Shown here piece after piece: positions 1 to 58,631 of a stretch of 58,631 nucleotides of DNA. Location of the stretch: contig JANYCJ010000025.1 in the NCBI GenBank assembly GCA_025360345.1, positions 1 through 58,631 on the forward strand, read 5' to 3'. Source of the stretch: Alphaproteobacteria bacterium. Lineage in GTDB: Bacteria; Pseudomonadota; Alphaproteobacteria; Rickettsiales; SXRF01. The translations under genes and the position numbers were made by a program. Position 1 is the first letter of the stretch. Each line of letters opens with the position of its first letter. The notes under the pieces are model-generated. The model was not told the origin of the DNA and did no database searches. It was given only the letters and a program-made list of their open reading frames with translations.

Positions 1-581
1 GCATCGCCGAAACCGAGAAATACGCCCATGTTACCTTCTTCTTTAATGGGGGCCGCGAAGAGGAGTTCCCCGGCGAAGAACGCATCCTCATCCCCTCACC
101 GAAAGTCGCCACCTACGACCTGAAGCCCGAAATGTCCGCCCCCGAAATCACCGACGCGCTGGTGGAAGTGATTAACGCCGGTAAATTCGACGTCATCGTG
201 GTCAACTACGCCAATACCGATATGGTAGGCCACACCGGCAATATCGAGGCCGCCCGCATCGCCGTGCAAACCGTGGATACCTGCCTCGGCCGCATCACCG
301 AAGCAGCCCTTGCCAAAGGCGGCGCCCTCTTCATCACCGCCGACCACGGCAACGCCGAGATGATGTTTGACCATGACACGCACCAGCCGCACACCGCCCA
401 CACCCTGAACCTCGTCCCCGCCCTCTTCGTCATGGAGGCGCTCAAAGGCAGGCACATTGAAATCCCCGAAGGCGTGCTGGGCGATGTCGCCCCCACCCTG
501 CTGCAACTCCTCCACCTTCCCCAGCCCGCCGAAATGACCGGCCGCTCCCTGCTGCCGTTAAGCCTGGCGAATGCAGCGTAA
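1..581 (+). CDS. gpmI: 2,3-bisphosphoglycerate-independent phosphoglycerate mutase, C-terminal part (5' end lies outside the window)
   Basis: The frame is open from base 3. The translation [20 protein letters not shown]...[12 protein letters not shown]...[11 protein letters not shown] carries the conserved iPGM C-terminal motifs. Stop at 579-581. Confidence 0.93.
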
Positions 582-1758
582 AGGCGCAAAGCTCTGGGCG
601 CTGGCCATCGCCTTAAGCGCAAGCCCCGCCCCCATCCCTGCCTTTGCCAAAGACGCCGCACCCGCGGCCCAGCTCCAGCAAACCCAGAAAGAAATCGCCG
701 AAGCGCAAACCACCCAGGCCAAAATCCAGGCCCAGTCCGACCAGGTGGAAACCGAGCTGGCCGTGCTGCAGGCGCAGCTCGTCAAAATCGCCTCCACCGC
801 CCAGAAATCCGAAGCCGATCTGTCAGCCGCCGAAGAGCGCCTGAAAACCCTCTCCGCCCAGCTTGAGGTCAAGGACAAGGAATTCAAATCCCACGAAGCC
901 CATCTCTCCGCCGTAGTTCAGGCCGCCATCTCCTTAAGCCATACCCCGCCCGAAGCCATGGTCATGATGCCCGGCGACGTCACCAAAACCATGAAAGCCG
1001 CCCGCGCCCTGAAAATGGCCTCCGACTCGGTCAAAGCCGAAACCAACGCGCTGGGCGTGCAGATGATCGAGCTGCGCATGATGAAAGACAAGGTCGCCCG
1101 CGAGCATGACGACCTCGCCGCACGGCAGGCCGATCTGGACAACCAGCAAAAAGACCTCGTCGCCAAGCTCGCCGAGCGCAAAACCCTGCAAAAGAAACTT
1201 GGGCTGCAGGCAAAGGAAGCTGAAACCCGCCTCGCCGGCCTCGCCCGCAAAACCCAGGACCTCCAGCAGCTCATCGAAAAGGTGGAGCAAGACCGAAAGG
1301 CCGAGGCCGAAGCCGCCGCCGAGGCCGAAAACGAGCGCCGCAAGGCCAAGGCCCATTCCTTCGCAGAGGCCAAAGGCCATATCCGCACCCCCGTCAGCGG
1401 CAGGCTGGTGCAGCGTTTCGGAGCCTCCGGCGGCAAGAACGACACCGCCAAGGGCATCACCATCGAAACCCGCGCCCATGCCGCCGTCACCGCCCCCTTC
1501 GACGGCGAGGTGGTCTTCACCGGCCCCTTCCTCAAATACGGCAAGATGGTCATCATCCATCATAGCGACGGGTTTCACACCCTCCTTGCCGGTCTGGAAA
1601 AAATTGATGTCGAGGTCGGACAGTTTTTATTGGAAGGCGAGCCGATTGGTGCTATGGGAGATGATGCGGATGCAACTGAGCTGTACGTAGAATTGCGTAA
1701 AGACAACCAGCCCATTGACCCCGCGCCGTGGATGAATGCCCTCTCTAAGCACAGATAA
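571..1758 (+). CDS. envC: EnvC-like murein hydrolase activator (coiled-coil plus degenerate LytM/M23 domain)
   Basis: It has a signal-like N-terminus and a long Q/A/E/K-rich coiled coil. The C-terminal LytM fold reads [22 protein letters not shown]...[14 protein letters not shown]. The usual HLHFE metal site reads ELYVE, so it is catalytically degenerate as in EnvC. The gpmI-envC-ctpA synteny is conserved. Confidence 0.85.
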
Positions 1759-1804
1759 CCCCGATATAAACCCCGTCCTCCCAAGCGAAAGACACGAAAG
1801 CCCT

Positions 1805-3226
1805 ATGCGCCGTAGCTTCAAAACCCTCCTCCTTGGAACCCTCGTCATTGTCGCCCCCGCCATCGCCTACGCAGAGAAAAGCGATACCCTCGAACTGCTA
1901 GACCTGTTCGGCGAAGTGTTCGACCGCGTGCGCACCGACTATGTGGAAGAGGTCAAGGACGCCGACCTGGTAGAAGCCGCCATCAACGGGATGCTCACCT
2001 CGCTGGACCCCCATTCCGGCTATATGAACGAAAAAGCCTACAAGGAAATGCAGGTGCAGACCCGCGGTGAGTTCGGCGGCCTCGGCATCGAAGTGACCAT
2101 GGAAAACGGCCTCGTTCGCGTGGTTTCCCCCATTGACGACACCCCCGCCGCCAAGGCCGGCATCAAACCCGCCGACTATATCAGCTACATCAACGACGAA
2201 GCCGTCATGGGCCTGACCCTCGCCGAAGCCGTTGAAAAGATGCGTGGCCCCGTAGATTCCAAGGTAAAGCTCACCATCCTGCGCGAAGACACCACCGAGC
2301 CGCTTGAAATCACCCTCAACCGCGCCGTCATCAAAATCAAATCGGTCAAGGAACATGCCGAGGGCGACGATATCGCCTATATCCGCCTCACCTCCTTCAC
2401 CGAGCAAACCACGGATTTGATGCGCGATGAGTTCAAGGACATCAAAAAGAGCCTGCCCAACCTCCGCGGCGTGGTGCTCGATTTGCGCAATAACCCCGGC
2501 GGCCTGCTGGAGCAAGCCGTAAGCGTGTCCGACGCCTTCCTGAAAGAAGGCGAAGTCGTCTCCACCCGTGAGCGCGACCCCAACAAGACCAAGCGCTACA
2601 ACGCCCATTCCGGCGACGAGCTGGTCGATGAGAACATCCCCATCGTCGTTCTGGTGAACAACGGCTCCGCCTCGGCTTCCGAAATCGTGGCCGGTGCGCT
2701 GCAGGACCATAAGCGCGCCATCGTGCTCGGCACCAAATCCTTCGGCAAGGGCTCGGTCCAGACCGTGATCCCGCTCACCGACCACGGTGCCATCCGCCTC
2801 ACCACTGCGCGCTACTACACCCCTTCGGGCCGCACCATCCAGGCTAAGGGCATCACCCCCGATATCGTAGTCCAGCAGGCCAAGATTGAGCCGCTGAAGG
2901 ACAAGGATAAGCTCCGCAGCGAAGCCGACCTGCGCAAGCGCCTTGAAACCCTCGAAGAGAAAAAAGCCCACCTCGCCAAAAAGGACGACAAGGACAAAGA
3001 GAAGGACAAGGAGAAGGACAAAGAAGACAAGGCCGCCGATAAAACCACCGAGAACCCGGCCGATAAGTCTGACAAGTCCGATAAGGATGACAAGAAGAAA
3101 GACGCAAGCAAGCTGAAATCGAGCGACGAGATCGCCGCCGGTGAAGACTTCCAGCTGCAGCGCGCCCTCGACTTGCTCCGCGCTGTGAATGTGTACAACC
3201 AGGTGTCGCCCACCGCCGAGAAATAA
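1805..3226 (+). CDS. ctpA: Carboxy-terminal processing protease (peptidase S41) with a K/D/E-rich C-terminal tail
   Basis: S41/PDZ motifs are present: GGLGIEV, LDLRNNPGGLL, NGSASASEIVAGALQD, GTKSFGKGSVQT. The ATG at 1805 gives the signal peptide MRRSFKTLLLGTLVIVAPAIAYA. The ORF opens at 1736. Confidence 0.93.
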   Translation: MRRSFKTLLLGTLVIVAPAIAYAEKSDTLELLDLFGEVFDRVRTDYVEEVKDADLVEAAINGMLTSLDPHSGYMNEKAYKEMQVQTRGEFGGLGIEVTMENGLVRVVSPIDDTPAAKAGIKPADYISYINDEAVMGLTLAEAVEKMRGPVDSKVKLTILREDTTEPLEITLNRAVIKIKSVKEHAEGDDIAYIRLTSFTEQTTDLMRDEFKDIKKSLPNLRGVVLDLRNNPGGLLEQAVSVSDAFLKEGEVVSTRERDPNKTKRYNAHSGDELVDENIPIVVLVNNGSASASEIVAGALQDHKRAIVLGTKSFGKGSVQTVIPLTDHGAIRLTTARYYTPSGRTIQAKGITPDIVVQQAKIEPLKDKDKLRSEADLRKRLETLEEKKAHLAKKDDKDKEKDKEKDKEDKAADKTTENPADKSDKSDKDDKKKDASKLKSSDEIAAGEDFQLQRALDLLRAVNVYNQVSPTAEK

Positions 3227-3244
3227 CGGGGCCAGTGGTGGGTC

Positions 3245-4483
3245 ATGTCGCTTAAGGACAGGCTGCATATCAAGCTGAACCCCGCCTTTTACTGGCGCAT
3301 GGCCTTCTGGGCGTCGTGCATCGCCATCGTGGCTTTCGCCTCGCTGGTCTGGCTCGGCGCCTCGCAGGAAACGGTGGATGCCGGCAACGCCGGGCGGCGC
3401 ATCATCATCCGCCTGGCCGATGGTTCCTTCGAAAAAGCGCCCCTGCCGGACATCGTGCCAGAATCCCCCGCCGGTGAGCCCACCGCCACGCCCACCGCCA
3501 CCGAAACCCCTTCCGCAGAAACGCCAGCCGCCGCCACAGACACCAGCCACGTCACCGTCACCGCCACCCCCACCGCCCGCAAAGACCCTGAAACACCCGC
3601 CACCGCCACCCCCACCGCGCAGGCCGCGCCTGTGGAGCCGCCCCCCGCGGAAGCCCCCATACCCAAGAATTCCGCCACCGTGCCCCTGAATCCCATCAAA
3701 GATACCTTGCGTGAAAAACTCTCCATCGGCACCCTGCCGGTCATCGGCAGCGACGGCACCAAGCCGTGGCGTTACTACGCCAAGCCCTACGCCCTGCAGG
3801 GCAACCACCCCATGGTCGCCATCCTTGTCACCGGCCTCGGCCAGAATAAGAACGTCACCACCGCCGCCATCAAGCTCCCTGAAAATATTTCTTTAAGCTT
3901 CTCCCCTTACGCCAAGGATGTCGGCACATGGAGCAACTCCGCCCGCGCCACCGGCCATGAGGTGATGCTGGACCTCCCCATGGAGCCCTCGAACTACCCC
4001 GCCTCCGACCCCGGCCCACACGGCCTCCTGGCGGGCAAGAGCGCCGAAGACAACGCCACCCAGCTCCAGTGGCTCATGGGCCGCATTCAGGGCTATACCG
4101 GCTTCGTCACCCCTAACAACGAGGTCTATTCACAAAACGACCCCAATTTTAAGAACACGCTGGAACTGCTGAATGTCCGCGGCCTCATGCTCGTCATGCC
4201 GCATGAGCCGGTACGCAAGGAAACCAAGCAACTGCTCAACGACAGTAAAATCGCCTATACCCTGGCAGACGTCATGCTCGACGAAGAACTCAGCTCCGAA
4301 GCCATTCAGGCCCGCTTCACCGCCCTTGAAAAGATCGCCTCCAAGCACGGCTTCGCCATGGCCTACACCCGCGGCATCCCGCTCACCATACAGGAAATCG
4401 CCGCATGGTCGGATAAGCTAGAAAGCCGCGGCTTCACCCTCGTTCCTGTCACCTACATCACCAGCCACCAGTTCAAGCAATAA
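3245..4483 (+). CDS. Divergent polysaccharide deacetylase family protein (YibQ-like) with an N-terminal TM segment and a P/T/A-rich linker
   Basis: The C-terminal domain reads HPMVAILVTGLGQNK...SLSFSPYAKD...HEVMLDLPMEPSNYPASDPGPHGLL, typical of YibQ. The position after envC-ctpA matches known synteny. Confidence 0.8.
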   Translation: MSLKDRLHIKLNPAFYWRMAFWASCIAIVAFASLVWLGASQETVDAGNAGRRIIIRLADGSFEKAPLPDIVPESPAGEPTATPTATETPSAETPAAATDTSHVTVTATPTARKDPETPATATPTAQAAPVEPPPAEAPIPKNSATVPLNPIKDTLREKLSIGTLPVIGSDGTKPWRYYAKPYALQGNHPMVAILVTGLGQNKNVTTAAIKLPENISLSFSPYAKDVGTWSNSARATGHEVMLDLPMEPSNYPASDPGPHGLLAGKSAEDNATQLQWLMGRIQGYTGFVTPNNEVYSQNDPNFKNTLELLNVRGLMLVMPHEPVRKETKQLLNDSKIAYTLADVMLDEELSSEAIQARFTALEKIASKHGFAMAYTRGIPLTIQEIAAWSDKLESRGFTLVPVTYITSHQFKQ

Positions 4484-4484
4484 T

Positions 4485-4946
4485 ATGACCCAGCTCCCCT
4501 ACCGCGACGGCGTCGGCATCATGCTGCTCAATGCCCAAAACCTTGTCTTCGTCGCCAAGCGCATCGACATGCGCTCCGAAGCATGGCAAATGCCGCAAGG
4601 AGGCATGGACAAGGGTGAAACCCCCACCCAGTCCGCCCTGCGTGAATTAAAGGAAGAAACCGGCACCGGCAAAGCCGAAATCCTGCAGGAAAGCAAAGGC
4701 TGGCTCACCTATGATTTGCCCCCCGAGCTCATCCCCATCATCTGGGGCGGCAAATACCGCGGCCAGAAGCAGAAATGGTTTGCCATGCGCTTCACCGGCA
4801 AGGACTCCGACATCAACATCCAGACCGAACACCCCGAATTCTGCGAATGGAAATGGGTGCCCATGCACGCCCTGCCGGACATCATCGTCCCCTTCAAACG
4901 CGCGCTTTACTCGCAGATCGTCGAAGAATTCAAAAACCTTATTTAG
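4485..4946 (+). CDS. rppH: RNA pyrophosphohydrolase (Nudix)
   Basis: Nudix box: QMPQGGMDKGETPTQSALRELKEETG. The RppH-like C-terminal part reads GQKQKWFAMRF...EFCEWKWV. Confidence 0.9.
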   Translation: MTQLPYRDGVGIMLLNAQNLVFVAKRIDMRSEAWQMPQGGMDKGETPTQSALRELKEETGTGKAEILQESKGWLTYDLPPELIPIIWGGKYRGQKQKWFAMRFTGKDSDINIQTEHPEFCEWKWVPMHALPDIIVPFKRALYSQIVEEFKNLI

Positions 4947-5355
4947 TTTTCAGCAGATCGCGGATTTCTTCCAGCAGCATTTCCTGCTTGCTCACCGGCG
5001 GCGCGGCCTTCACCTCCGCCTCTTGCTTCACCATCAGCTTGTTCACCTGCCGCACCATCACGAACACCGCAAAGGCCACGATCAGGAAATTAATGACCTG
5101 GTTAAGGAACACGCCGTAATTGACGGTCGCCGCCCCCGCCGCCTGCGCTTCTTTAAGCGTGTCGTAATGCGTGTGCGACAGGTTGATATACAGGCTCGAA
5201 AAATCCAGCCCCCCTGTAATCATGCCAATCGGCGGCATGATGATGTCCTTCACCAGCGAGTTCACAATCCCCGTAAACGCCGCCCCCATGATAATCCCCA
5301 CCGCAAGGTCCATCACATTACCGCGGGCGATGAACTTCTTGAATTCCTGCAACAT
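4939..5355 (-). CDS. mscL: Large-conductance mechanosensitive channel
   Basis: MLQEFKKFIARGNVMDLAVGIIMGAAFTGIV is the canonical MscL N-terminus. The ATG at 5355 is preceded by GGAGG with a 5-nt spacer. The track ORF opens at a GTG at 5367. Confidence 0.93.
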   Translation of the reverse strand: MLQEFKKFIARGNVMDLAVGIIMGAAFTGIVNSLVKDIIMPPIGMITGGLDFSSLYINLSHTHYDTLKEAQAAGAATVNYGVFLNQVINFLIVAFAVFVMVRQVNKLMVKQEAEVKAAPPVSKQEMLLEEIRDLLKTK

Positions 5356-5412
5356 GACTGCCTCCACAAGTGATAAAACACCCAGAGGTTGTACTGCGCC
5401 AATCCCCGCCGC

Positions 5413-6588
5413 TCAATCCATTTTTAGTAAAACACCCTTAAGATATTCATTCTGTGGCAACCTCGGATGCAGCGGGTGGTCAATCCCCGCCGAGGTTTGC
5501 TGCACGATGCGGGGCGAAAACCCCGCCTTCTTCGCGCCTGCCATCACCGCGTTGCTAAACGCCCCCCGGCTGGCGTAATGCGAGCAGGAGGCCGTAAAAA
5601 ACAGCCCCCCCGGCTTGCACAGCCCCGCCGCCAGCCGCGCCACCTTCTCATAGCCGCGCATCCCCGCCGCAATGTCCTTCTTGCTCTTCACAAATGCCGG
5701 CGGGTCGGCCAGCACAATATCGTACCGCTTCCCCTCCGCCGCCAGCCGCTCCATCACCGCGAACGCATCGCCCTGCACGCATTCCACCGCCACCGCGTTG
5801 CGCTCGGCTGTCCTGCCCGCCAGCTCCAGCGCCAGCTTCGAACTGTCCACGCACACCGCTTGCGCCGCCCCGGCCTTGGCCGCCAGCACCCCAAACCCGC
5901 CCGAATGGGAATAAATATCCATCACGCTCTTGCCCTTGCACAACCCCGCAATCAGCGCCCGGTTGTCCCGCTGGTCAAAAAACCACCCCGTCTTCTGCCC
6001 TTTCAGCACATCGGCGAAATAGGTGCAGCCGTTCTCCTCCAGCTCCACCAGCCCGGAAACCTCGCCCTTAAGGATGCTCACCCCTTGCGCAAGCCCCTCG
6101 CGCAACCGCGCCCCCGTATCGTTCCTGAGCACAATCGCCCGTGGCCCGATCACCGCCTCCACCGCCTCCAGCCACGCAGGCATCAGCCGGTCCATCCCCG
6201 CCGTGCCGCTTTGCGCCACCAGCACGTCGCCAAAGCGGTCAAGCAGCAACCCGGGCAGGAAATCCCCTTCCGAATGCGCAAGGCGGTAAAAAGGCACCCC
6301 AATGGCTTTCTCGCGTATCGTCAGCGCCCGCCGCAACCTCTGGGCAAACCACTCGGCATCCACCACCGCCTTTCCCAGCGCCAGCACCCGGCACGCAATC
6401 TGCGAGGCCGCGTTATAATACCCCACCCCGATAAACTGCCCCCGCGCCGACTCAATGTCCACCAGCGCACCCGCGGGCACGCCCAGAAGCTCGGAAGACT
6501 CGATAATATCCCCCGCGTAAATCCACGGCATCCCGCCCCGCACCGCCTCTTCGCATGTCTTCTTGATGCGCACCGGGCAGAGGCTCAT
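5413..6588 (-). CDS. rlmI: Class I SAM-dependent rRNA methyltransferase with a PUA-like N-terminal domain (RlmI family)
   Basis: Motifs: VMDIYSHSGGFGVLAA (SAM-binding) and VLADPPAFVKSKKD. The ATG at 6588 overlaps the upstream stop (ATGA). The ORF opens at 6675. Confidence 0.85.
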   Translation of the reverse strand: MSLCPVRIKKTCEEAVRGGMPWIYAGDIIESSELLGVPAGALVDIESARGQFIGVGYYNAASQIACRVLALGKAVVDAEWFAQRLRRALTIREKAIGVPFYRLAHSEGDFLPGLLLDRFGDVLVAQSGTAGMDRLMPAWLEAVEAVIGPRAIVLRNDTGARLREGLAQGVSILKGEVSGLVELEENGCTYFADVLKGQKTGWFFDQRDNRALIAGLCKGKSVMDIYSHSGGFGVLAAKAGAAQAVCVDSSKLALELAGRTAERNAVAVECVQGDAFAVMERLAAEGKRYDIVLADPPAFVKSKKDIAAGMRGYEKVARLAAGLCKPGGLFFTASCSHYASRGAFSNAVMAGAKKAGFSPRIVQQTSAGIDHPLHPRLPQNEYLKGVLLKMD

Positions 6589-7325
6589 ACCCCGTCCCCG
6601 AACACCATCTCCCCGGCCAGGAACTCCATCACCAGAAATATCGTGAAACTCACCGCCGAAATCCCCATCCAGCAATGCACCCAGAAAATTTCCTTATGGT
6701 TGGTTAAATCCGCCAGCCCCCGGCCGTCCCACACCTGCAGCAGCGCCGGCGAATCATATTCCGGGTAAGCATAAAACAAATACGGGTCCAGGCCGCCCCC
6801 GATAATCAGGTATACCGAAAGGAACTTCACCGCCCAGTACATCTGCTTGTCAGAATCCAGCCGCCCGATGGACTGGAACACCGCCATCACGAACACGACA
6901 ATCCCGATGGTCCTGATATCGCGCGCCCATAAGAGAATGCTGGCCCCCGCAATCCCCATGCAGATATAGGGCACCCACTCGATCCGGTCGCTCAGCCAGC
7001 GCGCAAACGCCGTGTAGATCAATAGCCCCCAGATGCTCGGCGCCATATACCCGCCAAACAGCGTCACTTCGTCGCCGAACATCCGCGTGCCGTCGGTATG
7101 CGCAAGCCCGCCCTGCCCGAAGGCCAGTTCTATCTGGTAAAAATGCCCGCCCGAAAGCAGCGCCGCAATGCCATGCCCCATCTCGTGGAAATACACCCGT
7201 ATCATGCTGATCGGGATATCGGCATAGGAGAGCCACGCCTGCTCCGTCACCATGCTCGTCTGCAGCGCCAGCACCAGCGCGATGATAATGAAAAGGTCGA
7301 CCCGTGCCCGAAGGAACGAGAACAT
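6585..7325 (-). CDS. Polytopic membrane protein, M50B-type zinc metallopeptidase-like
   Basis: About 6 hydrophobic segments. An HExxH motif sits in the first TM region in an M50B-like context: YFHEMGHGIAALLSGGHF...GGYMAPSIWG. Confidence 0.7.
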   Translation of the reverse strand: MFSFLRARVDLFIIIALVLALQTSMVTEQAWLSYADIPISMIRVYFHEMGHGIAALLSGGHFYQIELAFGQGGLAHTDGTRMFGDEVTLFGGYMAPSIWGLLIYTAFARWLSDRIEWVPYICMGIAGASILLWARDIRTIGIVVFVMAVFQSIGRLDSDKQMYWAVKFLSVYLIIGGGLDPYLFYAYPEYDSPALLQVWDGRGLADLTNHKEIFWVHCWMGISAVSFTIFLVMEFLAGEMVFGDGV

Positions 7326-7328
7326 GGC

Positions 7329-8261
7329 CTAAGCCGCTTCCTTGCGCCGCGTCAGGTGGATGAAAATATCTTCAAGGTCGGCCTCGCGCGTAACCAGGTC
7401 GCGCACCACCACGCCCGAACCCTTCACCCGGTCCAGCAAATCCTGAATCCCCTGCTTGCTGGGCTTGTAGCTGATAACCAGGTGGCCGTCCCCGTCCAGC
7501 TCCCCGATGTCCGAAAGGGCAGGGGGCACCGCCGCCAGCGCCTGTGCGGGCGTAATCACCAGCTGCTTGCTGTCGAAAGTGCGCAACAGGTTGACCTTGC
7601 TGTCCCGCGCCACCACTTCCCCGTGGTTGATAACCGCGATCGTGTCACACAGCTCCTGCGCTTCTTCGAGGTAATGGGTAGTAAGCAGCACCGTTGTGCC
7701 TGCCTTGTTCAGCTTCTTCACATACTCCCACAGCTGCGTGCGCAACTCCACATCCACCCCCGCCGTCGGCTCGTCAAGGATCAGCACCGAAGGCGAATGC
7801 ACCAGTGCCTTGGCCACCAGCAGCCTGCGCCGCATCCCACCCGAAAGCCTGCGTGCATGGCTGTCCGCCTTGTCCGAAAGCCCCATGGAATCGATGATTT
7901 CCTGCGTCCGCCGCTGCGCCTTGGGCACGCCGTAATACCCGGCATGGAACTCCAGCGCCTCGCGCACGGTGAAAAACGTGTCCAGCACCAGCTCCTGCGG
8001 AACCACGCCGAGCGAGCGCCGCGCCGCGCGCATATCGTCCACAATGTCATGCCCCATGATCTTCACATCGCCCGAGGTCTTGATCACCAGCCCGGCCATG
8101 ATGTTGATCAGCGTGGATTTCCCCGCCCCGTTCGGCCCCAGCAGCCCGAAAAACGAGCCCTTGGGGATGGTAAGGTTGATCCCCTTCAGCGCCTCCTTCG
8201 AAGGCCCCTTCTTATCGGTATAGGTCTTTCGCAGGTTGGTGATTTCAATTGCATTATCCAT
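7329..8261 (-). CDS. ABC transporter ATP-binding protein (ABC-2/DrrA-like, with a C-terminal extension domain)
   Basis: Walker A is GPNGAGKST, the signature is LSGGMRRR, and Walker B is VLILDEPTAGVD. About 90 aa of extra C-terminal domain is present, as in ABC-2 subfamily ATPases. Confidence 0.92.
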   Translation of the reverse strand: MDNAIEITNLRKTYTDKKGPSKEALKGINLTIPKGSFFGLLGPNGAGKSTLINIMAGLVIKTSGDVKIMGHDIVDDMRAARRSLGVVPQELVLDTFFTVREALEFHAGYYGVPKAQRRTQEIIDSMGLSDKADSHARRLSGGMRRRLLVAKALVHSPSVLILDEPTAGVDVELRTQLWEYVKKLNKAGTTVLLTTHYLEEAQELCDTIAVINHGEVVARDSKVNLLRTFDSKQLVITPAQALAAVPPALSDIGELDGDGHLVISYKPSKQGIQDLLDRVKGSGVVVRDLVTREADLEDIFIHLTRRKEAA

Positions 8262-9603
8262 TGTCGGCTCCCTCGGAGTAAGGGTTTTTATTCTTGCGTA
8301 TCCGTACCCGTATCGGAATTCCCGGCAGCGTAAACCGCTCCCGCATCGAGTTCACCAGGTAGCGCATGTAGCTCTCCGGTATTTCCGAGGTGTTGGAAAA
8401 CAGGATAAAACTCGGCGGCCTCGCGCTTTTCTGCGTCATGTAGCGGATTTTGATCCGGCGTGTATGCACCATTGGCGGCGTGTGCGCCTCCAGCGCCGAT
8501 TCCAGCCAGCGGTTCAGCTCCCCCGTGCCCAGCTCAGTGTTCCACAGCGCATAGACCTTGAAACACGCCGTAAGCAGCGCCCCGATGCCCGTGCCCTCAA
8601 TCGCCGAGATCGGCACCATCGGGCAGCCCTTCACCTGCGGCAGCACCATGGCAAGCCGCGCCTTGATCGCCTTTTCATAGGCAGGTTTGTCCTTCACCGT
8701 GTCCCACTTGTTCACTGCCAGCACAAACGCCCGGCCCTCTTGCTCCACCAGCGAGGCAATGGTGTTTTCCTGCTTTTCCAGCGGCTGCTCGGCGTCGATC
8801 ACCAGCACCACCACATGCGCGTATTGGATGGCCCGCAGCGTATCGGCCACGGCCAGCTTTTCCACCTTTGCCTGCACATTGGCCTTGCGCCGCATCCCCG
8901 CCGTATCGATCAGCTTCAGCTTCTTGCCCTTGAACACGTAATCAATCGTGATCGAATCCCGCGTGATTCCCGCCTCCGGCCCGGTCAGCACCCGCTCCTC
9001 GCCCAGAATTTTGTTCATCAGCGTGGATTTACCCACGTTGGGCCGCCCAACAATGGCGATCTGCATCGGCGTATCAATGGTTTCCACCACGTCCGCTTCC
9101 TTGCCCTCGCTCTTGTCATACGGCGCCAGCGCGTCATACAAATCCGCCAGCCCTTCGCCATGCTCCGCCGAAATCGCCACCGGCTCGCCCATGCCCAGCA
9201 CATGCGCCTCGGCAATCGCGTTGCTTGCCTTGCCGCCCTCGGCCTTGTTCACGATCAAAATCACCGGCGTGCCGGATTTGCGCACCACTTGCGCGAAATA
9301 TTTGTCCATCGGGGTCACGCCCACCCGGCCATCCACCACCAGCAGCGCCACGTCCGCATCGCGTATGGCCTGCTTGCTCTGGTCGGTCATGCGCGCCTGC
9401 AGCGTGCCTTCGTCGGCGTCTTCCAGCCCCGCCGTGTCCACCACCGTAAACGCCATGCCGCCGAGCGACGCATCGCCCGCCCTGCGGTCGCGCGTTACCC
9501 CCGGCTGGTCGTCCACCAGCGCGTGTCGCTTGCCCGTAAGCCGGTTAAACAGCGTGGATTTGCCCACATTGGGCCGCCCGACAATAGCAACGGTGAATGA
9601 CAT
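8254..9603 (-). CDS. der: Ribosome-biogenesis GTPase Der (EngA), two tandem GTPase domains
   Basis: Two G1 motifs are present (GRPNVGKSTLFN and GRPNVGKSTLMN), followed by a KH-like C-terminus. The start at the ATG at 9603 gives MSFTVAIVGRPNVGKS. The ORF opens at 9735. Confidence 0.95.
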   Translation of the reverse strand: MSFTVAIVGRPNVGKSTLFNRLTGKRHALVDDQPGVTRDRRAGDASLGGMAFTVVDTAGLEDADEGTLQARMTDQSKQAIRDADVALLVVDGRVGVTPMDKYFAQVVRKSGTPVILIVNKAEGGKASNAIAEAHVLGMGEPVAISAEHGEGLADLYDALAPYDKSEGKEADVVETIDTPMQIAIVGRPNVGKSTLMNKILGEERVLTGPEAGITRDSITIDYVFKGKKLKLIDTAGMRRKANVQAKVEKLAVADTLRAIQYAHVVVLVIDAEQPLEKQENTIASLVEQEGRAFVLAVNKWDTVKDKPAYEKAIKARLAMVLPQVKGCPMVPISAIEGTGIGALLTACFKVYALWNTELGTGELNRWLESALEAHTPPMVHTRRIKIRYMTQKSARPPSFILFSNTSEIPESYMRYLVNSMRERFTLPGIPIRVRIRKNKNPYSEGADNG

Positions 9604-9607
9604 GGGT

Positions 9608-10945
9608 TTATTTGAGCGAATAGAGGGTAGCGTCCTGGTCCACCAGCAGGATCTGCCCGCCAGCCACCACCGGCGCCGTATACACATGCTCAGGAATCTC
9701 CAGCGTCTGCGCAATCGCGCCCGTATCTGCCGCAATCAGGTACAAATGCCCGTCACTGCCTGTCACCGCCAGCTTGCCGTCGGCCAGCACCGGCCCCTTC
9801 ATGGTGATGGGGTGCGATTTCTCGTCGGCTTTCTCAAACCGCGGCAGCTGCGTGGCCCAGCGGATATGCCCGTCGAACTTCGTAAAGCAGATCAGCACAT
9901 TCGTATTGCTCAGCACAAACAGCGAATCGCCCGAAAGCCACGGCGTGTTGATGGAGCCCACTGGCCTCTGCCAGCTTTTCTGCCCGCTCACCAGCGACTG
10001 CACCGAAACCATGCCGCCCGAGCTCACCGAGATCACCACCTGCCCATCAATGATCGGGTCACCCCCGATACCGGAAAACAGCGCGTCGGCCTGCGTGTTC
10101 TTGCCCGAGGACAGGGACTCACTCCACAATTCCTTGCCGTCGGCAATCCCCAGCGCATACACCTCGCCGGAAGAATACGGCACCACCACCACATCACCCG
10201 CAACCGTGGGCGACACCGAGTTCATAATGCCCGCCTCTTCGGTAATCCCGCGCTGCGACCACTGGGTTTCCCCATCGGCCGTGCTCAGCGCGAACACTTC
10301 ATTGTCCAGCGCCACCACGAACAGCTTGCCTCCGCCGATACGCGGCGCGGAGCGCAAAGGCGCGTGCAGCGCCTTATGCCATTTTTCTGCGCCCGACGCC
10401 GCATCGAACGCCGCAACAACGCCCCTGCCCGACACCGCGTAAAGCACGCCCTGGTCAAACGCCAGCCCGCCGCCGATGCTGTCTTCCGCATCTTCTTCGC
10501 TCACGCCCTTGGAGCGCCACAGGATATTTTCAATATTCGCTTCCGCATGGGCCGTGATCGCGCCGGAAGCATCCATGGCAAAAATTCGCCCTTCGCCCAC
10601 CACCGGGCGCGGCACCAGCATATGCTTGAATTCCTCACCCTCGCCGATCCGCACGTTGGTCTGGTGCTTCAAATCCCCCCCCAGCGCCAGGTTGGAATTC
10701 TGCGCCGTGAAATTGCCGGTATGCTGCTGCCAGTCGCTATTGGCGTTCACCGCCGGCAGGCTGAACGGCACACTGGCCGCTTCCGGGTCTGCCTTAAGCT
10801 CCGCCGCCGCGGGCACCACTGCCAGCCGCGTGCCTTCCAGTTTCGTCTCCGCCTTGTCGCTGCCACCCATCCATGAGGGCAGGGAGCTGCACCCGCCAAG
10901 GGCGCTGACACAGGCACACAGGGCAAGCAGGCGGCACTTATTCAT
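9608..10945 (-). CDS. bamB: Outer-membrane assembly lipoprotein BamB-like (PQQ-type beta-propeller)
   Basis: Lipoprotein signal MNKCRLLALCACVSALGGCSS. Beta-propeller repeats are present. The yfgM-bamB-der synteny is conserved. Confidence 0.85.
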   Translation of the reverse strand: MNKCRLLALCACVSALGGCSSLPSWMGGSDKAETKLEGTRLAVVPAAAELKADPEAASVPFSLPAVNANSDWQQHTGNFTAQNSNLALGGDLKHQTNVRIGEGEEFKHMLVPRPVVGEGRIFAMDASGAITAHAEANIENILWRSKGVSEEDAEDSIGGGLAFDQGVLYAVSGRGVVAAFDAASGAEKWHKALHAPLRSAPRIGGGKLFVVALDNEVFALSTADGETQWSQRGITEEAGIMNSVSPTVAGDVVVVPYSSGEVYALGIADGKELWSESLSSGKNTQADALFSGIGGDPIIDGQVVISVSSGGMVSVQSLVSGQKSWQRPVGSINTPWLSGDSLFVLSNTNVLICFTKFDGHIRWATQLPRFEKADEKSHPITMKGPVLADGKLAVTGSDGHLYLIAADTGAIAQTLEIPEHVYTAPVVAGGQILLVDQDATLYSLK

Positions 10946-11612
10946 CCACAGGCCCTTTCCCCGGCTTGCCGATAGCATCTTTCATCGCTTCATTTTCCTT
11001 CTGCAGCGCTTCCGGCGCAAGATATTGCAGCGCCTCCGTCACCCGCCCATGCATGGAGTAGGGCGCTTTCGGGTCGCGGTAAATGGAAAGGAAGTGCGCC
11101 ACCGCGTTATCCTTCTTGCCCAGCTTCAGCAGTTGCCAGCCCCGGGCCTCGCTCTGGGTGTAGAAAAACGGCGCGCCTAAGCGCGGCTTGGTCACATCGC
11201 CATTTTCCGGCGGCAGCATCATCTTCGCCAGCTCCCCGAACACCGGGTCGTTCTCCGAAAGCGTTTTATAGGTCTTATACGCCCCGTCATGGTCGGAAAG
11301 CGCGTTTTGCGCCTGCGCCTTGCGCAGCAGCGCCAGCCCGTAATAGCTGCTGCCGGGATCCGCCGACAGCGCGTCAAACACGCCGATTGCACCCTTGTAA
11401 TCCTCGATATTCAACCGGTCTATGCCCTTGATGAATTCCGAGGTCTTGTCCATCGCCTTGGCCTGCCGGTGGTTCTGCCAGATCACGATCCCGATGGTAA
11501 TCAGGATGATAATCACGCTCACCCCCACCATCACCTTGCCAAAGCTATGCCACAGCTTTTCATAGCGTTCGCGCTTGATATCGTCTTCAATTTCCCGAAA
11601 CAGCTCGCTCAT
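10938..11612 (-). CDS. YfgM-like TPR membrane-anchored protein
   Basis: N-terminus MSELFREIEDDIKRERYEKLW, followed by a single TM segment (VMVGVSVIIILITIGIVIW) and a TPR-like periplasmic part. It lies upstream of bamB. Start at the ATG at 11612; the ORF opens at 11666. Confidence 0.75.
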   Translation of the reverse strand: MSELFREIEDDIKRERYEKLWHSFGKVMVGVSVIIILITIGIVIWQNHRQAKAMDKTSEFIKGIDRLNIEDYKGAIGVFDALSADPGSSYYGLALLRKAQAQNALSDHDGAYKTYKTLSENDPVFGELAKMMLPPENGDVTKPRLGAPFFYTQSEARGWQLLKLGKKDNAVAHFLSIYRDPKAPYSMHGRVTEALQYLAPEALQKENEAMKDAIGKPGKGPVDE

Positions 11613-11616
11613 TGCC

Positions 11617-13164
11617 TTACTCCCACTCAATCGTGCCCGGGGGCTTGCTGGTGATGTCATACACAATGCGGTTCACCCCGCGCACCTCGTTAGTGATGCG
11701 GCTGGAAACGCGGCTCAGGAACTCATGGCTGAAATGGTAATAATCCGCCGTCATCCCGTCGGTGGAGGTCACCGCGCGCAGCGCCAGCACATAGTCATAG
11801 CTGCGCGAATCCCCCATCACGCCCACCGTGCGCACCGGCAGCAGCACGGCAAACGCCTGCCAGATTTCGTTATACAGGTTCGCCTTGCGGATTTCCTCGA
11901 TATAGATCAGGTCGGCCTTGCGCAAAATGGCCAGCTTTTCCATGGTGATCTCGCCGGGAATGCGTATCGCCAGCCCCGGGCCGGGGAAAGGGTGGCGGCC
12001 CACCATGTCGGCAGGCATCCCGAGCTCTTTCCCAAGCGCGCGCACCTCGTCCTTGAACAGCTCGCGCAACGGCTCCACCAGCTTCATCTTCATGCGGGCG
12101 GGCAAGCCCCCCACATTGTGGTGGCTCTTGATGGTGACGCTAGGCCCCCCCACCACCGAAACCGATTCGATCACGTCCGGGTACAGCGTGCCCTGTGCCA
12201 GGAAATCCGCACCGCCCACCGCATTGGCCTCCTGCTCGAACAGCTCGATGAACGTCTCGCCGATGATCTTGCGCTTCTGCTCCGGGTCTTTCACCCCGTG
12301 CAGCCGCTGCATGAACACCATGCTCGCATCCACATGCACCAGCGGAATGTGGAAATGCTCCTTGAACAGCTTGTCCACCTGCGCCGGCTCGCCCTCGCGT
12401 AGCAGCCCGGTATCAATGAAAATGCAGGTGAGCTTATCTTTAATCGCCTCATGCAGCAGCGCCGCCACCACGGAGGAATCAACCCCCCCCGAAAGCCCGC
12501 AGATCACCCGCCCGTTGCCCACCTGCTGGCGCACCCGCGCAATCGCCTGCGTGCGGAAAGCCGACATCGTCCAGTCGCCTTTGCACCCGGCGATGCGGTG
12601 GGTGAAATTCTTCAAAAGCCCGCCGCCTTCGGGCGTGTGCACCACTTCGGGGTGGAACTGCACCCCGTAAAACCGCTTCTTCTCATCGGCAATCGCCGCA
12701 AAGGGCGCGCCCTCGGATTTCGCAATCACCTTAAAGCCTGCAGGCAAGCTCACCACGCGGTCGCCGTGGCTCATCCACACCTGCCGGTCCTCGCCCTTGC
12801 GCCACAAGCCCTCGAACAGCGGGCTCTCATCGGAAACCTGCACCATCGCCCGGCCAAATTCCCGGTGGTCGGAGCTTTCCACCTTGCCGCCCAGCGTCTG
12901 GCACATCAGCTGCTCGCCGTAGCAAATCCCCAGCACCGGTATGCCCATGGCAAACACCTTGGGCGACACCTTGGGCGAAAACTCCTCATGCACCGAGGCA
13001 GGCCCGCCCGAGAGGATGATCGCCTTTGGGTTGAACGCAGCAATATCGGCATCGGAAGTGTTGTAAGGGCGGATCTCGGAATACACCCCGTTTTCGCGCA
13101 CGCGCCGCGCGATGAGCTGGGTAACTTGCGAGCCAAAATCTAAAATAAGGATACGGTCGGCCAT
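11617..13164 (-). CDS. guaA: GMP synthase (glutamine-hydrolysing)
   Basis: The GATase domain reads [20 protein letters not shown]...GICYG. The ATP-PPase motif is [10 protein letters not shown]. The canonical C-terminus PPGTIEWE is present. Confidence 0.97.
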
Positions 13165-13206
13165 GGCGGAACTGAATCAAACCTCGAAAAGAAAATTCTA
13201 AAAGCG

Positions 13207-14184
13207 CTATTCGTTTAAGAACAGCTCGATGCGCCGCGCAACCGGCTTTGCAGCCTCCGGCCCGTCGGCATTCACAATGGCGCTGCTACTTACGCCGCCA
13301 TCGGTGAGCACCTTCTTTACCACAGTAATACGCTTACCCGGCAAGTCTTTTTCCTGCGCGGCAGAGCCCGTAAGCGGCGCCACATGCAGGATCACCACGT
13401 AGTCAGACTTGCCCTTAAGCGAGTTAACCACCTCATTCAAAACATTTTTACCAGGTCCGGACACATCCGGCTTGCCCGCTTCGAAAAAGACCGCGTAAGA
13501 GGCGGTTTCCGCCATCACTTCTTTTTTAGCGTCACCCTTGGCCGCTTTGCCCGCGGGCTTTTCCGGCATCACGCTCTTGGGCGCTTTTTCTGTCTCGCCT
13601 TCAGGAGCCTTGAACACCGTGGGCTTGGCCCATTTGGTCACCTTGTTCTTTTTGGAACCATGCTCCATCGGCTCTGCTGGCAGTGGCCGGCTTTCCACCG
13701 CATCGCTGTTCGAGCCGTTAAGCGAATGCATCAGGTTATCGCGGCAATTGGCGATTTCTTCTGTCTGCCAGCCGGCTTCCGCGTATTCCACCCAGCAATC
13801 GAAATTAAACTCGATCATAGCCGCCCGGTTTGGCGCACCGGCTTTCAGCGCGGGCGTCAGCGTGTCCATCACCCGGATGCGCGCCTTTTCCAGCTCCATT
13901 TTGGAAGCGTCGTCAAGGTTCCAGCCGTCCAGCTCTTCCGGCTCGGCATCCTTGCCATAAGCCAGCCGCAGCCCCTTATCGGCGAAATACCAGCTATTGG
14001 GCCAGTCGTAGCTCTTTTCCTTCTTGGCCGCAAAATCCATGTACATGCGTGACAGCGCCGTCTGGAACGGCGAACCCTGCGGCGTGGTGTTGCGCAGTTC
14101 TTCCAGCCGGTACATCATGCAGCCGGAGCTTAACCCTGCCACCGTGCACAGCAACGCGCCGCGTTTCACCCATTGCATCAACAT
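13207..14184 (-). CDS. Lipoprotein with an OmpA-like C-terminal domain (paralogue B)
   Basis: Lipobox LSSGC. The N-terminal domain is shared with the upstream gene (ALSRMYMDFA...FADKGL...GKDAEPE...FDCW). The OmpA-like tail reads GKRITVVKKVLTDGGV...RRIELFL. An alternative start exists at 14178. Confidence 0.75.
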   Translation of the reverse strand: MLMQWVKRGALLCTVAGLSSGCMMYRLEELRNTTPQGSPFQTALSRMYMDFAAKKEKSYDWPNSWYFADKGLRLAYGKDAEPEELDGWNLDDASKMELEKARIRVMDTLTPALKAGAPNRAAMIEFNFDCWVEYAEAGWQTEEIANCRDNLMHSLNGSNSDAVESRPLPAEPMEHGSKKNKVTKWAKPTVFKAPEGETEKAPKSVMPEKPAGKAAKGDAKKEVMAETASYAVFFEAGKPDVSGPGKNVLNEVVNSLKGKSDYVVILHVAPLTGSAAQEKDLPGKRITVVKKVLTDGGVSSSAIVNADGPEAAKPVARRIELFLNE

Positions 14185-15008
14185 TATTTGGCCTCCTTGG
14201 CGCTTTGCGGTCCTGCCGAAATGGTGATCGTCACCACCTTGGTGTTTTTGGGAATATTATCTTGGCTCAGCATCACGCTCTTGCCACCCTCGCGGTGGGT
14301 GCGTATCTGGCGGCTGGGCACACCGGCTTTCACCAGCGCCTTTTTCACCGCGGCGATGCGCAGCTCCGTCAGCTTTTTCTGCGAGGCTTTCTTGCCCACA
14401 TAGGCGCGCAATTCCACCCAGTAATCCTTCGCGCCCTGCAGCTCGCACACCACGTCGCCGATATCGGCGTTATTGGCCTCGCTGAGCTTGGTCACATTCG
14501 CCTCGAACACGATATCCCGGCGGAAGGCGCGGGCGTAAATTTCCGGCCCCACCTTCTCCAGCAGCCGCGTCAGCGACGTGCCGAATTCCGGCTTGCACAG
14601 CGCTTTTTCAGGCTCGATACCCGAAATCACCTGCTGCTGCCAGCAATCGAACAGCAGCTGCGAATGCGCCAGTTCCTGCGGCGCGGCTTCCTTCACTTCC
14701 TGGGTGCTCAGGCGCATCAGCTGCCCGCGCGCCTCGGCAAGCTCCGCTTGCGCTTCCGGCGGCAGCGAAAGCTCCACCATATCCGGCGCAACATCCTTGC
14801 CATGGTAGCTGTCCAGCCCCTTTTCGGCAAAGCGGCTGGCTACGCTTTTGCGGCCCTGTTCCGCCTCGGAATCCGCGAAATCGCGGTACTCTGCCGCCAG
14901 CGCCCCTTTGAAATCCTGTGCGGCGGGGTTGAGGTCTTTCAGCTTGGTGAGGTTGGTGGTACAGCCGGTAAGCAAAGCAAGGCAGAGCAGGGGCGCAAGG
15001 AAACGCAT
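14184..15008 (-). CDS. Lipoprotein with an OmpA-like C-terminal domain (paralogue A)
   Basis: Lipobox LLTGC. The N-terminal domain reads ALAAEYRDFA...FAEKGL...GKDVAPD...FDCW. The C-terminal part reads LRIAAVKKALVKAGVPSRQI. Its stop overlaps the next start by 1 nt (TAATG). Confidence 0.75.
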   Translation of the reverse strand: MRFLAPLLCLALLTGCTTNLTKLKDLNPAAQDFKGALAAEYRDFADSEAEQGRKSVASRFAEKGLDSYHGKDVAPDMVELSLPPEAQAELAEARGQLMRLSTQEVKEAAPQELAHSQLLFDCWQQQVISGIEPEKALCKPEFGTSLTRLLEKVGPEIYARAFRRDIVFEANVTKLSEANNADIGDVVCELQGAKDYWVELRAYVGKKASQKKLTELRIAAVKKALVKAGVPSRQIRTHREGGKSVMLSQDNIPKNTKVVTITISAGPQSAKEAK

Positions 15009-15111
15009 AAGGCACCACGATAAGCAGGGGGTTGAACTGGCATTACCATAGTGAATTTCTTTTCGTTGTACAGCCTGTTGTTTAGCCTTTCGCCCCCAAA
15101 TTGCAAAAGAG

Positions 15112-15140
15112 TTGCTTTCTGTATCTTTTACGCATATATA
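15112..15140 (+). promoter_or_regulatory. Putative sigma70-type promoter upstream of ndk
   Basis: TTGCTT (15112-15117), a 17-nt spacer, then TATATA (15135-15140), about 50 nt upstream of the ndk ATG. Called by pattern match only. Confidence 0.35.
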
Positions 15141-15188
15141 AGCCGCGTCTGATTCATCCCCCTATATATAAACATTCTGGAGCCAACC

Positions 15189-15611
15189 ATGACCATGCAG
15201 CGCACGTTTTCCATCCTGAAGCCCGACGCCACCGAGCGCAACCTCACCGGCAAGATCAACGCCGTGTTCGAAAGCAACGGCCTGCGCATCGTAGCCCAGA
15301 AGCGCATCCGCATGAGCCGCCTGCAGGCTGGCGCGTTCTACGGCGTGCACAAAGAGCGCCCCTTCTACCAGGAACTGGTGGAATACATGGTTTCCGGCCC
15401 CGTGGTCGTGCAGGTGCTCGAAGGTGAAAACGCCGTGCAGAAGCACCGCGACATCATGGGCGCCACCAACCCGGCCAACGCCGCCCCCGGCACCATCCGC
15501 AAGGAATTCGCCGAAAGCATCGAGCGCAATTCCGTGCACGGCTCCGACAGCCTTGAAAATGCGGAAACCGAAATTCGCTTTTTCTTCAGCGGCACCGAAA
15601 TCGTAGGCTAA
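15189..15611 (+). CDS. ndk: Nucleoside-diphosphate kinase
   Basis: [11 protein letters not shown], the [14 protein letters not shown] region, NSVHGSDS (active-site His) and a length of 140 aa. Confidence 0.97.
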
Positions 15612-15677
15612 AAAAGCTTTAATTGTGGTCTCTTATATATTAGGCTATCCACCTGATTAGCTATTTAGGAGATCACT

Positions 15678-16178
15678 ATGCGCCCCCTGCTTCGTCGTAC
15701 CGTTCATTCCCGCAAAGCCGCCGCACTGGCGATATTTTCCCTCATGCTGCTTTCGGCATGTTGTGAAGACGTGCTGGGCAAGAAAGCCCGCGGCAACTGG
15801 CAGGGCGAGGCCGAGCAGATCAACCTCAACGGCATCAAAACCAAATATTCCGTCACCGTCGCCATCACCGACGCCGAGCATATCGTGGTGGATTACCCCA
15901 GCCTGAAATGCGACACCTGGCTGGAGCGCCTGCCCTCTTCCGACGGCTACGCCGAATACCGCGAACATGTAGACAGCAACGAAGGCGGCAACTGCGCCGA
16001 AGGCGGGCTGGTCTCCTTTGTGCTGTCTGAAAGCGACAACAGCAAGCTGTCCTACCGCTGGAAATACCATGTGAACGATAACGACCTGATCTACGCCACC
16101 GCCACGCTAAACCGCGTGCCCCCCGCCGAAGCACAGGACCTCGACTATTTCCGCAATCAGGCCAACGACAAGAAATAA
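15678..16178 (+). CDS. Hypothetical lipoprotein
   Basis: AGGAG lies 6 nt upstream of the ATG. The signal/lipobox is AIFSLMLLSAC. The third codon position is GC-rich, consistent with host coding DNA. I recognise no family. Confidence 0.65.
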   Translation: MRPLLRRTVHSRKAAALAIFSLMLLSACCEDVLGKKARGNWQGEAEQINLNGIKTKYSVTVAITDAEHIVVDYPSLKCDTWLERLPSSDGYAEYREHVDSNEGGNCAEGGLVSFVLSESDNSKLSYRWKYHVNDNDLIYATATLNRVPPAEAQDLDYFRNQANDKK

Positions 16179-16181
16179 GGT

Positions 16182-16832
16182 CTAGGAAACCGGCTGCATA
16201 AGGGCGCCTTCCGCCTCGGCAGCGCCCGCAATCGTCACTTTTTCATCCACCACTGAAAGCCTGCCTTCGGCCAGCCACCGCAACGCCAGCGGGTAGCATT
16301 GGTGCTCCTGCGCCAGCACCCGTGCGCCTAAGCTCGCAGGCGTATCGCCCGCCAGCACCGGCACCGCCGCCTGCACAATGATCGGCCCCACATCCATCTC
16401 CGCCCGCACAAAATGCACGCTGCACCCGGAAATCCGCACCCCGGCGGCAATCGCCTCCTCATGTGCATGAACCCCCTTGAACGAGGGCAGCAGGGAAGGG
16501 TGGATATTAAGCAGCTTATTATGCCATCCCTGCACAAAACCGGGGCTCAGCAGCCGCATGAACCCGGCCAGCAACACCGCGTCCACCAGGTGATGGTCCA
16601 GCAGATGCTGCAGCCCGTCATCGAACTGCGCCCGTGTATCAAATTCCTTATGGTCTATCACCAGCGCCGGGATACCCTTCTCCCGCGCCCGCTGCAGCCC
16701 GAATGCATCCGCCTTGTTGGAAATCACTACCGCGATCTCGGCCGGGAAATTCGTGTCTTGGCAGGCATCGATCAGGGCCTGCAAATTGCTGCCATTGCCC
16801 GAAATCAATACCCCGACCCGAAGCTTACTCAT
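16182..16832 (-). CDS. purN: Phosphoribosylglycinamide formyltransferase
   Basis: [36 protein letters not shown]. It overlaps the purM stop. Confidence 0.95.
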
Positions 16833-17874
16833 CGGTAATCACCGCCTCACCTTCGCGCTTCACCACCACGCCCAGCCGCGTCACGGTTTCGCCTTCTTTG
16901 GTCAGCAGCTTGGTCACGCCCGCCTCATTCTCTTTCGCCACCACCAGCACCATGCCCGTGCCGCAGTTAAACGTGCGCCGCATATCCGCAATCGGCACGT
17001 TGCCCGCATCCATAAGCCACTGGAACACCGGCGGCAGCGCCTTGGGCATCTCCCGCAAATCCACCGCCAGGTTATCGGGCAGCACCCGCGGAATATTCTC
17101 AAGCCCCCCGCCCGTGATATGCGCCAGCGCCCGAATCCCGTCCGGGTATTTCTTCAGCGCCGCAAGGCAGGATTTCACATATAGCCGCGTTGGCGTCAGC
17201 AGCACTTCGCCCAGCGTCTTCTTCGGCGCGAACGGCGCTTTCGCCGCATAATCCAGCCCCTTCAGCGCCATGATGTGCCGCACCAGCGAAAACCCGTTGG
17301 AATGCACCCCCGAAGAGGCCAGCCCCAGCACCACGTCGCCTTTTTTCATCCCCTTGGCAGGCAGCACGCGCTTCCTGTCCACAGCTCCCACCGCAAACCC
17401 CGCAAGGTCGTATTCCCCATCCTTGTACATGCCCGGCATCTCGGCGGTTTCCCCGCCCACCAGCGCGCAGCCGGACTCCGCGCAGCCCTTGGCGATACCC
17501 TCAATCACTTTCGCCGCCGCATCCACCGAAAGCTTGCCCGTGGCGAAATAATCCAGAAAGAAAAGCGGCTCCGCCCCCTGCACCACGAGGTCGTTCACGC
17601 ACATCGCCACTAAATCGATGCCGATGCTGTCATGCTGGTTCAGCGCCTGCGCAATCTTAAGCTTCGTCCCCACCCCGTCGGTGGAAGACACCAGCAGCGG
17701 GTCGTCATACCCTGCTTTTTTCAAATCGAACAGCGCCCCGAACCCGCCTACCGAGCCCATCGAGCCCTTGCGCTGCGTGGCCTTGGCAAATGGCTTGATG
17801 CGTTCCACCAGCGCGTCGCCCGCGTCAATATCCACCCCGGCTTGCTTATAGGTAGCGGCTTTAGCTTTCTTCAT
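16825..17874 (-). CDS. purM: Phosphoribosylformylglycinamidine cyclo-ligase (AIR synthetase)
   Basis: [46 protein letters not shown]. Start at the ATG at 17874 ([15 protein letters not shown]). The ORF opens at 17964. Confidence 0.96.
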
Positions 17875-18026
17875 AATGTTCAAAACCCTGATAAGGAGAC
17901 TGGCATTCTCGCACGCGGGAATTACCGATTGCGGATGATGCGGTAAATGAGTATGAGTAATCACAGGCTTTATAAAGCCAAGCCAAACTTTTATAAAATA
18001 AAATTTAAAAGTATTTACGAGCCCCC

Positions 18027-19151
18027 ATGCACCCGGCCAATAAAACCCGTTTCCTCTGCGTCCTCGCCGCCCTGTTCTGCATGGTAGCCGCCAATTTTAT
18101 CAATATCCCTCAGGCACTTGCCGGCGAAGCCTCCGTAAATAGCGAAGTCGAGGTCGATGTCACCGGCAAAGACGCCGCCGACGCCCGCGAACAAGCCATG
18201 GCCAAAGCCCAGCTCGACGGCCTGACCGATTTGCTCAGCAAGCTCACCTCGCCCGAGCAGGTGCACGCCATCGTCACCTCGCTGGACCCCCAGCGCATCA
18301 GCGCCATGGTGCGCTCCACCGAAGTGCTGGATGAAAAAATCACCTCCAACCGCTACCGCGCCACCCTCATGCTCACCTATGACGGCGACCAGATCAGCCA
18401 GCTCATCGAAAACGGTGGCGTCGCCACCAACGGCGTGAAGCCCGTGGTGGAAATCGGTTCTTTCCTCATCATCCCCGGATATGAAGAAGACGGCGTGCAG
18501 ATGCTTTGGGAAGAGGCCAACCCCTGGCGCGCCGCCTGCAAAACCGTGGGACTTGAAATCGCCAGCGGCGACATCATCGTCCCCTTTGGCGATGCCCGTG
18601 ACGCGGCCGTGGTCGATGCCAAGCTCCTCTCCGCCGCCAACTACGCAACCCTGCTGCCCCTCACCGTGCGCTACGGCGTAAGCGACATCGTCATCGTGCA
18701 GGCCAAATACACCCACACCCCCGATCCCCAGCTCGAAGTGGTCAAGCGCCGCATCAACCGCACCCAGAATGAAGTAAACGTCCTCACCTACCGCGCTGAT
18801 CCGCAGGAAACCAAGGAAACCCTGATGACCCGCGCCGCCCGCGACATCACCTCCCAGATCGAGCACAAGAAAACCGAGGAAATGGAAACCACCAAGGCCG
18901 TGCAGGGCGGCGACCGCAACACGGTGATGATGCTGGCCTCCGTCACCACCTTGTCCTCATGGACGGAGCTTCGCACCAAGATGTCTTCCCTGCCCATGAT
19001 AGACCGGCTGGAAGTCCTCGCCATCTCCCCCCAGCAGGTAGACCTCATCGTCCACTATCGCGGCACGCCGGAATCGCTGGCCAATGCGCTGGCAGCCCAG
19101 AACATCCGCCTCCAGCAAAACCCCAACTACTGGGTCGTCTCCCGTGACTAA
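18027..19151 (+). CDS. Secreted protein, DUF2066-like
   Basis: Signal peptide with cleavage-like site ALAGE. The N-terminal pattern is [35 protein letters not shown]. Its position between purM and the AI-2E transporter/hda resembles the known arrangement. The family assignment is from memory only. Confidence 0.6.
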
Positions 19152-20229
19152 CAAGCGCGTGATTTTCTGGCTAAGCATGACGCTGGCGCTGTTCGTGTTC
19201 ATATTCCTGATCCGCTCCATCCTGCTGCCCTTCGTGCTGGGCATTTTCATCGCTTACTTCTTAAGCCCCGCCGCCGACCATTTGCAAAAAACCGGGGCGG
19301 GCAGGGGGCTTGCCACCTTTATGGTGCTGGGCTTTTTCTTCGTAAGCCTCGTTGTGCTGCTGGTGCTTGTCGTGCCGGTGCTGGTCACCCAGCTCTCTGG
19401 CCTCATCGTGGCCATGCCCGCCTATTTTCATGATTTCCAAGTCAAATACGAGCCACTTCTGCACAAATACCTTGGGCTAGACGTGTCCGCCGGCGAAAAC
19501 CTGCAATCCAATATCCAGTCCACCATCAGCGACCATTCAGATACCGTGCTGAAATTCGCCGCCGGTTTCCTCACCGGCATTTTCCAGTCCGGCATGGCCA
19601 TCATCAACTTCTTCTCCCTCATCCTCATCACCCCCGTCGTCGCCTTTTACTTGATGTATGACTGGCACCGCATCATCGCCCGGGTGGATAACCTCCTCCC
19701 CCGCGCCCATATCAGCACCATCCGCGAGCAGATCCGCATCATAGACCGCACCCTCTCCGGCTTCGTGCGCGGCCAGCTCAATGTCTGCCTGCTGCTGGGC
19801 ACGTTTTATGCCTTTGGCCTGTCGCTGGCCGGCCTCAAATTCGGCATCATCATCGGCCTCGGCACGGGGCTTCTGGTCATTATTCCCTATGTCGGCATGT
19901 TCTTTGGCATGGCCACCGGCATGGGCGTGGCCTTTTTCCAGTTCGACGGCGACACCCACCGTATGCTCATGGTGCTCGCCGTGTTCGTGGTGGGGCAGGT
20001 GGTGGAAAGCAATTTCGTCACCCCCAAGCTGGTCGGCGAGAAAGTGGGCCTCCACCCGGTCTGGATCATTTTCGGGATGCTCTCCGGCGCGGCCCTGTTT
20101 GGCTTCGTGGGCGTGCTGCTGGCCGTGCCCGCCACCGCCGTCATCGGCGTGCTCATCCGCTTCGCCATCAAGAATTACCTGCAAAGCGGCTATTATCAGG
20201 GTGAAGCGCCGCCGCTGCTGAAGCCCTGA
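19144..20229 (+). CDS. AI-2E family transporter (PerM-like permease)
   Basis: Multiple TM segments and the typical length and pattern (RAHISTIREQIRIIDRTLSGFVRGQ...). I chose the GTG at 19144, which overlaps the previous stop. An alternative ATG exists at 19177. The ORF opens at 19084. Confidence 0.85.
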   Translation: MTNKRVIFWLSMTLALFVFIFLIRSILLPFVLGIFIAYFLSPAADHLQKTGAGRGLATFMVLGFFFVSLVVLLVLVVPVLVTQLSGLIVAMPAYFHDFQVKYEPLLHKYLGLDVSAGENLQSNIQSTISDHSDTVLKFAAGFLTGIFQSGMAIINFFSLILITPVVAFYLMYDWHRIIARVDNLLPRAHISTIREQIRIIDRTLSGFVRGQLNVCLLLGTFYAFGLSLAGLKFGIIIGLGTGLLVIIPYVGMFFGMATGMGVAFFQFDGDTHRMLMVLAVFVVGQVVESNFVTPKLVGEKVGLHPVWIIFGMLSGAALFGFVGVLLAVPATAVIGVLIRFAIKNYLQSGYYQGEAPPLLKP

Positions 20230-20879
20230 TGTCGCAATACACCCTGCCCCTCCCGCACCAGCCCGTATACACGGAAGAAAACTTCCTCATCTCCCCCTGC
20301 AACGAGGCCGCATGGCACCTGCTCCACCAGTGGCCGCACTGGCCTTCCCATGCGCTGGTCCTCGCCGGCGCTTCCGGCAGCGGCAAAAGCCACCTGAGCC
20401 ACCTCTGGGCCGCCCGCGCTGGCGCAACCACCATCCCCGCCTCTGCCCTAACCCCCGCAGAACCTCAAGGCCAGCACTGGCTGGTCGAAGACCTCGAACG
20501 CTTACGCGACCCCCGTGCCCTGTTCCACCTGTATAACTACACCCGTGAAAACGGCGGCAGCCTGCTCATGACCGCAAACCTGCCCCCCGCCCAGCTGGCC
20601 ATCCCTTTGCCGGACCTTTCCTCCCGCCTGCTGGCCACCCCGCTGGCCACCATTTCCGCCGCCGACGACGCGGTCCTCGCCGCCGCCATGCGCAAGCAGT
20701 TCGCCGACCGCCAGTTAAAAGTCGAAGAAGAGGTCATCACCTACCTGCTGCCCCGCACCGAGCGGTCTTTGGCGCAAATCCAGTCCCTCGTCACCCGCAT
20801 CGACGAAGCGGCGCTGGAGCACCACAAGAACATCACCGTGCCCTTCGTGCGCAAGCTTCTGGAAAAAGATCTAGCCTAA
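20229..20879 (+). CDS. hdaA: DnaA regulatory inactivator HdaA
   Basis: N-terminal QYTLPLP clamp-binding-like motif, Walker A-like GASGSGKSHLSHLWA, and a DnaA domain III-like remainder. TGATG overlap with the upstream gene. Confidence 0.85.
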   Translation: MSQYTLPLPHQPVYTEENFLISPCNEAAWHLLHQWPHWPSHALVLAGASGSGKSHLSHLWAARAGATTIPASALTPAEPQGQHWLVEDLERLRDPRALFHLYNYTRENGGSLLMTANLPPAQLAIPLPDLSSRLLATPLATISAADDAVLAAAMRKQFADRQLKVEEEVITYLLPRTERSLAQIQSLVTRIDEAALEHHKNITVPFVRKLLEKDLA

Positions 20880-21541
20880 AGCGGCTGCTCGATCCGGATC
20901 ACCACCCGCTCGTTGAGCTTGCGGTTGACGATGATCGGGTTGCCGTTCACATCAAGGTTGGGAACCTTGGGCCGCATCGCGCCATAGCCCACTGCGCTGA
21001 GCCGCGTCGGGTCCAGGCCCTGTTCAATGAAAAACCGCACGATATGCGAAGCCCGCGCCGAGGAAAACTCCCAGTTGCTGGGGAACTGTTCGGTCTCCAC
21101 CGACTCATCGTCGGTATAGCCTTCCACCGTGATTTTCGTGCCTGCCACATCCGCGGCCTTCAGCTTGGCCACCAGCTCCTGCAACACCGGCACCATCGCC
21201 TCGTCGAAATCCGCCGAATGCGGCTGGAAAAACGAGATGGTCGAAAGCTCCAGCAGCACGCCCTTATCGGTTTTTTCAATCGCTACGTCCTTCAGGATAT
21301 TCTTGCTTTCCACCACCGCCACCAGCGAGCGGAACAACCCCTCGAACGGCGTGGCCAGCGACACCGAGCCGAACTGCCCCTTCACCCCGTCCTTGATCGC
21401 CGAGAGCTTCTCTTTTTTCGGCTCCGACACCGACACGAAAATAATGAAAAACCCCAGCAGCAGCGTAATCATGTCCGCATAGCTCATCAGCCATGAATCC
21501 ACATTGTCTTCCGTATGCTGCCTGCGCGGCGGGGGGATCAT
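20876..21541 (-). CDS. motB: MotB-like stator protein (OmpA-like peptidoglycan-binding C-terminus)
   Basis: WLMSYADMITLLLGFFIIF contains the conserved plug/TM region and the protonatable Asp. The C-terminal OmpA-like region reads EGYTDDESV...NWEFSSARASHIVRF. ATGA overlap with motA. Confidence 0.85.
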   Translation of the reverse strand: MIPPPRRQHTEDNVDSWLMSYADMITLLLGFFIIFVSVSEPKKEKLSAIKDGVKGQFGSVSLATPFEGLFRSLVAVVESKNILKDVAIEKTDKGVLLELSTISFFQPHSADFDEAMVPVLQELVAKLKAADVAGTKITVEGYTDDESVETEQFPSNWEFSSARASHIVRFFIEQGLDPTRLSAVGYGAMRPKVPNLDVNGNPIIVNRKLNERVVIRIEQPL

Positions 21542-22437
21542 GCCACGCCTTGCTGCGCGCGCGCCTCTGCCGCAAGCGTCGCCCCGTAATTCTTGAGCTG
21601 CACGTCAAGGTCGAAATGGATCGCCGGGTCAAGGAAGCTGTTGAGCTTGTCCTGCATGTAGCGCGGGCTCTGTTTTTCAGCCAGCAACACCAGCCCTTCG
21701 GTCATCATGTAGTTGCGGAAGCGCATGATTTCCTGCTTTTGCATCAGCTTGTCAGCCGCAGGCAAACACACCAGCCGCGCCGTGATAATGCCGTACAGCG
21801 TAGCAAGCAGCGCCACCGCCAGCCCCGTGCCGATCATCGACATATCGGCCTGAATGTTCTGCAACATGATCACCATGCCCACCAGCGTGCCCACCATGCC
21901 GAACGCCGGCGCCGTGGAGGCCATGTTTTTCAGCACCGTCACCGGCGCGATGCTGCGCTCGAAATCCGCCTCCACCGCCGTGTTCATCATGGTGCGGATC
22001 ACCTCCGGCTGGTAGCGCGTCACCACCAGCTCCACGCCGTAGCGCAAAAGCGGCTCCTGTATTTTCGTCCCAATCTCGCCTTCCAGCCCGATCAGCCCCT
22101 TGGAATGCACCAGGTAAGCCCATTTTATCAGCCGCATGATTTCCGCGTTCAGCCCCTCGCGGGTGGCGGCAGGTTTTTGCATCATGTGCCACACCGCGTT
22201 GAACGCCCGGTGCACATAGACCGCCTGATAGCTCATGAACGCATTGGCGATGGTCCCCCCGATCACGATCAGGAAGCCCTCCATGCTAAGGAAAGATATC
22301 CAGTTATTGGTTCCATGCGCAATCGCGCCGAAGATCAGGCAGAACCCGAAAATCGTCCCGACGACGGTAGCAAGTGACACGGAAGAGACGGCGCGTTCCA
22401 CGTATGTTTTCCCGGGGTTTGAGTATATATTATCCAT
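21538..22437 (-). CDS. motA: MotA/PomA-like proton-channel stator protein
   Basis: Four TM segments. The MotA_ExbB signature region is APAFGMVGTLVGMV...GLAVALLATLYG. The ATG at 22437 is preceded by AGGTG with a 5-nt spacer. The track opens at a TTG at 22440. Confidence 0.85.
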   Translation of the reverse strand: MDNIYSNPGKTYVERAVSSVSLATVVGTIFGFCLIFGAIAHGTNNWISFLSMEGFLIVIGGTIANAFMSYQAVYVHRAFNAVWHMMQKPAATREGLNAEIMRLIKWAYLVHSKGLIGLEGEIGTKIQEPLLRYGVELVVTRYQPEVIRTMMNTAVEADFERSIAPVTVLKNMASTAPAFGMVGTLVGMVIMLQNIQADMSMIGTGLAVALLATLYGIITARLVCLPAADKLMQKQEIMRFRNYMMTEGLVLLAEKQSPRYMQDKLNSFLDPAIHFDLDVQLKNYGATLAAEARAQQGVA

Positions 22438-22553
22438 CAAAGCACCTATCGGTTAAAAAACCGCCAAGAAAGGGTTGTATTTTGGTAAGTTTTTAGCAAA
22501 ACTAGTTAACGCGAACCCAAGCAGATCAACGCCTTGCCACGAAAGCTCCCCCC

Positions 22554-23276
22554 ATGCGTCCCCCAGTCATCGGCATAACCCTCGATTATGAGGAAAACGG
22601 CGGCTATTCCAAGATGCCGTGGTACGCCCTGCGCGAAAATTATTGCAGCTCGGTGAGCACCTTTGGCGGCATCCCCCTCCCCCTCCCGCACGAGGTCGCG
22701 CTGGTAGACCACTATCTCGGCATGATCGACGGCCTCGTCGTCACCGGCGGCGCATTCGACGTAAACCCCGCCCTCTACGGCGAAACCACCCAGCACGAAA
22801 CCGTGAAGGTGAAGGACCGCCGCACCCGCTTCGAATACGGCATGGTGCAGGGCGCAATCCACAGGAACATCCCCATCCTCGGCATCTGCGGCGGCCAGCA
22901 ATTGCTAAACGTGGTACTGGGCGGCACTCTCATCCAGCACATCCCCGACACTGTGAAACACCCGCTGGAGCACGAGCAGAAAAACCCCCGCACTGAACCC
23001 GGCCACGAGGTGCGCATCGCCGCAAACACCTTGCTTTCCCGCATCGTCGGCCATGAAACCATCGCGGTCAACTCCGCCCACCATCAGGCGGTGGCAAGCC
23101 CCGCCCCCGGCAGCATCGTAAACGCCACCGCCCCCGACGGCGTCATCGAAGGCATTGAGTTCAGCGGCCATCCCTTCTGCCTCGGCGTGCAGTGGCACCC
23201 CGAATATTTCGTAACCGACGCCGACCGTAAAATCATGGATGCCTTCGTGCAGGCCGCCGCAAAGAAAGCAGCCTGA
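22554..23276 (+). CDS. Class I glutamine amidotransferase, gamma-glutamyl-GABA hydrolase family (peptidase C26)
   Basis: ILGICGGQQLLNVVLGG (catalytic Cys), VNSAHHQAV, GVQWHPE. Confidence 0.88.
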   Translation: MRPPVIGITLDYEENGGYSKMPWYALRENYCSSVSTFGGIPLPLPHEVALVDHYLGMIDGLVVTGGAFDVNPALYGETTQHETVKVKDRRTRFEYGMVQGAIHRNIPILGICGGQQLLNVVLGGTLIQHIPDTVKHPLEHEQKNPRTEPGHEVRIAANTLLSRIVGHETIAVNSAHHQAVASPAPGSIVNATAPDGVIEGIEFSGHPFCLGVQWHPEYFVTDADRKIMDAFVQAAAKKAA

Positions 23277-23282
23277 AAACCC

Positions 23283-24038
23283 ATGGCCGAAAAACTGTAT
23301 AACGAATCCGTCTCCACGATCACCTATCCCGGCGAGCGCCTCGCCAAGCGCATCGCCCGCGCCGGCATCTGCTCCCGCCGCGAGGCCGAAAAACTGATCG
23401 AGGAAGGCAAGGTGAAAGTGGGCGGCAAAACCGTCAAATCCCCCGCCCTCAACGTGCAGGAATCAGACTCGATCACCGTAAATGGCAAGCTGCTTCAGGA
23501 AAAAGAGCCCGTGCGCCTCTGGCTGTACCACAAGCCCGCCGGCCTCATGACCACCCATAACGACCCCGAAGGCCGCCCCACCGTTTTTGACAAGCTGCCC
23601 AAAAACCTCCCCCGCGTCATCTCCGTCGGCCGCCTCGACTTAAATTCCGAAGGCCTCCTTCTCCTCACCAACGACGGCGGCCTTGCCCGCAAGCTCGAGC
23701 TTCCCAGCAATGGCTGGATTCGCCGCTACCGCGTCCGCGCTTATGGCGGCGTACCCGAATCCATGATCGCAGCCCTGAAAGACGGCGTCACCATCGACGG
23801 CATCCAGTACGGCAGCGTCGAAGCCGCCCTCGACAGCCAGAAGGGCGACAACAGCTGGTTCACCGTCTCCTTAAGCGAAGGCAAGAACCGCGAAATCCGC
23901 CGCCTCTTCGAGCATTTCGGCTGCAAGGTCAGCCGCCTCATGCGCCTGTCATACGGCCCCTTCGTCCTCGGCTCCCTGCCCAAGGGCGAGGTCAAGGAAG
24001 TGCAGGGCCGCGTCATCAAATCTTTCATCAAGCTCTAA
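23283..24038 (+). CDS. Pseudouridine synthase (RsuA/RluB family) with an S4 domain
   Basis: The S4 domain reads RLAKRIARAGICSRREAEKLIEEGKVKVGG. The catalytic motif is GRLDLNSEGLLLLTNDG. Confidence 0.9.
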   Translation: MAEKLYNESVSTITYPGERLAKRIARAGICSRREAEKLIEEGKVKVGGKTVKSPALNVQESDSITVNGKLLQEKEPVRLWLYHKPAGLMTTHNDPEGRPTVFDKLPKNLPRVISVGRLDLNSEGLLLLTNDGGLARKLELPSNGWIRRYRVRAYGGVPESMIAALKDGVTIDGIQYGSVEAALDSQKGDNSWFTVSLSEGKNREIRRLFEHFGCKVSRLMRLSYGPFVLGSLPKGEVKEVQGRVIKSFIKL

Positions 24039-24045
24039 GGTCCCC

Positions 24046-24618
24046 ATGCGTATCATCTCCGGCAAACACAGAGGCCGCCGTATAGAACTGGGCAAGGAAG
24101 CCGCCGGCTTCGTCCGCCCCACCTCCGACTTCGCCCGCGAGGCCATTTTCAATATCCTGAGCCACAGCGATCTCGGGCTGGACCGCCACGCTTTCATCGA
24201 CCAGGACATCGCCGATGCCTGCTGCGGCACCGGCGCGCTGGGCCTCGAAGCCCTTTCCCGCGGTGCAAAACACGTCACCTTCGTCGACAAATCCCGCGAA
24301 GCCCTGGCCAATGCCCATTTCAACGCCGAAAAAATGCACGAGGGCGGGAATGTGGATTTCGTCCACGCCGACGCAACCAAGCTCCCCCGCGCCCGCAGGC
24401 CCTACGCCCTGATTTTCCTCGACCCGCCCTATTTCCGCAACATGGTGGAACCCGCCCTCAAATCCATCCTAGACGGCGGCTGGCTCGCCCCGGATGGCAT
24501 CGTGGTGGTGGAGCACGGCACCAAGGAAAAAATCGCCTTCCCCAAGGCCTATTCCCTCATCGACGAACGCCGTTATGGCCGCGCCGTCATCAACCTGCTG
24601 CGCCTCGCCCAGCCTTAA
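24046..24618 (+). CDS. rsmD: 16S rRNA (guanine966-N2)-methyltransferase
   Basis: MRIISGKHRGRRI, RPTSDFAREAIFNIL, DACCGTGALGLEALSRGA, IFLDPPY. Confidence 0.92.
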   Translation: MRIISGKHRGRRIELGKEAAGFVRPTSDFAREAIFNILSHSDLGLDRHAFIDQDIADACCGTGALGLEALSRGAKHVTFVDKSREALANAHFNAEKMHEGGNVDFVHADATKLPRARRPYALIFLDPPYFRNMVEPALKSILDGGWLAPDGIVVVEHGTKEKIAFPKAYSLIDERRYGRAVINLLRLAQP

Positions 24619-26564
24619 GGCTTGCTGAGGTCAATCATGTGCTGCTTTTCCTGCCCGTCCTCGAAACTCACCGGCGCGTCGATGCTTTGCACTTCACACA
24701 CGCTCTGCTTGCTGTCCTCGCAATAAAAGAACGTGCCCTGCAGCTTGTACTGCATCCCCAGCCGCGGCGGTATCAGCATCCGGTTTTGCAGCAGCATCCC
24801 CCGGTCGAAACTCACCACCACCTGGTTATTCTTCACCAGGTCGAATAACGCAAGATAGCTTGGCCCTTCCTGGTGGATATGCCAGCCCGGCTTGAGCTTA
24901 AGGTTGAGGCGCACCGGGGATTGCATCGCCAGCCGTATCGGGTCGGTCTCGGTCACGTTGGGCAGGGCCTCCTGCAGCGCCACCGGTTCCTTCTGCGCTT
25001 CCTCATGCACCGCCAGCGGCGAAACCTTCTGCCCCTGCACCTCCACCACCCGCACCGCGCTGTTATCCGTATCCGCCACGAACAGGCTGCCGCCCTGCGC
25101 CGCCAGCCCCTGCGGCTGGCTGAAGCTGGCCTTGCTCCCCGCTCCGTTCGCCTTGCCGCTTTCCCCGCCGCCCGCAAGGTTTTCCAGCAGGCCTTTTTTA
25201 AGGTCGAATGCCCGTATCGCATGGTTATAGCTATCGGCGATAAATACCATATCGCCCACCGCCGCCAGCCCCATCGGGTGCTGCATCAGTCCTCCGCCCT
25301 TCGGCCCTGTCTTGTAGCCCGCCGTGCCCGCCGCATCCCCCGCCAGCGTTTTCACCTGCCCTTTTTCCAGCACCCTGAGCGTGCTTGTTTGCGCATCGGT
25401 GAAAAACAGCCGGTTGCCCAGTGCCGCCAGCCCGCTGGGCTGCGCCAGCTTCGCGCTTGCCGCCGGCCCGTCCTGCTGGCCCTTGTCCCCGCTGCCCGCA
25501 AGCAGGCTTACCGTCTTGTCTGCCACGTTGTAGCTCCATAGCTGGTTATTGCCCGCCATGGCAATGGCCACATGGTTCTCGTCCGGCCACAGCGCCAGCG
25601 CCCAGGGCGAGGCCAGCATGGACTTCGCCGCGGGCTGCGTTTCCTTCAGCGGCCCCGCAGCCAGCGCCCCCGTGCCCGCCAGCGTAACCACCTTGCGCGT
25701 GCTCAGGTTCGCAAGCCTCAGCAAATGGTTTCCCGTATCGGCGATATACACCAGCTCCCCATGCACGGCCACGCCCTCGGGCCGTGAGAACCGCGCATCC
25801 TCGAAAATCCCGTCGCTATGCCCTTGCGCGCCTGAACCGATCACCTCCAGCACCTTGCCCTGCAGGTCGCTCACCACCACCCGGTCATGCCCCGTATCGG
25901 CCACGGCCAGCGCCGGGGCGTTACGGTACATCGGCAGGTAGGCGATGCCGCCGGGATAGTCCAGCAGCGTATACACCGTGTTGTCGCCCCGTAGCTTCAC
26001 CGGGTCGTGGCGCAAATGCCCGCTATACAGCTTGGCCATACGCTGGATCGCCGCCTGCATCTCATCGAAATGCCCTTCGCCCGCATACACCGCCTCAATG
26101 CCGCCGCGCGGGTTGAGCAGTATCTGCGTCGGCCACTGCGTCACCCGGAATGCTTTGGCAATGGCCTGGTTCGCATCATTGGCCACCGGGTGCTGCACCC
26201 CGTTCGCCACCATCGCATGGCTTATCGCCTCGTCGGAAAGCTCTTCCTTGAACTGCCAGGAATGAATGCCCACCACCACCAGCTGCGTGCCGTAAATCTT
26301 CTCCAGCTGCGCAATCCCCTCCATTTCCGAAAGGCAATCCGCGCAGCCGAACCGCCAGAAATTCAGCAATACCACCCGCCCGTGCAAATCGTCCGGCACC
26401 AGCGGCTCGGCCACATTCACCCAGTCGGCGTGCCGCACTACGGTGCCCAGCGGGTCTGCCGGAAGCCTGATCGCTGCCGCATCCGCCTGCGTTTTGGCCT
26501 GCGCGGGTATCGCCCCCAGCGCCGCCAACACCCCCAGTGCCACAAGCCATGTCCGCATCCGCAA
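24615..26564 (-). CDS. Secreted thioredoxin-like (TlpA/redoxin) plus NHL-repeat beta-propeller protein
   Basis: Signal peptide. The redoxin motif is LLNFWRFGCADC. At least 5 NHL-type repeats are present (VYIADTGNHLLRL, LFFTDAQTSTLRV, VFIADSYNHAIRAF, LFVADTDNSAVRVV). Confidence 0.85.
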   Translation of the reverse strand: MRMRTWLVALGVLAALGAIPAQAKTQADAAAIRLPADPLGTVVRHADWVNVAEPLVPDDLHGRVVLLNFWRFGCADCLSEMEGIAQLEKIYGTQLVVVGIHSWQFKEELSDEAISHAMVANGVQHPVANDANQAIAKAFRVTQWPTQILLNPRGGIEAVYAGEGHFDEMQAAIQRMAKLYSGHLRHDPVKLRGDNTVYTLLDYPGGIAYLPMYRNAPALAVADTGHDRVVVSDLQGKVLEVIGSGAQGHSDGIFEDARFSRPEGVAVHGELVYIADTGNHLLRLANLSTRKVVTLAGTGALAAGPLKETQPAAKSMLASPWALALWPDENHVAIAMAGNNQLWSYNVADKTVSLLAGSGDKGQQDGPAASAKLAQPSGLAALGNRLFFTDAQTSTLRVLEKGQVKTLAGDAAGTAGYKTGPKGGGLMQHPMGLAAVGDMVFIADSYNHAIRAFDLKKGLLENLAGGGESGKANGAGSKASFSQPQGLAAQGGSLFVADTDNSAVRVVEVQGQKVSPLAVHEEAQKEPVALQEALPNVTETDPIRLAMQSPVRLNLKLKPGWHIHQEGPSYLALFDLVKNNQVVVSFDRGMLLQNRMLIPPRLGMQYKLQGTFFYCEDSKQSVCEVQSIDAPVSFEDGQEKQHMIDLSKP

Positions 26565-26569
26565 AATCC

Positions 26570-27226
26570 CTATACCGTACCTTCAGGGGCGTCCGGCTGC
26601 CGCGCCGGGTGCGCGTTCTGGAAAGCCTTCAGCCCCGCGCACGCCTCGTCAATCCGCACAATCGTGGGAAACGGGCTTAAGTCGCAGCCAAACCGCCGCG
26701 CGTTATACACCTGTGGCACTAGGCAGCAATCCGCCATGCCCGGCGCGTCCCCCATGCAAAATTCCCCCGCATGGGTAAGCTGCGCCTCAAACGCCGCCAG
26801 CCCCTTGCATATCCAGTGCCTGAGCCATGCCAGTTTCTGCGGCTCGCTCACGCCCAGCACCTCCGTCAGGTAGGCTTGCGTGCCGCTATTGCCCAGCGGC
26901 GCAATATCGCAGGCGATGATCTGCGCCAGCGCCCGCATCCGCGCTTTGCCCAGCGCATCCTTCGGCAGCAGGGCAGGGGCGTGGAAGGCATCGTCCAGGT
27001 ATTCCATGATCGCAAGCGACTGCGTCAGCACCGTGCCGTCCTTCAGCACCAGCGACGGCACCAGCCCCTGCGCGTTCACCGCCCGGTAGGCAGGCGCGTT
27101 GTGCTCCCCCTTCAGCAGGTTCACCGGGATAATTTCCGCCGCAAGCCCCTTCAGCCCCAGCGCGATCCGCACCCGGTACGAAGCCGAAGACCGAAAATAG
27201 CTGTATAATGTCAAACCGTTGCTCAT
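26570..27226 (-). CDS. maiA: Maleylacetoacetate isomerase (zeta-class GST)
   Basis: LTLYSYFRSSASYRVRIALGLKG is the canonical MaiA N-terminus. It lies in the context of hmgA and fahA. Confidence 0.92.
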   Translation of the reverse strand: MSNGLTLYSYFRSSASYRVRIALGLKGLAAEIIPVNLLKGEHNAPAYRAVNAQGLVPSLVLKDGTVLTQSLAIMEYLDDAFHAPALLPKDALGKARMRALAQIIACDIAPLGNSGTQAYLTEVLGVSEPQKLAWLRHWICKGLAAFEAQLTHAGEFCMGDAPGMADCCLVPQVYNARRFGCDLSPFPTIVRIDEACAGLKAFQNAHPARQPDAPEGTV

Positions 27227-27228
27227 GC

Positions 27229-28881
27229 CTATATATGTATCTTATTTTGCTGGAATTGCCAGATCGTATACAGCCGTTCGGGATCGAAAATATCCCCGCT
27301 CGTCACCAGCCGCAACTTTTCATAGAACGCCCGCAGCGGCTCGCTCATCTTTGCCGTGTTCCCGCTGCGCCGCGCCTCCATATAACCCTCCGGCACATCC
27401 CGCGTAAAATGCGCGATATGCCAGCCGATCCGCAGGTCTGCCGGCAGCCGCGCCAGCAGCGGGTCGCCCAAAGCCAGCTGGTCGATCACGATCTGGCTCG
27501 GCCCCGCCGTATACGAAGCCACCCCCACCATCGACCACACGATGATCTTTTTATGCGTGGCAAAATTCGCAGGCATCGGCCATTCCCGGGGAATATGGTG
27601 CGTAACCCCGGGGTTGAACCGGATATAGTGGTGCAGGCTTTCCAGCGAATAAATATCCCCGCTGATCAGGTGGTACAGCAGGCTGCCATGCGTGGCAAAC
27701 CCGAAGCCCAGCCCCACATAAAACTGCCGCTCATCGCCCACGCGGCAATTGTCCGGGCTGGGCTGCACCAGCATGTCCAGCCTCGGCATGAAGCTCACCA
27801 TCCCCAGCGCCGCGATGGCCGCAAGCAGCCCCGTCCGCCGCAAGCCCTGCGCCGCGCCGTACAGCAGCAGCACGCTGACCATGAACACCGGCATCACAAA
27901 CCGCCCCGGCACAAAATCCCCGCCCACCGACTCCACATAGCTAAGATGCATGAGCGCCCCCATCGCCGCAAGCAGCGCGCCCCCCTGCCACAGCCCCAGC
28001 GTCCTGCGGTGCCACGGCCATGTCGCCACCACCCCGGCCAGTATCGCCGCATAAATCATCGCCGCCCAGATCAGCAGGTAGGAAAACGGGTCGTAACTGG
28101 CAAACTGGTCGAAAAGATAGCAATGCCCGAACCAGTGGTAATCCGCGTCCCCCAGCCCCGTATTCATCTTGGCGTAATAGGTGTTTGGCAGCACGAAACC
28201 GTAATACAGCAGCGCAAACAGCAGCCAGCACGCAATCGGCCAGAAGCTGAGCAGCCCCCGCGCCAGCTTCGCCATGGAAGGCGCCTCCATCCACGCCAGC
28301 AGCCAGCGGGTCGCAACATATACCAGCGCCGGCAGCAAAATGACCACCGCGTCCAGCCGGTTGACCATGGCAAGGCTGGCAATGAAAAACAGGCGCGTGT
28401 AGTTTTCCGGCCTCGTAAAAAAACTATGCCAGAACCATACCAGCAGCAGCATCACCAGCGGCGTTTCCAGCCCCGTAATCATCTGCTCGCAGAAAATGCG
28501 TGATCGCCACAGCGGCAGCAGCACGAACACCATGCGCGTAAGCCACGTCCCCGGCAGCACCCGCAGCAGCAGCAGCACAGTGGCCAGCGTGCACACGGCC
28601 GAAATCCCGATGGTAATCAGGAACACATTGCGGCTGAACCAGTAAAAAGGCACATGCACGAACAGCCATAGCGGGTTGGTGAACACCTGCACCCGCTCAT
28701 CCACATTCCAGCGCAGGCCGAAGCCGCCCACGAAATTATCCAGCACCCGGAACGTGATATACGCGTCGTCAATCACCCACGCGCTGCGCAAAACCCTCAG
28801 TATCAGCACGGCGCATACCGCGCCCAATACGATGGCGCGCGCTAAGCTGAGCTTTTGTTCAAGCCCTTTAGGGCTGGCCAT
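27229..28881 (-). CDS. Polytopic membrane protein, GT-C-fold glycosyltransferase-like
   Basis: More than 10 hydrophobic segments. The motif WVIDDAYITFRVLDNF directly follows TM1, which is the typical position of the GT-C acidic motif. The start is uncertain (28881 or 28890) and overlaps the fahA stop. Confidence 0.6.
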   Translation of the reverse strand: MASPKGLEQKLSLARAIVLGAVCAVLILRVLRSAWVIDDAYITFRVLDNFVGGFGLRWNVDERVQVFTNPLWLFVHVPFYWFSRNVFLITIGISAVCTLATVLLLLRVLPGTWLTRMVFVLLPLWRSRIFCEQMITGLETPLVMLLLVWFWHSFFTRPENYTRLFFIASLAMVNRLDAVVILLPALVYVATRWLLAWMEAPSMAKLARGLLSFWPIACWLLFALLYYGFVLPNTYYAKMNTGLGDADYHWFGHCYLFDQFASYDPFSYLLIWAAMIYAAILAGVVATWPWHRRTLGLWQGGALLAAMGALMHLSYVESVGGDFVPGRFVMPVFMVSVLLLYGAAQGLRRTGLLAAIAALGMVSFMPRLDMLVQPSPDNCRVGDERQFYVGLGFGFATHGSLLYHLISGDIYSLESLHHYIRFNPGVTHHIPREWPMPANFATHKKIIVWSMVGVASYTAGPSQIVIDQLALGDPLLARLPADLRIGWHIAHFTRDVPEGYMEARRSGNTAKMSEPLRAFYEKLRLVTSGDIFDPERLYTIWQFQQNKIHI

Positions 28882-29863
28882 ACGGCACAATTTTCTGGTC
28901 TATCGCCCCGAAAATGCTCAAGCCCAGCTCATCGGTCATATCAATCTTCACCCGGTCGCCAAAGCGCATGAAGGGCGTGGTGGACTCGCCCTTTTCCAGC
29001 TTCTCCAGCATCCGCCGCTCCACGATGCACGAAGACCCCACGCTCCGGTCCTTGTTGGAAACCGTGCCCGAGCCGATGATCGTGCCCGCCGATAAAAACC
29101 GCGTTTTCGCCGCGTGCGCAATCAGGGTCGGGAAATCGAACACCATGTCCACCCCCGCATTGGGCCGCCCGAATTCCACGCCGTTATATTCGCTCACCAG
29201 CGGCAAATGCAGCCGCCCGTCCTTCCAGTGTTCCCCCAAAGCCTCCGGGCTTACCGCCACGGGCGAAAAACTCGTCGCGGGCTTGCTCTGCATGAAGCCG
29301 AAACCCTTTGCCACCTCCTCGGCTGCCAGCACCCGAAGGCTCACATCGTTCACCAGCATCACCAACCGGATATGCTTGGCCGCATCGGCAACCGAAACCC
29401 CCATCGGCACATCATCCGTTATCACCGCCACCTCCGCCTCGAAATCAATCCCGTGCTTTTCATCCGGCAGCGGCACATCGTCACGCGCCCCCAGCAGCAC
29501 GTCGCTGCCGCCCTGATACATCAGCGGCACCGTCCAGAAGCTTTCCGGCATCTCCACCCCGCGCGATTTCCGCACCAGCTCCACATGGTTCACATAGGCC
29601 GAGCCGTCCAGCCATTGGTAGCTGCGGGGCAGGGGCGCCGCGCAGTCCTTCGCGTCAAACCGTATCAAATCCCCGATCTCTTCAATCGTGTTCAAATCCT
29701 GGTAAATCGCCTCTAAATGCCGCGACACGCTCGCCCAGTTCTCCAGCGCATACTGCAGCGTCCCGGCAATCCCCTCCACCGCCACCGCGCGCGACAAATC
29801 CCGGCTCACCACCACCAGCTTCCCGTCCCGGTGCCCTTGTTTTTTAAGCGAGGCTAACTTCAT
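28868..29863 (-). CDS. fahA: Fumarylacetoacetate hydrolase family protein (likely fumarylacetoacetase of the homogentisate pathway)
   Basis: The ~330-aa bacterial FAH type, with MKLASLKKQGHRDGKLVVVSRDL, EAEVAVITDD and GTIIGSGTVSN. It sits between hmgA and maiA. Confidence 0.85.
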   Translation of the reverse strand: MKLASLKKQGHRDGKLVVVSRDLSRAVAVEGIAGTLQYALENWASVSRHLEAIYQDLNTIEEIGDLIRFDAKDCAAPLPRSYQWLDGSAYVNHVELVRKSRGVEMPESFWTVPLMYQGGSDVLLGARDDVPLPDEKHGIDFEAEVAVITDDVPMGVSVADAAKHIRLVMLVNDVSLRVLAAEEVAKGFGFMQSKPATSFSPVAVSPEALGEHWKDGRLHLPLVSEYNGVEFGRPNAGVDMVFDFPTLIAHAAKTRFLSAGTIIGSGTVSNKDRSVGSSCIVERRMLEKLEKGESTTPFMRFGDRVKIDMTDELGLSIFGAIDQKIVPYGQP

Positions 29864-30987
29864 GCCTTTTCCTTCCAGCTATTCACATAATCCTGCCATT
29901 CCACCCCTTGCGCCTGCGCCGAAACCTCCACCGCGTCGCGGGTGTCGATCATCACCGCCACCTCGTCAGTCATGGTCTTGGGCTTGGTCTGGGAGTTCTT
30001 CAGCGCCTTGGGGTGCGGCCCGTGGCTAAACCCGCACGGATGCAGCGTCACCATCCCGGGGTGGATATTGTCCCGGCTGAAAAACTCGCCGAGATGGTAA
30101 AAGATGATTTCGTCGAAATCATTGTTCGAATGGTAAAATGGCACCTTCAGCGCCCCCGGGTCACTCTCGATGGGCCTCGGCACAAAACTGCACACCACGA
30201 AGCGGCCAGCCACGAACGTCGTATGCACCGAAGGCGGCAGATGGTAGCGGTGGCTCATCACCGGGCGAATGTCCCGCCAGTTGATCTTCACCGGAAGGTT
30301 GTCGCCATGCCAGCCCACCGCGTCCAGCGGGTTATAGCGGTAAGACACGGTGGAAAACCGCCCGTGCCGCTTAATCACCACTGACCACGGCATTTCACCC
30401 TGCTGCGCCTTGAACGCCGCATCGATCTTGGGCGTGTCCAGCATTGCCGGGTCAAAAATCGCATGTCCCCCCAGCATCCCCTTATCCGGAAGCCGGTAAC
30501 TGTCCCCCGTCGCCTCGATCAGCAGGAACTGCGCCTTGCCTTTGCACTCCACCCGCCAGCAGCTCCCCCGCGGCAGCATGATGTAATCCCCTTCAGAAAA
30601 CGCCAGATGCCCGAAATCGCAAAACAAATCCCCTTCGCCGGAATGCACGAACAACAGCTCGTCCCCATCCGCGTTGGTCACTAAATGCTTCATCGCCCCT
30701 TCTGTCTTCCAGAAACGTAATTTCATATGCGCGTTAGTCACCACCGAAGCCGCCGCCCAAGGCAAATTCTCCAGCCCCTTAAGCAGCGTCAGGTCAAACG
30801 CCCGTGGCCGGTGCTCCCCTTCCCAGCTCGACCAGCCGGTGGGTGGGTGCGCGTGGTAAAGATGCGAAGTCGGCCCAAAAAACCCTTCCTTGCCAAATTC
30901 ACGCTCATACGTGCCCTCCGGCAGGTCGCAATGCGCCTGCCGTGAAGCCGTGCCTTCCACTTTCGGGGTCGGGATCCAGTTTTTCAT
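29860..30987 (-). CDS. hmgA: Homogentisate 1,2-dioxygenase (short cupin form)
   Basis: The metal-site region PFYHSNNDFDEIIFY...VTLHPCGFSHGPHP parallels the HGO motif YYHRN..SE...LH....PHGP. The operon context supports the call. Confidence 0.82.
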   Translation of the reverse strand: MKNWIPTPKVEGTASRQAHCDLPEGTYEREFGKEGFFGPTSHLYHAHPPTGWSSWEGEHRPRAFDLTLLKGLENLPWAAASVVTNAHMKLRFWKTEGAMKHLVTNADGDELLFVHSGEGDLFCDFGHLAFSEGDYIMLPRGSCWRVECKGKAQFLLIEATGDSYRLPDKGMLGGHAIFDPAMLDTPKIDAAFKAQQGEMPWSVVIKRHGRFSTVSYRYNPLDAVGWHGDNLPVKINWRDIRPVMSHRYHLPPSVHTTFVAGRFVVCSFVPRPIESDPGALKVPFYHSNNDFDEIIFYHLGEFFSRDNIHPGMVTLHPCGFSHGPHPKALKNSQTKPKTMTDEVAVMIDTRDAVEVSAQAQGVEWQDYVNSWKEKA

Positions 30988-31127
30988 AAGAAAACCATAA
31001 ATAAAATTCGTTATTTCAAATGATTGAAAACAGTGCTATAGCCTATCGCAAAGCAAAGGGGAATTCAATCGCTTCCCTTTTGCGCCGCCAGCTAGGCCCC
31101 CCTAGAAACAAATTGAAGGAGCGACCC

Positions 31128-31637
31128 ATGCGTTCGAAAGCCCTTGTTTCCCTGCTTATACTGGCCAGCACCCAGTCCGCCTTCGCCCAGACCGACGAGC
31201 GGAAAACACCCGCCATGCAGCCCATGGTGGCAAACCCCGCCGCCATGCAGACGAACGAGCCCGGCTTTTCCGTAGGCGGCGGCGCTATTCCCGCCCTTCC
31301 GCTGGAAAGCCAGCAGTCCGGCACCGTCACCTACCTTAACGGCGGCATAGGCGACGAAGAACTCGCCCAGCTCAAGGCGCAAAGCGCCCAGTATAACCTG
31401 CAGGTGATGTTAAGCGCCCCCGGCGGCGCCTACATTAGCGACGTGCGCCTGCGCGTGCTCGATGACAGTGGCAAAGCCCTGCTCGACATCGCCGATGCCG
31501 GCCCCTATCTCTACGCCAAGCTCCCCGCCGGCACCTATAAGCTGGAAACCACCAACCCGGGCGCGGAAGCCAAAACTGAAACGGTCAAAATCCCCGCAAC
31601 CGGCGCGTTCAAAAAACACATCGTCTATAACCAGTAA
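31128..31637 (+). CDS. Secreted protein, possibly with a carboxypeptidase-regulatory-like beta-sandwich domain
   Basis: AAGGAG lies upstream of the ATG at 31128. The signal peptide is MRSKALVSLLILASTQSAFAQ. The C-terminal part reads VRLRVLDDSGKALL...LPAGTYKLETT. The ORF opens at 31020. Confidence 0.65.
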   Translation: MRSKALVSLLILASTQSAFAQTDERKTPAMQPMVANPAAMQTNEPGFSVGGGAIPALPLESQQSGTVTYLNGGIGDEELAQLKAQSAQYNLQVMLSAPGGAYISDVRLRVLDDSGKALLDIADAGPYLYAKLPAGTYKLETTNPGAEAKTETVKIPATGAFKKHIVYNQ

Positions 31638-31643
31638 AACGCC

Positions 31644-32726
31644 TCAGGCCAGCCGCTTGCCCAGCGCCTGCGCGCGGCTTTCAACCTGCCGGTGAAACAC
31701 CTCGGCCACGCCCAGCATCACCGGCAGCGCCAGCGCCACGATCACACCTTCCGGCAATAGCCCGTGCAGGCCGTAAAGCATCGCCAGCAATACCGGCAAA
31801 TGCGTCAGGTACAGGCTGAAAGAAACCTTGCCCAGCCATAGCGGCGCACGGCGCATCAGCAGCGCATCCACCGCCCCCAGCACCTGCACGCTGAAAATGA
31901 GATACAGCGCAAAAACCCCGAAATACACGTCATTCACCGTGAAATGCGCCTCTACCAGCCGCGCCGGCAGCAGGAAAAACACCCCGAAAATCACCCCATG
32001 CCCCCACACCGGCACGCGCTGCAACTGCCGGATGATGACATCCCGGCACAGCGCCGCCTTCGCCCCCAGATAAAAAAACGGCACATAATACAGCGTCAGC
32101 AGCAAAGCCCCCGCGCCAGACTGGCCCACATAGAAATTCGCCTGCCCGTCCATCATCACAAAAAGCTTCGCCGCTACGAACCCAAGGCCGAAAACCGCGC
32201 CCGCGCTCCACAGCGGCAGCCGCAGCGCCACCCACACCAGCAAGGGGAAAAATAAGGAAATCCGTATCTCGTAAATCAGGCTCCAGATCGGCGGGTTGAG
32301 CGAAATACTGCCCATGCCCACGCCCTGCATCAGCATATGCGAAGCCACCAGCCCCGGGCTCACCATGAACGACCAGTCCGTCTCCCCTTGCGCCCATTCC
32401 GGCTGCGGCGAGCTGAAAATGCTGGCAAGCACTGCCGCCATCCCCACCGCCACCACGAACGGCAGGTAAATCCGGCACATCCTGCGGATAAAATACTGCC
32501 GGTAAGCCTGCGCCTTCCCCGCCCGGTAAGGCAGTGCCAGCACAAACCCGCTCAGCACGAAAAACAGCACCACCGCAAACCGCCCGGAAACCAGCCAGTG
32601 CAGCGGCGTCCACGCCATCAGCCCTTGTGTTTGCGCCTTGAACGCCGGGGCCACGTCATAAAAATGGTTGAGCACCACTACAAATGCCGCGATCCCCCTC
32701 ACCGAATCAAGGCTGGGAATCCGCAT
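31644..32726 (-). CDS. Acyltransferase family 3 membrane protein (OafA/YrhL-like)
   Basis: MRIPSLDSVRGIAAFVVVLNHF is the typical Acyl_transf_3 N-terminus. About 10 TM segments. Confidence 0.88.
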   Translation of the reverse strand: MRIPSLDSVRGIAAFVVVLNHFYDVAPAFKAQTQGLMAWTPLHWLVSGRFAVVLFFVLSGFVLALPYRAGKAQAYRQYFIRRMCRIYLPFVVAVGMAAVLASIFSSPQPEWAQGETDWSFMVSPGLVASHMLMQGVGMGSISLNPPIWSLIYEIRISLFFPLLVWVALRLPLWSAGAVFGLGFVAAKLFVMMDGQANFYVGQSGAGALLLTLYYVPFFYLGAKAALCRDVIIRQLQRVPVWGHGVIFGVFFLLPARLVEAHFTVNDVYFGVFALYLIFSVQVLGAVDALLMRRAPLWLGKVSFSLYLTHLPVLLAMLYGLHGLLPEGVIVALALPVMLGVAEVFHRQVESRAQALGKRLA

Positions 32727-32759
32727 GTCAGGCCGCGCCGCGCAAGGCCGGTTCAGCGC

Positions 32760-33713
32760 TCATGCGCTTTCCAGTTCGCCCAGCACGCCCATCAGCTCGC
32801 GGTATTCACCCTTGCTCATGCCGCTTTGCTCCTGCGTCACGCTTTCCCCCGCGATCATGCGCTTGATCACGGCCAGCCCCTTGGCCGAGAGCGCCGCCCC
32901 GCCCATGCGGTAATCCATGAATGCCTGATAGGTAATCGGCACCCATGCCTTGAGGATATCCAGCATCACCTCGGCATAGACCCGGATCTCATACTGCGCA
33001 TGAGGGTCTGCCCGCAAAGAAAGGAAATGCAGCAAATTCTGCAAATCAATCTTCCAGTACCACTGCGTGTAGAAATTCACCGGCAAATTCATGCGCGCCA
33101 GCTCCCGCGCCAGCCCGGTCTTGTCGCCATCCAGCACCGTGCCCTGCTCGTCGGCGTTCAGCAGCTCTTCGTAATGCTTATAGGCCTGCATGGAATCCTG
33201 CTTCAGTATCTCCAGCGCCCGCGCTGCTTCCGCACCTTCCAGCACACCCCCGCGGCCTTGCCGGTTCGAGGTGGACTGCGCCGCCAGATGCTCTGGCTGC
33301 GGCACGTAAAATTCCTTGTCCATGATCGAATAGCGCCCGGAATATTCGTTCACATTGGCCGTGCGGTGGCGTATCCATTGCCGCGCCACGAAAATCGGCA
33401 GCTTGATATGGAATTTGATCTCGCACATTTCAAACGGCGTGGTATGGCGGTGGCGCATCAGGTAGTTGATAAGCCCCGCATCCTCGTTCACCTTGCGCGT
33501 GCCACGGCCATAAGACACCCGTGCCGCCTGCACAATGGCGCTGTCCGTGCCCATATAATCCACCACCCGCACAAACCCGTGGTCAAGCACCGGCATGGCC
33601 TTGTAAAGCACCTCCTCCAGCGCCGGGGCCACGTCCCGCCGAGAGGGGCTTTGCACTTGGCGCAGTGCTTCAATTTCAATGGCTTGTTGTTCGGTCAATG
33701 GCATAGGGCGCAC
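32760..33713 (-). CDS. thyX: FAD-dependent thymidylate synthase
   Basis: ThyX signature [15 protein letters not shown] (RHRxxSxNxxSxRY-type), together with the surrounding helices. Confidence 0.93.
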
Positions 33714-33888
33714 CTTGGCAAGGGTGAAAGCGGAATAGGTTAATATAGCTCTTATGGCAAACCCCGGCCTGAAAGTCTATCCCGATCCAACCTTACCATG
33801 ATAACAAAACATAGCCTTGCCACCTCACACGCATCTGCCTCAATAGGCGCGCTTCCTTCAAAAACCTGCTGAAAATGCGCCTTACCCC

Positions 33889-33917
33889 TTCACAAACCCG
33901 ATGAAAGCGCATATATT
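33889..33917 (+). promoter_or_regulatory. Putative sigma70-type promoter of ssrA
   Basis: TTCACA (33889-33894), a 17-nt spacer, then TATATT (33912-33917). The predicted transcript start near 33925 gives an acceptor piece of about 79 nt. Confidence 0.4.
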
Positions 33918-33924
33918 AGAGGCG

Positions 33925-34290
33925 TTACTTCGGTAACTATGGTGATAAACGTAAGTCAGAATAAGCGGATTGGACCCGGGGGCAGTACCCGGCGCCTCCA
34001 CCATTTGCAAACCACGCCGCCTTGTTGTCAAAGCGCTGTGGGAATTATGGGGGCGAATCAGGCTCGACAGACGTAATAAAAGGCTTATTTTTACCCGGGA
34101 TGATTCCGTCGATATCGGATCACAATTGTAAATGCCAACGACAACGTTGCATTTGTTGCCGCTAACGACAACACAGTCGTAGCAGTTCGTGCTGCAGCCT
34201 AACGGCGAGCACGCGCTCTAGCGCGTAACTCGGCCCGGGGAGTGCCGGGAAACAGAAACTCCCCACCTATCATCCGGGCGCACTCCCTTT
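33925..34290 (+). ncRNA. ssrA: Circularly permuted (two-piece) tmRNA: acceptor piece about 33925-34003, coding piece about 34049-34290
   Basis: The 3' acceptor strand CGCCUCC-A-CCA (33993-34003), with T-arm CCGGG/CCCGG (33976-33992), lies UPSTREAM of the 5' acceptor strand GGGGGCG (34049-34055). Pairing them gives a 7-bp stem with the G3:U wobble required by AlaRS. The tag ORF GCC AAC GAC AAC ... GCA GCC TAA (34134-34202) encodes ANDNVAFVAANDNTVVAVRAAA. A post-stop hairpin and a pseudoknot-like pairing GGGAGUGC/GCACUCCC follow, the latter ending at 34287. The RNA ends are approximate. Confidence 0.85.
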
Positions 34291-34308
34291 ATTAAACATA
34301 AGGGGGGC

Positions 34309-34351
34309 GGGGCAGGCACCGGGAAACAGAAGCCTGCCCCACTTTATTTCT
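34309..34351 (+). terminator. Rho-independent terminator after ssrA
   Basis: Stem GGGGCAGGC (34309-34317) pairs with GCCTGCCCC (34332-34340). A T-rich tract, ACTTTATTTCT, follows. Confidence 0.7.
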
Positions 34352-34438
34352 GGGATATGTCCCACCGGAAAAGATTGCAACGCCGCCGCTCTTGGAGCAG
34401 AATACGCCTAACCAACGCACCCTGACAGAAGTACCCGC

Positions 34439-34906
34439 ATGACCGAAGACCAGCTGCATTACCCTCTATTGATTGACCACGCCATGCGCGGCGTCGTCCG
34501 TGAAGTGCTCAAGCGCGTACAGTCCACCGGCCTTCCCGGTGAGCATCATTTCTATATTTCCTTCCTCACCGGCTTTCCCGGCGTGAAAATGTCCGAGCAG
34601 CTCAAAAGCCGCTACCCCAAGGAAATCACCATCGTCATGCAGCACCAGTACTGGGACTTCAAGGTGGAGGAGCAGGGCTTCACCGTCACCTTGAGCTTCG
34701 GCGGCGTGCCTGAAAAACTCACCATTCCCTATGCGGCCCTCACCGCCTTTGCCGACCCCAGCATCAAGTTCGGCCTGCAGTTCCAGCACTCCGACGTGCT
34801 CGAAGACGTGGAAGACACCACCCTCGAACTCCCGCAGGATTTAACCAAGGCCGCCGAAGAAGGCGCCGCCGAAATCATCTCGCTGGATTCCTTCCGCAAA
34901 AAATAA
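34439..34906 (+). CDS. sspB: ClpXP adaptor SspB (alpha-proteobacterial type)
   Basis: GLPGEHHFYISFLTGFPGV...ITIVMQHQYWDFKV...LSFGGVPEKLTIPY...FADPSIKFGLQF matches the SspB-family core. The acidic/flexible tail ends in a ClpX-binding-like ISLDSFRKK. Confidence 0.85.
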   Translation: MTEDQLHYPLLIDHAMRGVVREVLKRVQSTGLPGEHHFYISFLTGFPGVKMSEQLKSRYPKEITIVMQHQYWDFKVEEQGFTVTLSFGGVPEKLTIPYAALTAFADPSIKFGLQFQHSDVLEDVEDTTLELPQDLTKAAEEGAAEIISLDSFRKK

Positions 34907-34910
34907 CGCC

Positions 34911-35360
34911 ATGCCGCCAAACCATTTCATGCAGCAGGCCCTCGCCAAAGCCCGCGCCGCGCTCCCGCATGAAGTGCCCATCGCCGCCCTCATCGTAAGC
35001 AGCAGCGGCGAAATCCTCAGCCTCGCCCATAACCTCACCGAAACCATTTCCGACCCCACCGCCCATGCCGAAATCGTGGCCCTGCGCGCGGCCTGCGCCC
35101 AGCGCAGCTCCCCCCGCCTGCCCGATTGCGATATGTATGTCACCTTAGAGCCTTGCCCCATGTGCGCCACTGCCATCAGCTTCGCCCGTATCCGCAGGCT
35201 CTATTTCGGCGCCTACGATGCCAAGGGGGGAGGGGTGGAACACGGCCCCCGCATTTTCCAGCAGCCCACCTGCCACCACCGCCCGGAAGTTATCGCCGGC
35301 ATGGCCGAGGCCGAATCCAGCCAGCTCCTGAAAAGCTTCTTTGAAGCTAAGCGTGCCTGA
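34911..35360 (+). CDS. tadA: tRNA adenosine(34) deaminase
   Basis: The zinc motifs HAEIVALR and PCPMCATAI are present. Length 149 aa. Confidence 0.93.
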   Translation: MPPNHFMQQALAKARAALPHEVPIAALIVSSSGEILSLAHNLTETISDPTAHAEIVALRAACAQRSSPRLPDCDMYVTLEPCPMCATAISFARIRRLYFGAYDAKGGGVEHGPRIFQQPTCHHRPEVIAGMAEAESSQLLKSFFEAKRA

Positions 35361-35410
35361 CGGCACAAGAATTGCCTCTTTTCCTTCAAACCAACAGGGA
35401 AGGAAACGCC

Positions 35411-36052
35411 ATGACCACCATCATCCCCACCCCAATTCCCGGCCTTCCTGCCGCCCCCCGTACCGCTTCAGCCAGCCCGGCGGGCGCTTTCACAAGCCTG
35501 CTGCAACTGAACCTCGGCACCTCAAACCCCCTGCCGCGCCCCACCGACCTCGCCAGCCTTGCCAGCTATTTACAGTCCGATGCCGGGGCAACCCTGACCC
35601 AGGATATAGAAACCATGGCCAAAAATGCCATGGATAAGGTCAATACCCAGCTCCAAACCTTGTTTAAGGCACAAAACATTGCCAATTCACCCCCGATTAT
35701 CATCGAAATCGAAAAAAACGGGCAAATTTCCGTTTCCGATAACCCCGAAAAGGCCAAAATACTCCAGATTTTGAATAATACGCCTGAGCTGGTCCACGCC
35801 ATCCGCCAGGCCGCCGCCCTTCAGGAGCGTGCCGCCCTGCTCGAACAATACGAGGAATACCTCAAAGCCTACCGCAAGGCCTATGCTGAAGGTGGCCCCA
35901 GCGCCGCGCAGGAAGTCACCGACCGCTACCTCCTCCTCTCGGCAAAATTCAGCTACCAGTTCGACGACATCAAGGGCGTCACCGTCCGCGTCAACGGCCA
36001 GCTGATAAAAAACTGGCTGGGCGACACCGCGCAGGCATTGTCAAAAAATTAG
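35411..36052 (+). CDS. Hypothetical protein (P/A/S-rich disordered N-terminus, helical middle)
   Basis: GGAAGGA lies upstream of the ATG at 35411 (MTTIIPTPIPG). The frame is open to 36052. The middle part has lower GC than its neighbours. I recognise no family. Confidence 0.6.
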   Translation: MTTIIPTPIPGLPAAPRTASASPAGAFTSLLQLNLGTSNPLPRPTDLASLASYLQSDAGATLTQDIETMAKNAMDKVNTQLQTLFKAQNIANSPPIIIEIEKNGQISVSDNPEKAKILQILNNTPELVHAIRQAAALQERAALLEQYEEYLKAYRKAYAEGGPSAAQEVTDRYLLLSAKFSYQFDDIKGVTVRVNGQLIKNWLGDTAQALSKN

Positions 36053-36423
36053 CCCGGAGTCCGGCCCGCGCCCGTCTCCTGCCGCTGGGCGGCAATCAGC
36101 TCCCGGTGCTTGTCCGTCTCGGCTTCTTTGACCACCGTGATATGCATATGCTTCACCACCTTCGGCGCGCAGTCCTGCGCTTCAGCCATTTTTTTATCAT
36201 CACCGAATAACTTGTTGAATACCGGCTCCATCGCCGTATTAATCGCCCCGAACGCGCCAAAAAACGCCCCCGTCCAGATCACCGGGGTGGCAATCGCCGT
36301 AGCCAGTGCCGCCTCGCCGATCACGCCCGCGCCCAGCGCGCTGGCCAGCGGCGGTGCAATCAGCGCCAGCGCCACGCCCACCGCAAAAAACAGCGCACCT
36401 GCCTTGGCAATTTTTTTGAACAT
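36049..36423 (-). CDS. Hypothetical small membrane protein (2-3 G/A-rich TM segments, charged C-terminal tail)
   Basis: MFKKIAKAGALFFAVGVALALIAPPLASALGAGVIGEAALATAIATPVIWTGAFFGAFGAI. Its stop overlaps the stop of the convergent gene (TTAG). Confidence 0.55.
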   Translation of the reverse strand: MFKKIAKAGALFFAVGVALALIAPPLASALGAGVIGEAALATAIATPVIWTGAFFGAFGAINTAMEPVFNKLFGDDKKMAEAQDCAPKVVKHMHITVVKEAETDKHRELIAAQRQETGAGRTPG

Positions 36424-36548
36424 GGAACCCCCTTTACGAAAGGCACCATAACTTATCCACAGGGGCGTGCCAAAGGAAATCTCGCTAGAAAGTTAATCTC
36501 AATCACCGCTCAATTTCGCAAACCGTTGAAATATAAAGCTTGAAGAAA

Positions 36549-37406
36549 CTACCGCCCCGAAGCTTTGGCAAGTAATTCACCCTTGCCATCGAACGGAATC
36601 TTGGCCGCCATCAGCGCCTCGGCCACCGCGCTCATCCCTCCCAGCACCCGCACTGCGCTGCTCGTGGTTTGCTGTTCGCTACCTCCCAGCTCGGTCAGTG
36701 CCGTCTGCACCTCGTGATACTGCCCCGGCCTTACGCCGCTTACCACCAGCTCATCGCGCGCCGTATCATATTTTATACGGTGCGGCTTCAGCGTCTCCAG
36801 CGCCGCGGCCTTGCGCTGGTCCGCCGAGGGATCGCGGGTCGGCTCCGGCACGGCCGGCACCTTGTCCTGCCCGTCGAAAGAAAAATTCGCCTCCGTAAGC
36901 TTCCTCGCCAGCGCCGCAGCCCCTTGGGTCACCCGCGTGGCCCGGTCATTCAGCGTTATCTGCCCGCCAGCCCCCAGCACCTCCAGCGCCATCTGCACCG
37001 GGTGAAAATCCCGTTGCTCCAGATTTTTAATAACCAACTCGTCTCGCTTCTCGTCATAAGCCATCCGGTCCCTGAACGGCCTTACCGTTTCCATCGCCTC
37101 TTTCATATCGGCAGGCGAGGCCACATCGTCGCGCCCCGAAAAATTGAAACCTTCCCTCGTAAGCTTGTGCACCAGCGCCGTGGCGCCTTTGGGCACCCGC
37201 ACCATGTGGTCGCTTTCCACCAGCTGGTGTGTGGCCCCCACCTCTGCCAGCGCCCCGCGCACCCGCTTCAGCTCATCGGGATTAAGCCCGCTGATCGTAA
37301 ACTGGTCTTCGTGCTTGGAATATTCCATCTGGTCTTGCACCTGCGCCAGCGTATTCAGCGCAGGGTCGCGGTGCCGTTTGATACCCGGCTTGGCCATGGC
37401 AACCAT
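36549..37406 (-). CDS. Hypothetical protein built from three tandem ~90-aa repeats
   Basis: AAAGGAGG lies 6 nt upstream of the ATG at 37406. Three alignable modules are present: Y-x-x-x-x-D-[EQ]-[LF]-[VT]-[IV]...[VL]G...[VT]RV..G..A....L....[FI].F.G. Confidence 0.7.
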   Translation of the reverse strand: MVAMAKPGIKRHRDPALNTLAQVQDQMEYSKHEDQFTISGLNPDELKRVRGALAEVGATHQLVESDHMVRVPKGATALVHKLTREGFNFSGRDDVASPADMKEAMETVRPFRDRMAYDEKRDELVIKNLEQRDFHPVQMALEVLGAGGQITLNDRATRVTQGAAALARKLTEANFSFDGQDKVPAVPEPTRDPSADQRKAAALETLKPHRIKYDTARDELVVSGVRPGQYHEVQTALTELGGSEQQTTSSAVRVLGGMSAVAEALMAAKIPFDGKGELLAKASGR

Positions 37407-37548
37407 CACAATCCTCCTTTGGCGGTTAACCCCGTCATACTAGCACTAAAAAGTTAACACCCCCTGACTTTTCAATTCTCCCTTTGAAAATCCCCGGAAA
37501 TACACTACATATCAGCCATCCCAACAGTCAAAAACTCCGGAGAATCCC

Positions 37549-39231
37549 ATGGCCGCTTACCAATATATCTATGTAATGAAAGACTTAACCAAGGTCTTCC
37601 CCGGCGGCAAAAAGATCCTCGAAGGCGTGTACCTCTCCTTCTTCCCCGGCGCCAAAATCGGCGTGCTCGGCCCCAACGGCTCGGGTAAATCCACCCTGCT
37701 CAAAATCATGGCCGGCCGTGATAAGGAATATAACGGCGAAGCCTGGGCAGCAGATGGCGTCAAAATCGGCTATCTGGAGCAGGAACCCAAGCTCGACGAG
37801 AAAAAGAACGTGATGGAAAACATCATGGAAGCCTTAGGCGATAAAAAAGCCCTTCTGGACCGCTTTAACGAAGTCTCAAACCAGCTCGGCGAAGTCACCG
37901 ACGACGAGGAAATGAATAAACTCATCGAAGAGCAGGGCGAGCTGCAGGAAAAGATCGAAGCCGTAGGCGGCTGGGACATTGAGCGCGAAATCGAGATCGC
38001 CATGGATGCGCTGCGCTGCCCGCCCAAAGACGCCGACGTCACCAAGCTTTCCGGCGGCGAGCGCAGGCGCGTGGCCCTCACCAAGCTGCTGCTGGAAAAA
38101 CCCGACATGCTCCTGCTCGACGAACCCACCAACCACCTGGACGCCGAGTCCGTGGCATGGCTCCAGCACTTCCTCGAAACCTATCCCGGCACGGTCGTGA
38201 TGGTCACCCATGACCGCTACTTCCTCGACAATGTCGCCGGCTGGATTCTGGAGCTCGACCGCGGCCACGGCATCCCTTATGAGGGCAACTACTCCACCTA
38301 TCTCGATGCCAAGCGCAAGCGCATGGAGCAGGAAAAGAGCGAAGAAACCGGCCGCCAGAAGCAGCTGGCCAGCGAACTGGAATGGATTCGCCAGGGCGCC
38401 AAGGCCCGCCAGGCCAAGTCCAAGGCCCGTATCGCCGCCTACGAAACCCTGCAGGCACAGGAAACCAAGGCACAGGTCGGCACCGCCCAGATCATCATCC
38501 CGCAGGCTCCCCGCCTCGGCAACACCGTCATCGAAGCCGATCACCTCAACAAAGGCTTCGGCGACCGCCTGCTGATCGACAACCTCTCCTTCAGCCTCCC
38601 CCCCGGCGGCATCGTGGGCGTCATCGGCCCCAACGGCGCGGGCAAAACCACCCTGTTCAAAATGATAACCGGCGCAGACAAGCCCGATTCCGGCACCTTC
38701 AAAGTAGGCGACTCCGTAAAGCTCGGCTATGTAGACCAGTCCCGCGACTCGCTCAACGACAAGAACACCGTCTGGGAAGAAATCTCCGGCGGCGACGAGG
38801 AAATCTACCTCGGCAAGAAGCTGGTCAAATCCCGCGCCTACTGCTCCAGCTTCAACTTCAAAGGCTCCGACCAGCAAAAGAAAATCGGCACCTTGTCCGG
38901 CGGTGAGCGAAACCGCGTGCACCTCGCCAAGATGCTGCGCAAGGAAGCCAATGTCCTGCTGCTCGACGAACCCACCAACGACCTCGACGTGGAAACCCTG
39001 CGCGCCCTTGAAGACGCGCTGTCGGAGTTCGGCGGCTGCGCTGTCATCATCTCGCATGACCGCTGGTTCCTCGACCGCCTCGCCACCCACATCCTCGCCT
39101 TCGAAGGCGACTCCCATGTGGAATGGTTCGAAGGCAACTATGAAGCCTATGAGTCAGATCTCAAAAAGCGCCTCGGAGTCGATGTCCTCACCCCCACCAA
39201 GGTGAAATACCGCCCCCTCCAGCGCGCATAA
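37549..39231 (+). CDS. ettA: Energy-dependent translational throttle protein EttA (ABC-F)
   Basis: Two ABC cassettes (GPNGSGKST / GPNGAGKTT; LSGGERRR / LSGGERNR). About 560 aa, with an N-terminus typical of EttA. Confidence 0.95.
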   Translation: MAAYQYIYVMKDLTKVFPGGKKILEGVYLSFFPGAKIGVLGPNGSGKSTLLKIMAGRDKEYNGEAWAADGVKIGYLEQEPKLDEKKNVMENIMEALGDKKALLDRFNEVSNQLGEVTDDEEMNKLIEEQGELQEKIEAVGGWDIEREIEIAMDALRCPPKDADVTKLSGGERRRVALTKLLLEKPDMLLLDEPTNHLDAESVAWLQHFLETYPGTVVMVTHDRYFLDNVAGWILELDRGHGIPYEGNYSTYLDAKRKRMEQEKSEETGRQKQLASELEWIRQGAKARQAKSKARIAAYETLQAQETKAQVGTAQIIIPQAPRLGNTVIEADHLNKGFGDRLLIDNLSFSLPPGGIVGVIGPNGAGKTTLFKMITGADKPDSGTFKVGDSVKLGYVDQSRDSLNDKNTVWEEISGGDEEIYLGKKLVKSRAYCSSFNFKGSDQQKKIGTLSGGERNRVHLAKMLRKEANVLLLDEPTNDLDVETLRALEDALSEFGGCAVIISHDRWFLDRLATHILAFEGDSHVEWFEGNYEAYESDLKKRLGVDVLTPTKVKYRPLQRA

Positions 39232-39243
39232 AACAAGCAGTTT

Positions 39244-40626
39244 TCAATGTCGGAACAGCGACCCCGGCGGCTGCGCGCTGCGCGTGGCCTTATGCACGGC
39301 GTCAAATTCCTCCAGCGCCATCAGCTCGGCTATTTTCCCGTCGCATTTGGTGCGGTATAGCGCCACCAGCTTTTCCATCACCGCGTCTTCTTGCACCTGG
39401 TCTTTATATTGCAGCCCGTAATTCGCCTCCTGCAGCGCAATCTCCTGCAGGGTTTCGCGCAAATCCTTAAGCGTGCTGCGGTCACGCTCGCTCCAGCGGA
39501 ATTTGGCATCTTTCTCCGGTCGCAGCATCAGCTTGTGGCTGCCCGTCATCAGCCGCGTCGTCACCCCCGGCCTTTCAATATCGGCGCCCTTCATGGCAAA
39601 CCGCCCGCTTTCCAGCACCTTCGCGTAATCCTGCTCCAGCGGCGCCACGTAATGCTCTTTCACGAAAGCCCCCAGCTCGGGAAACGCCACCTCCATCAGC
39701 TTGCGCCCCGCCGTATCGCGCAGCCGGTCATGGGTCAGGCTGCCCACCAGCTCTTCATAAAGCGGTATCAGCTCCGCCCGCTTTGCCTCTGGCGTGGGAT
39801 ACATGTCCTCAGGTAATTGCCTGAGCGCCTCCATGCGGTTTACCACCCGCCCCAGCACCGCCACGGGGTCATAGAACACCGTGTCCGCCTGTGCGCCCAC
39901 AATCTCCACCCATCCCCGCCACTGCGCCACGAAATCCCGCTGTTCCTGCGTCATCTGGTCTGGGTGGTGTATTTTGTGGTAGGTGTCCAAAAGCCATGCC
40001 TGCTGTTCCTGCACCCTCTCAAGCAACCCGTCCGGCAGCCGGTCTGAAATGCCGCCCTTGGCAAGGTCGTAGGCATGTACCATCTCGTGCAGCGTCGTCT
40101 TGCTTTTTTTCTGGTCAGGGCCATGCGCCACGATCACTGTGGCGTAATCAGGCAGGATCGCCCCGCGATGCCTCGTGCTGGCCCCATCCAGCCCGCCGAT
40201 GATATCCTCGTCCGGGCAGATCAGCATCCGCAGTTTCTGGCCGTCCTTGCAGCCCTGCGCATAGAGCACCGCCGCCTCCGGCTCGCGTGCCGCCAGCGCC
40301 GCGGCGCCTTGCAGCATTGCCCGCTCCGGCCTGCTGTAATGGAATGCCAGCTCCCCGCCCCGCCTGTCCACCAGCGCCTTTTTCACGTCGCGGATCAGCG
40401 CCATCGTGCTTGCGCGGCTCAGGTAATGTTTTTGGGTAAGCGTCTTTTCCAGCGCTTGCGCGCGCCCGTCAAACGCATCCACCGGGAAAATCTGCGCGAC
40501 CTGCTTCCCATTATTGGCTACGCCCATACTCCAGCTGCGGTCATGATACAGCACCACGCTGTCGCGGTGGAACACCGCGTCGCCCAGCAATGCGCTTAGC
40601 AACGTGCCCGATTGTTTTTCAACCAT
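39244..40626 (-). CDS. Hypothetical protein with an HExxH zincin-like motif
   Basis: A 460-aa ORF with host-like codon bias. HEMVH lies in the context KSKTTLHEMVHAYDLAKG. It has no signal peptide or TM segment. I recognise no family. Confidence 0.65.
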   Translation of the reverse strand: MVEKQSGTLLSALLGDAVFHRDSVVLYHDRSWSMGVANNGKQVAQIFPVDAFDGRAQALEKTLTQKHYLSRASTMALIRDVKKALVDRRGGELAFHYSRPERAMLQGAAALAAREPEAAVLYAQGCKDGQKLRMLICPDEDIIGGLDGASTRHRGAILPDYATVIVAHGPDQKKSKTTLHEMVHAYDLAKGGISDRLPDGLLERVQEQQAWLLDTYHKIHHPDQMTQEQRDFVAQWRGWVEIVGAQADTVFYDPVAVLGRVVNRMEALRQLPEDMYPTPEAKRAELIPLYEELVGSLTHDRLRDTAGRKLMEVAFPELGAFVKEHYVAPLEQDYAKVLESGRFAMKGADIERPGVTTRLMTGSHKLMLRPEKDAKFRWSERDRSTLKDLRETLQEIALQEANYGLQYKDQVQEDAVMEKLVALYRTKCDGKIAELMALEEFDAVHKATRSAQPPGSLFRH

Positions 40627-40710
40627 ATTTCCATGGTATCAGAAATATGTTACAATATTATGTACTAGTTTATTATTACATAACAACAGCTTATCCGGGC
40701 TGCGGCAGAG

Positions 40711-40956
40711 CTAAACCTTGATATTGACCGGTGCATAGGCGCTGGCGGGCTTACCTGCATTTTGCCCGCTTGCCTGCCCCGTCGGCTGGATCAGCCCGGG
40801 CTTATGTTTCTTGTCCCCGTCCTGCGAAAGCCCCAGCAAAGATGCGAAATCCACACTCTGCGTATCTTTCTTCGTTGGCGTCACGTTCGATGCGGTTTTC
40901 GAATACGCGCCCACCTGCGATGCCGCGCCAATGCCCGATGTGCTGCAACTGCTCAT
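40711..40956 (-). CDS. Hypothetical small S/G/T/K-rich (likely disordered) protein
   Basis: The ATG at 40956 is preceded by AGGAG with a 5-nt spacer. The track opens at a TTG at 40971. Its low complexity keeps coding status uncertain. Confidence 0.4.
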   Translation of the reverse strand: MSSCSTSGIGAASQVGAYSKTASNVTPTKKDTQSVDFASLLGLSQDGDKKHKPGLIQPTGQASGQNAGKPASAYAPVNIKV

Positions 40957-41073
40957 ACCTGCTCCTGACAAATACCGCCGAAAATCCGGCCTCAGGAACT
41001 ATGCAAGTTTCACACCAAGCTAACCGCTTGATTCGTATGCGCTCCCCACGCCGCCAAACCTGCCGCCCGGCAG

Positions 41074-41913
41074 CTACTGCCCCGTGCCCCGCGTGAACAC
41101 CCTGTCCGTGGGCAGCACGTCAGACTCGCCCAGCTCCGGCAGGCTTTTCACATGCGCGTAAATATCGGTAAAATCCGGCTTGGTCTGCTCAAAAAGCTGC
41201 TCAAAACTGTCGATCACGAAATACGTCCGCTGCAAATCGTCATAGCGGTAATTCGTGCGCATCATCCGCACCAGGTCAAACCCCAGCCGGTTGGGCGCTG
41301 CGCTTTCCAGCGCATACACCGACTCCTTCGCCGAAGACACGATGCCCGAACCGAAAATCCTTAAACCCTCCGCCGTGTTGATCAGCCCGAACTCCACCGT
41401 GAACCAGTAAAGCCGCGTAATCAGCTTGGTCGCCTTAAGCCCCTTGGCCTTCATCGCCCCCAGCCCGAATTGCTGCATATAATCGGCGAATATGGGGTTC
41501 GACAGCAGCGGCACATGCCCGAACAGGTCATGGAACACGTCCGGCTCCTTCAGGTAATCAATCTCTTCCTTACCCCGAATCCACCACGTTACCGGGAATT
41601 GCCGCTTGGACAAATGCTCAAGGAACACGCCCCCCGGAATCAACCCCGGCACGGTCACGATGGTCCAGTTGGTGGTCTTTTCCAGCATGTCGCTCACCCG
41701 CCGCATATCGGGGATGCCCGCCTCGCTCACAATGCTTAAATCCTGCAGCGCCTTCAGGTATTCGTTGCACGCCCTGTCCTTCAGCAGTGGCTTCTGCCTT
41801 TCGCACAGGAAGTGCCACAGCGCATGGTCTTCCGCGCTATACTGCCCGGGGTCGAAATCAAACGTGTAATCGCTGCGCATGTCGGGCGGGTGGGTATCGG
41901 CACGGAGCACCAT
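41074..41913 (-). CDS. phhA: Phenylalanine 4-monooxygenase
   Basis: The iron-site motif PDVFHDLFGHVPLL is present, along with YWFTVEFGL. The ~280-aa length fits the bacterial enzyme. Confidence 0.93.
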   Translation of the reverse strand: MVLRADTHPPDMRSDYTFDFDPGQYSAEDHALWHFLCERQKPLLKDRACNEYLKALQDLSIVSEAGIPDMRRVSDMLEKTTNWTIVTVPGLIPGGVFLEHLSKRQFPVTWWIRGKEEIDYLKEPDVFHDLFGHVPLLSNPIFADYMQQFGLGAMKAKGLKATKLITRLYWFTVEFGLINTAEGLRIFGSGIVSSAKESVYALESAAPNRLGFDLVRMMRTNYRYDDLQRTYFVIDSFEQLFEQTKPDFTDIYAHVKSLPELGESDVLPTDRVFTRGTGQ

Positions 41914-42062
41914 AAATAAATCCTCGTCAAAGCCTTAAGACCATGTCCCATCATACCAAATCCCGCCCCCAATCTCTAGTTTTTTGAAAATCCACCCCCG
42001 CTTGGCCGTTGCCGTGCCTGCCCGCCATGCTAAGATGGCCGCCCACAACCATTGATGCCGCC

Positions 42063-42500
42063 ATGCCCAAAACACCTGCCATTACCGTCAAGGAACTGCA
42101 AACCCATGAAGAATGGGCCTCCATGTTTGCCCTCATCAAGCACCAGAACAAGGAAATGACCAAAAAGGAATTCACCCGCCTCCTCGCCGAAATGCGCCCC
42201 CGCGGCTACCGCTGCATCGGCGCCTATCTCTCCGGCGAGCTGGTGGGCATCATGGGCTTCTGGATTTCCTTCCGCTTCTGGTGCCGCAAATACATCGACA
42301 TTGATAACGTCGTGGTAGACGAGAAACACCGGGGCAGGGGCATTGGCCGCAAAATGCTCCTCTGGGTGGAAAAAGAGGGCCGCCGCGAAAACTGCCAGAT
42401 GGCCGTGCTGGACAGCTACACCACCGCCCAGAAAGCACACCGCTTTTATTTCCGCGAAGGATACGCTATCTTGGGCTACCACTTCACCAAATACCTGTAA
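42063..42500 (+). CDS. GNAT family N-acetyltransferase
   Basis: The acetyl-CoA motif region is VVVDEKHRGRGIGRKMLLWVE, and FYFREGY follows. The start is uncertain (ATGs at 42009, 42027, 42063). Confidence 0.8.
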   Translation: MPKTPAITVKELQTHEEWASMFALIKHQNKEMTKKEFTRLLAEMRPRGYRCIGAYLSGELVGIMGFWISFRFWCRKYIDIDNVVVDEKHRGRGIGRKMLLWVEKEGRRENCQMAVLDSYTTAQKAHRFYFREGYAILGYHFTKYL

Positions 42501-42508
42501 GGCACCCC

Positions 42509-43588
42509 ATGACCGACACCGATGACTTCATCAACCCCATGGGCACCGACGGCTTCGAGTTCGTCGAATATGCAGCGCAAGACCCCGCCGCGCTGGAAGC
42601 CCTGTTCACCCGGCTCGGCTTCAGCAAAATCGCCCGCCACCGCTCCAAGAATGTCGGCCTCTGGCGGCAGGGCGACATCAACTTCATCCTCAACGCCGAA
42701 AAAGACAGCCACGCCGCGGGATTTTTTTACGCCCACGGCCTCTCCGCAAACGCCATGGCCTTCCGCGTCAAGTCCGTCGCCAAAGCCCTGCAACGTGCCA
42801 AAGACTTAGGCCTTGAAATCATCGCCTCCAAGGTCGGCCCTATGGAGCTGAATATCCCCGCCATCGTCGGCATCGGCGGCAGCCTACTCTACCTCGTGGA
42901 AAAATCCGGCCCCTTTAGCATTTACGATGTGGATTTCGTCCCCCTCGAAGGCGTAAACCAGCACCCCGTGGGCTGCGGCCTCACCCATATCGACCACCTC
43001 ACCCACAACGTCTACCGCGGCAACATGGGCACATGGGCGGAGTTCTACGAGCGCATCTTCAACTTCCGCGAAATCCGCTATTTCGATATCGAAGGCAAGC
43101 TCACCGGCCTCAAATCCAAGGCCATGACCTCCCCCTGCGGCAAAATCCGCATCCCCATCAACGAATCATCCGACGACAAGTCCCAGATCGAGGAATACCT
43201 GCGCGAATACAAGGGCGAAGGCATCCAGCACATCGCGCTGGCCACCGCCGATATTTACAACACCGTCGAATCCCTGAAGCACAACCACATCACCTTCATG
43301 GACCCGCCTCCTTCCACCTATTACGAGCGCATCGACACCCGCCTCTGCGGCCACGGCGAAGACATCGCCCGCCTGCGCAAAAACGGCATCCTGATCGACG
43401 GTGCGCCCGAATCCGCCCCCGGCAGGCACGATGGCGGCATCCTGCTGCAAATTTTCACCAGCACCGTCATCGGCCCCATCTTCTACGAAATCATCCAGCG
43501 CAAGGGCGACGAAGGCTTCGGCGAAGGCAACTTCCGCGCCCTTTTCGAATCCATCGAAGAAGACCAGGTCAAGCGCGGCGTGCTTTGA
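42509..43588 (+). CDS. hppD: 4-hydroxyphenylpyruvate dioxygenase
   Basis: GFEFVEY, GEGIQHIALATADIY and the canonical C-terminus FYEIIQRKGDEGFGEGNFRALFESIE. Confidence 0.96.
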   Translation: MTDTDDFINPMGTDGFEFVEYAAQDPAALEALFTRLGFSKIARHRSKNVGLWRQGDINFILNAEKDSHAAGFFYAHGLSANAMAFRVKSVAKALQRAKDLGLEIIASKVGPMELNIPAIVGIGGSLLYLVEKSGPFSIYDVDFVPLEGVNQHPVGCGLTHIDHLTHNVYRGNMGTWAEFYERIFNFREIRYFDIEGKLTGLKSKAMTSPCGKIRIPINESSDDKSQIEEYLREYKGEGIQHIALATADIYNTVESLKHNHITFMDPPPSTYYERIDTRLCGHGEDIARLRKNGILIDGAPESAPGRHDGGILLQIFTSTVIGPIFYEIIQRKGDEGFGEGNFRALFESIEEDQVKRGVL

Positions 43589-43591
43589 TCT

Positions 43592-43798
43592 ATGACTGAA
43601 AGCGAACCAAATTACTTAGAGAAATGCAGAAAAAACAACATTTGCCCAACCTGTCAAAATACTATCACACAGAAGGTGGGCAAAGGAAATCTCGAGGAGG
43701 GTGTTTTTTGCTCTTTGAGCTGCTACACAGAATGGAACAAAGTTCTTTTAATAAAAAGACATCAGGAAAGGCTTAAGGATAATAATAAAGATGGCTGA
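43592..43798 (+). CDS. Small zinc-ribbon-like protein (CPTC...CSLSC) with a basic tail; low GC
   Basis: The 68-aa ORF starts 3 nt after the hppD stop and overlaps the next gene by 8 nt. It has four Cys in a CxxC/CxxxC arrangement. Its composition matches the downstream gene, not the host. Confidence 0.55.
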   Translation: MTESEPNYLEKCRKNNICPTCQNTITQKVGKGNLEEGVFCSLSCYTEWNKVLLIKRHQERLKDNNKDG

Positions 43799-44999
43799 AG
43801 TAGTGCGACTAGATATATCCGATAGTAACAACCTAGAAACGCCGTCTAAGGCTGTTTATACTGGCATTCTACCATGTCAAAAAATTCGAGAGATGATTTT
43901 TAATAAGGAAATCAGCGCAATATTTTCAGAAATTGAAGAAGATCAAATCCAGCCGGCTAGTATAGATCTTAGGTTGGGTGATTATGCGTATCCTGTGCAA
44001 ACTAGCTTCCTACCGGGCAAAGGTGTAAAGGTAATGGATAAAATGAAACAGCTAGATCACGATTTTGATAAATTTAAAATCGACCTAACTGTTAAAGACG
44101 GCGCTATCCTTGAGCGCGACAAGGTTTACGTTATACCACTATTAGAAGCTATAAATTTAAAAAGCGAAGTAGCAGCTTTTGCCAACCCCAAAAGCTCCAC
44201 AGGTCGCCTAGATATCCTTACTAGGTTGATAGCAGATGGCTGTTCTGTTTTTGACCAATTAGATGAGGGTTATGTTGGTCAATTATATATAGAAGTTGCT
44301 CCAAAAAGCTTTAGTATTGTTGCTAGAAAAGGAGACCGTCTTAATCAATTACGATTTAGACGAGCAAGAGGGGAAACCCCTAAATCAATTCCAGCCCATA
44401 TTTGGAGTCAGTTACTAGCTGAAAATCGCATAGTGAAAGATCTAGATGCTGCTAATATGGAAGTACTATCTAGAAAAAGCGAACTCCCATTTACAGTAGA
44501 TTTACAGGGAAGCGGTGCCGATTCTATCGTAGGTTGGCGAGCTAAGAAGCATACCAAACGCATTGACCTAAAAAACAGAAATTATAACCCTTATGAATTT
44601 TGGGAACCTATAATTGCAAATAAAGAAAAGACTCTAGTATTAGAGCCTGATCAATTCTATATTTTGATGACAAAAGAATCGATTGCAGTTCCTAAAGACT
44701 TTGCGGCAGAAATGCTTCCGTATGACACAAGGGCGGGAGAATTTCGAGTTCACTACGCGGGATTTTTCGATCCCGGCTTCGGGATCGATGAGAACACTCA
44801 AAAAGCGGGATCTAGTCGAGGCGTTCTAGAAGTACGCTCACATGAAGTTCCTTTTCTCCTGGAGCATGGACAGATAGTAGGATGGCTAAAATACGAATAT
44901 ATGGCAGCCCCGCCCGATACTTTATATGGCACTGATGCGTCATCTAACTATCAAGGACAGGGGCTTAAACTTGCCAAACAATTTTGTTTCAAAGTCTAG
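43791..44999 (+). CDS. Long (two-domain) 2'-deoxycytidine 5'-triphosphate deaminase family protein; low GC
   Basis: Two Dcd/dUTPase-fold halves are present. The first has QPASIDLRLGDYAY, NPKSSTGRLDI and LYIEV. The second has AEMLPYDTRAGEFRVHYAGFFDPGFG and GVLEVRSHEVPF. About 40% G+C. Confidence 0.85.
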   Translation: MAEVVRLDISDSNNLETPSKAVYTGILPCQKIREMIFNKEISAIFSEIEEDQIQPASIDLRLGDYAYPVQTSFLPGKGVKVMDKMKQLDHDFDKFKIDLTVKDGAILERDKVYVIPLLEAINLKSEVAAFANPKSSTGRLDILTRLIADGCSVFDQLDEGYVGQLYIEVAPKSFSIVARKGDRLNQLRFRRARGETPKSIPAHIWSQLLAENRIVKDLDAANMEVLSRKSELPFTVDLQGSGADSIVGWRAKKHTKRIDLKNRNYNPYEFWEPIIANKEKTLVLEPDQFYILMTKESIAVPKDFAAEMLPYDTRAGEFRVHYAGFFDPGFGIDENTQKAGSSRGVLEVRSHEVPFLLEHGQIVGWLKYEYMAAPPDTLYGTDASSNYQGQGLKLAKQFCFKV

Positions 45000-45241
45000 G
45001 CCGCCTGTTTCTTGAGGATCGCAAACAGCGCATCCTTCAGCTTCAGCCGTTCCTTCTTGGCATTTTCCATCACCACGTCCGAAACCGTTTCCAGCTCGTC
45101 TTCCATGCGCGACACCTGCTCGGTCACGGCGGTGTATTCCTTATACAGCTTGGCAAAATGCGCGTCTTCCTGCTTCAGCTGTGAAATGCGCTCCTTATAT
45201 TCGGGAAATTCATGCACCAGCTCGTGGGTCTCATTAAACAT
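44996..45241 (-). CDS. DUF465 (YdcH-like) coiled-coil protein
   Basis: HELVHEFPEYKERISQLKQEDAHFAKLYKEY...RLKLKD is the typical DUF465 pattern. Length 81 aa. Confidence 0.85.
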   Translation of the reverse strand: MFNETHELVHEFPEYKERISQLKQEDAHFAKLYKEYTAVTEQVSRMEDELETVSDVVMENAKKERLKLKDALFAILKKQAA

Positions 45242-45310
45242 AATAGCCTCCTTAAAAGGGTGAAAAAACTGATCTAACGCTCCGCCGCATTAAAAAACCA
45301 TAGGAAAACT

Positions 45311-46366
45311 TTACAGCAGCGCCTCCGCAATCGTGGCATAGGCGCTGGCATAAGCCCCGTCATACACATGCGCTTCCTCCGCCGACTGGCCGATGAACGG
45401 GTCGATAGGCACCTCGCCGAGGAACGCCACCCCCGCTTCCTGCGCAAGCTTCCTGCCGCCGCCTTCGCCAAACAGCGCAATCTGCTTTCCCGTCGCCGGT
45501 TCCACGAAATAGCTCATATTCTCCACCACTCCCAGCACCGGCACGTTGAGCTTCATAAACATCTTCATGCATTTGCGCGCATCCATCACCGCCACCTCCT
45601 GCGGCGTGGTCACGATCACCGCGCCCGCCATGGGCACCTGCTGCATCATGCTCAAGTGAATATCTCCCGTGCCCGGCGGCATGTCCACCAGCAGCAGGTC
45701 AAGCTTGCCGTGCTGCCCCCACCGCGTGAACCGCAGCAGCTGGTGCAGCGTCTTGGAAATCATCGGCCCGCGCAGCATCGCCGCCTCCTCGCCGGTGATA
45801 AAGCCCATGCTCATGCACTCCACCCCGTGCGCCGCGGGCGGCACCATCTTGCCCTCCACAATCGGCGGCTGCCCGGAAAGCCCCAGCATCCGCGGCAGCG
45901 AAGGCCCGTAAATATCCGCGTCCAGCAGCCCCACCCGCTTGCCCGCTTTTGCCAGCGCCAGCGCCAAATTCAGCGCCGTGGTCGATTTGCCCACGCCGCC
46001 CTTGCCGCTCGCCACCGCGATCACCTTAAAAACATTTTCCACCGGCGTCAGGTTCCACACCGCTCTGTCGCGCGGCTGCGAATAGCCCGCTTCCGGCTTC
46101 GGCGGAATCTTTCCGCTCGCCTGCGCCGTCATCACCGCCGTCACGCTCACCACGCCCGGCAGTTTCGTCACCGCCGCTTCACACTGCTCGCGCAGCCGCG
46201 CCATATCGTCTTTGAACGCTGTGTCGATGGTCAGCACAAACCCCACCTTGCCCTCGCGCACCACCACGCCGGAAATCATCCCGGCCGACATCACGTCGCG
46301 CCCCGACTGCGGGTCGCTGACGGTGCTAAGTGCCAATTTAACGGAATCTGCGGTAAGTGATGACAT
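45311..46366 (-). CDS. apbC: Iron-sulfur cluster carrier ATPase (Mrp/NBP35 family)
   Basis: N-terminal MIP18-like domain, deviant Walker A ASGKGGVGKSTTALNLA, and a CxxC-region equivalent. Confidence 0.93.
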   Translation of the reverse strand: MSSLTADSVKLALSTVSDPQSGRDVMSAGMISGVVVREGKVGFVLTIDTAFKDDMARLREQCEAAVTKLPGVVSVTAVMTAQASGKIPPKPEAGYSQPRDRAVWNLTPVENVFKVIAVASGKGGVGKSTTALNLALALAKAGKRVGLLDADIYGPSLPRMLGLSGQPPIVEGKMVPPAAHGVECMSMGFITGEEAAMLRGPMISKTLHQLLRFTRWGQHGKLDLLLVDMPPGTGDIHLSMMQQVPMAGAVIVTTPQEVAVMDARKCMKMFMKLNVPVLGVVENMSYFVEPATGKQIALFGEGGGRKLAQEAGVAFLGEVPIDPFIGQSAEEAHVYDGAYASAYATIAEALL

Positions 46367-46449
46367 TTACTTGAATTTATCCTTTGCTTGCCCCTATATA
46401 GAACCAAGCGACCGACAAAACAACCTTATCCGCAGGAACCACAACAGGC

Positions 46450-47580
46450 ATGGCATGGGGCGATAAAGACAATCAGGGACCATGGGGCAGGCCCTCCGGC
46501 TCCGGCGGCAATCAGGGCGGCAACTCCGGCGGCGGCAAAGGCCCTAACAGCGGCCCTCCGCAAGGCCCCGATTTCGACGACATCCTCCGCCGCGGGCAGG
46601 AAAAGCTCCGCCAGTTCACCGGCGGTGGCGGCTATGGCGACAGCAGCAAGGGCGTCATCCTCATCCTCGCCGTCATCCTGTTATTGTGGCTTTCGTCCGG
46701 CATCTACTTTGTAAAAGCCGATGAGCAGGGCGTGGTCACCCGCTTCGGCGCCTTCACCCGCACCACCACCCCCGGCGTGAACTATCACCTCCCATACCCT
46801 ATCGAGGCCGTGTCCGTGCCCCGCGTCACCGCCATCAACCACGAGGAAATCGGCTTCCGCTCCGGCTCTGGCCGCTTGGGCAAGAACAGCGAAGTGCCGC
46901 TCTCCGAAGAAAGCCTGATGCTCACCGGCGATGAAAACATCCTCGACATTGATTTCGAAGTGCAGTGGAAAATCTCCTCCGCCAAGGACTTCCTCTTCAA
47001 TATCCGCAACCCCGAGGAAACCGTCAAAGCCGTGGCCGAAAGCGCCATGCGCGAAGTGATCGGCAAATCCCGCATTGCCAATGTGCTGGCTGAAGGCAAG
47101 CTGCAGGTGGCACAGGACACCCGTAAGCTGATGCAGGATACCCTGAACTCCTACAAGGCCGGTATCGAAATCATCACCGTGAACCTCCTGAAGGCCGATC
47201 CCCCCGCCGAAGTGCTCGACGCCCAGCGCGACGTGCAGACGGCGCTGGCCGATGCCGAAACCGCCCGCAACCAGGCCGAAGCCTATCATAATGACATCGT
47301 GCCCAAAGCCCGCGGCGAAGCCCAAAAACTGGTGCTCGACGCCGAAGCCTATAAGCAGGAAGTCATCGCCCGCGCGCAGGGCGAGGCCTCGCGCTTCTCC
47401 ACCATTTACAATGAATACAAACAGGCCAAGGACGTCACCCGCAAACGTATGTATCTGGAAACCATGGAAAATATCCTACAGGGCATGACCAAGGTCATCA
47501 TCGACGGCAAGAATGGCAACGGCGTGGTCCCCTACCTCCCCCTTCCAGAGCTGAAAGCCAAAGCGGAGGAACAGAAATGA
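46450..47580 (+). CDS. hflK: FtsH protease modulator HflK
   Basis: G-rich N-terminus with PWG, one TM segment, and an SPFH/band-7 domain. Its stop overlaps hflC (ATGA). Confidence 0.93.
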   Translation: MAWGDKDNQGPWGRPSGSGGNQGGNSGGGKGPNSGPPQGPDFDDILRRGQEKLRQFTGGGGYGDSSKGVILILAVILLLWLSSGIYFVKADEQGVVTRFGAFTRTTTPGVNYHLPYPIEAVSVPRVTAINHEEIGFRSGSGRLGKNSEVPLSEESLMLTGDENILDIDFEVQWKISSAKDFLFNIRNPEETVKAVAESAMREVIGKSRIANVLAEGKLQVAQDTRKLMQDTLNSYKAGIEIITVNLLKADPPAEVLDAQRDVQTALADAETARNQAEAYHNDIVPKARGEAQKLVLDAEAYKQEVIARAQGEASRFSTIYNEYKQAKDVTRKRMYLETMENILQGMTKVIIDGKNGNGVVPYLPLPELKAKAEEQK

Positions 47581-48494
47581 AGAACGCATCCATCGTCGCC
47601 ATCGTCGCACTCGCGGGCCTCTTCGTCATTTCCAACAGCATGTTCGTCGTGGGCCAGACCGAGCAGGCCATCGTGCTCCAGTTCGGCAAGCCCGAGCGCG
47701 TGGAGCAAACCCCCGGCCTCAAGTTCAAAATCCCCTTCGTCCAGAATGTCGATTATTATGATAACCGCCTGCTGGACTTCGACGCAGAAACCAAGGAAGT
47801 CATCGCCGCCGACCAGAAGCGCCTGCGAGTAGACGCCTTCCTGCGCTACCGCATCATAGACCCGTTGCGCTTCAAGCAGTCGGTGGCCGATGAGCGCACC
47901 ATGCGCAGCCGCATGAACTCCATCCTCGAATCCTCCCTCCGCCAGGCGCTGGGCAACGTGCCCCTGTCCGACGTGATTTCCGAGAAACGCAGCCAGCTCA
48001 TGCAGCAGATCAAAGAACTGGTGAACGCCCAGACCATGGGCAGCAAAACCGAGGGTGAAAACAGCAACACCACCACCGGCGGCTTCGGCGTGGAAATCGT
48101 GGATGTGCGCATCAAGCGCGCAGACCTGCCCCCCGCCAACTCCGAAGGCATCTATAAGCGGATGCAGACCGAGCGCACCAAGGAAGCCAACCAGTACCGC
48201 GCGCAAGGCGCCGAAGACGCGCAGAAAACCCGCTCCAGTGCTGACAAGGAGCGCACCATCCTGCTCGCCGAAGCCCGCCGCAAATCCGAAGTCACCCGCG
48301 GCGAAGGCGACGGCACCGCCACCAGGATCTTCGCCGACGCCTTCGGCCAGGACCAGGAATTCTTCCAGTTTTACCGCACCCTTCAGGCCTACCGCAAAAC
48401 CCTGTCGGAAAAAGACACCACCCTCGTGCTGTCGCCGGATAATGATTTCCTGAAATACCTCGAAAAAGGCAGCAGCGCTCCCTCCGGCAAATAA
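47577..48494 (+). CDS. hflC: FtsH protease modulator HflC
   Basis: N-terminal TM segment and an SPFH domain (VDVRIKRADLP...). It is coupled to hflK. Confidence 0.93.
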   Translation: MKNASIVAIVALAGLFVISNSMFVVGQTEQAIVLQFGKPERVEQTPGLKFKIPFVQNVDYYDNRLLDFDAETKEVIAADQKRLRVDAFLRYRIIDPLRFKQSVADERTMRSRMNSILESSLRQALGNVPLSDVISEKRSQLMQQIKELVNAQTMGSKTEGENSNTTTGGFGVEIVDVRIKRADLPPANSEGIYKRMQTERTKEANQYRAQGAEDAQKTRSSADKERTILLAEARRKSEVTRGEGDGTATRIFADAFGQDQEFFQFYRTLQAYRKTLSEKDTTLVLSPDNDFLKYLEKGSSAPSGK

Positions 48495-48601
48495 AAAACC
48501 CGTATGGAAGTGAAAGCGTGGCCCAAACCCCGCTTTACGCTGCCTGTGAGTTATAGTAAAACACAGCCATAATTCACCTGCGCATACCCGTCCCGGCCCC
48601 C

Positions 48602-49090
48602 ATGCAACCCCTGCCCAAACTGGCCTCCACCGTGCGTTTAGCCACTATAGAAGACGCACCCGTCATCCTGGCCATGATCCGCGAGCTGGCCGAATTCGAA
48701 AAACTCCTTCCCGAAGTCACCGCAAGCGTCGCAGGCCTTGAAAAAACCCTTTTCGGCCCCAAATCCTATGCGGAAGTACTTCTGGCCGAAGACCAGGGCG
48801 AACCCGTCGCCTTCTGCCTCTTCTTCCACAACTACTCCACTTTTCTGGCAAAGCCGGGGGTGTACATCGAAGACATTTATGTGCGCCCCGAAGCGCGTGG
48901 CCGCGGCTGGGGCAAAACCCTCTTCGCAGAAATCGCCCGCATCGCGCGTGAGCGTGGCTGTGGCCGCATCGAATGGTGGGTGCTGGACTGGAACGAGAGC
49001 GCCGTTGAATTTTACCGGCAGATGGGCGCCACCGCCATGAGCGAATGGACCGTCTACCGCCTGAATAAAGAACAAATTGATAAAATGTAA
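48602..49090 (+). CDS. GNAT family N-acetyltransferase (SSAT/diamine acetyltransferase-like)
   Basis: IEDIYVRPEARGRGWGKTLFAEIARIA, VLDWNESAVEFYRQMGA. Confidence 0.88.
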   Translation: MQPLPKLASTVRLATIEDAPVILAMIRELAEFEKLLPEVTASVAGLEKTLFGPKSYAEVLLAEDQGEPVAFCLFFHNYSTFLAKPGVYIEDIYVRPEARGRGWGKTLFAEIARIARERGCGRIEWWVLDWNESAVEFYRQMGATAMSEWTVYRLNKEQIDKM

Positions 49091-49106
49091 GAGGACTAAA
49101 GACGCT

Positions 49107-50681
49107 ATGAAACACCTGATAAAACACACCTGTATCATCGCCGCGCTGACCCTTACCATGGCCGCGCCCGCCGCTGCGGAGCCCGTAAAGCCCGCAAACC
49201 CAGCCGCCTATGAAACGCCCCCCAGCCTCGCCGACCTTGTCGACAAGCTCTCCCCCGCCGTGGTGAACGTCTCCACCACCCAGAAACAAAAGCCCAACGC
49301 CCAGGGCGGGCAGGCAACCCCCTTCGGCGATCTGCCCGACGCCCCTGAATTCGAGCCCTTCCGCGAATTCTTCGACCAGCTACAGCGCGGCCAGAATGGC
49401 GGTGGCGGCGGTGGCCGAAACAATGAGGACCGCGAAGTCTATTCCCTCGGCTCCGGCTTCATCATGGACGCAACCGGCTACATCATCACCAATAACCACG
49501 TCATCGAGCAGGCCTCCGAAATCAACGTCACCTTGAGCGACAACACCAAATACAAGGCCAAGCTCGTCGGCTCCGACAAGAAAACCGACCTCGCTCTTCT
49601 GAAGATCGAAGCCAAGAAAGACCTCCCCTTCGTCACCCTCGGTGATTCCGACGCCATGCGCGTGGGCGACTGGGTCATCGCTATTGGCAACCCCTACGGC
49701 CTCGGCGGCTCCGTCACGCAAGGCATCATCTCCGCCCGCCAGCGCAGCATCAATGCCGGGCCTTTCGATGATTTCCTCCAGACCGACGCCCCCATCAACC
49801 GCGGCAATTCCGGCGGCCCCCTCTTCAACATGAAAGGTGAGGTCATCGGCATCAACACCGCCATCTTCTCGCCTTCCGGCGGCTCCATCGGCATCGGCTT
49901 CGCCGTGCCCACCAGCCTCGCCAAAACCGTGATCAACCAGCTCAAGGAAAGCGGCCACACCACCCGCGGCTGGCTCGGCGTAAAAATCCAGGAAGTCTCT
50001 GACGAAGCCGCCGAAAGCCTAGGACTCGGCAAATCCGAAGGCGCCCTCATCCTTGAAGTCACAAAGGACAGCCCCGCAGACAAGGCAGGCATCAAGGCCG
50101 GCGACGTCATCACCGCCTTTGACAGCAAGGACATTTCCGAAATGCGCTTCCTGCCCCGCATCGTGGCTGAAACCAAGATCGGCAAGAAAGTAGACGTGAC
50201 CTACTGGCGCAACAATGCTTCCAAAACCACCCAGATCGTGGTCGGCAAGCTTGATGAAAGCGAGGACGAGGCCGACAACACCGCCCCCGCCAGCGAAAAG
50301 CCCAAGGACAAGGGTATGCCCACCGAAGTGGTTATGGGTATGCATGTCACCCCGCTGAACCAGCCCGTGCGCGACGCCCTTAACGTCGAAGCCGGCGTCG
50401 AAGGCGTGGCCATCAGCGACGTGGACTCCGGCACCGAGGCCTCCAAGCGCGGCCTGCGCCGTGGCGATGTCATCGCCGATGTCAACGGCACCGTGGTCAA
50501 GGAAGCCAAAGACCTGCAAAAGGCCTTCGCCGACGCCCGTGGCAAGGGGCGTAAATACGCCATGCTGAAAATCATCCGTCATAAGGAAACCGCTTACGTC
50601 ACCCTCCCTACCGAGGAAGAAAAAGCGGCGAAACCCGATGACCAGAAAGAGGCCCAGCACCCGCACCGGGACAAGAAATAA
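49107..50681 (+). CDS. degP: Do-family periplasmic serine endopeptidase (DegP/HtrA), two PDZ domains
   Basis: Signal peptide MKHLIKHTCIIAALTLTMAAPAAA. The catalytic motifs are TNNHVI, DLALLKI and GNSGGPLFN. The ORF opens at 49077. Confidence 0.94.
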   Translation: MKHLIKHTCIIAALTLTMAAPAAAEPVKPANPAAYETPPSLADLVDKLSPAVVNVSTTQKQKPNAQGGQATPFGDLPDAPEFEPFREFFDQLQRGQNGGGGGGRNNEDREVYSLGSGFIMDATGYIITNNHVIEQASEINVTLSDNTKYKAKLVGSDKKTDLALLKIEAKKDLPFVTLGDSDAMRVGDWVIAIGNPYGLGGSVTQGIISARQRSINAGPFDDFLQTDAPINRGNSGGPLFNMKGEVIGINTAIFSPSGGSIGIGFAVPTSLAKTVINQLKESGHTTRGWLGVKIQEVSDEAAESLGLGKSEGALILEVTKDSPADKAGIKAGDVITAFDSKDISEMRFLPRIVAETKIGKKVDVTYWRNNASKTTQIVVGKLDESEDEADNTAPASEKPKDKGMPTEVVMGMHVTPLNQPVRDALNVEAGVEGVAISDVDSGTEASKRGLRRGDVIADVNGTVVKEAKDLQKAFADARGKGRKYAMLKIIRHKETAYVTLPTEEEKAAKPDDQKEAQHPHRDKK

Positions 50682-50690
50682 CCGGCCAGT

Positions 50691-50724
50691 AAAAGCCCCG
50701 GGGCGCTCCCCCGGGGTTTTTATT
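50691..50724. terminator. Bidirectional rho-independent terminator between degP and the convergent membrane-protein gene
   Basis: AAAAG, then CCCCGGGG (50696-50703), a 5-nt loop, CCCCGGGG (50709-50716), then TTTTT. The stem is 8 GC base pairs flanked by A and T tracts. Confidence 0.8.
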
Positions 50725-52126
50725 ACCGTGCCTGCATCGTGAAAAACACCGCCCCCAGCAGCGCGAACCCGCCCGCAAGCGCCACCCCGCCGCGCGCCAC
50801 CGCCTCATGGCCGCGCAAAGCCCACGCCGCCTGCGCCTTGCCATACAGCACCGCAAAGCACGGCAGCATCGGGTACACATAGCGCATCTCCTGGTCAGGT
50901 ATCCATTGCTTCCACCACGCAAACACCATCAGCGCCGGAAATGCCATCCCCACCGCCATGGCGTAAGGCAGCATCCCCCGCCACAAGCCCGCATCGCTTA
51001 GCGCCCATCCCAGCGCCATATACAGCAGCACCATAAGCAGCAGCAGGTTCAGCGCCGCGGCCCCCAGCGGCCATCCCCAGTCATAAATCCCGAAAATAAA
51101 ATCGCTTAAGCAAACATTCCAAAACGGCGTAACCTTATGCAGCGCCACGAACGGCTGCGTAATAAAAGCCACGGGGTCGAAAGAAAGGAAATGCCACAAC
51201 CCGAACTCCGCCCCCCCCGTATCGCCAAACTGCAAAGCCAGCTGCGCATGGTCCCCCGGCAGCCAGACCCGGCTGAGATTGCCCGCCCAGCACAGCGCCG
51301 TTAGCACCGCCACCCGCCAGCCGCATTGGCGCAGCGCCAGCCATGCCCGCCTGCGCCCACCCGCCAGCAAAATCACCCCCAGCGCCGCATATAGCATCAC
51401 AGCGTTGCTGCGCACCAGCACCGCCACCGCCGCCAGCGCCAGTGCCACCCGCAAATCCCGCGGCCTGCCTTCGCGCCACCACCGTAGCCCGTAATAAAAC
51501 GAAGCCGCATAAAGCGAAAAATACATCGCCTCGCTATTGATCTTACCCGCCATGTGCATATTCGCCGGCCACAGCAGGAACAGCACCGCCGCTCCCGCAT
51601 AGGCCGCGCCGCGCAAGCCCGCCTGCCGCACAATCAGCAGCCCGTAGCCATAGAAAACAAGGCTGGAACACCACGACAGGAAGCGCAGGGCCGTAAGCTC
51701 CGGCACCGCCTTCCACTGCGCCAGCTGCACCGCCAGTGCCGCCACATAATAATACAGCGGCGGGTGGTGGTCCTCAAACCCGTGATAGCCATACGGCGAA
51801 AGCCAGTGGCCGACAGTATAGTGAATCCGCGCCACATGCCCGCCAAGGTCGTTGGTATACACGTCATCATGGCTCACATGGATATACCACAGCCCCAGAA
51901 CCCCCGCCGCCGCATACAGCGCCAGCCCCGTGCCGTCCACCCCCGCCCGCCTCAGGCGCAAAACGCCAAAACCCAGCGCGCCTGCAGCCAGCAGCATCAC
52001 CCCAAGCGTCGTAAAAACATCGGAAAACCATAGCAGCCCGCCCGCATCCGGGCGCAAAAGCGCATACCCCGCCACACATCCCAGCATTGCCGTAAAGGAA
52101 AGCGCCTCGCCCTTAAGCGGCAACAT
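50723..52126 (-). CDS. Polytopic membrane protein, possibly GT-C/PMT-like glycosyltransferase
   Basis: More than 10 TM segments, with an HDDVYTNDLGGH loop after an early TM segment and a YYYV motif. The start is uncertain (52159, 52126 or 52087). The family call is weak. Confidence 0.55.
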   Translation of the reverse strand: MLPLKGEALSFTAMLGCVAGYALLRPDAGGLLWFSDVFTTLGVMLLAAGALGFGVLRLRRAGVDGTGLALYAAAGVLGLWYIHVSHDDVYTNDLGGHVARIHYTVGHWLSPYGYHGFEDHHPPLYYYVAALAVQLAQWKAVPELTALRFLSWCSSLVFYGYGLLIVRQAGLRGAAYAGAAVLFLLWPANMHMAGKINSEAMYFSLYAASFYYGLRWWREGRPRDLRVALALAAVAVLVRSNAVMLYAALGVILLAGGRRRAWLALRQCGWRVAVLTALCWAGNLSRVWLPGDHAQLALQFGDTGGAEFGLWHFLSFDPVAFITQPFVALHKVTPFWNVCLSDFIFGIYDWGWPLGAAALNLLLLMVLLYMALGWALSDAGLWRGMLPYAMAVGMAFPALMVFAWWKQWIPDQEMRYVYPMLPCFAVLYGKAQAAWALRGHEAVARGGVALAGGFALLGAVFFTMQAR

Positions 52127-53033
52127 GCGCCCAGTCCGCCCGCGCAAAGCCCTGCACATACAGCAGCGCGCTCAAATCGCACTGCGTGATCCGCGCCCCG
52201 GCCTGCGCCCGCACCACAGGCTTGGCGTGATAGGCAACTCCCATCCCCGCCGCCAGCAGCATTGGCAAATCATTCGCCCCATCGCCCACCGCCATCACAT
52301 CATCCGTGCCAATGCCCAGTTTTTTACAATAATCCTGCAAGGTCTTCAGCTTCGCCTCCTTGCCCAGGATCGGCGGAATCACCCGCCCCGTAAGCAACCC
52401 GTGCTCAATCTCCAGCAGGTTCGCATAATCCTCATGAAACCCCAGCGCGTCACGCACCCGCCCGGTAAAAAACGTGAACCCGCCGGAAACCAGCACCGCC
52501 TGCGCCCCGAATTTCCGCATTGTCGCCACCAGCTCTTTTGCCCCCGGCATCAGCTTCACCCGCTCCTCGTAGCACTGGCGCAGCATCCCCTGCGGCAGGT
52601 CTTTAAGCAGCGCCACCCGTTCGGTCAGCGCCGCCTCGAAATTCAGCTCCCCGTTCATCGCCCGCTCGGTAATCACCGAAACTTCGGCCTTCATGCCCAC
52701 GAAATCCGCCAGCTCGTCAATGCACTCCACCGTAATCATGGTCGAGTCCATGTCGCTGATAAGCATCTGTTTCACCCGGTTATCTGCCCGCTGCACCACC
52801 GCGTCATACGGCTGGTCGGCCATGATCGCCTGCACAAACCCGTCAAGCACCTTCACATCGGGGAAATCCACGAACACATCGGCCGCCACCCCCGGCTCCA
52901 GCCAGAAGCTCTTCGCCACCGAAACCCCATGCAGCGCCAGCGAAGGCCCGAAACCATCGACAAACGCCTGCGAAAGTGGTTCCTTTACCGGATTCGCAAT
53001 CAGCGTAACCACACATTCCCGTTCTCCGGCCAT
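52113..53033 (-). CDS. serB: Phosphoserine phosphatase
   Basis: HAD motifs are present: LISDMDSTMI (DxDxT), VSGGF, and GDGANDLPML. The ATG at 53033 is preceded by GGGAG with a 5-nt spacer. The ORF opens at 53129. Confidence 0.92.
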   Translation of the reverse strand: MAGERECVVTLIANPVKEPLSQAFVDGFGPSLALHGVSVAKSFWLEPGVAADVFVDFPDVKVLDGFVQAIMADQPYDAVVQRADNRVKQMLISDMDSTMITVECIDELADFVGMKAEVSVITERAMNGELNFEAALTERVALLKDLPQGMLRQCYEERVKLMPGAKELVATMRKFGAQAVLVSGGFTFFTGRVRDALGFHEDYANLLEIEHGLLTGRVIPPILGKEAKLKTLQDYCKKLGIGTDDVMAVGDGANDLPMLLAAGMGVAYHAKPVVRAQAGARITQCDLSALLYVQGFARADWAHVAA

Positions 53034-53943
53034 GACAACTCCCATCCTTATCCTCACCGGCCCAACCGCCAGCGGCAAATCAGCTTTCGCGCTTTCAGTA
53101 GCGCAAAAACGCGGCGGTGTCATCATCAATGCCGACAGCCAGCAGCTCTACCGCGATCTGCGCATCCTCACCGCCCGCCCCACGCCCGAAGATGAAGCCA
53201 CCGCCCCCCACAAGCTTTACGGCATGTTGGCGGCCCATGAAGCTTGCTCCGCCGGCCAGTGGCTGAACCTAGCCCGCATGGAAATAGACTGGGCCCGCAA
53301 AAACGGGCAAGTCCCCATCGTCACCGGCGGCTCCGGCCTCTATGTCAAAGCCCTCCTCGAAGGCATCGCCCCCATCCCCGACATCCCCGAATCCGTGCGC
53401 GACCAGGCCACCTCCGACTACGAACAGATGGGCAAAGACGCCTTCGCCGACCGCCTAAAATGGGTAGATCCCGACTTCTTCACCCGTCTCAAAGTCTACG
53501 ACCGCCAGCGCCTCATCCGCGCTTACGCCGTCTGGCTCGGCAGCGGCAAATCCTTAAGCCACTGGCAGTCCCAGACCACCACCCCGCCCTACAAGCCCGA
53601 AGACCTGCGCATCTATTGCCTTACCATCCCCCGCGAAGAGCTCTACGCCCGTTGCAACCAGCGCTTCGAAACCATGATAGGGCAGGGGGCCTTGGAAGAA
53701 GTGAAGCAATTACTGGCCCTTAACCTGCCCAATACCCTCCCCGTCATGAAATCCGTCGGCGTCCCCGAACTCTCCGCCCATCTCCGCGGCGAAACCACGC
53801 TGGAAACCGCCATCACCCTCGCGAGCCAGGCCACCCGCAACTACGCCAAACGCCAGCTCACCTGGTTCCGTAACCAGCTCCCCCACGCCATCCCCCTCGA
53901 TTGGCAGCAAAACACTGCCGATTTCGCCGCCATCCCGTTCTGA
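53032..53943 (+). CDS. miaA: tRNA dimethylallyltransferase
   Basis: MTTPILILTGPTASGKSAFA...INADSQQLYRDLRILTARP is the canonical MiaA N-terminus. It is in frame with track ORF 52693..53943. Confidence 0.93.
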   Translation: MTTPILILTGPTASGKSAFALSVAQKRGGVIINADSQQLYRDLRILTARPTPEDEATAPHKLYGMLAAHEACSAGQWLNLARMEIDWARKNGQVPIVTGGSGLYVKALLEGIAPIPDIPESVRDQATSDYEQMGKDAFADRLKWVDPDFFTRLKVYDRQRLIRAYAVWLGSGKSLSHWQSQTTTPPYKPEDLRIYCLTIPREELYARCNQRFETMIGQGALEEVKQLLALNLPNTLPVMKSVGVPELSAHLRGETTLETAITLASQATRNYAKRQLTWFRNQLPHAIPLDWQQNTADFAAIPF

Positions 53944-53956
53944 TGCCGGAATCCTG

Positions 53957-53985
53957 TTGACCAGAACCCGCCAAAACATTAGATT
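53957..53985 (+). promoter_or_regulatory. Putative sigma70-type promoter of the ilv cluster
   Basis: TTGACC (53957-53962), a 17-nt spacer, then TAGATT (53980-53985), about 33 nt upstream of the ilvI ATG. Called by pattern match only. Confidence 0.4.
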
Positions 53986-54017
53986 TAGGCCCTTTTATTG
54001 CATTCCATAGGGCAAAT

Positions 54018-55823
54018 ATGTTCAAGGCTAAAAAAGCTCCCACCGCCGCGCAAGCCGCCATCGAAGACGCAAACCCCGCCGCCGAAATCCCCGGCGCGGA
54101 AATCGTGGTGCGCGCGCTCGTCGCTGAAAACGTGGACACCATCTTCGGCTATCCCGGCGGCGCCGTGCTGCCTATTTACGATGCCCTGTTCAAGCAAAAC
54201 TCCCTGCGCCACATCCTCGTCCGCCACGAACAGGCCGCCACCCACGCCGCCGAGGGCTATGCCCGCTCCACGGGCAAGGTTGGCGTCGTCCTCGTCACCT
54301 CCGGCCCCGGCGCAACCAACGCCATCACCGGCCTGACCGACGCCATGCTGGACTCCATCCCGCTGGTCTGCATCACCGGGCAGGTCCCCACCCACCTCAT
54401 CGGCTCCGACGCCTTCCAGGAAGCTGACACCACCGGCATGACCCGCTCCTGCACCAAATATAACTACCTCGTCAAAGACACCAACGACATCGGCCGCATC
54501 ATCCACGAGGCCTTCTACATCGCCCGCACCGGCCGTCCCGGCCCCGTGGTCATAGACATCCCCAAGAACCTCATGAACCAGGTGGCCCAATACTTCGGCA
54601 AGCCCGAGGAAATGCGCCCCTCCTACCGCCCGCAAACCGAAGGCGACTACATGGCCATCGAGCGTGCGGTGCACCTCATGGCCAGTGCCAAACGCCCCAT
54701 CTTCTACGTCGGCGGCGGCGTCATCAACGCGGGCCCCGAGGCTTGCGAAACCCTCAAGGAACTCGTGCACCTCACCGGCTTTCCCTGCACCAACACCCTG
54801 ATGGGCTTGGGCGCCTTCCCCGGCACGGATAAACAATTCGTCGGTATGCTCGGTATGCATGGAAGCCTCGAGGCTAACATGTGCATGGCCGAATGCGACG
54901 TGATGATCAACATCGGCGCCCGCTTCGACGACCGCGTTACCGGCCGGCTGGACGCCTTCTCCAAAGGCTCCAAAAAAATCCATGTGGACATTGACCCCAG
55001 CTCCATCAACAAGGTCGTCCCCGTCCACATCCCCATCGTGGGCGACGCCGGAAAAGTCCTGACCCAGATGCTCAAAATCTGGAAAGAGGAAAAACTCAAA
55101 GCCGATAGCAAAGCGCTGGCCGAATGGTGGGATAAGATCGAAGCATGGCGCGCCAAAAAGAGCTTCAGCTACAATCAGTCGGACCCCAACGTTATCAAGC
55201 CCCAATACGCGCTGGAACGCCTTTATGAACTCACCAAGGGCGACCATACCTACGTCACCACCGATGTTGGCCAGCACCAGATGTGGGCTGCGCAGTTCAT
55301 CAAATACGACCATCCCTACCGCTGGATGACCAGCGGCGGCTTAGGCACCATGGGCTACGGTATGCCAAGCGCCATGGGCGTGCAGATCGCCCACCCTGAA
55401 GCGCTCACCATTTGCGTCACCGGCGAGGCCAGCATCATGATGAACATCCAGGAACTCTCCACCATCATGCAGTACCGCCTGCCGGTCAAAGTCTTCATCC
55501 TGAACAACCGCTACATGGGCATGGTGCGCCAGTGGCAGGAAATGTTCCACGGCTCCCGCTATTCCGAATCCTACATGGACAGCCTCCCCGATTTCGTCAA
55601 GCTCGCCGAGGCCTACGGCATGAAAGGCCTGCGCTGCGAAAAAGTGGCCGACGTGGATAAAACCATCAGGGAGATGATGGACACCAAAGGCCCCGTCATC
55701 GTGGACATGATGGTAGACCAGAACGAAAACGTCTACCCCATGATCCCCGCCGGCGCCGCGCATTACGAGCTGCTTTTAAGCCCCGCCGAAAAAAGCGAAA
55801 TCAAAAGCAAGGACCTGCTGTAA
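54018..55823 (+). CDS. ilvI: Acetolactate synthase, large (catalytic) subunit
   Basis: ThDP enzyme motifs are present: GYPGGAVLPIYDAL, VTSGPGATN, and GGLGTMGYGMPSAMG...NNRYMGMVRQWQ. Confidence 0.96.
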   Translation: MFKAKKAPTAAQAAIEDANPAAEIPGAEIVVRALVAENVDTIFGYPGGAVLPIYDALFKQNSLRHILVRHEQAATHAAEGYARSTGKVGVVLVTSGPGATNAITGLTDAMLDSIPLVCITGQVPTHLIGSDAFQEADTTGMTRSCTKYNYLVKDTNDIGRIIHEAFYIARTGRPGPVVIDIPKNLMNQVAQYFGKPEEMRPSYRPQTEGDYMAIERAVHLMASAKRPIFYVGGGVINAGPEACETLKELVHLTGFPCTNTLMGLGAFPGTDKQFVGMLGMHGSLEANMCMAECDVMINIGARFDDRVTGRLDAFSKGSKKIHVDIDPSSINKVVPVHIPIVGDAGKVLTQMLKIWKEEKLKADSKALAEWWDKIEAWRAKKSFSYNQSDPNVIKPQYALERLYELTKGDHTYVTTDVGQHQMWAAQFIKYDHPYRWMTSGGLGTMGYGMPSAMGVQIAHPEALTICVTGEASIMMNIQELSTIMQYRLPVKVFILNNRYMGMVRQWQEMFHGSRYSESYMDSLPDFVKLAEAYGMKGLRCEKVADVDKTIREMMDTKGPVIVDMMVDQNENVYPMIPAGAAHYELLLSPAEKSEIKSKDLL

Positions 55824-56284
55824 TGGGCATCCGCGCCTTCCTTTTCATCATCCCGCTCATGTTGCTCTCGGCCTGCGACAACATGTTCCTGCAAACCCAG
55901 CAATACACGTTTGTGCCCCCGCGCACCCCCGCCGGAAAAATCTGCGCCAAGCAGTGCCCCGTGGCCGAAAGCCAGTGCAAGCGCAACTGCGAGGCGCTGA
56001 AAAACAACTGCCTCCACCAGACCAAGCTGAACGCCCAGCAAAGCTACCTCCAATACGTCAACGAGCGCATGGCGCAGGGCCTGCTGGTAGACAAAACCGA
56101 AGCCCAGTTCTATCAGGCTCCCCAAAATTGCGGCGACCTGCAATACTGCCAGCAGCGCTGTGAAATCGGTATGCGCGCCTGCCACACCCATTGCGGCGGC
56201 GACGTGCTGCAAAATGGCAACTGCCTGCTAAACTGCGCCCCCAAAGACCCAGAGGCCATTGAAGATGAAGGGAGCTTCTTTTGA
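55823..56284 (+). CDS. Cysteine-rich (CX3C-repeat) lipoprotein, unknown function
   Basis: The lipobox is LLSAC. There are 13 Cys including five CX3C pairs. The codon bias is host-like. The start overlaps the ilvI stop (TAATG) and the stop overlaps the ilvH start (TTGA). Confidence 0.7.
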   Translation: MGIRAFLFIIPLMLLSACDNMFLQTQQYTFVPPRTPAGKICAKQCPVAESQCKRNCEALKNNCLHQTKLNAQQSYLQYVNERMAQGLLVDKTEAQFYQAPQNCGDLQYCQQRCEIGMRACHTHCGGDVLQNGNCLLNCAPKDPEAIEDEGSFF

Positions 56285-56835
56285 AAGACATCGTCTATGA
56301 TATCCCCACCGTAAACCTGAGCCAGCGCCGCCATACGCTGGCCGTGCTGGTGGATAATGAATTCGGCGTGCTCGCCCGCGTCATCGGCCTGTTCTCCGGC
56401 CGCGGCTACAACATCGAAAGCCTCTCCGTGGCCGAGGTGGAACACGACCTGAACAACCATGACAAGATCGGCCGCTCCCGCATCACCATCGTCACCTCCG
56501 GCACCGAAATGGTCATCGAGCAGATCAAGAAGCTGCTGGAGCGCATGGTGCCGGTATACAAGGTGCACGACCTCACCGTCGAAGGCGCGCATCTGGAGCG
56601 CGAACTGGCGCTGGTCAAGGTCGTGGGCGAAGGCCGTGACCGGGTCGAGGCCCTTCGCGTTGCCGATATTTTCCGCGCCCGCGTGGTCGATGCCACCACC
56701 AGCTCCTGCGTGTTTGAAATCACCGGCGAGTCCCAGAAGATCGACGCCTTCGTGGACATCATGAAACCGCTCGGCCTGATCGAAATCTGCCGCACCGGCA
56801 TCGCCGCCATCAGCCGGGGCAAAGAAGGCGTCTGA
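56281..56835 (+). CDS. ilvH: Acetolactate synthase, small (regulatory) subunit
   Basis: The ACT domain reads RHTLAVLVDNEFGVLARVIGLFSGRGYNIESLSV. The C-terminal ALS_ss_C-like part is present. TTG start at 56281. Confidence 0.92.
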   Translation: MKDIVYDIPTVNLSQRRHTLAVLVDNEFGVLARVIGLFSGRGYNIESLSVAEVEHDLNNHDKIGRSRITIVTSGTEMVIEQIKKLLERMVPVYKVHDLTVEGAHLERELALVKVVGEGRDRVEALRVADIFRARVVDATTSSCVFEITGESQKIDAFVDIMKPLGLIEICRTGIAAISRGKEGV

Positions 56836-56838
56836 GCC

Positions 56839-57375
56839 ATGGCCAATGACCCCAATAACGCCAATGGCGCAGGCCGCTGGCAGGACCTGCAAGCCATGCT
56901 GGACAAGCCCGGCATCAAGGGCGACATCCGCCGTGCCATGCATAAACGCCTTCAGGATCTGGGCATCACCGAACCGAAATGCAGCGCAAACCTGCTCGGC
57001 AACGCCATCACCCCGCTTGATTTCCCATTGGACTACCTTCATGAGGGCGCCATGCCGCCCGAACAGGTTACGGAGCGTTTCCGCAAACTGAAAGAAACCG
57101 CTGTTGAAACCCGGCTGAAAAACCTTGGCCGCGAGCCGGTGCGCGGTAAAGCGCCTGAAGCCCGGCTCCCTTCCGGCGCCGCAGAATACTACCAGCAGGC
57201 CAGCCAAAGCCCCGAACCGTTTAAACAACCCCCTTTCCGCAATGGGGCCGAAGAAATCAGCGTGTCCAACCTCTTCCAGATCCTCGTGTCCGACCTGCGC
57301 ATCACCGCCATAGACGCGGTGATGGAAAGTCTGGTCAAACACGGCACCGCCACAGGCCAGCCGGTAATGCGTTAA
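56839..57375 (+). CDS. Hypothetical protein
   Basis: A 178-aa ORF that starts 3 nt after the ilvH stop. The third codon position is strongly GC-rich, as in host genes. I recognise no family. Confidence 0.55.
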   Translation: MANDPNNANGAGRWQDLQAMLDKPGIKGDIRRAMHKRLQDLGITEPKCSANLLGNAITPLDFPLDYLHEGAMPPEQVTERFRKLKETAVETRLKNLGREPVRGKAPEARLPSGAAEYYQQASQSPEPFKQPPFRNGAEEISVSNLFQILVSDLRITAIDAVMESLVKHGTATGQPVMR

Positions 57376-57563
57376 AAAACATAGGCAAGGGTGCTACTCT
57401 CCCCCTTCTGGCCCGCAAATACCGGCAATTCCTTGATATCCCACCCTTTGCCCGCCTTTTAGCCGCTCAAACGCTGATTATCTGCACCGGAATTGCAGAA
57501 AGTCCTGTATTTTTAGTGAAAGAAAAAGTAGATCAAAAGCGGATTGATACTGGAGAGCCTTAA

Positions 57564-58631
<1,068 letters not shown>

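Follow-up and report, generated by a model that had tools for sequence, protein, structure and literature searches.

A horizontally acquired gene pair encoding a long dCTP deaminase and a predicted zinc-finger microprotein in an alphaproteobacterium

Related enzymes, zinc fingers and gene pairs

dCTP deaminase (Dcd) is a textbook enzyme of dTTP synthesis. The stretch of alphaproteobacterial DNA analysed here, 58.6 kb in length and referred to as the window, encodes a 402-aa protein (Dcd402) that shares the full-length architecture and the invariant motifs of the long Dcds (PRK07559/NF005734), to which the Agrobacterium tumefaciens enzyme of PDB entry 2R9Q belongs. Dcd402 differs from this family by an extra N-terminal segment of approximately 20 residues, and it is found in a branch of beta/gamma-type enzymes, whereas 2R9Q belongs to the alphaproteobacterial group. 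Furthermore, its gene is preceded by a dedicated gene for a 68-aa zinc-finger protein (ORF68), which genes of the 2R9Q type do not have (approximately 2 of 66 in the survey described below). The literature searched contained nothing on the function of the long Dcd form or on any protein partner of a dCTP deaminase.

The other described dCTP deaminase relevant to this locus is the defensive enzyme of Tal et al. (bioRxiv 10.1101/2021.04.26.441389), which combines an N-terminal kinase domain with a zinc-dependent cytidine-deaminase domain in one chain of 576 aa. This description bears out the remark in a first-pass annotation of the window that the published defensive deaminase is of a different enzyme type. 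The predicted chemistry, deamination of dCTP, is common to both, and some of the gene pairs described below are found beside defence systems. However, Dcd402 has the dUTPase-like Dcd fold and, based on Pfam, no zinc-dependent cytidine-deaminase domain. It also has no kinase domain, the kinases found near the pair at two other loci (L092 and L096) being separate genes. The putative zinc site is here on a separate 68-aa protein, and there is no PADLOC match.

ORF68 has in common with the FCS/TRASH/eL24 fingers (zf-FCS, PF06467) the pattern C-P-x-C...G-x-G...G-x-F-C-S-x-x-C. It aligns in register with eL24, although this match is below threshold, and sub-threshold matches to zf-FCS, DUF7576 and MYND-like models recur in its family. 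Escherichia coli YacG is a small protein of the CPxC...FCSxxC type which inhibits DNA gyrase by binding GyrB. ORF68 is presumably similar to YacG in being a small stand-alone protein with a helical tail. Compared to the fingers linked to the ribosome or to gyrase, its genomic partner is an enzyme of nucleotide metabolism. With type II toxin-antitoxin operons the pair has in common that a short first gene overlaps a longer second one, and that the unit is mobile, AT-rich and often located in flexible regions, but ORF68 is not of a known antitoxin fold and dcd is widespread without it.

Layout, gene content and origin of the cassette

The cassette (43589-44999) consists of ORF68 and dcd and fills the gap between hppD and a DUF465 gene exactly. 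The features of the region are the following, in order of position.

32760..33713, minus strand: thyX, flavin-dependent thymidylate synthase (RHR...SGRY signature; phrog_85 thymidylate synthase, 6e-68); context only
33885..34267, plus strand: two-piece alphaproteobacterial tmRNA (Rfam RF01849 alpha_tmRNA, 229.9 bits compared to a gathering score of 50); context only
42509..43588, plus strand: hppD, 4-hydroxyphenylpyruvate dioxygenase, host gene on the left flank (Pfam Glyoxalase_5/HPPD_N, 9e-52)
43592..43798, plus strand: ORF68, predicted 68-aa zinc-finger microprotein of a family without annotation
43625..43723, plus strand: putative zinc-finger core of ORF68, C12...C18-P-x-C21...G30-x-G32...G37-V-F-C40-S-L-x-C44, FCS/TRASH/eL24 class
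43791..43798, plus strand: ORF68/dcd junction ATGGCTGA, 8 nt, in which the dcd start codon overlaps the ORF68 stop codon (read from the sequence)
43791..44999, plus strand: dcd, 402-aa long two-domain dCTP deaminase of the PRK07559 family
43860..44366, plus strand: N-terminal half of Dcd402, residues 24-192 (Pfam DCD_N and TIGR02274 matches)
44457..44984, plus strand: C-terminal half of Dcd402, residues 223-398 (Pfam DCD_C match)
44996..45241, minus strand: DUF465 gene, host gene on the right flank, convergent (Pfam DUF465, 1.8e-11; GC3 0.71)
45311..46366, minus strand: mrp/apbC-type ATPase gene, host gene (tblastn synteny in the relatives L001 and L002)

The cassette coordinates, the 3-nt gap after hppD and both the stop/start and the stop/stop overlap given in the first-pass annotation were all confirmed, and thyX is indeed present, though on the minus strand. 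The TGA stop of hppD is followed by the spacer TCT and the ORF68 start, a distance of only 3 nt that leaves no space for a promoter between the two genes. At the other end the TAG stop of dcd (44997-44999) overlaps the stop of the DUF465 gene by 2 nt. A purine-rich AAGGA (43775-43779) precedes the dcd start. The scan for promoters and terminators in the cassette region remained at chance level. The alphaproteobacterial tmRNA identifies the class of the host, and the neighbours of the pair in the window are housekeeping genes. No second dcd and no dut was found in the 58.6 kb with E. coli Dut and Dcd sequences as probes, and this stretch contains no dCMP deaminase gene either.

The 402-aa protein is clearly a member of the long two-domain dCTP deaminase family, as judged by profile matches and conserved residues. 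It matched the PRK07559 equivalog NF005734 of NCBIfam with 462.3 bits (cut-off 283, residues 21-399), Pfam DCD_N with 211.6 bits (cut-off 21.4, 8e-63, residues 24-192), Pfam DCD_C with 250 bits (cut-off 22, 1.5e-74, residues 223-398) and PDB 2R9Q at 6e-102, in agreement with the initial reading of two Dcd/dUTPase-fold halves. All family-invariant motifs (columns of alignment A2) are present in Dcd402 and also align with 2R9Q. These include NPKSSTGRLD (44184-44213) and Glu168 of YIEV (44292-44294) in the N-terminal half, and HYAGFFDPGFG (44751-44783) and VLEVRSHE (44823-44846) in the C-terminal half.

The G+C content of 43589-44999 is 39.8 % compared to 60.1 % in the rest of the window, making the cassette the sole deep trough in 58.6 kb, approximately 6 SD below the mean of windows of the same size (0.596 ± 0.033). 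GC3 is 0.305 for dcd and 0.406 for ORF68, whereas the six flanking genes have values of 0.71-0.82 (host approximately 0.78). GC1 and GC2 of the cassette genes are host-like, which indicates foreign codon usage and not an effect of amino-acid composition. The tetranucleotide distance of the cassette was 0.72 compared to 0.277 ± 0.062, i.e. 7 SD out. The proposal of a foreign low-GC cassette was thus upheld by sliding-window G+C, GC3 and tetranucleotide tests. The sharpness claimed for its bounds was upheld only in part: hppD is host-like in GC3 (0.81) right to its stop codon, but in raw G+C the right edge is blurrier, the DUF465 gene and its upstream spacer having 0.40-0.53 and the level of 0.6 being regained near 45350; yet the GC3 of the DUF465 gene (0.71) is host-like to its stop.

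Although the host is an alphaproteobacterium, Dcd402 groups with beta/gamma-type enzymes. Its identity is 64-74 % to a group of enzymes with named members from Steroidobacteraceae, Sulfuricella, Gallionellaceae and Burkholderiales, and only 45-48 % to typical alphaproteobacterial Dcds. In the two nearest syntenic relatives (L001 and L002) the same junction contains other, unrelated cargo genes and no dcd. Recent horizontal acquisition of the cassette is well supported. The pair is AT-shifted relative to the host in 13 of 14 hosts.

Signatures of the vehicle were not detected. The window contains no tRNA, no integrase and no meaningful flanking direct or inverted repeats. INPHARED contained no long Dcd, the plasmid matches to Dcd were alphaproteobacterial chromids only (45-48 % identity), and ORF68 was absent from IMG/VR and PHROGs, a viral scan with the single protein also being empty. 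An integron cassette, an integrase island, a phage and a plasmid were each considered as the carrier and rejected, there being no attC site or repeats, tRNA target, integrase or phage or plasmid carriage.

It is possible, although we lean against it, that the cassette was not inserted at random but took the place of a native dcd (xenologous displacement) where the ancestral gene order was hppD-dcd-(DUF465)-mrp. The Dcd homologue nearest to Dcd402 (74 % identity, sister branch in neighbour joining) is encoded 16 nt downstream of hppD on a contig with 65 % G+C and is not accompanied by ORF68, and in three further clade members without ORF68 (L101, L105 and L108, Dcd 65-67 % identical) the unpaired dcd adjoins mrp. 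The last 87 nt of hppD are approximately 87 % identical in DNA even across distant taxa, and because of this conservation the 3' end of hppD may have anchored an exchange at the stop codon. The same identity was rejected as a sign of kinship between the host and the locus L081, since unrelated Vogesella loci also have 87 %. Set against displacement are the two syntenic relatives, which have unrelated cargo and no dcd at the junction, and the host-like GC3 of both flanking genes up to their stop codons, which places neither crossover inside them. The cases in favour comprise one with hppD and three with mrp.

The abrupt switch in composition and the missing tRNA, integrase and flanking repeats could also be expected of an artefact, i.e. 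an assembly chimera in which ORF68 is a chance reading frame in AT-rich DNA. However, both boundaries are within 3 nt of stop codons and all four reading frames are intact. ORF68 has 67 clusters of homologues, invariant cysteines and a record of purifying selection, and the identical gene order and overlap occur in many independent assemblies. An artefact is hardly credible, and we regard this explanation as refuted in practice.

The ORF68 family and its pairing with dcd

ORF68 belongs to a real, conserved and previously unannotated protein family. A word-indexed homologue search with ORF68 was empty, but this was a false negative, as exhaustive HMMER searching recovered 67 representatives, each standing for a cluster, at E ≤ 1e-3. 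No curated family matched at threshold in Pfam, NCBIfam, PADLOC or PHROG, the best Pfam matches having 11.9-15.5 bits compared to cut-offs of 25-30. Gene callers miss ORF68 at two loci (L208 and L209), and the database copies are all labelled 'hypothetical'. The dN/dS values of 0.05-0.34 show that ORF68 is under purifying selection.

The initial description of the small protein as zinc-ribbon-like proved apt in that the protein has the features of a zinc finger with invariant CPxC...FCSLxC cysteines. ORF68 has the pattern C18-P-T-C21, then 18 residues and F39-C40-S-L-S-C44, and C18, P19, C21, C40 and C44 are invariant across the 27 sequences of alignment A1. The signature of the family is MAExEExYL-x2-C-x5-CPxC-x8-GxG-x4-GvFCSLxC. 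Specific to the family are an acidic N-terminal helix (MAExEExYL) and a basic C-terminal helix, in which LLIRRHQ-R-QK is conserved. Sub-threshold Pfam matches to zf-FCS, DUF7576 and zf-C6H2 were obtained for 5-7 of the 27 members (zf-FCS in 6 of 27, best E 0.0019), while a distant multi-finger relative (P0155), the only such one, passes the cut-offs of zf-FCS and TRASH. A profile search against PDB sequences gave eL24 at E 0.16-0.43 and also ZMYM5, both sub-threshold. With the AF2 model of ORF68 (pLDDT 76.8), Foldseek found nothing in the PDB at E ≤ 0.001, and its list was headed by MYND fingers, eL24 and bacterial metallothionein. From its residue pattern, ORF68 is assigned to the zinc fingers of the FCS/TRASH/eL24 class, and it is predicted to bind zinc.

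The question whether the 68-aa reading frame co-occurs with long Dcd homologues was answered positively. A member of the ORF68 family was found directly upstream of a long Dcd gene in 20 of 21 distinct loci, nearly always with the 8-nt overlap, and all eight of the family members looked up were directly upstream of a long Dcd. An unbiased metagenome survey, for which an alignment-based scan gave loci and a single-Dcd query gave none, contained ORF68 in 8 of 13 loci with a Dcd at least 59 % identical, in approximately 2 of 66 with a more distant Dcd and in none of 30 viral contigs. Fourteen other distinct loci have the same -8 overlap ATGnnTGA, and two more have a -4 overlap, ATGA. Pairwise identities of ORF68 and of Dcd correlate (Spearman 0.76). 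By these comparisons, ORF68 is a dedicated and co-inherited partner of one branch of the long Dcds, the pairing being strongly conserved.

Unpaired Dcd orthologues exist at 65-74 % identity, and at two loci ORF68 has decayed: by C12Y, C40Y and a frameshift in L209, and by loss of its N-terminal half in L107, with dcd full-length in both. Decay of ORF68 on two occasions beside an intact dcd argues against a dependency of the toxin-antitoxin type. A type II toxin-antitoxin pair was rejected, as the downstream gene persists intact without the upstream one at L209, at L107 and in the unpaired orthologues.

Natural fusions of ORF68 and Dcd were also looked for and rejected. Where the domain occurs in long proteins, these are either extended gene calls or HNH nucleases with several fingers; no Dcd domain is present in P0172, and the long reading frame at L099 is a stop-to-stop artefact. 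L096 and L097, which could be taken for one cassette in two contexts, are the same locus (99.9 % identity).

Possible roles of the pair

The best explanation, to which we give an even chance, is that the cassette is a recently acquired dcd operon of metabolic function, in which the zinc finger is an accessory or regulatory partner. Transcription of ORF68 and dcd would have to continue from hppD, since there is no room for a promoter or terminator of their own. The stop/start overlap suggests that the ribosome which ends ORF68 would start dcd and that the two proteins would be made together in a fixed ratio. Dcd402 would convert dCTP to dUTP (or dUMP) and feed thymidylate synthesis, for which the host route uses ThyX; the presence of thyX in the same window was counted in favour of the metabolic role. 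The most likely role of ORF68 is that of a subunit which binds the deaminase and regulates or stabilises it; less likely, it may bind the nucleic acid of its own operon. The first-pass annotation had offered a horizontally acquired metabolic dcd as its sober alternative; this fits better than its defence reading, but it overlooks the conserved and undescribed small partner.

Several observations were counted against this explanation. On physiological grounds a housekeeping gene would hardly be expected behind hppD, mobility and the AT shift in 13 of 14 hosts are a further point, and no natural fusion of ORF68 and Dcd supports their physical interaction.

Fingers of the FCS/eL24 type also bind RNA, and for this reason the partner of ORF68 could be a nucleic acid. 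The operon could be metabolic with ORF68 acting not as an enzyme subunit but as a small RNA- or DNA-binding autoregulator that tunes dcd expression, the coupling only linking synthesis of the two proteins. We consider this improbable. By sequence and fold, ORF68 comes closest to the eL24 finger, which binds RNA, and to 'mRNA-binding' fingers of the FCS or MYND-like type, but all the fold-class matches are sub-threshold, and MYND fingers, like some of the FCS type, serve to bind proteins. The conserved basic C-terminal helix (LLIRRHQ-R-QK), distant relatives in which the repeated domain is fused to HNH nucleases, suggesting recognition of nucleic acid, and the dispensability of ORF68 in several lineages are in line with an autoregulator. 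The upstream regions, however, differ from locus to locus, and the strict 1:1 coupling and the correlated divergence of ORF68 and Dcd fit a protein partner at least equally well.

The pair could alternatively be an anti-phage or addiction-type module that depletes nucleotides, in which Dcd as the effector would drain dCTP or flood the cell with dUTP and the zinc finger, as a sensor, inhibitor or activator, would gate it until infection. For an enzyme of another fold, dCTP deamination has been proven to act in defence. Mobility and an AT shift in 13 of 14 hosts were also counted in favour of such a module, as was the layout of a short gene overlapping the longer one behind it, which is reminiscent of a toxin/antitoxin pair. 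At L096 the pair is accompanied by GmrSD/Orf5 (1e-42), PDC-M19B (5e-59) and a PD-T4-6/mad6-like kinase (6e-40), with transposases, a recombinase, Mrr and HNH nearby. L103 has a PD-Lambda-2 B+C system (1.7e-143 and 7e-53) approximately 460 nt downstream, L102 has PDC-M11A (5e-88) and PDC-M30B/M41B (3e-100), and L092 has a kinase of the PD-T4-6 type next door. Small genes of the toxin/antitoxin type (PIN, a VbhA domain, an HI1420-downstream antidote) adjoin other pairs.

Against these cases, PADLOC defence genes adjoin the pair, among the neighbours scanned, in only 3-4 of the approximately 14 paired loci with usable flanks, and most contexts are core genome, with neighbours such as rnr-rlmB, mutS, uvrB and gatC. 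Neither ORF68 nor Dcd matched a PADLOC model, in the window or at L096. Orthologues without ORF68 share 65-74 % identity with the enzyme, and some of them adjoin mrp or hppD; moreover, ORF68 decays where dcd stays intact. The PADLOC matches to the kinase domain are generic, and the kinases of L092 and L096 have only the kinase fold in common (29 % identity). As they are this dissimilar and none was found at other loci, a Ser/Thr kinase was rejected as a third component of the module. We regard a defence module as unlikely. The analogy to dNTP-depletion defence drawn in the first-pass annotation finds an echo in the pairs beside defence systems and none in PADLOC models or in the mostly core contexts; at this locus, with housekeeping neighbours in the window and an ORF68 that decays beside intact dcd elsewhere, it is not supported.

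The PADLOC neighbours at L096, L102 and L103 together with the ambiguous kinase at L092 are more than would be expected for an ordinary housekeeping gene. Among the unpaired loci of the clade 0-1 of 7 have a defence neighbour, a generic reverse transcriptase at L100, one locus having been assessed by Pfam labels only.

The enzyme family itself is known. What is new is that one branch of the fused long Dcds carries a dedicated and translationally coupled zinc-finger microprotein. A more far-reaching reading, which we hold to be distinctly unlikely, is that the pair is a new nucleotide-pool weapon or addiction module, a dUTPase-fold Dcd checked or switched on by a dedicated FCS-type finger, which spreads among proteobacteria as a two-gene cassette and acts against phages through a collapse of dCTP or a rise of dUTP, convergent with and unrelated to the kinase-CDA deaminases. 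As the unit is mobile, AT-shifted and occasionally located in defence islands, it provides a testable candidate for a second, structurally unrelated dCTP-based route of phage defence. Genome annotation gains a new family of small proteins that can be recognised by a simple signature and whose genomic partner is fixed. If ORF68 regulates Dcd, the pair would represent a new control point on bacterial dNTP pools and a clean example of a microprotein as an enzyme subunit.

Layout, composition and origin of the cassette

The long dcd gene and the small gene in front of it (ORF68, 68 aa) lie between hppD and a DUF465 gene:

42509-43588, plus strand: hppD, ending in TGA
43592-43798, plus strand: ORF68, starting three bases after the hppD TGA
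43791-44999, plus strand: dcd, the 402-aa ORF, with TAG as stop
44996-45241, minus strand: DUF465 gene, convergent with dcd

Read from the window sequence, the start of the 402-aa ORF and the stop of ORF68 overlap at the junction ATGGCTGA, and the dcd TAG shares bases with the DUF465 stop on the opposite strand. The gene order, coordinates and overlaps of the first-pass annotation (43589-44999) match the window. The G+C content of the cassette is 0.398 compared to 0.601 in the rest of the window, and it is the sole deep G+C trough in 58.6 kb, approximately 6 SD under windows of the same size. Third-position G+C (GC3) was 0.305 in dcd and 0.406 in ORF68 against 0.71-0.82 in six flanking genes, while first- and second-position G+C were host-like; the contrast thus sits in the third codon position and reflects foreign codon usage, an effect of amino-acid composition being excluded. 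The tetranucleotide distance was 0.72 for the cassette vs 0.277 ± 0.062. Sliding G+C, codon-position and tetranucleotide checks agree on the sharp, foreign low-G+C cassette that had been proposed. The abrupt return of G+C claimed after 44999 was seen in GC3, which is host-like in the DUF465 gene up to its stop, but not in raw G+C, where the right-hand edge is softer because the DUF465 gene and its spacer are themselves at 0.40-0.53. A milder second dip (0.51-0.52) was observed at about 40400-40850, some 3 kb upstream of the cassette.

A full-length, two-piece (permuted) alpha_tmRNA at 33885-34267 on the plus strand (Rfam RF01849, 230 bits) identifies the host as an alphaproteobacterium. ARAGORN reported no tmRNA in the window, although Rfam detects this one, which lies about 170 nt from thyX and accounts for a minor G+C dip near 33701. 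The thyX gene reported at 32760-33713 is present, with its strand corrected to minus, and encodes a 317-aa ThyX; a 468-aa plus-strand ORF antisense to it (32337-33743) is a high-G+C shadow ORF and was rejected as a gene. The 402-aa protein (Dcd402) shares 64-74 % identity with thousands of metagenomic proteins, the named ones coming from Steroidobacteraceae, Sulfuricella, Gallionellaceae and Burkholderiales. Its identity to long Dcds typical of alphaproteobacteria, encoded on replicons of Paracoccus, Sinorhizobium and Bosea, is only 45-48 %.

The nearest syntenic loci among species representatives, a set that does not include the host genome, were L001 from a 'Rickettsiales' MAG (hppD 78 %) and L002 (hppD 75 %). 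Both keep the gene order phhA-(GNAT)-hppD ... (DUF465)-mrp-hflK, and both lack dcd and ORF68 at the hppD-DUF465/mrp junction. The junction holds 234-aa and 200-aa ORFs in L001 (11199-12690) and a 233-aa ORF in L002 (6073-6774), which matched no Pfam or PADLOC model and belong to no known family. This unrelated cargo makes the junction a variable spot in the host lineage, and hppD-(DUF465)-mrp appears to be a small hotspot of gene turnover. Together with the composition data, the variable junction makes recent horizontal acquisition of the cassette well supported. No tRNA, flanking repeats or integrase was present in the window as a mobility signature, and no carriage of the cassette on phages or plasmids was found.

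It is also conceivable, but rather unlikely, that the ancestral gene order here was hppD-dcd-mrp and that the cassette took the place of the native dcd. The closest Dcd homologue (P0001, 74 % identical, sister branch in the tree) has its gene 16 nt after an hppD, on a contig of 65 % G+C that lacks ORF68 (L081, 1-1333), an hppD-dcd neighbourhood like that of the window, and the unpaired dcd genes of L101, L105 and L108, from the same clade, adjoin mrp/apbC. The two gene families flanking the cassette in the window are likewise hppD and, beyond DUF465, mrp. A replaced native gene agrees poorly with the dcd-free junctions of L001 and L002 and with flanking genes in the window whose composition stays that of the host as far as the stop codon.

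The deaminase and its small zinc-finger neighbour

Dcd402 matches the NCBIfam equivalog NF005734/PRK07559 (462 bits, cut-off 283) and both Pfam DCD_N and DCD_C, and it is homologous to 2R9Q, a structural-genomics entry from Agrobacterium tumefaciens (E = 6e-102). Its N-terminal half contains NPKSSTGRLD and the Glu of YIEV, and its C-terminal half HYAGFFDPGFG and VLEVRSHE, all invariant in a ten-member family alignment; every motif invariant across the ten was found in Dcd402. By sequence it is unambiguously assigned to the long two-domain dCTP deaminases, in line with the double-domain enzyme first suggested. The canonical Dcd motifs appear to be divided between the halves, each retaining its own subset, as expected of a fused pseudo-dimer. 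No paper on the function of a long-form Dcd came up in a literature search. Benchmarks for protein-peptide docking include the only solved long-Dcd structure, 2R9Q, in which a 9-residue peptide (chain Y) is bound to chain B; this peptide may point to a surface for peptide binding that matters for a small partner.

ORF68 matched no family in Pfam, NCBIfam, PADLOC or PHROG, and a word-indexed homologue search returned nothing. Exhaustive HMMER searching of 1.84 billion representatives gave 67 homologues at E ≤ 1e-3; the best matches are mostly 65-75 aa long, the top ones being 55 % identical end to end. C18, P19, C21, C40 and C44 are invariant in the alignment and C12, G30, G32, G37, F39 and S41 nearly so, between an acidic N-terminal helix (MAExEExYL) and a basic C-terminal helix (LLIRRHQ-R-QK). 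Outside the dcd overlap dN/dS was 0.05-0.34, indicating a translated protein under purifying selection. The conservation that had been asked of the small ORF was thus found.

The closest PDB sequences were eL24 and a MYM-type finger at a non-significant E of about 0.2-0.4, at which eL24 is in register with ORF68 over CxxC...GxG...DG...FCSxxC. Sub-threshold zf-FCS, DUF7576 and MYND-like Pfam models recur in 5-7 of 27 members, and P0155, a distant multi-finger relative that also contains an HNH endonuclease domain, exceeds the zf-FCS and TRASH cut-offs. An AF2 model (pLDDT 77) gave a non-significant Foldseek list topped by MYND fingers and eL24. The predicted fold class of ORF68 is an FCS/TRASH/eL24-type zinc finger, and by score threshold the protein falls in no curated family. 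In P0155, P0159 and P0177, distant relatives of the ORF68 domain, two to five tandem FCS/TRASH fingers are fused to the HNH domain.

Conservation of the pairing

A long Dcd was encoded directly downstream in all eight ORF68 family members looked up. Metagenome contigs were also scanned without bias for long Dcds, with an alignment as query; this gave 80 loci, whose upstream regions were checked with an ORF68 HMM. ORF68 was upstream in 8 of the 13 loci with readable upstream sequence and a Dcd at least 59 % identical to that of the window, and in about 2 of 66 with a more distant Dcd. Co-occurrence of the two genes, raised as a check in the first-pass annotation, is thereby borne out. Besides the window, 14 distinct loci have the 8-nt ATGnnTGA overlap, and two more have a 4-nt ATGA overlap. 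Pairwise identities of ORF68 and Dcd were correlated (Spearman 0.76; 78 pairs, 13 unique loci). Pairs reach down to 40-46 % Dcd identity (L094, L089), so the two genes have long been associated and are passed on as a unit.

In the neighbour-joining tree unpaired members are scattered through a mostly paired clade. Two of the top Dcd homologues have an ORF68 missed by the gene caller, so the family is under-annotated:

L208, about 1170-1376: intact ORF68, not called as a gene in the public assembly
L209, about 306-500: ORF68 with C12Y and C40Y (two ligands lost) and a frameshift, not called as a gene

A full-length dcd stands beside the decayed ORF68 in L209 and in L107, where the N-terminal half is lost. 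On viral contigs ORF68 was beside a long Dcd in 0 of 30. The IMG/VR contigs L178-L187, classed as viral, carry long two-domain Dcd relatives (35-60 % identity), several at contig ends, and no ORF68.

In 13 of 14 paired loci the flanks exceeded the cassette in G+C (mean difference of the cassette -0.052, p = 6e-4), the window being the extreme at -0.198; at 50 other long Dcd loci the mean difference was +0.013 (Mann-Whitney p = 7e-6). Unpaired clade members, at -0.045, resemble the paired ones. The trend is consistent with repeated lateral transfer of this Dcd branch, from donors lower in G+C to hosts higher in G+C. We are highly confident of the identities of the genes, of their conserved pairing and of a horizontal transfer; an artefact is extremely improbable.

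Genomic contexts and possible roles

Paired loci share no synteny. Many of their neighbours are core genes (rnr-rlmB in L099, mutS in L092 and L106, uvrB in L107, gatC in L089, HAD hydrolases in L085 and L104, metabolic genes in L094); small toxin/antitoxin-type genes (PIN, VbhA domain, HI1420-downstream antidote) sometimes adjoin the pairs. Strong PADLOC matches adjoin the pair in three loci:

L096: mobile, defence-rich island with GmrSD/Orf5 (1e-42), PDC-M19B (5e-59) and, directly after dcd, a PD-T4-6/mad6-like kinase (6e-40); also transposases, recombinase, Mrr and HNH
L103: PD-Lambda-2 B (1.7e-143) and C (7e-53), about 460 nt downstream
L102: PDC-M11A (5e-88) and PDC-M30B/M41B (3e-100)

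The PD-Lambda-2 system of L103 (4596-7192) looks complete, A possibly being the 92-aa ORF at 4596-4871. L092 also has an adjoining PD-T4-6-type kinase, and kinase-domain matches are generic; a kinase was rejected as recurring partner, the L092 and L096 kinases being 29 % identical and none recurring. Seven unpaired in-clade control loci, those adjacent to mrp included, gave only a generic reverse transcriptase (L100); PADLOC was run on the neighbours of four such loci, and Pfam labels were used for L082.

With part of the neighbours scanned, about 3-4 of 14 usable paired contexts were defence-associated, which exceeds the expectation for a housekeeping gene and is far under what defines a defence family. 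As to whether such pairs sit in defence islands, those of L096, L102 and L103 lie beside defence genes and L092 is ambiguous, many other contexts being core genes. It is distinctly unlikely that the pair is a defence or addiction module, and the toxin/antitoxin form of this idea is weakened because intact dcd persists without ORF68; a form in which ORF68 is an activator or sensor stays conceivable. In the defensive dCTP deaminase of Tal et al. (bioRxiv 10.1101/2021.04.26.441389) a kinase and a zinc-dependent CDA domain are joined in one protein, agreeing with the earlier remark that the described defence enzymes are of a different, zinc-CDA type; none of its features that were tested was found in the pair.

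No promoter-like or terminator-like signals above chance were found near the cassette. Together with an hppD stop that lies 3 nt before ORF68 and a dcd stop that overlaps the convergent one, this makes it probable that the pair is read as the tail of the hppD transcript. A ribosome terminating on ORF68 would reinitiate on dcd, giving two proteins in a fixed ratio; ORF68 may be an accessory or regulatory subunit binding the deaminase, and Dcd402 would feed dUTP or dUMP to ThyX. A metabolic role of the pair is somewhat favoured and a direct ORF68-Dcd partnership is tentative; for the overall reading, an operon of a long Dcd and a zinc-finger partner acting as described, we consider the chances even. 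That ORF68 is a nucleic-acid-binding autoregulator appears improbable.

Dcd402 belongs to a known family and ORF68 to a known fold class without a curated family, and we found no description of a fixed partnership between a small zinc finger and a dNTP-pool enzyme. Taken alone, the cassette of the window is an ordinary, if very clean, example of horizontal transfer; a concrete, testable question is raised by the ORF68 family and by its occasional presence in defence islands.
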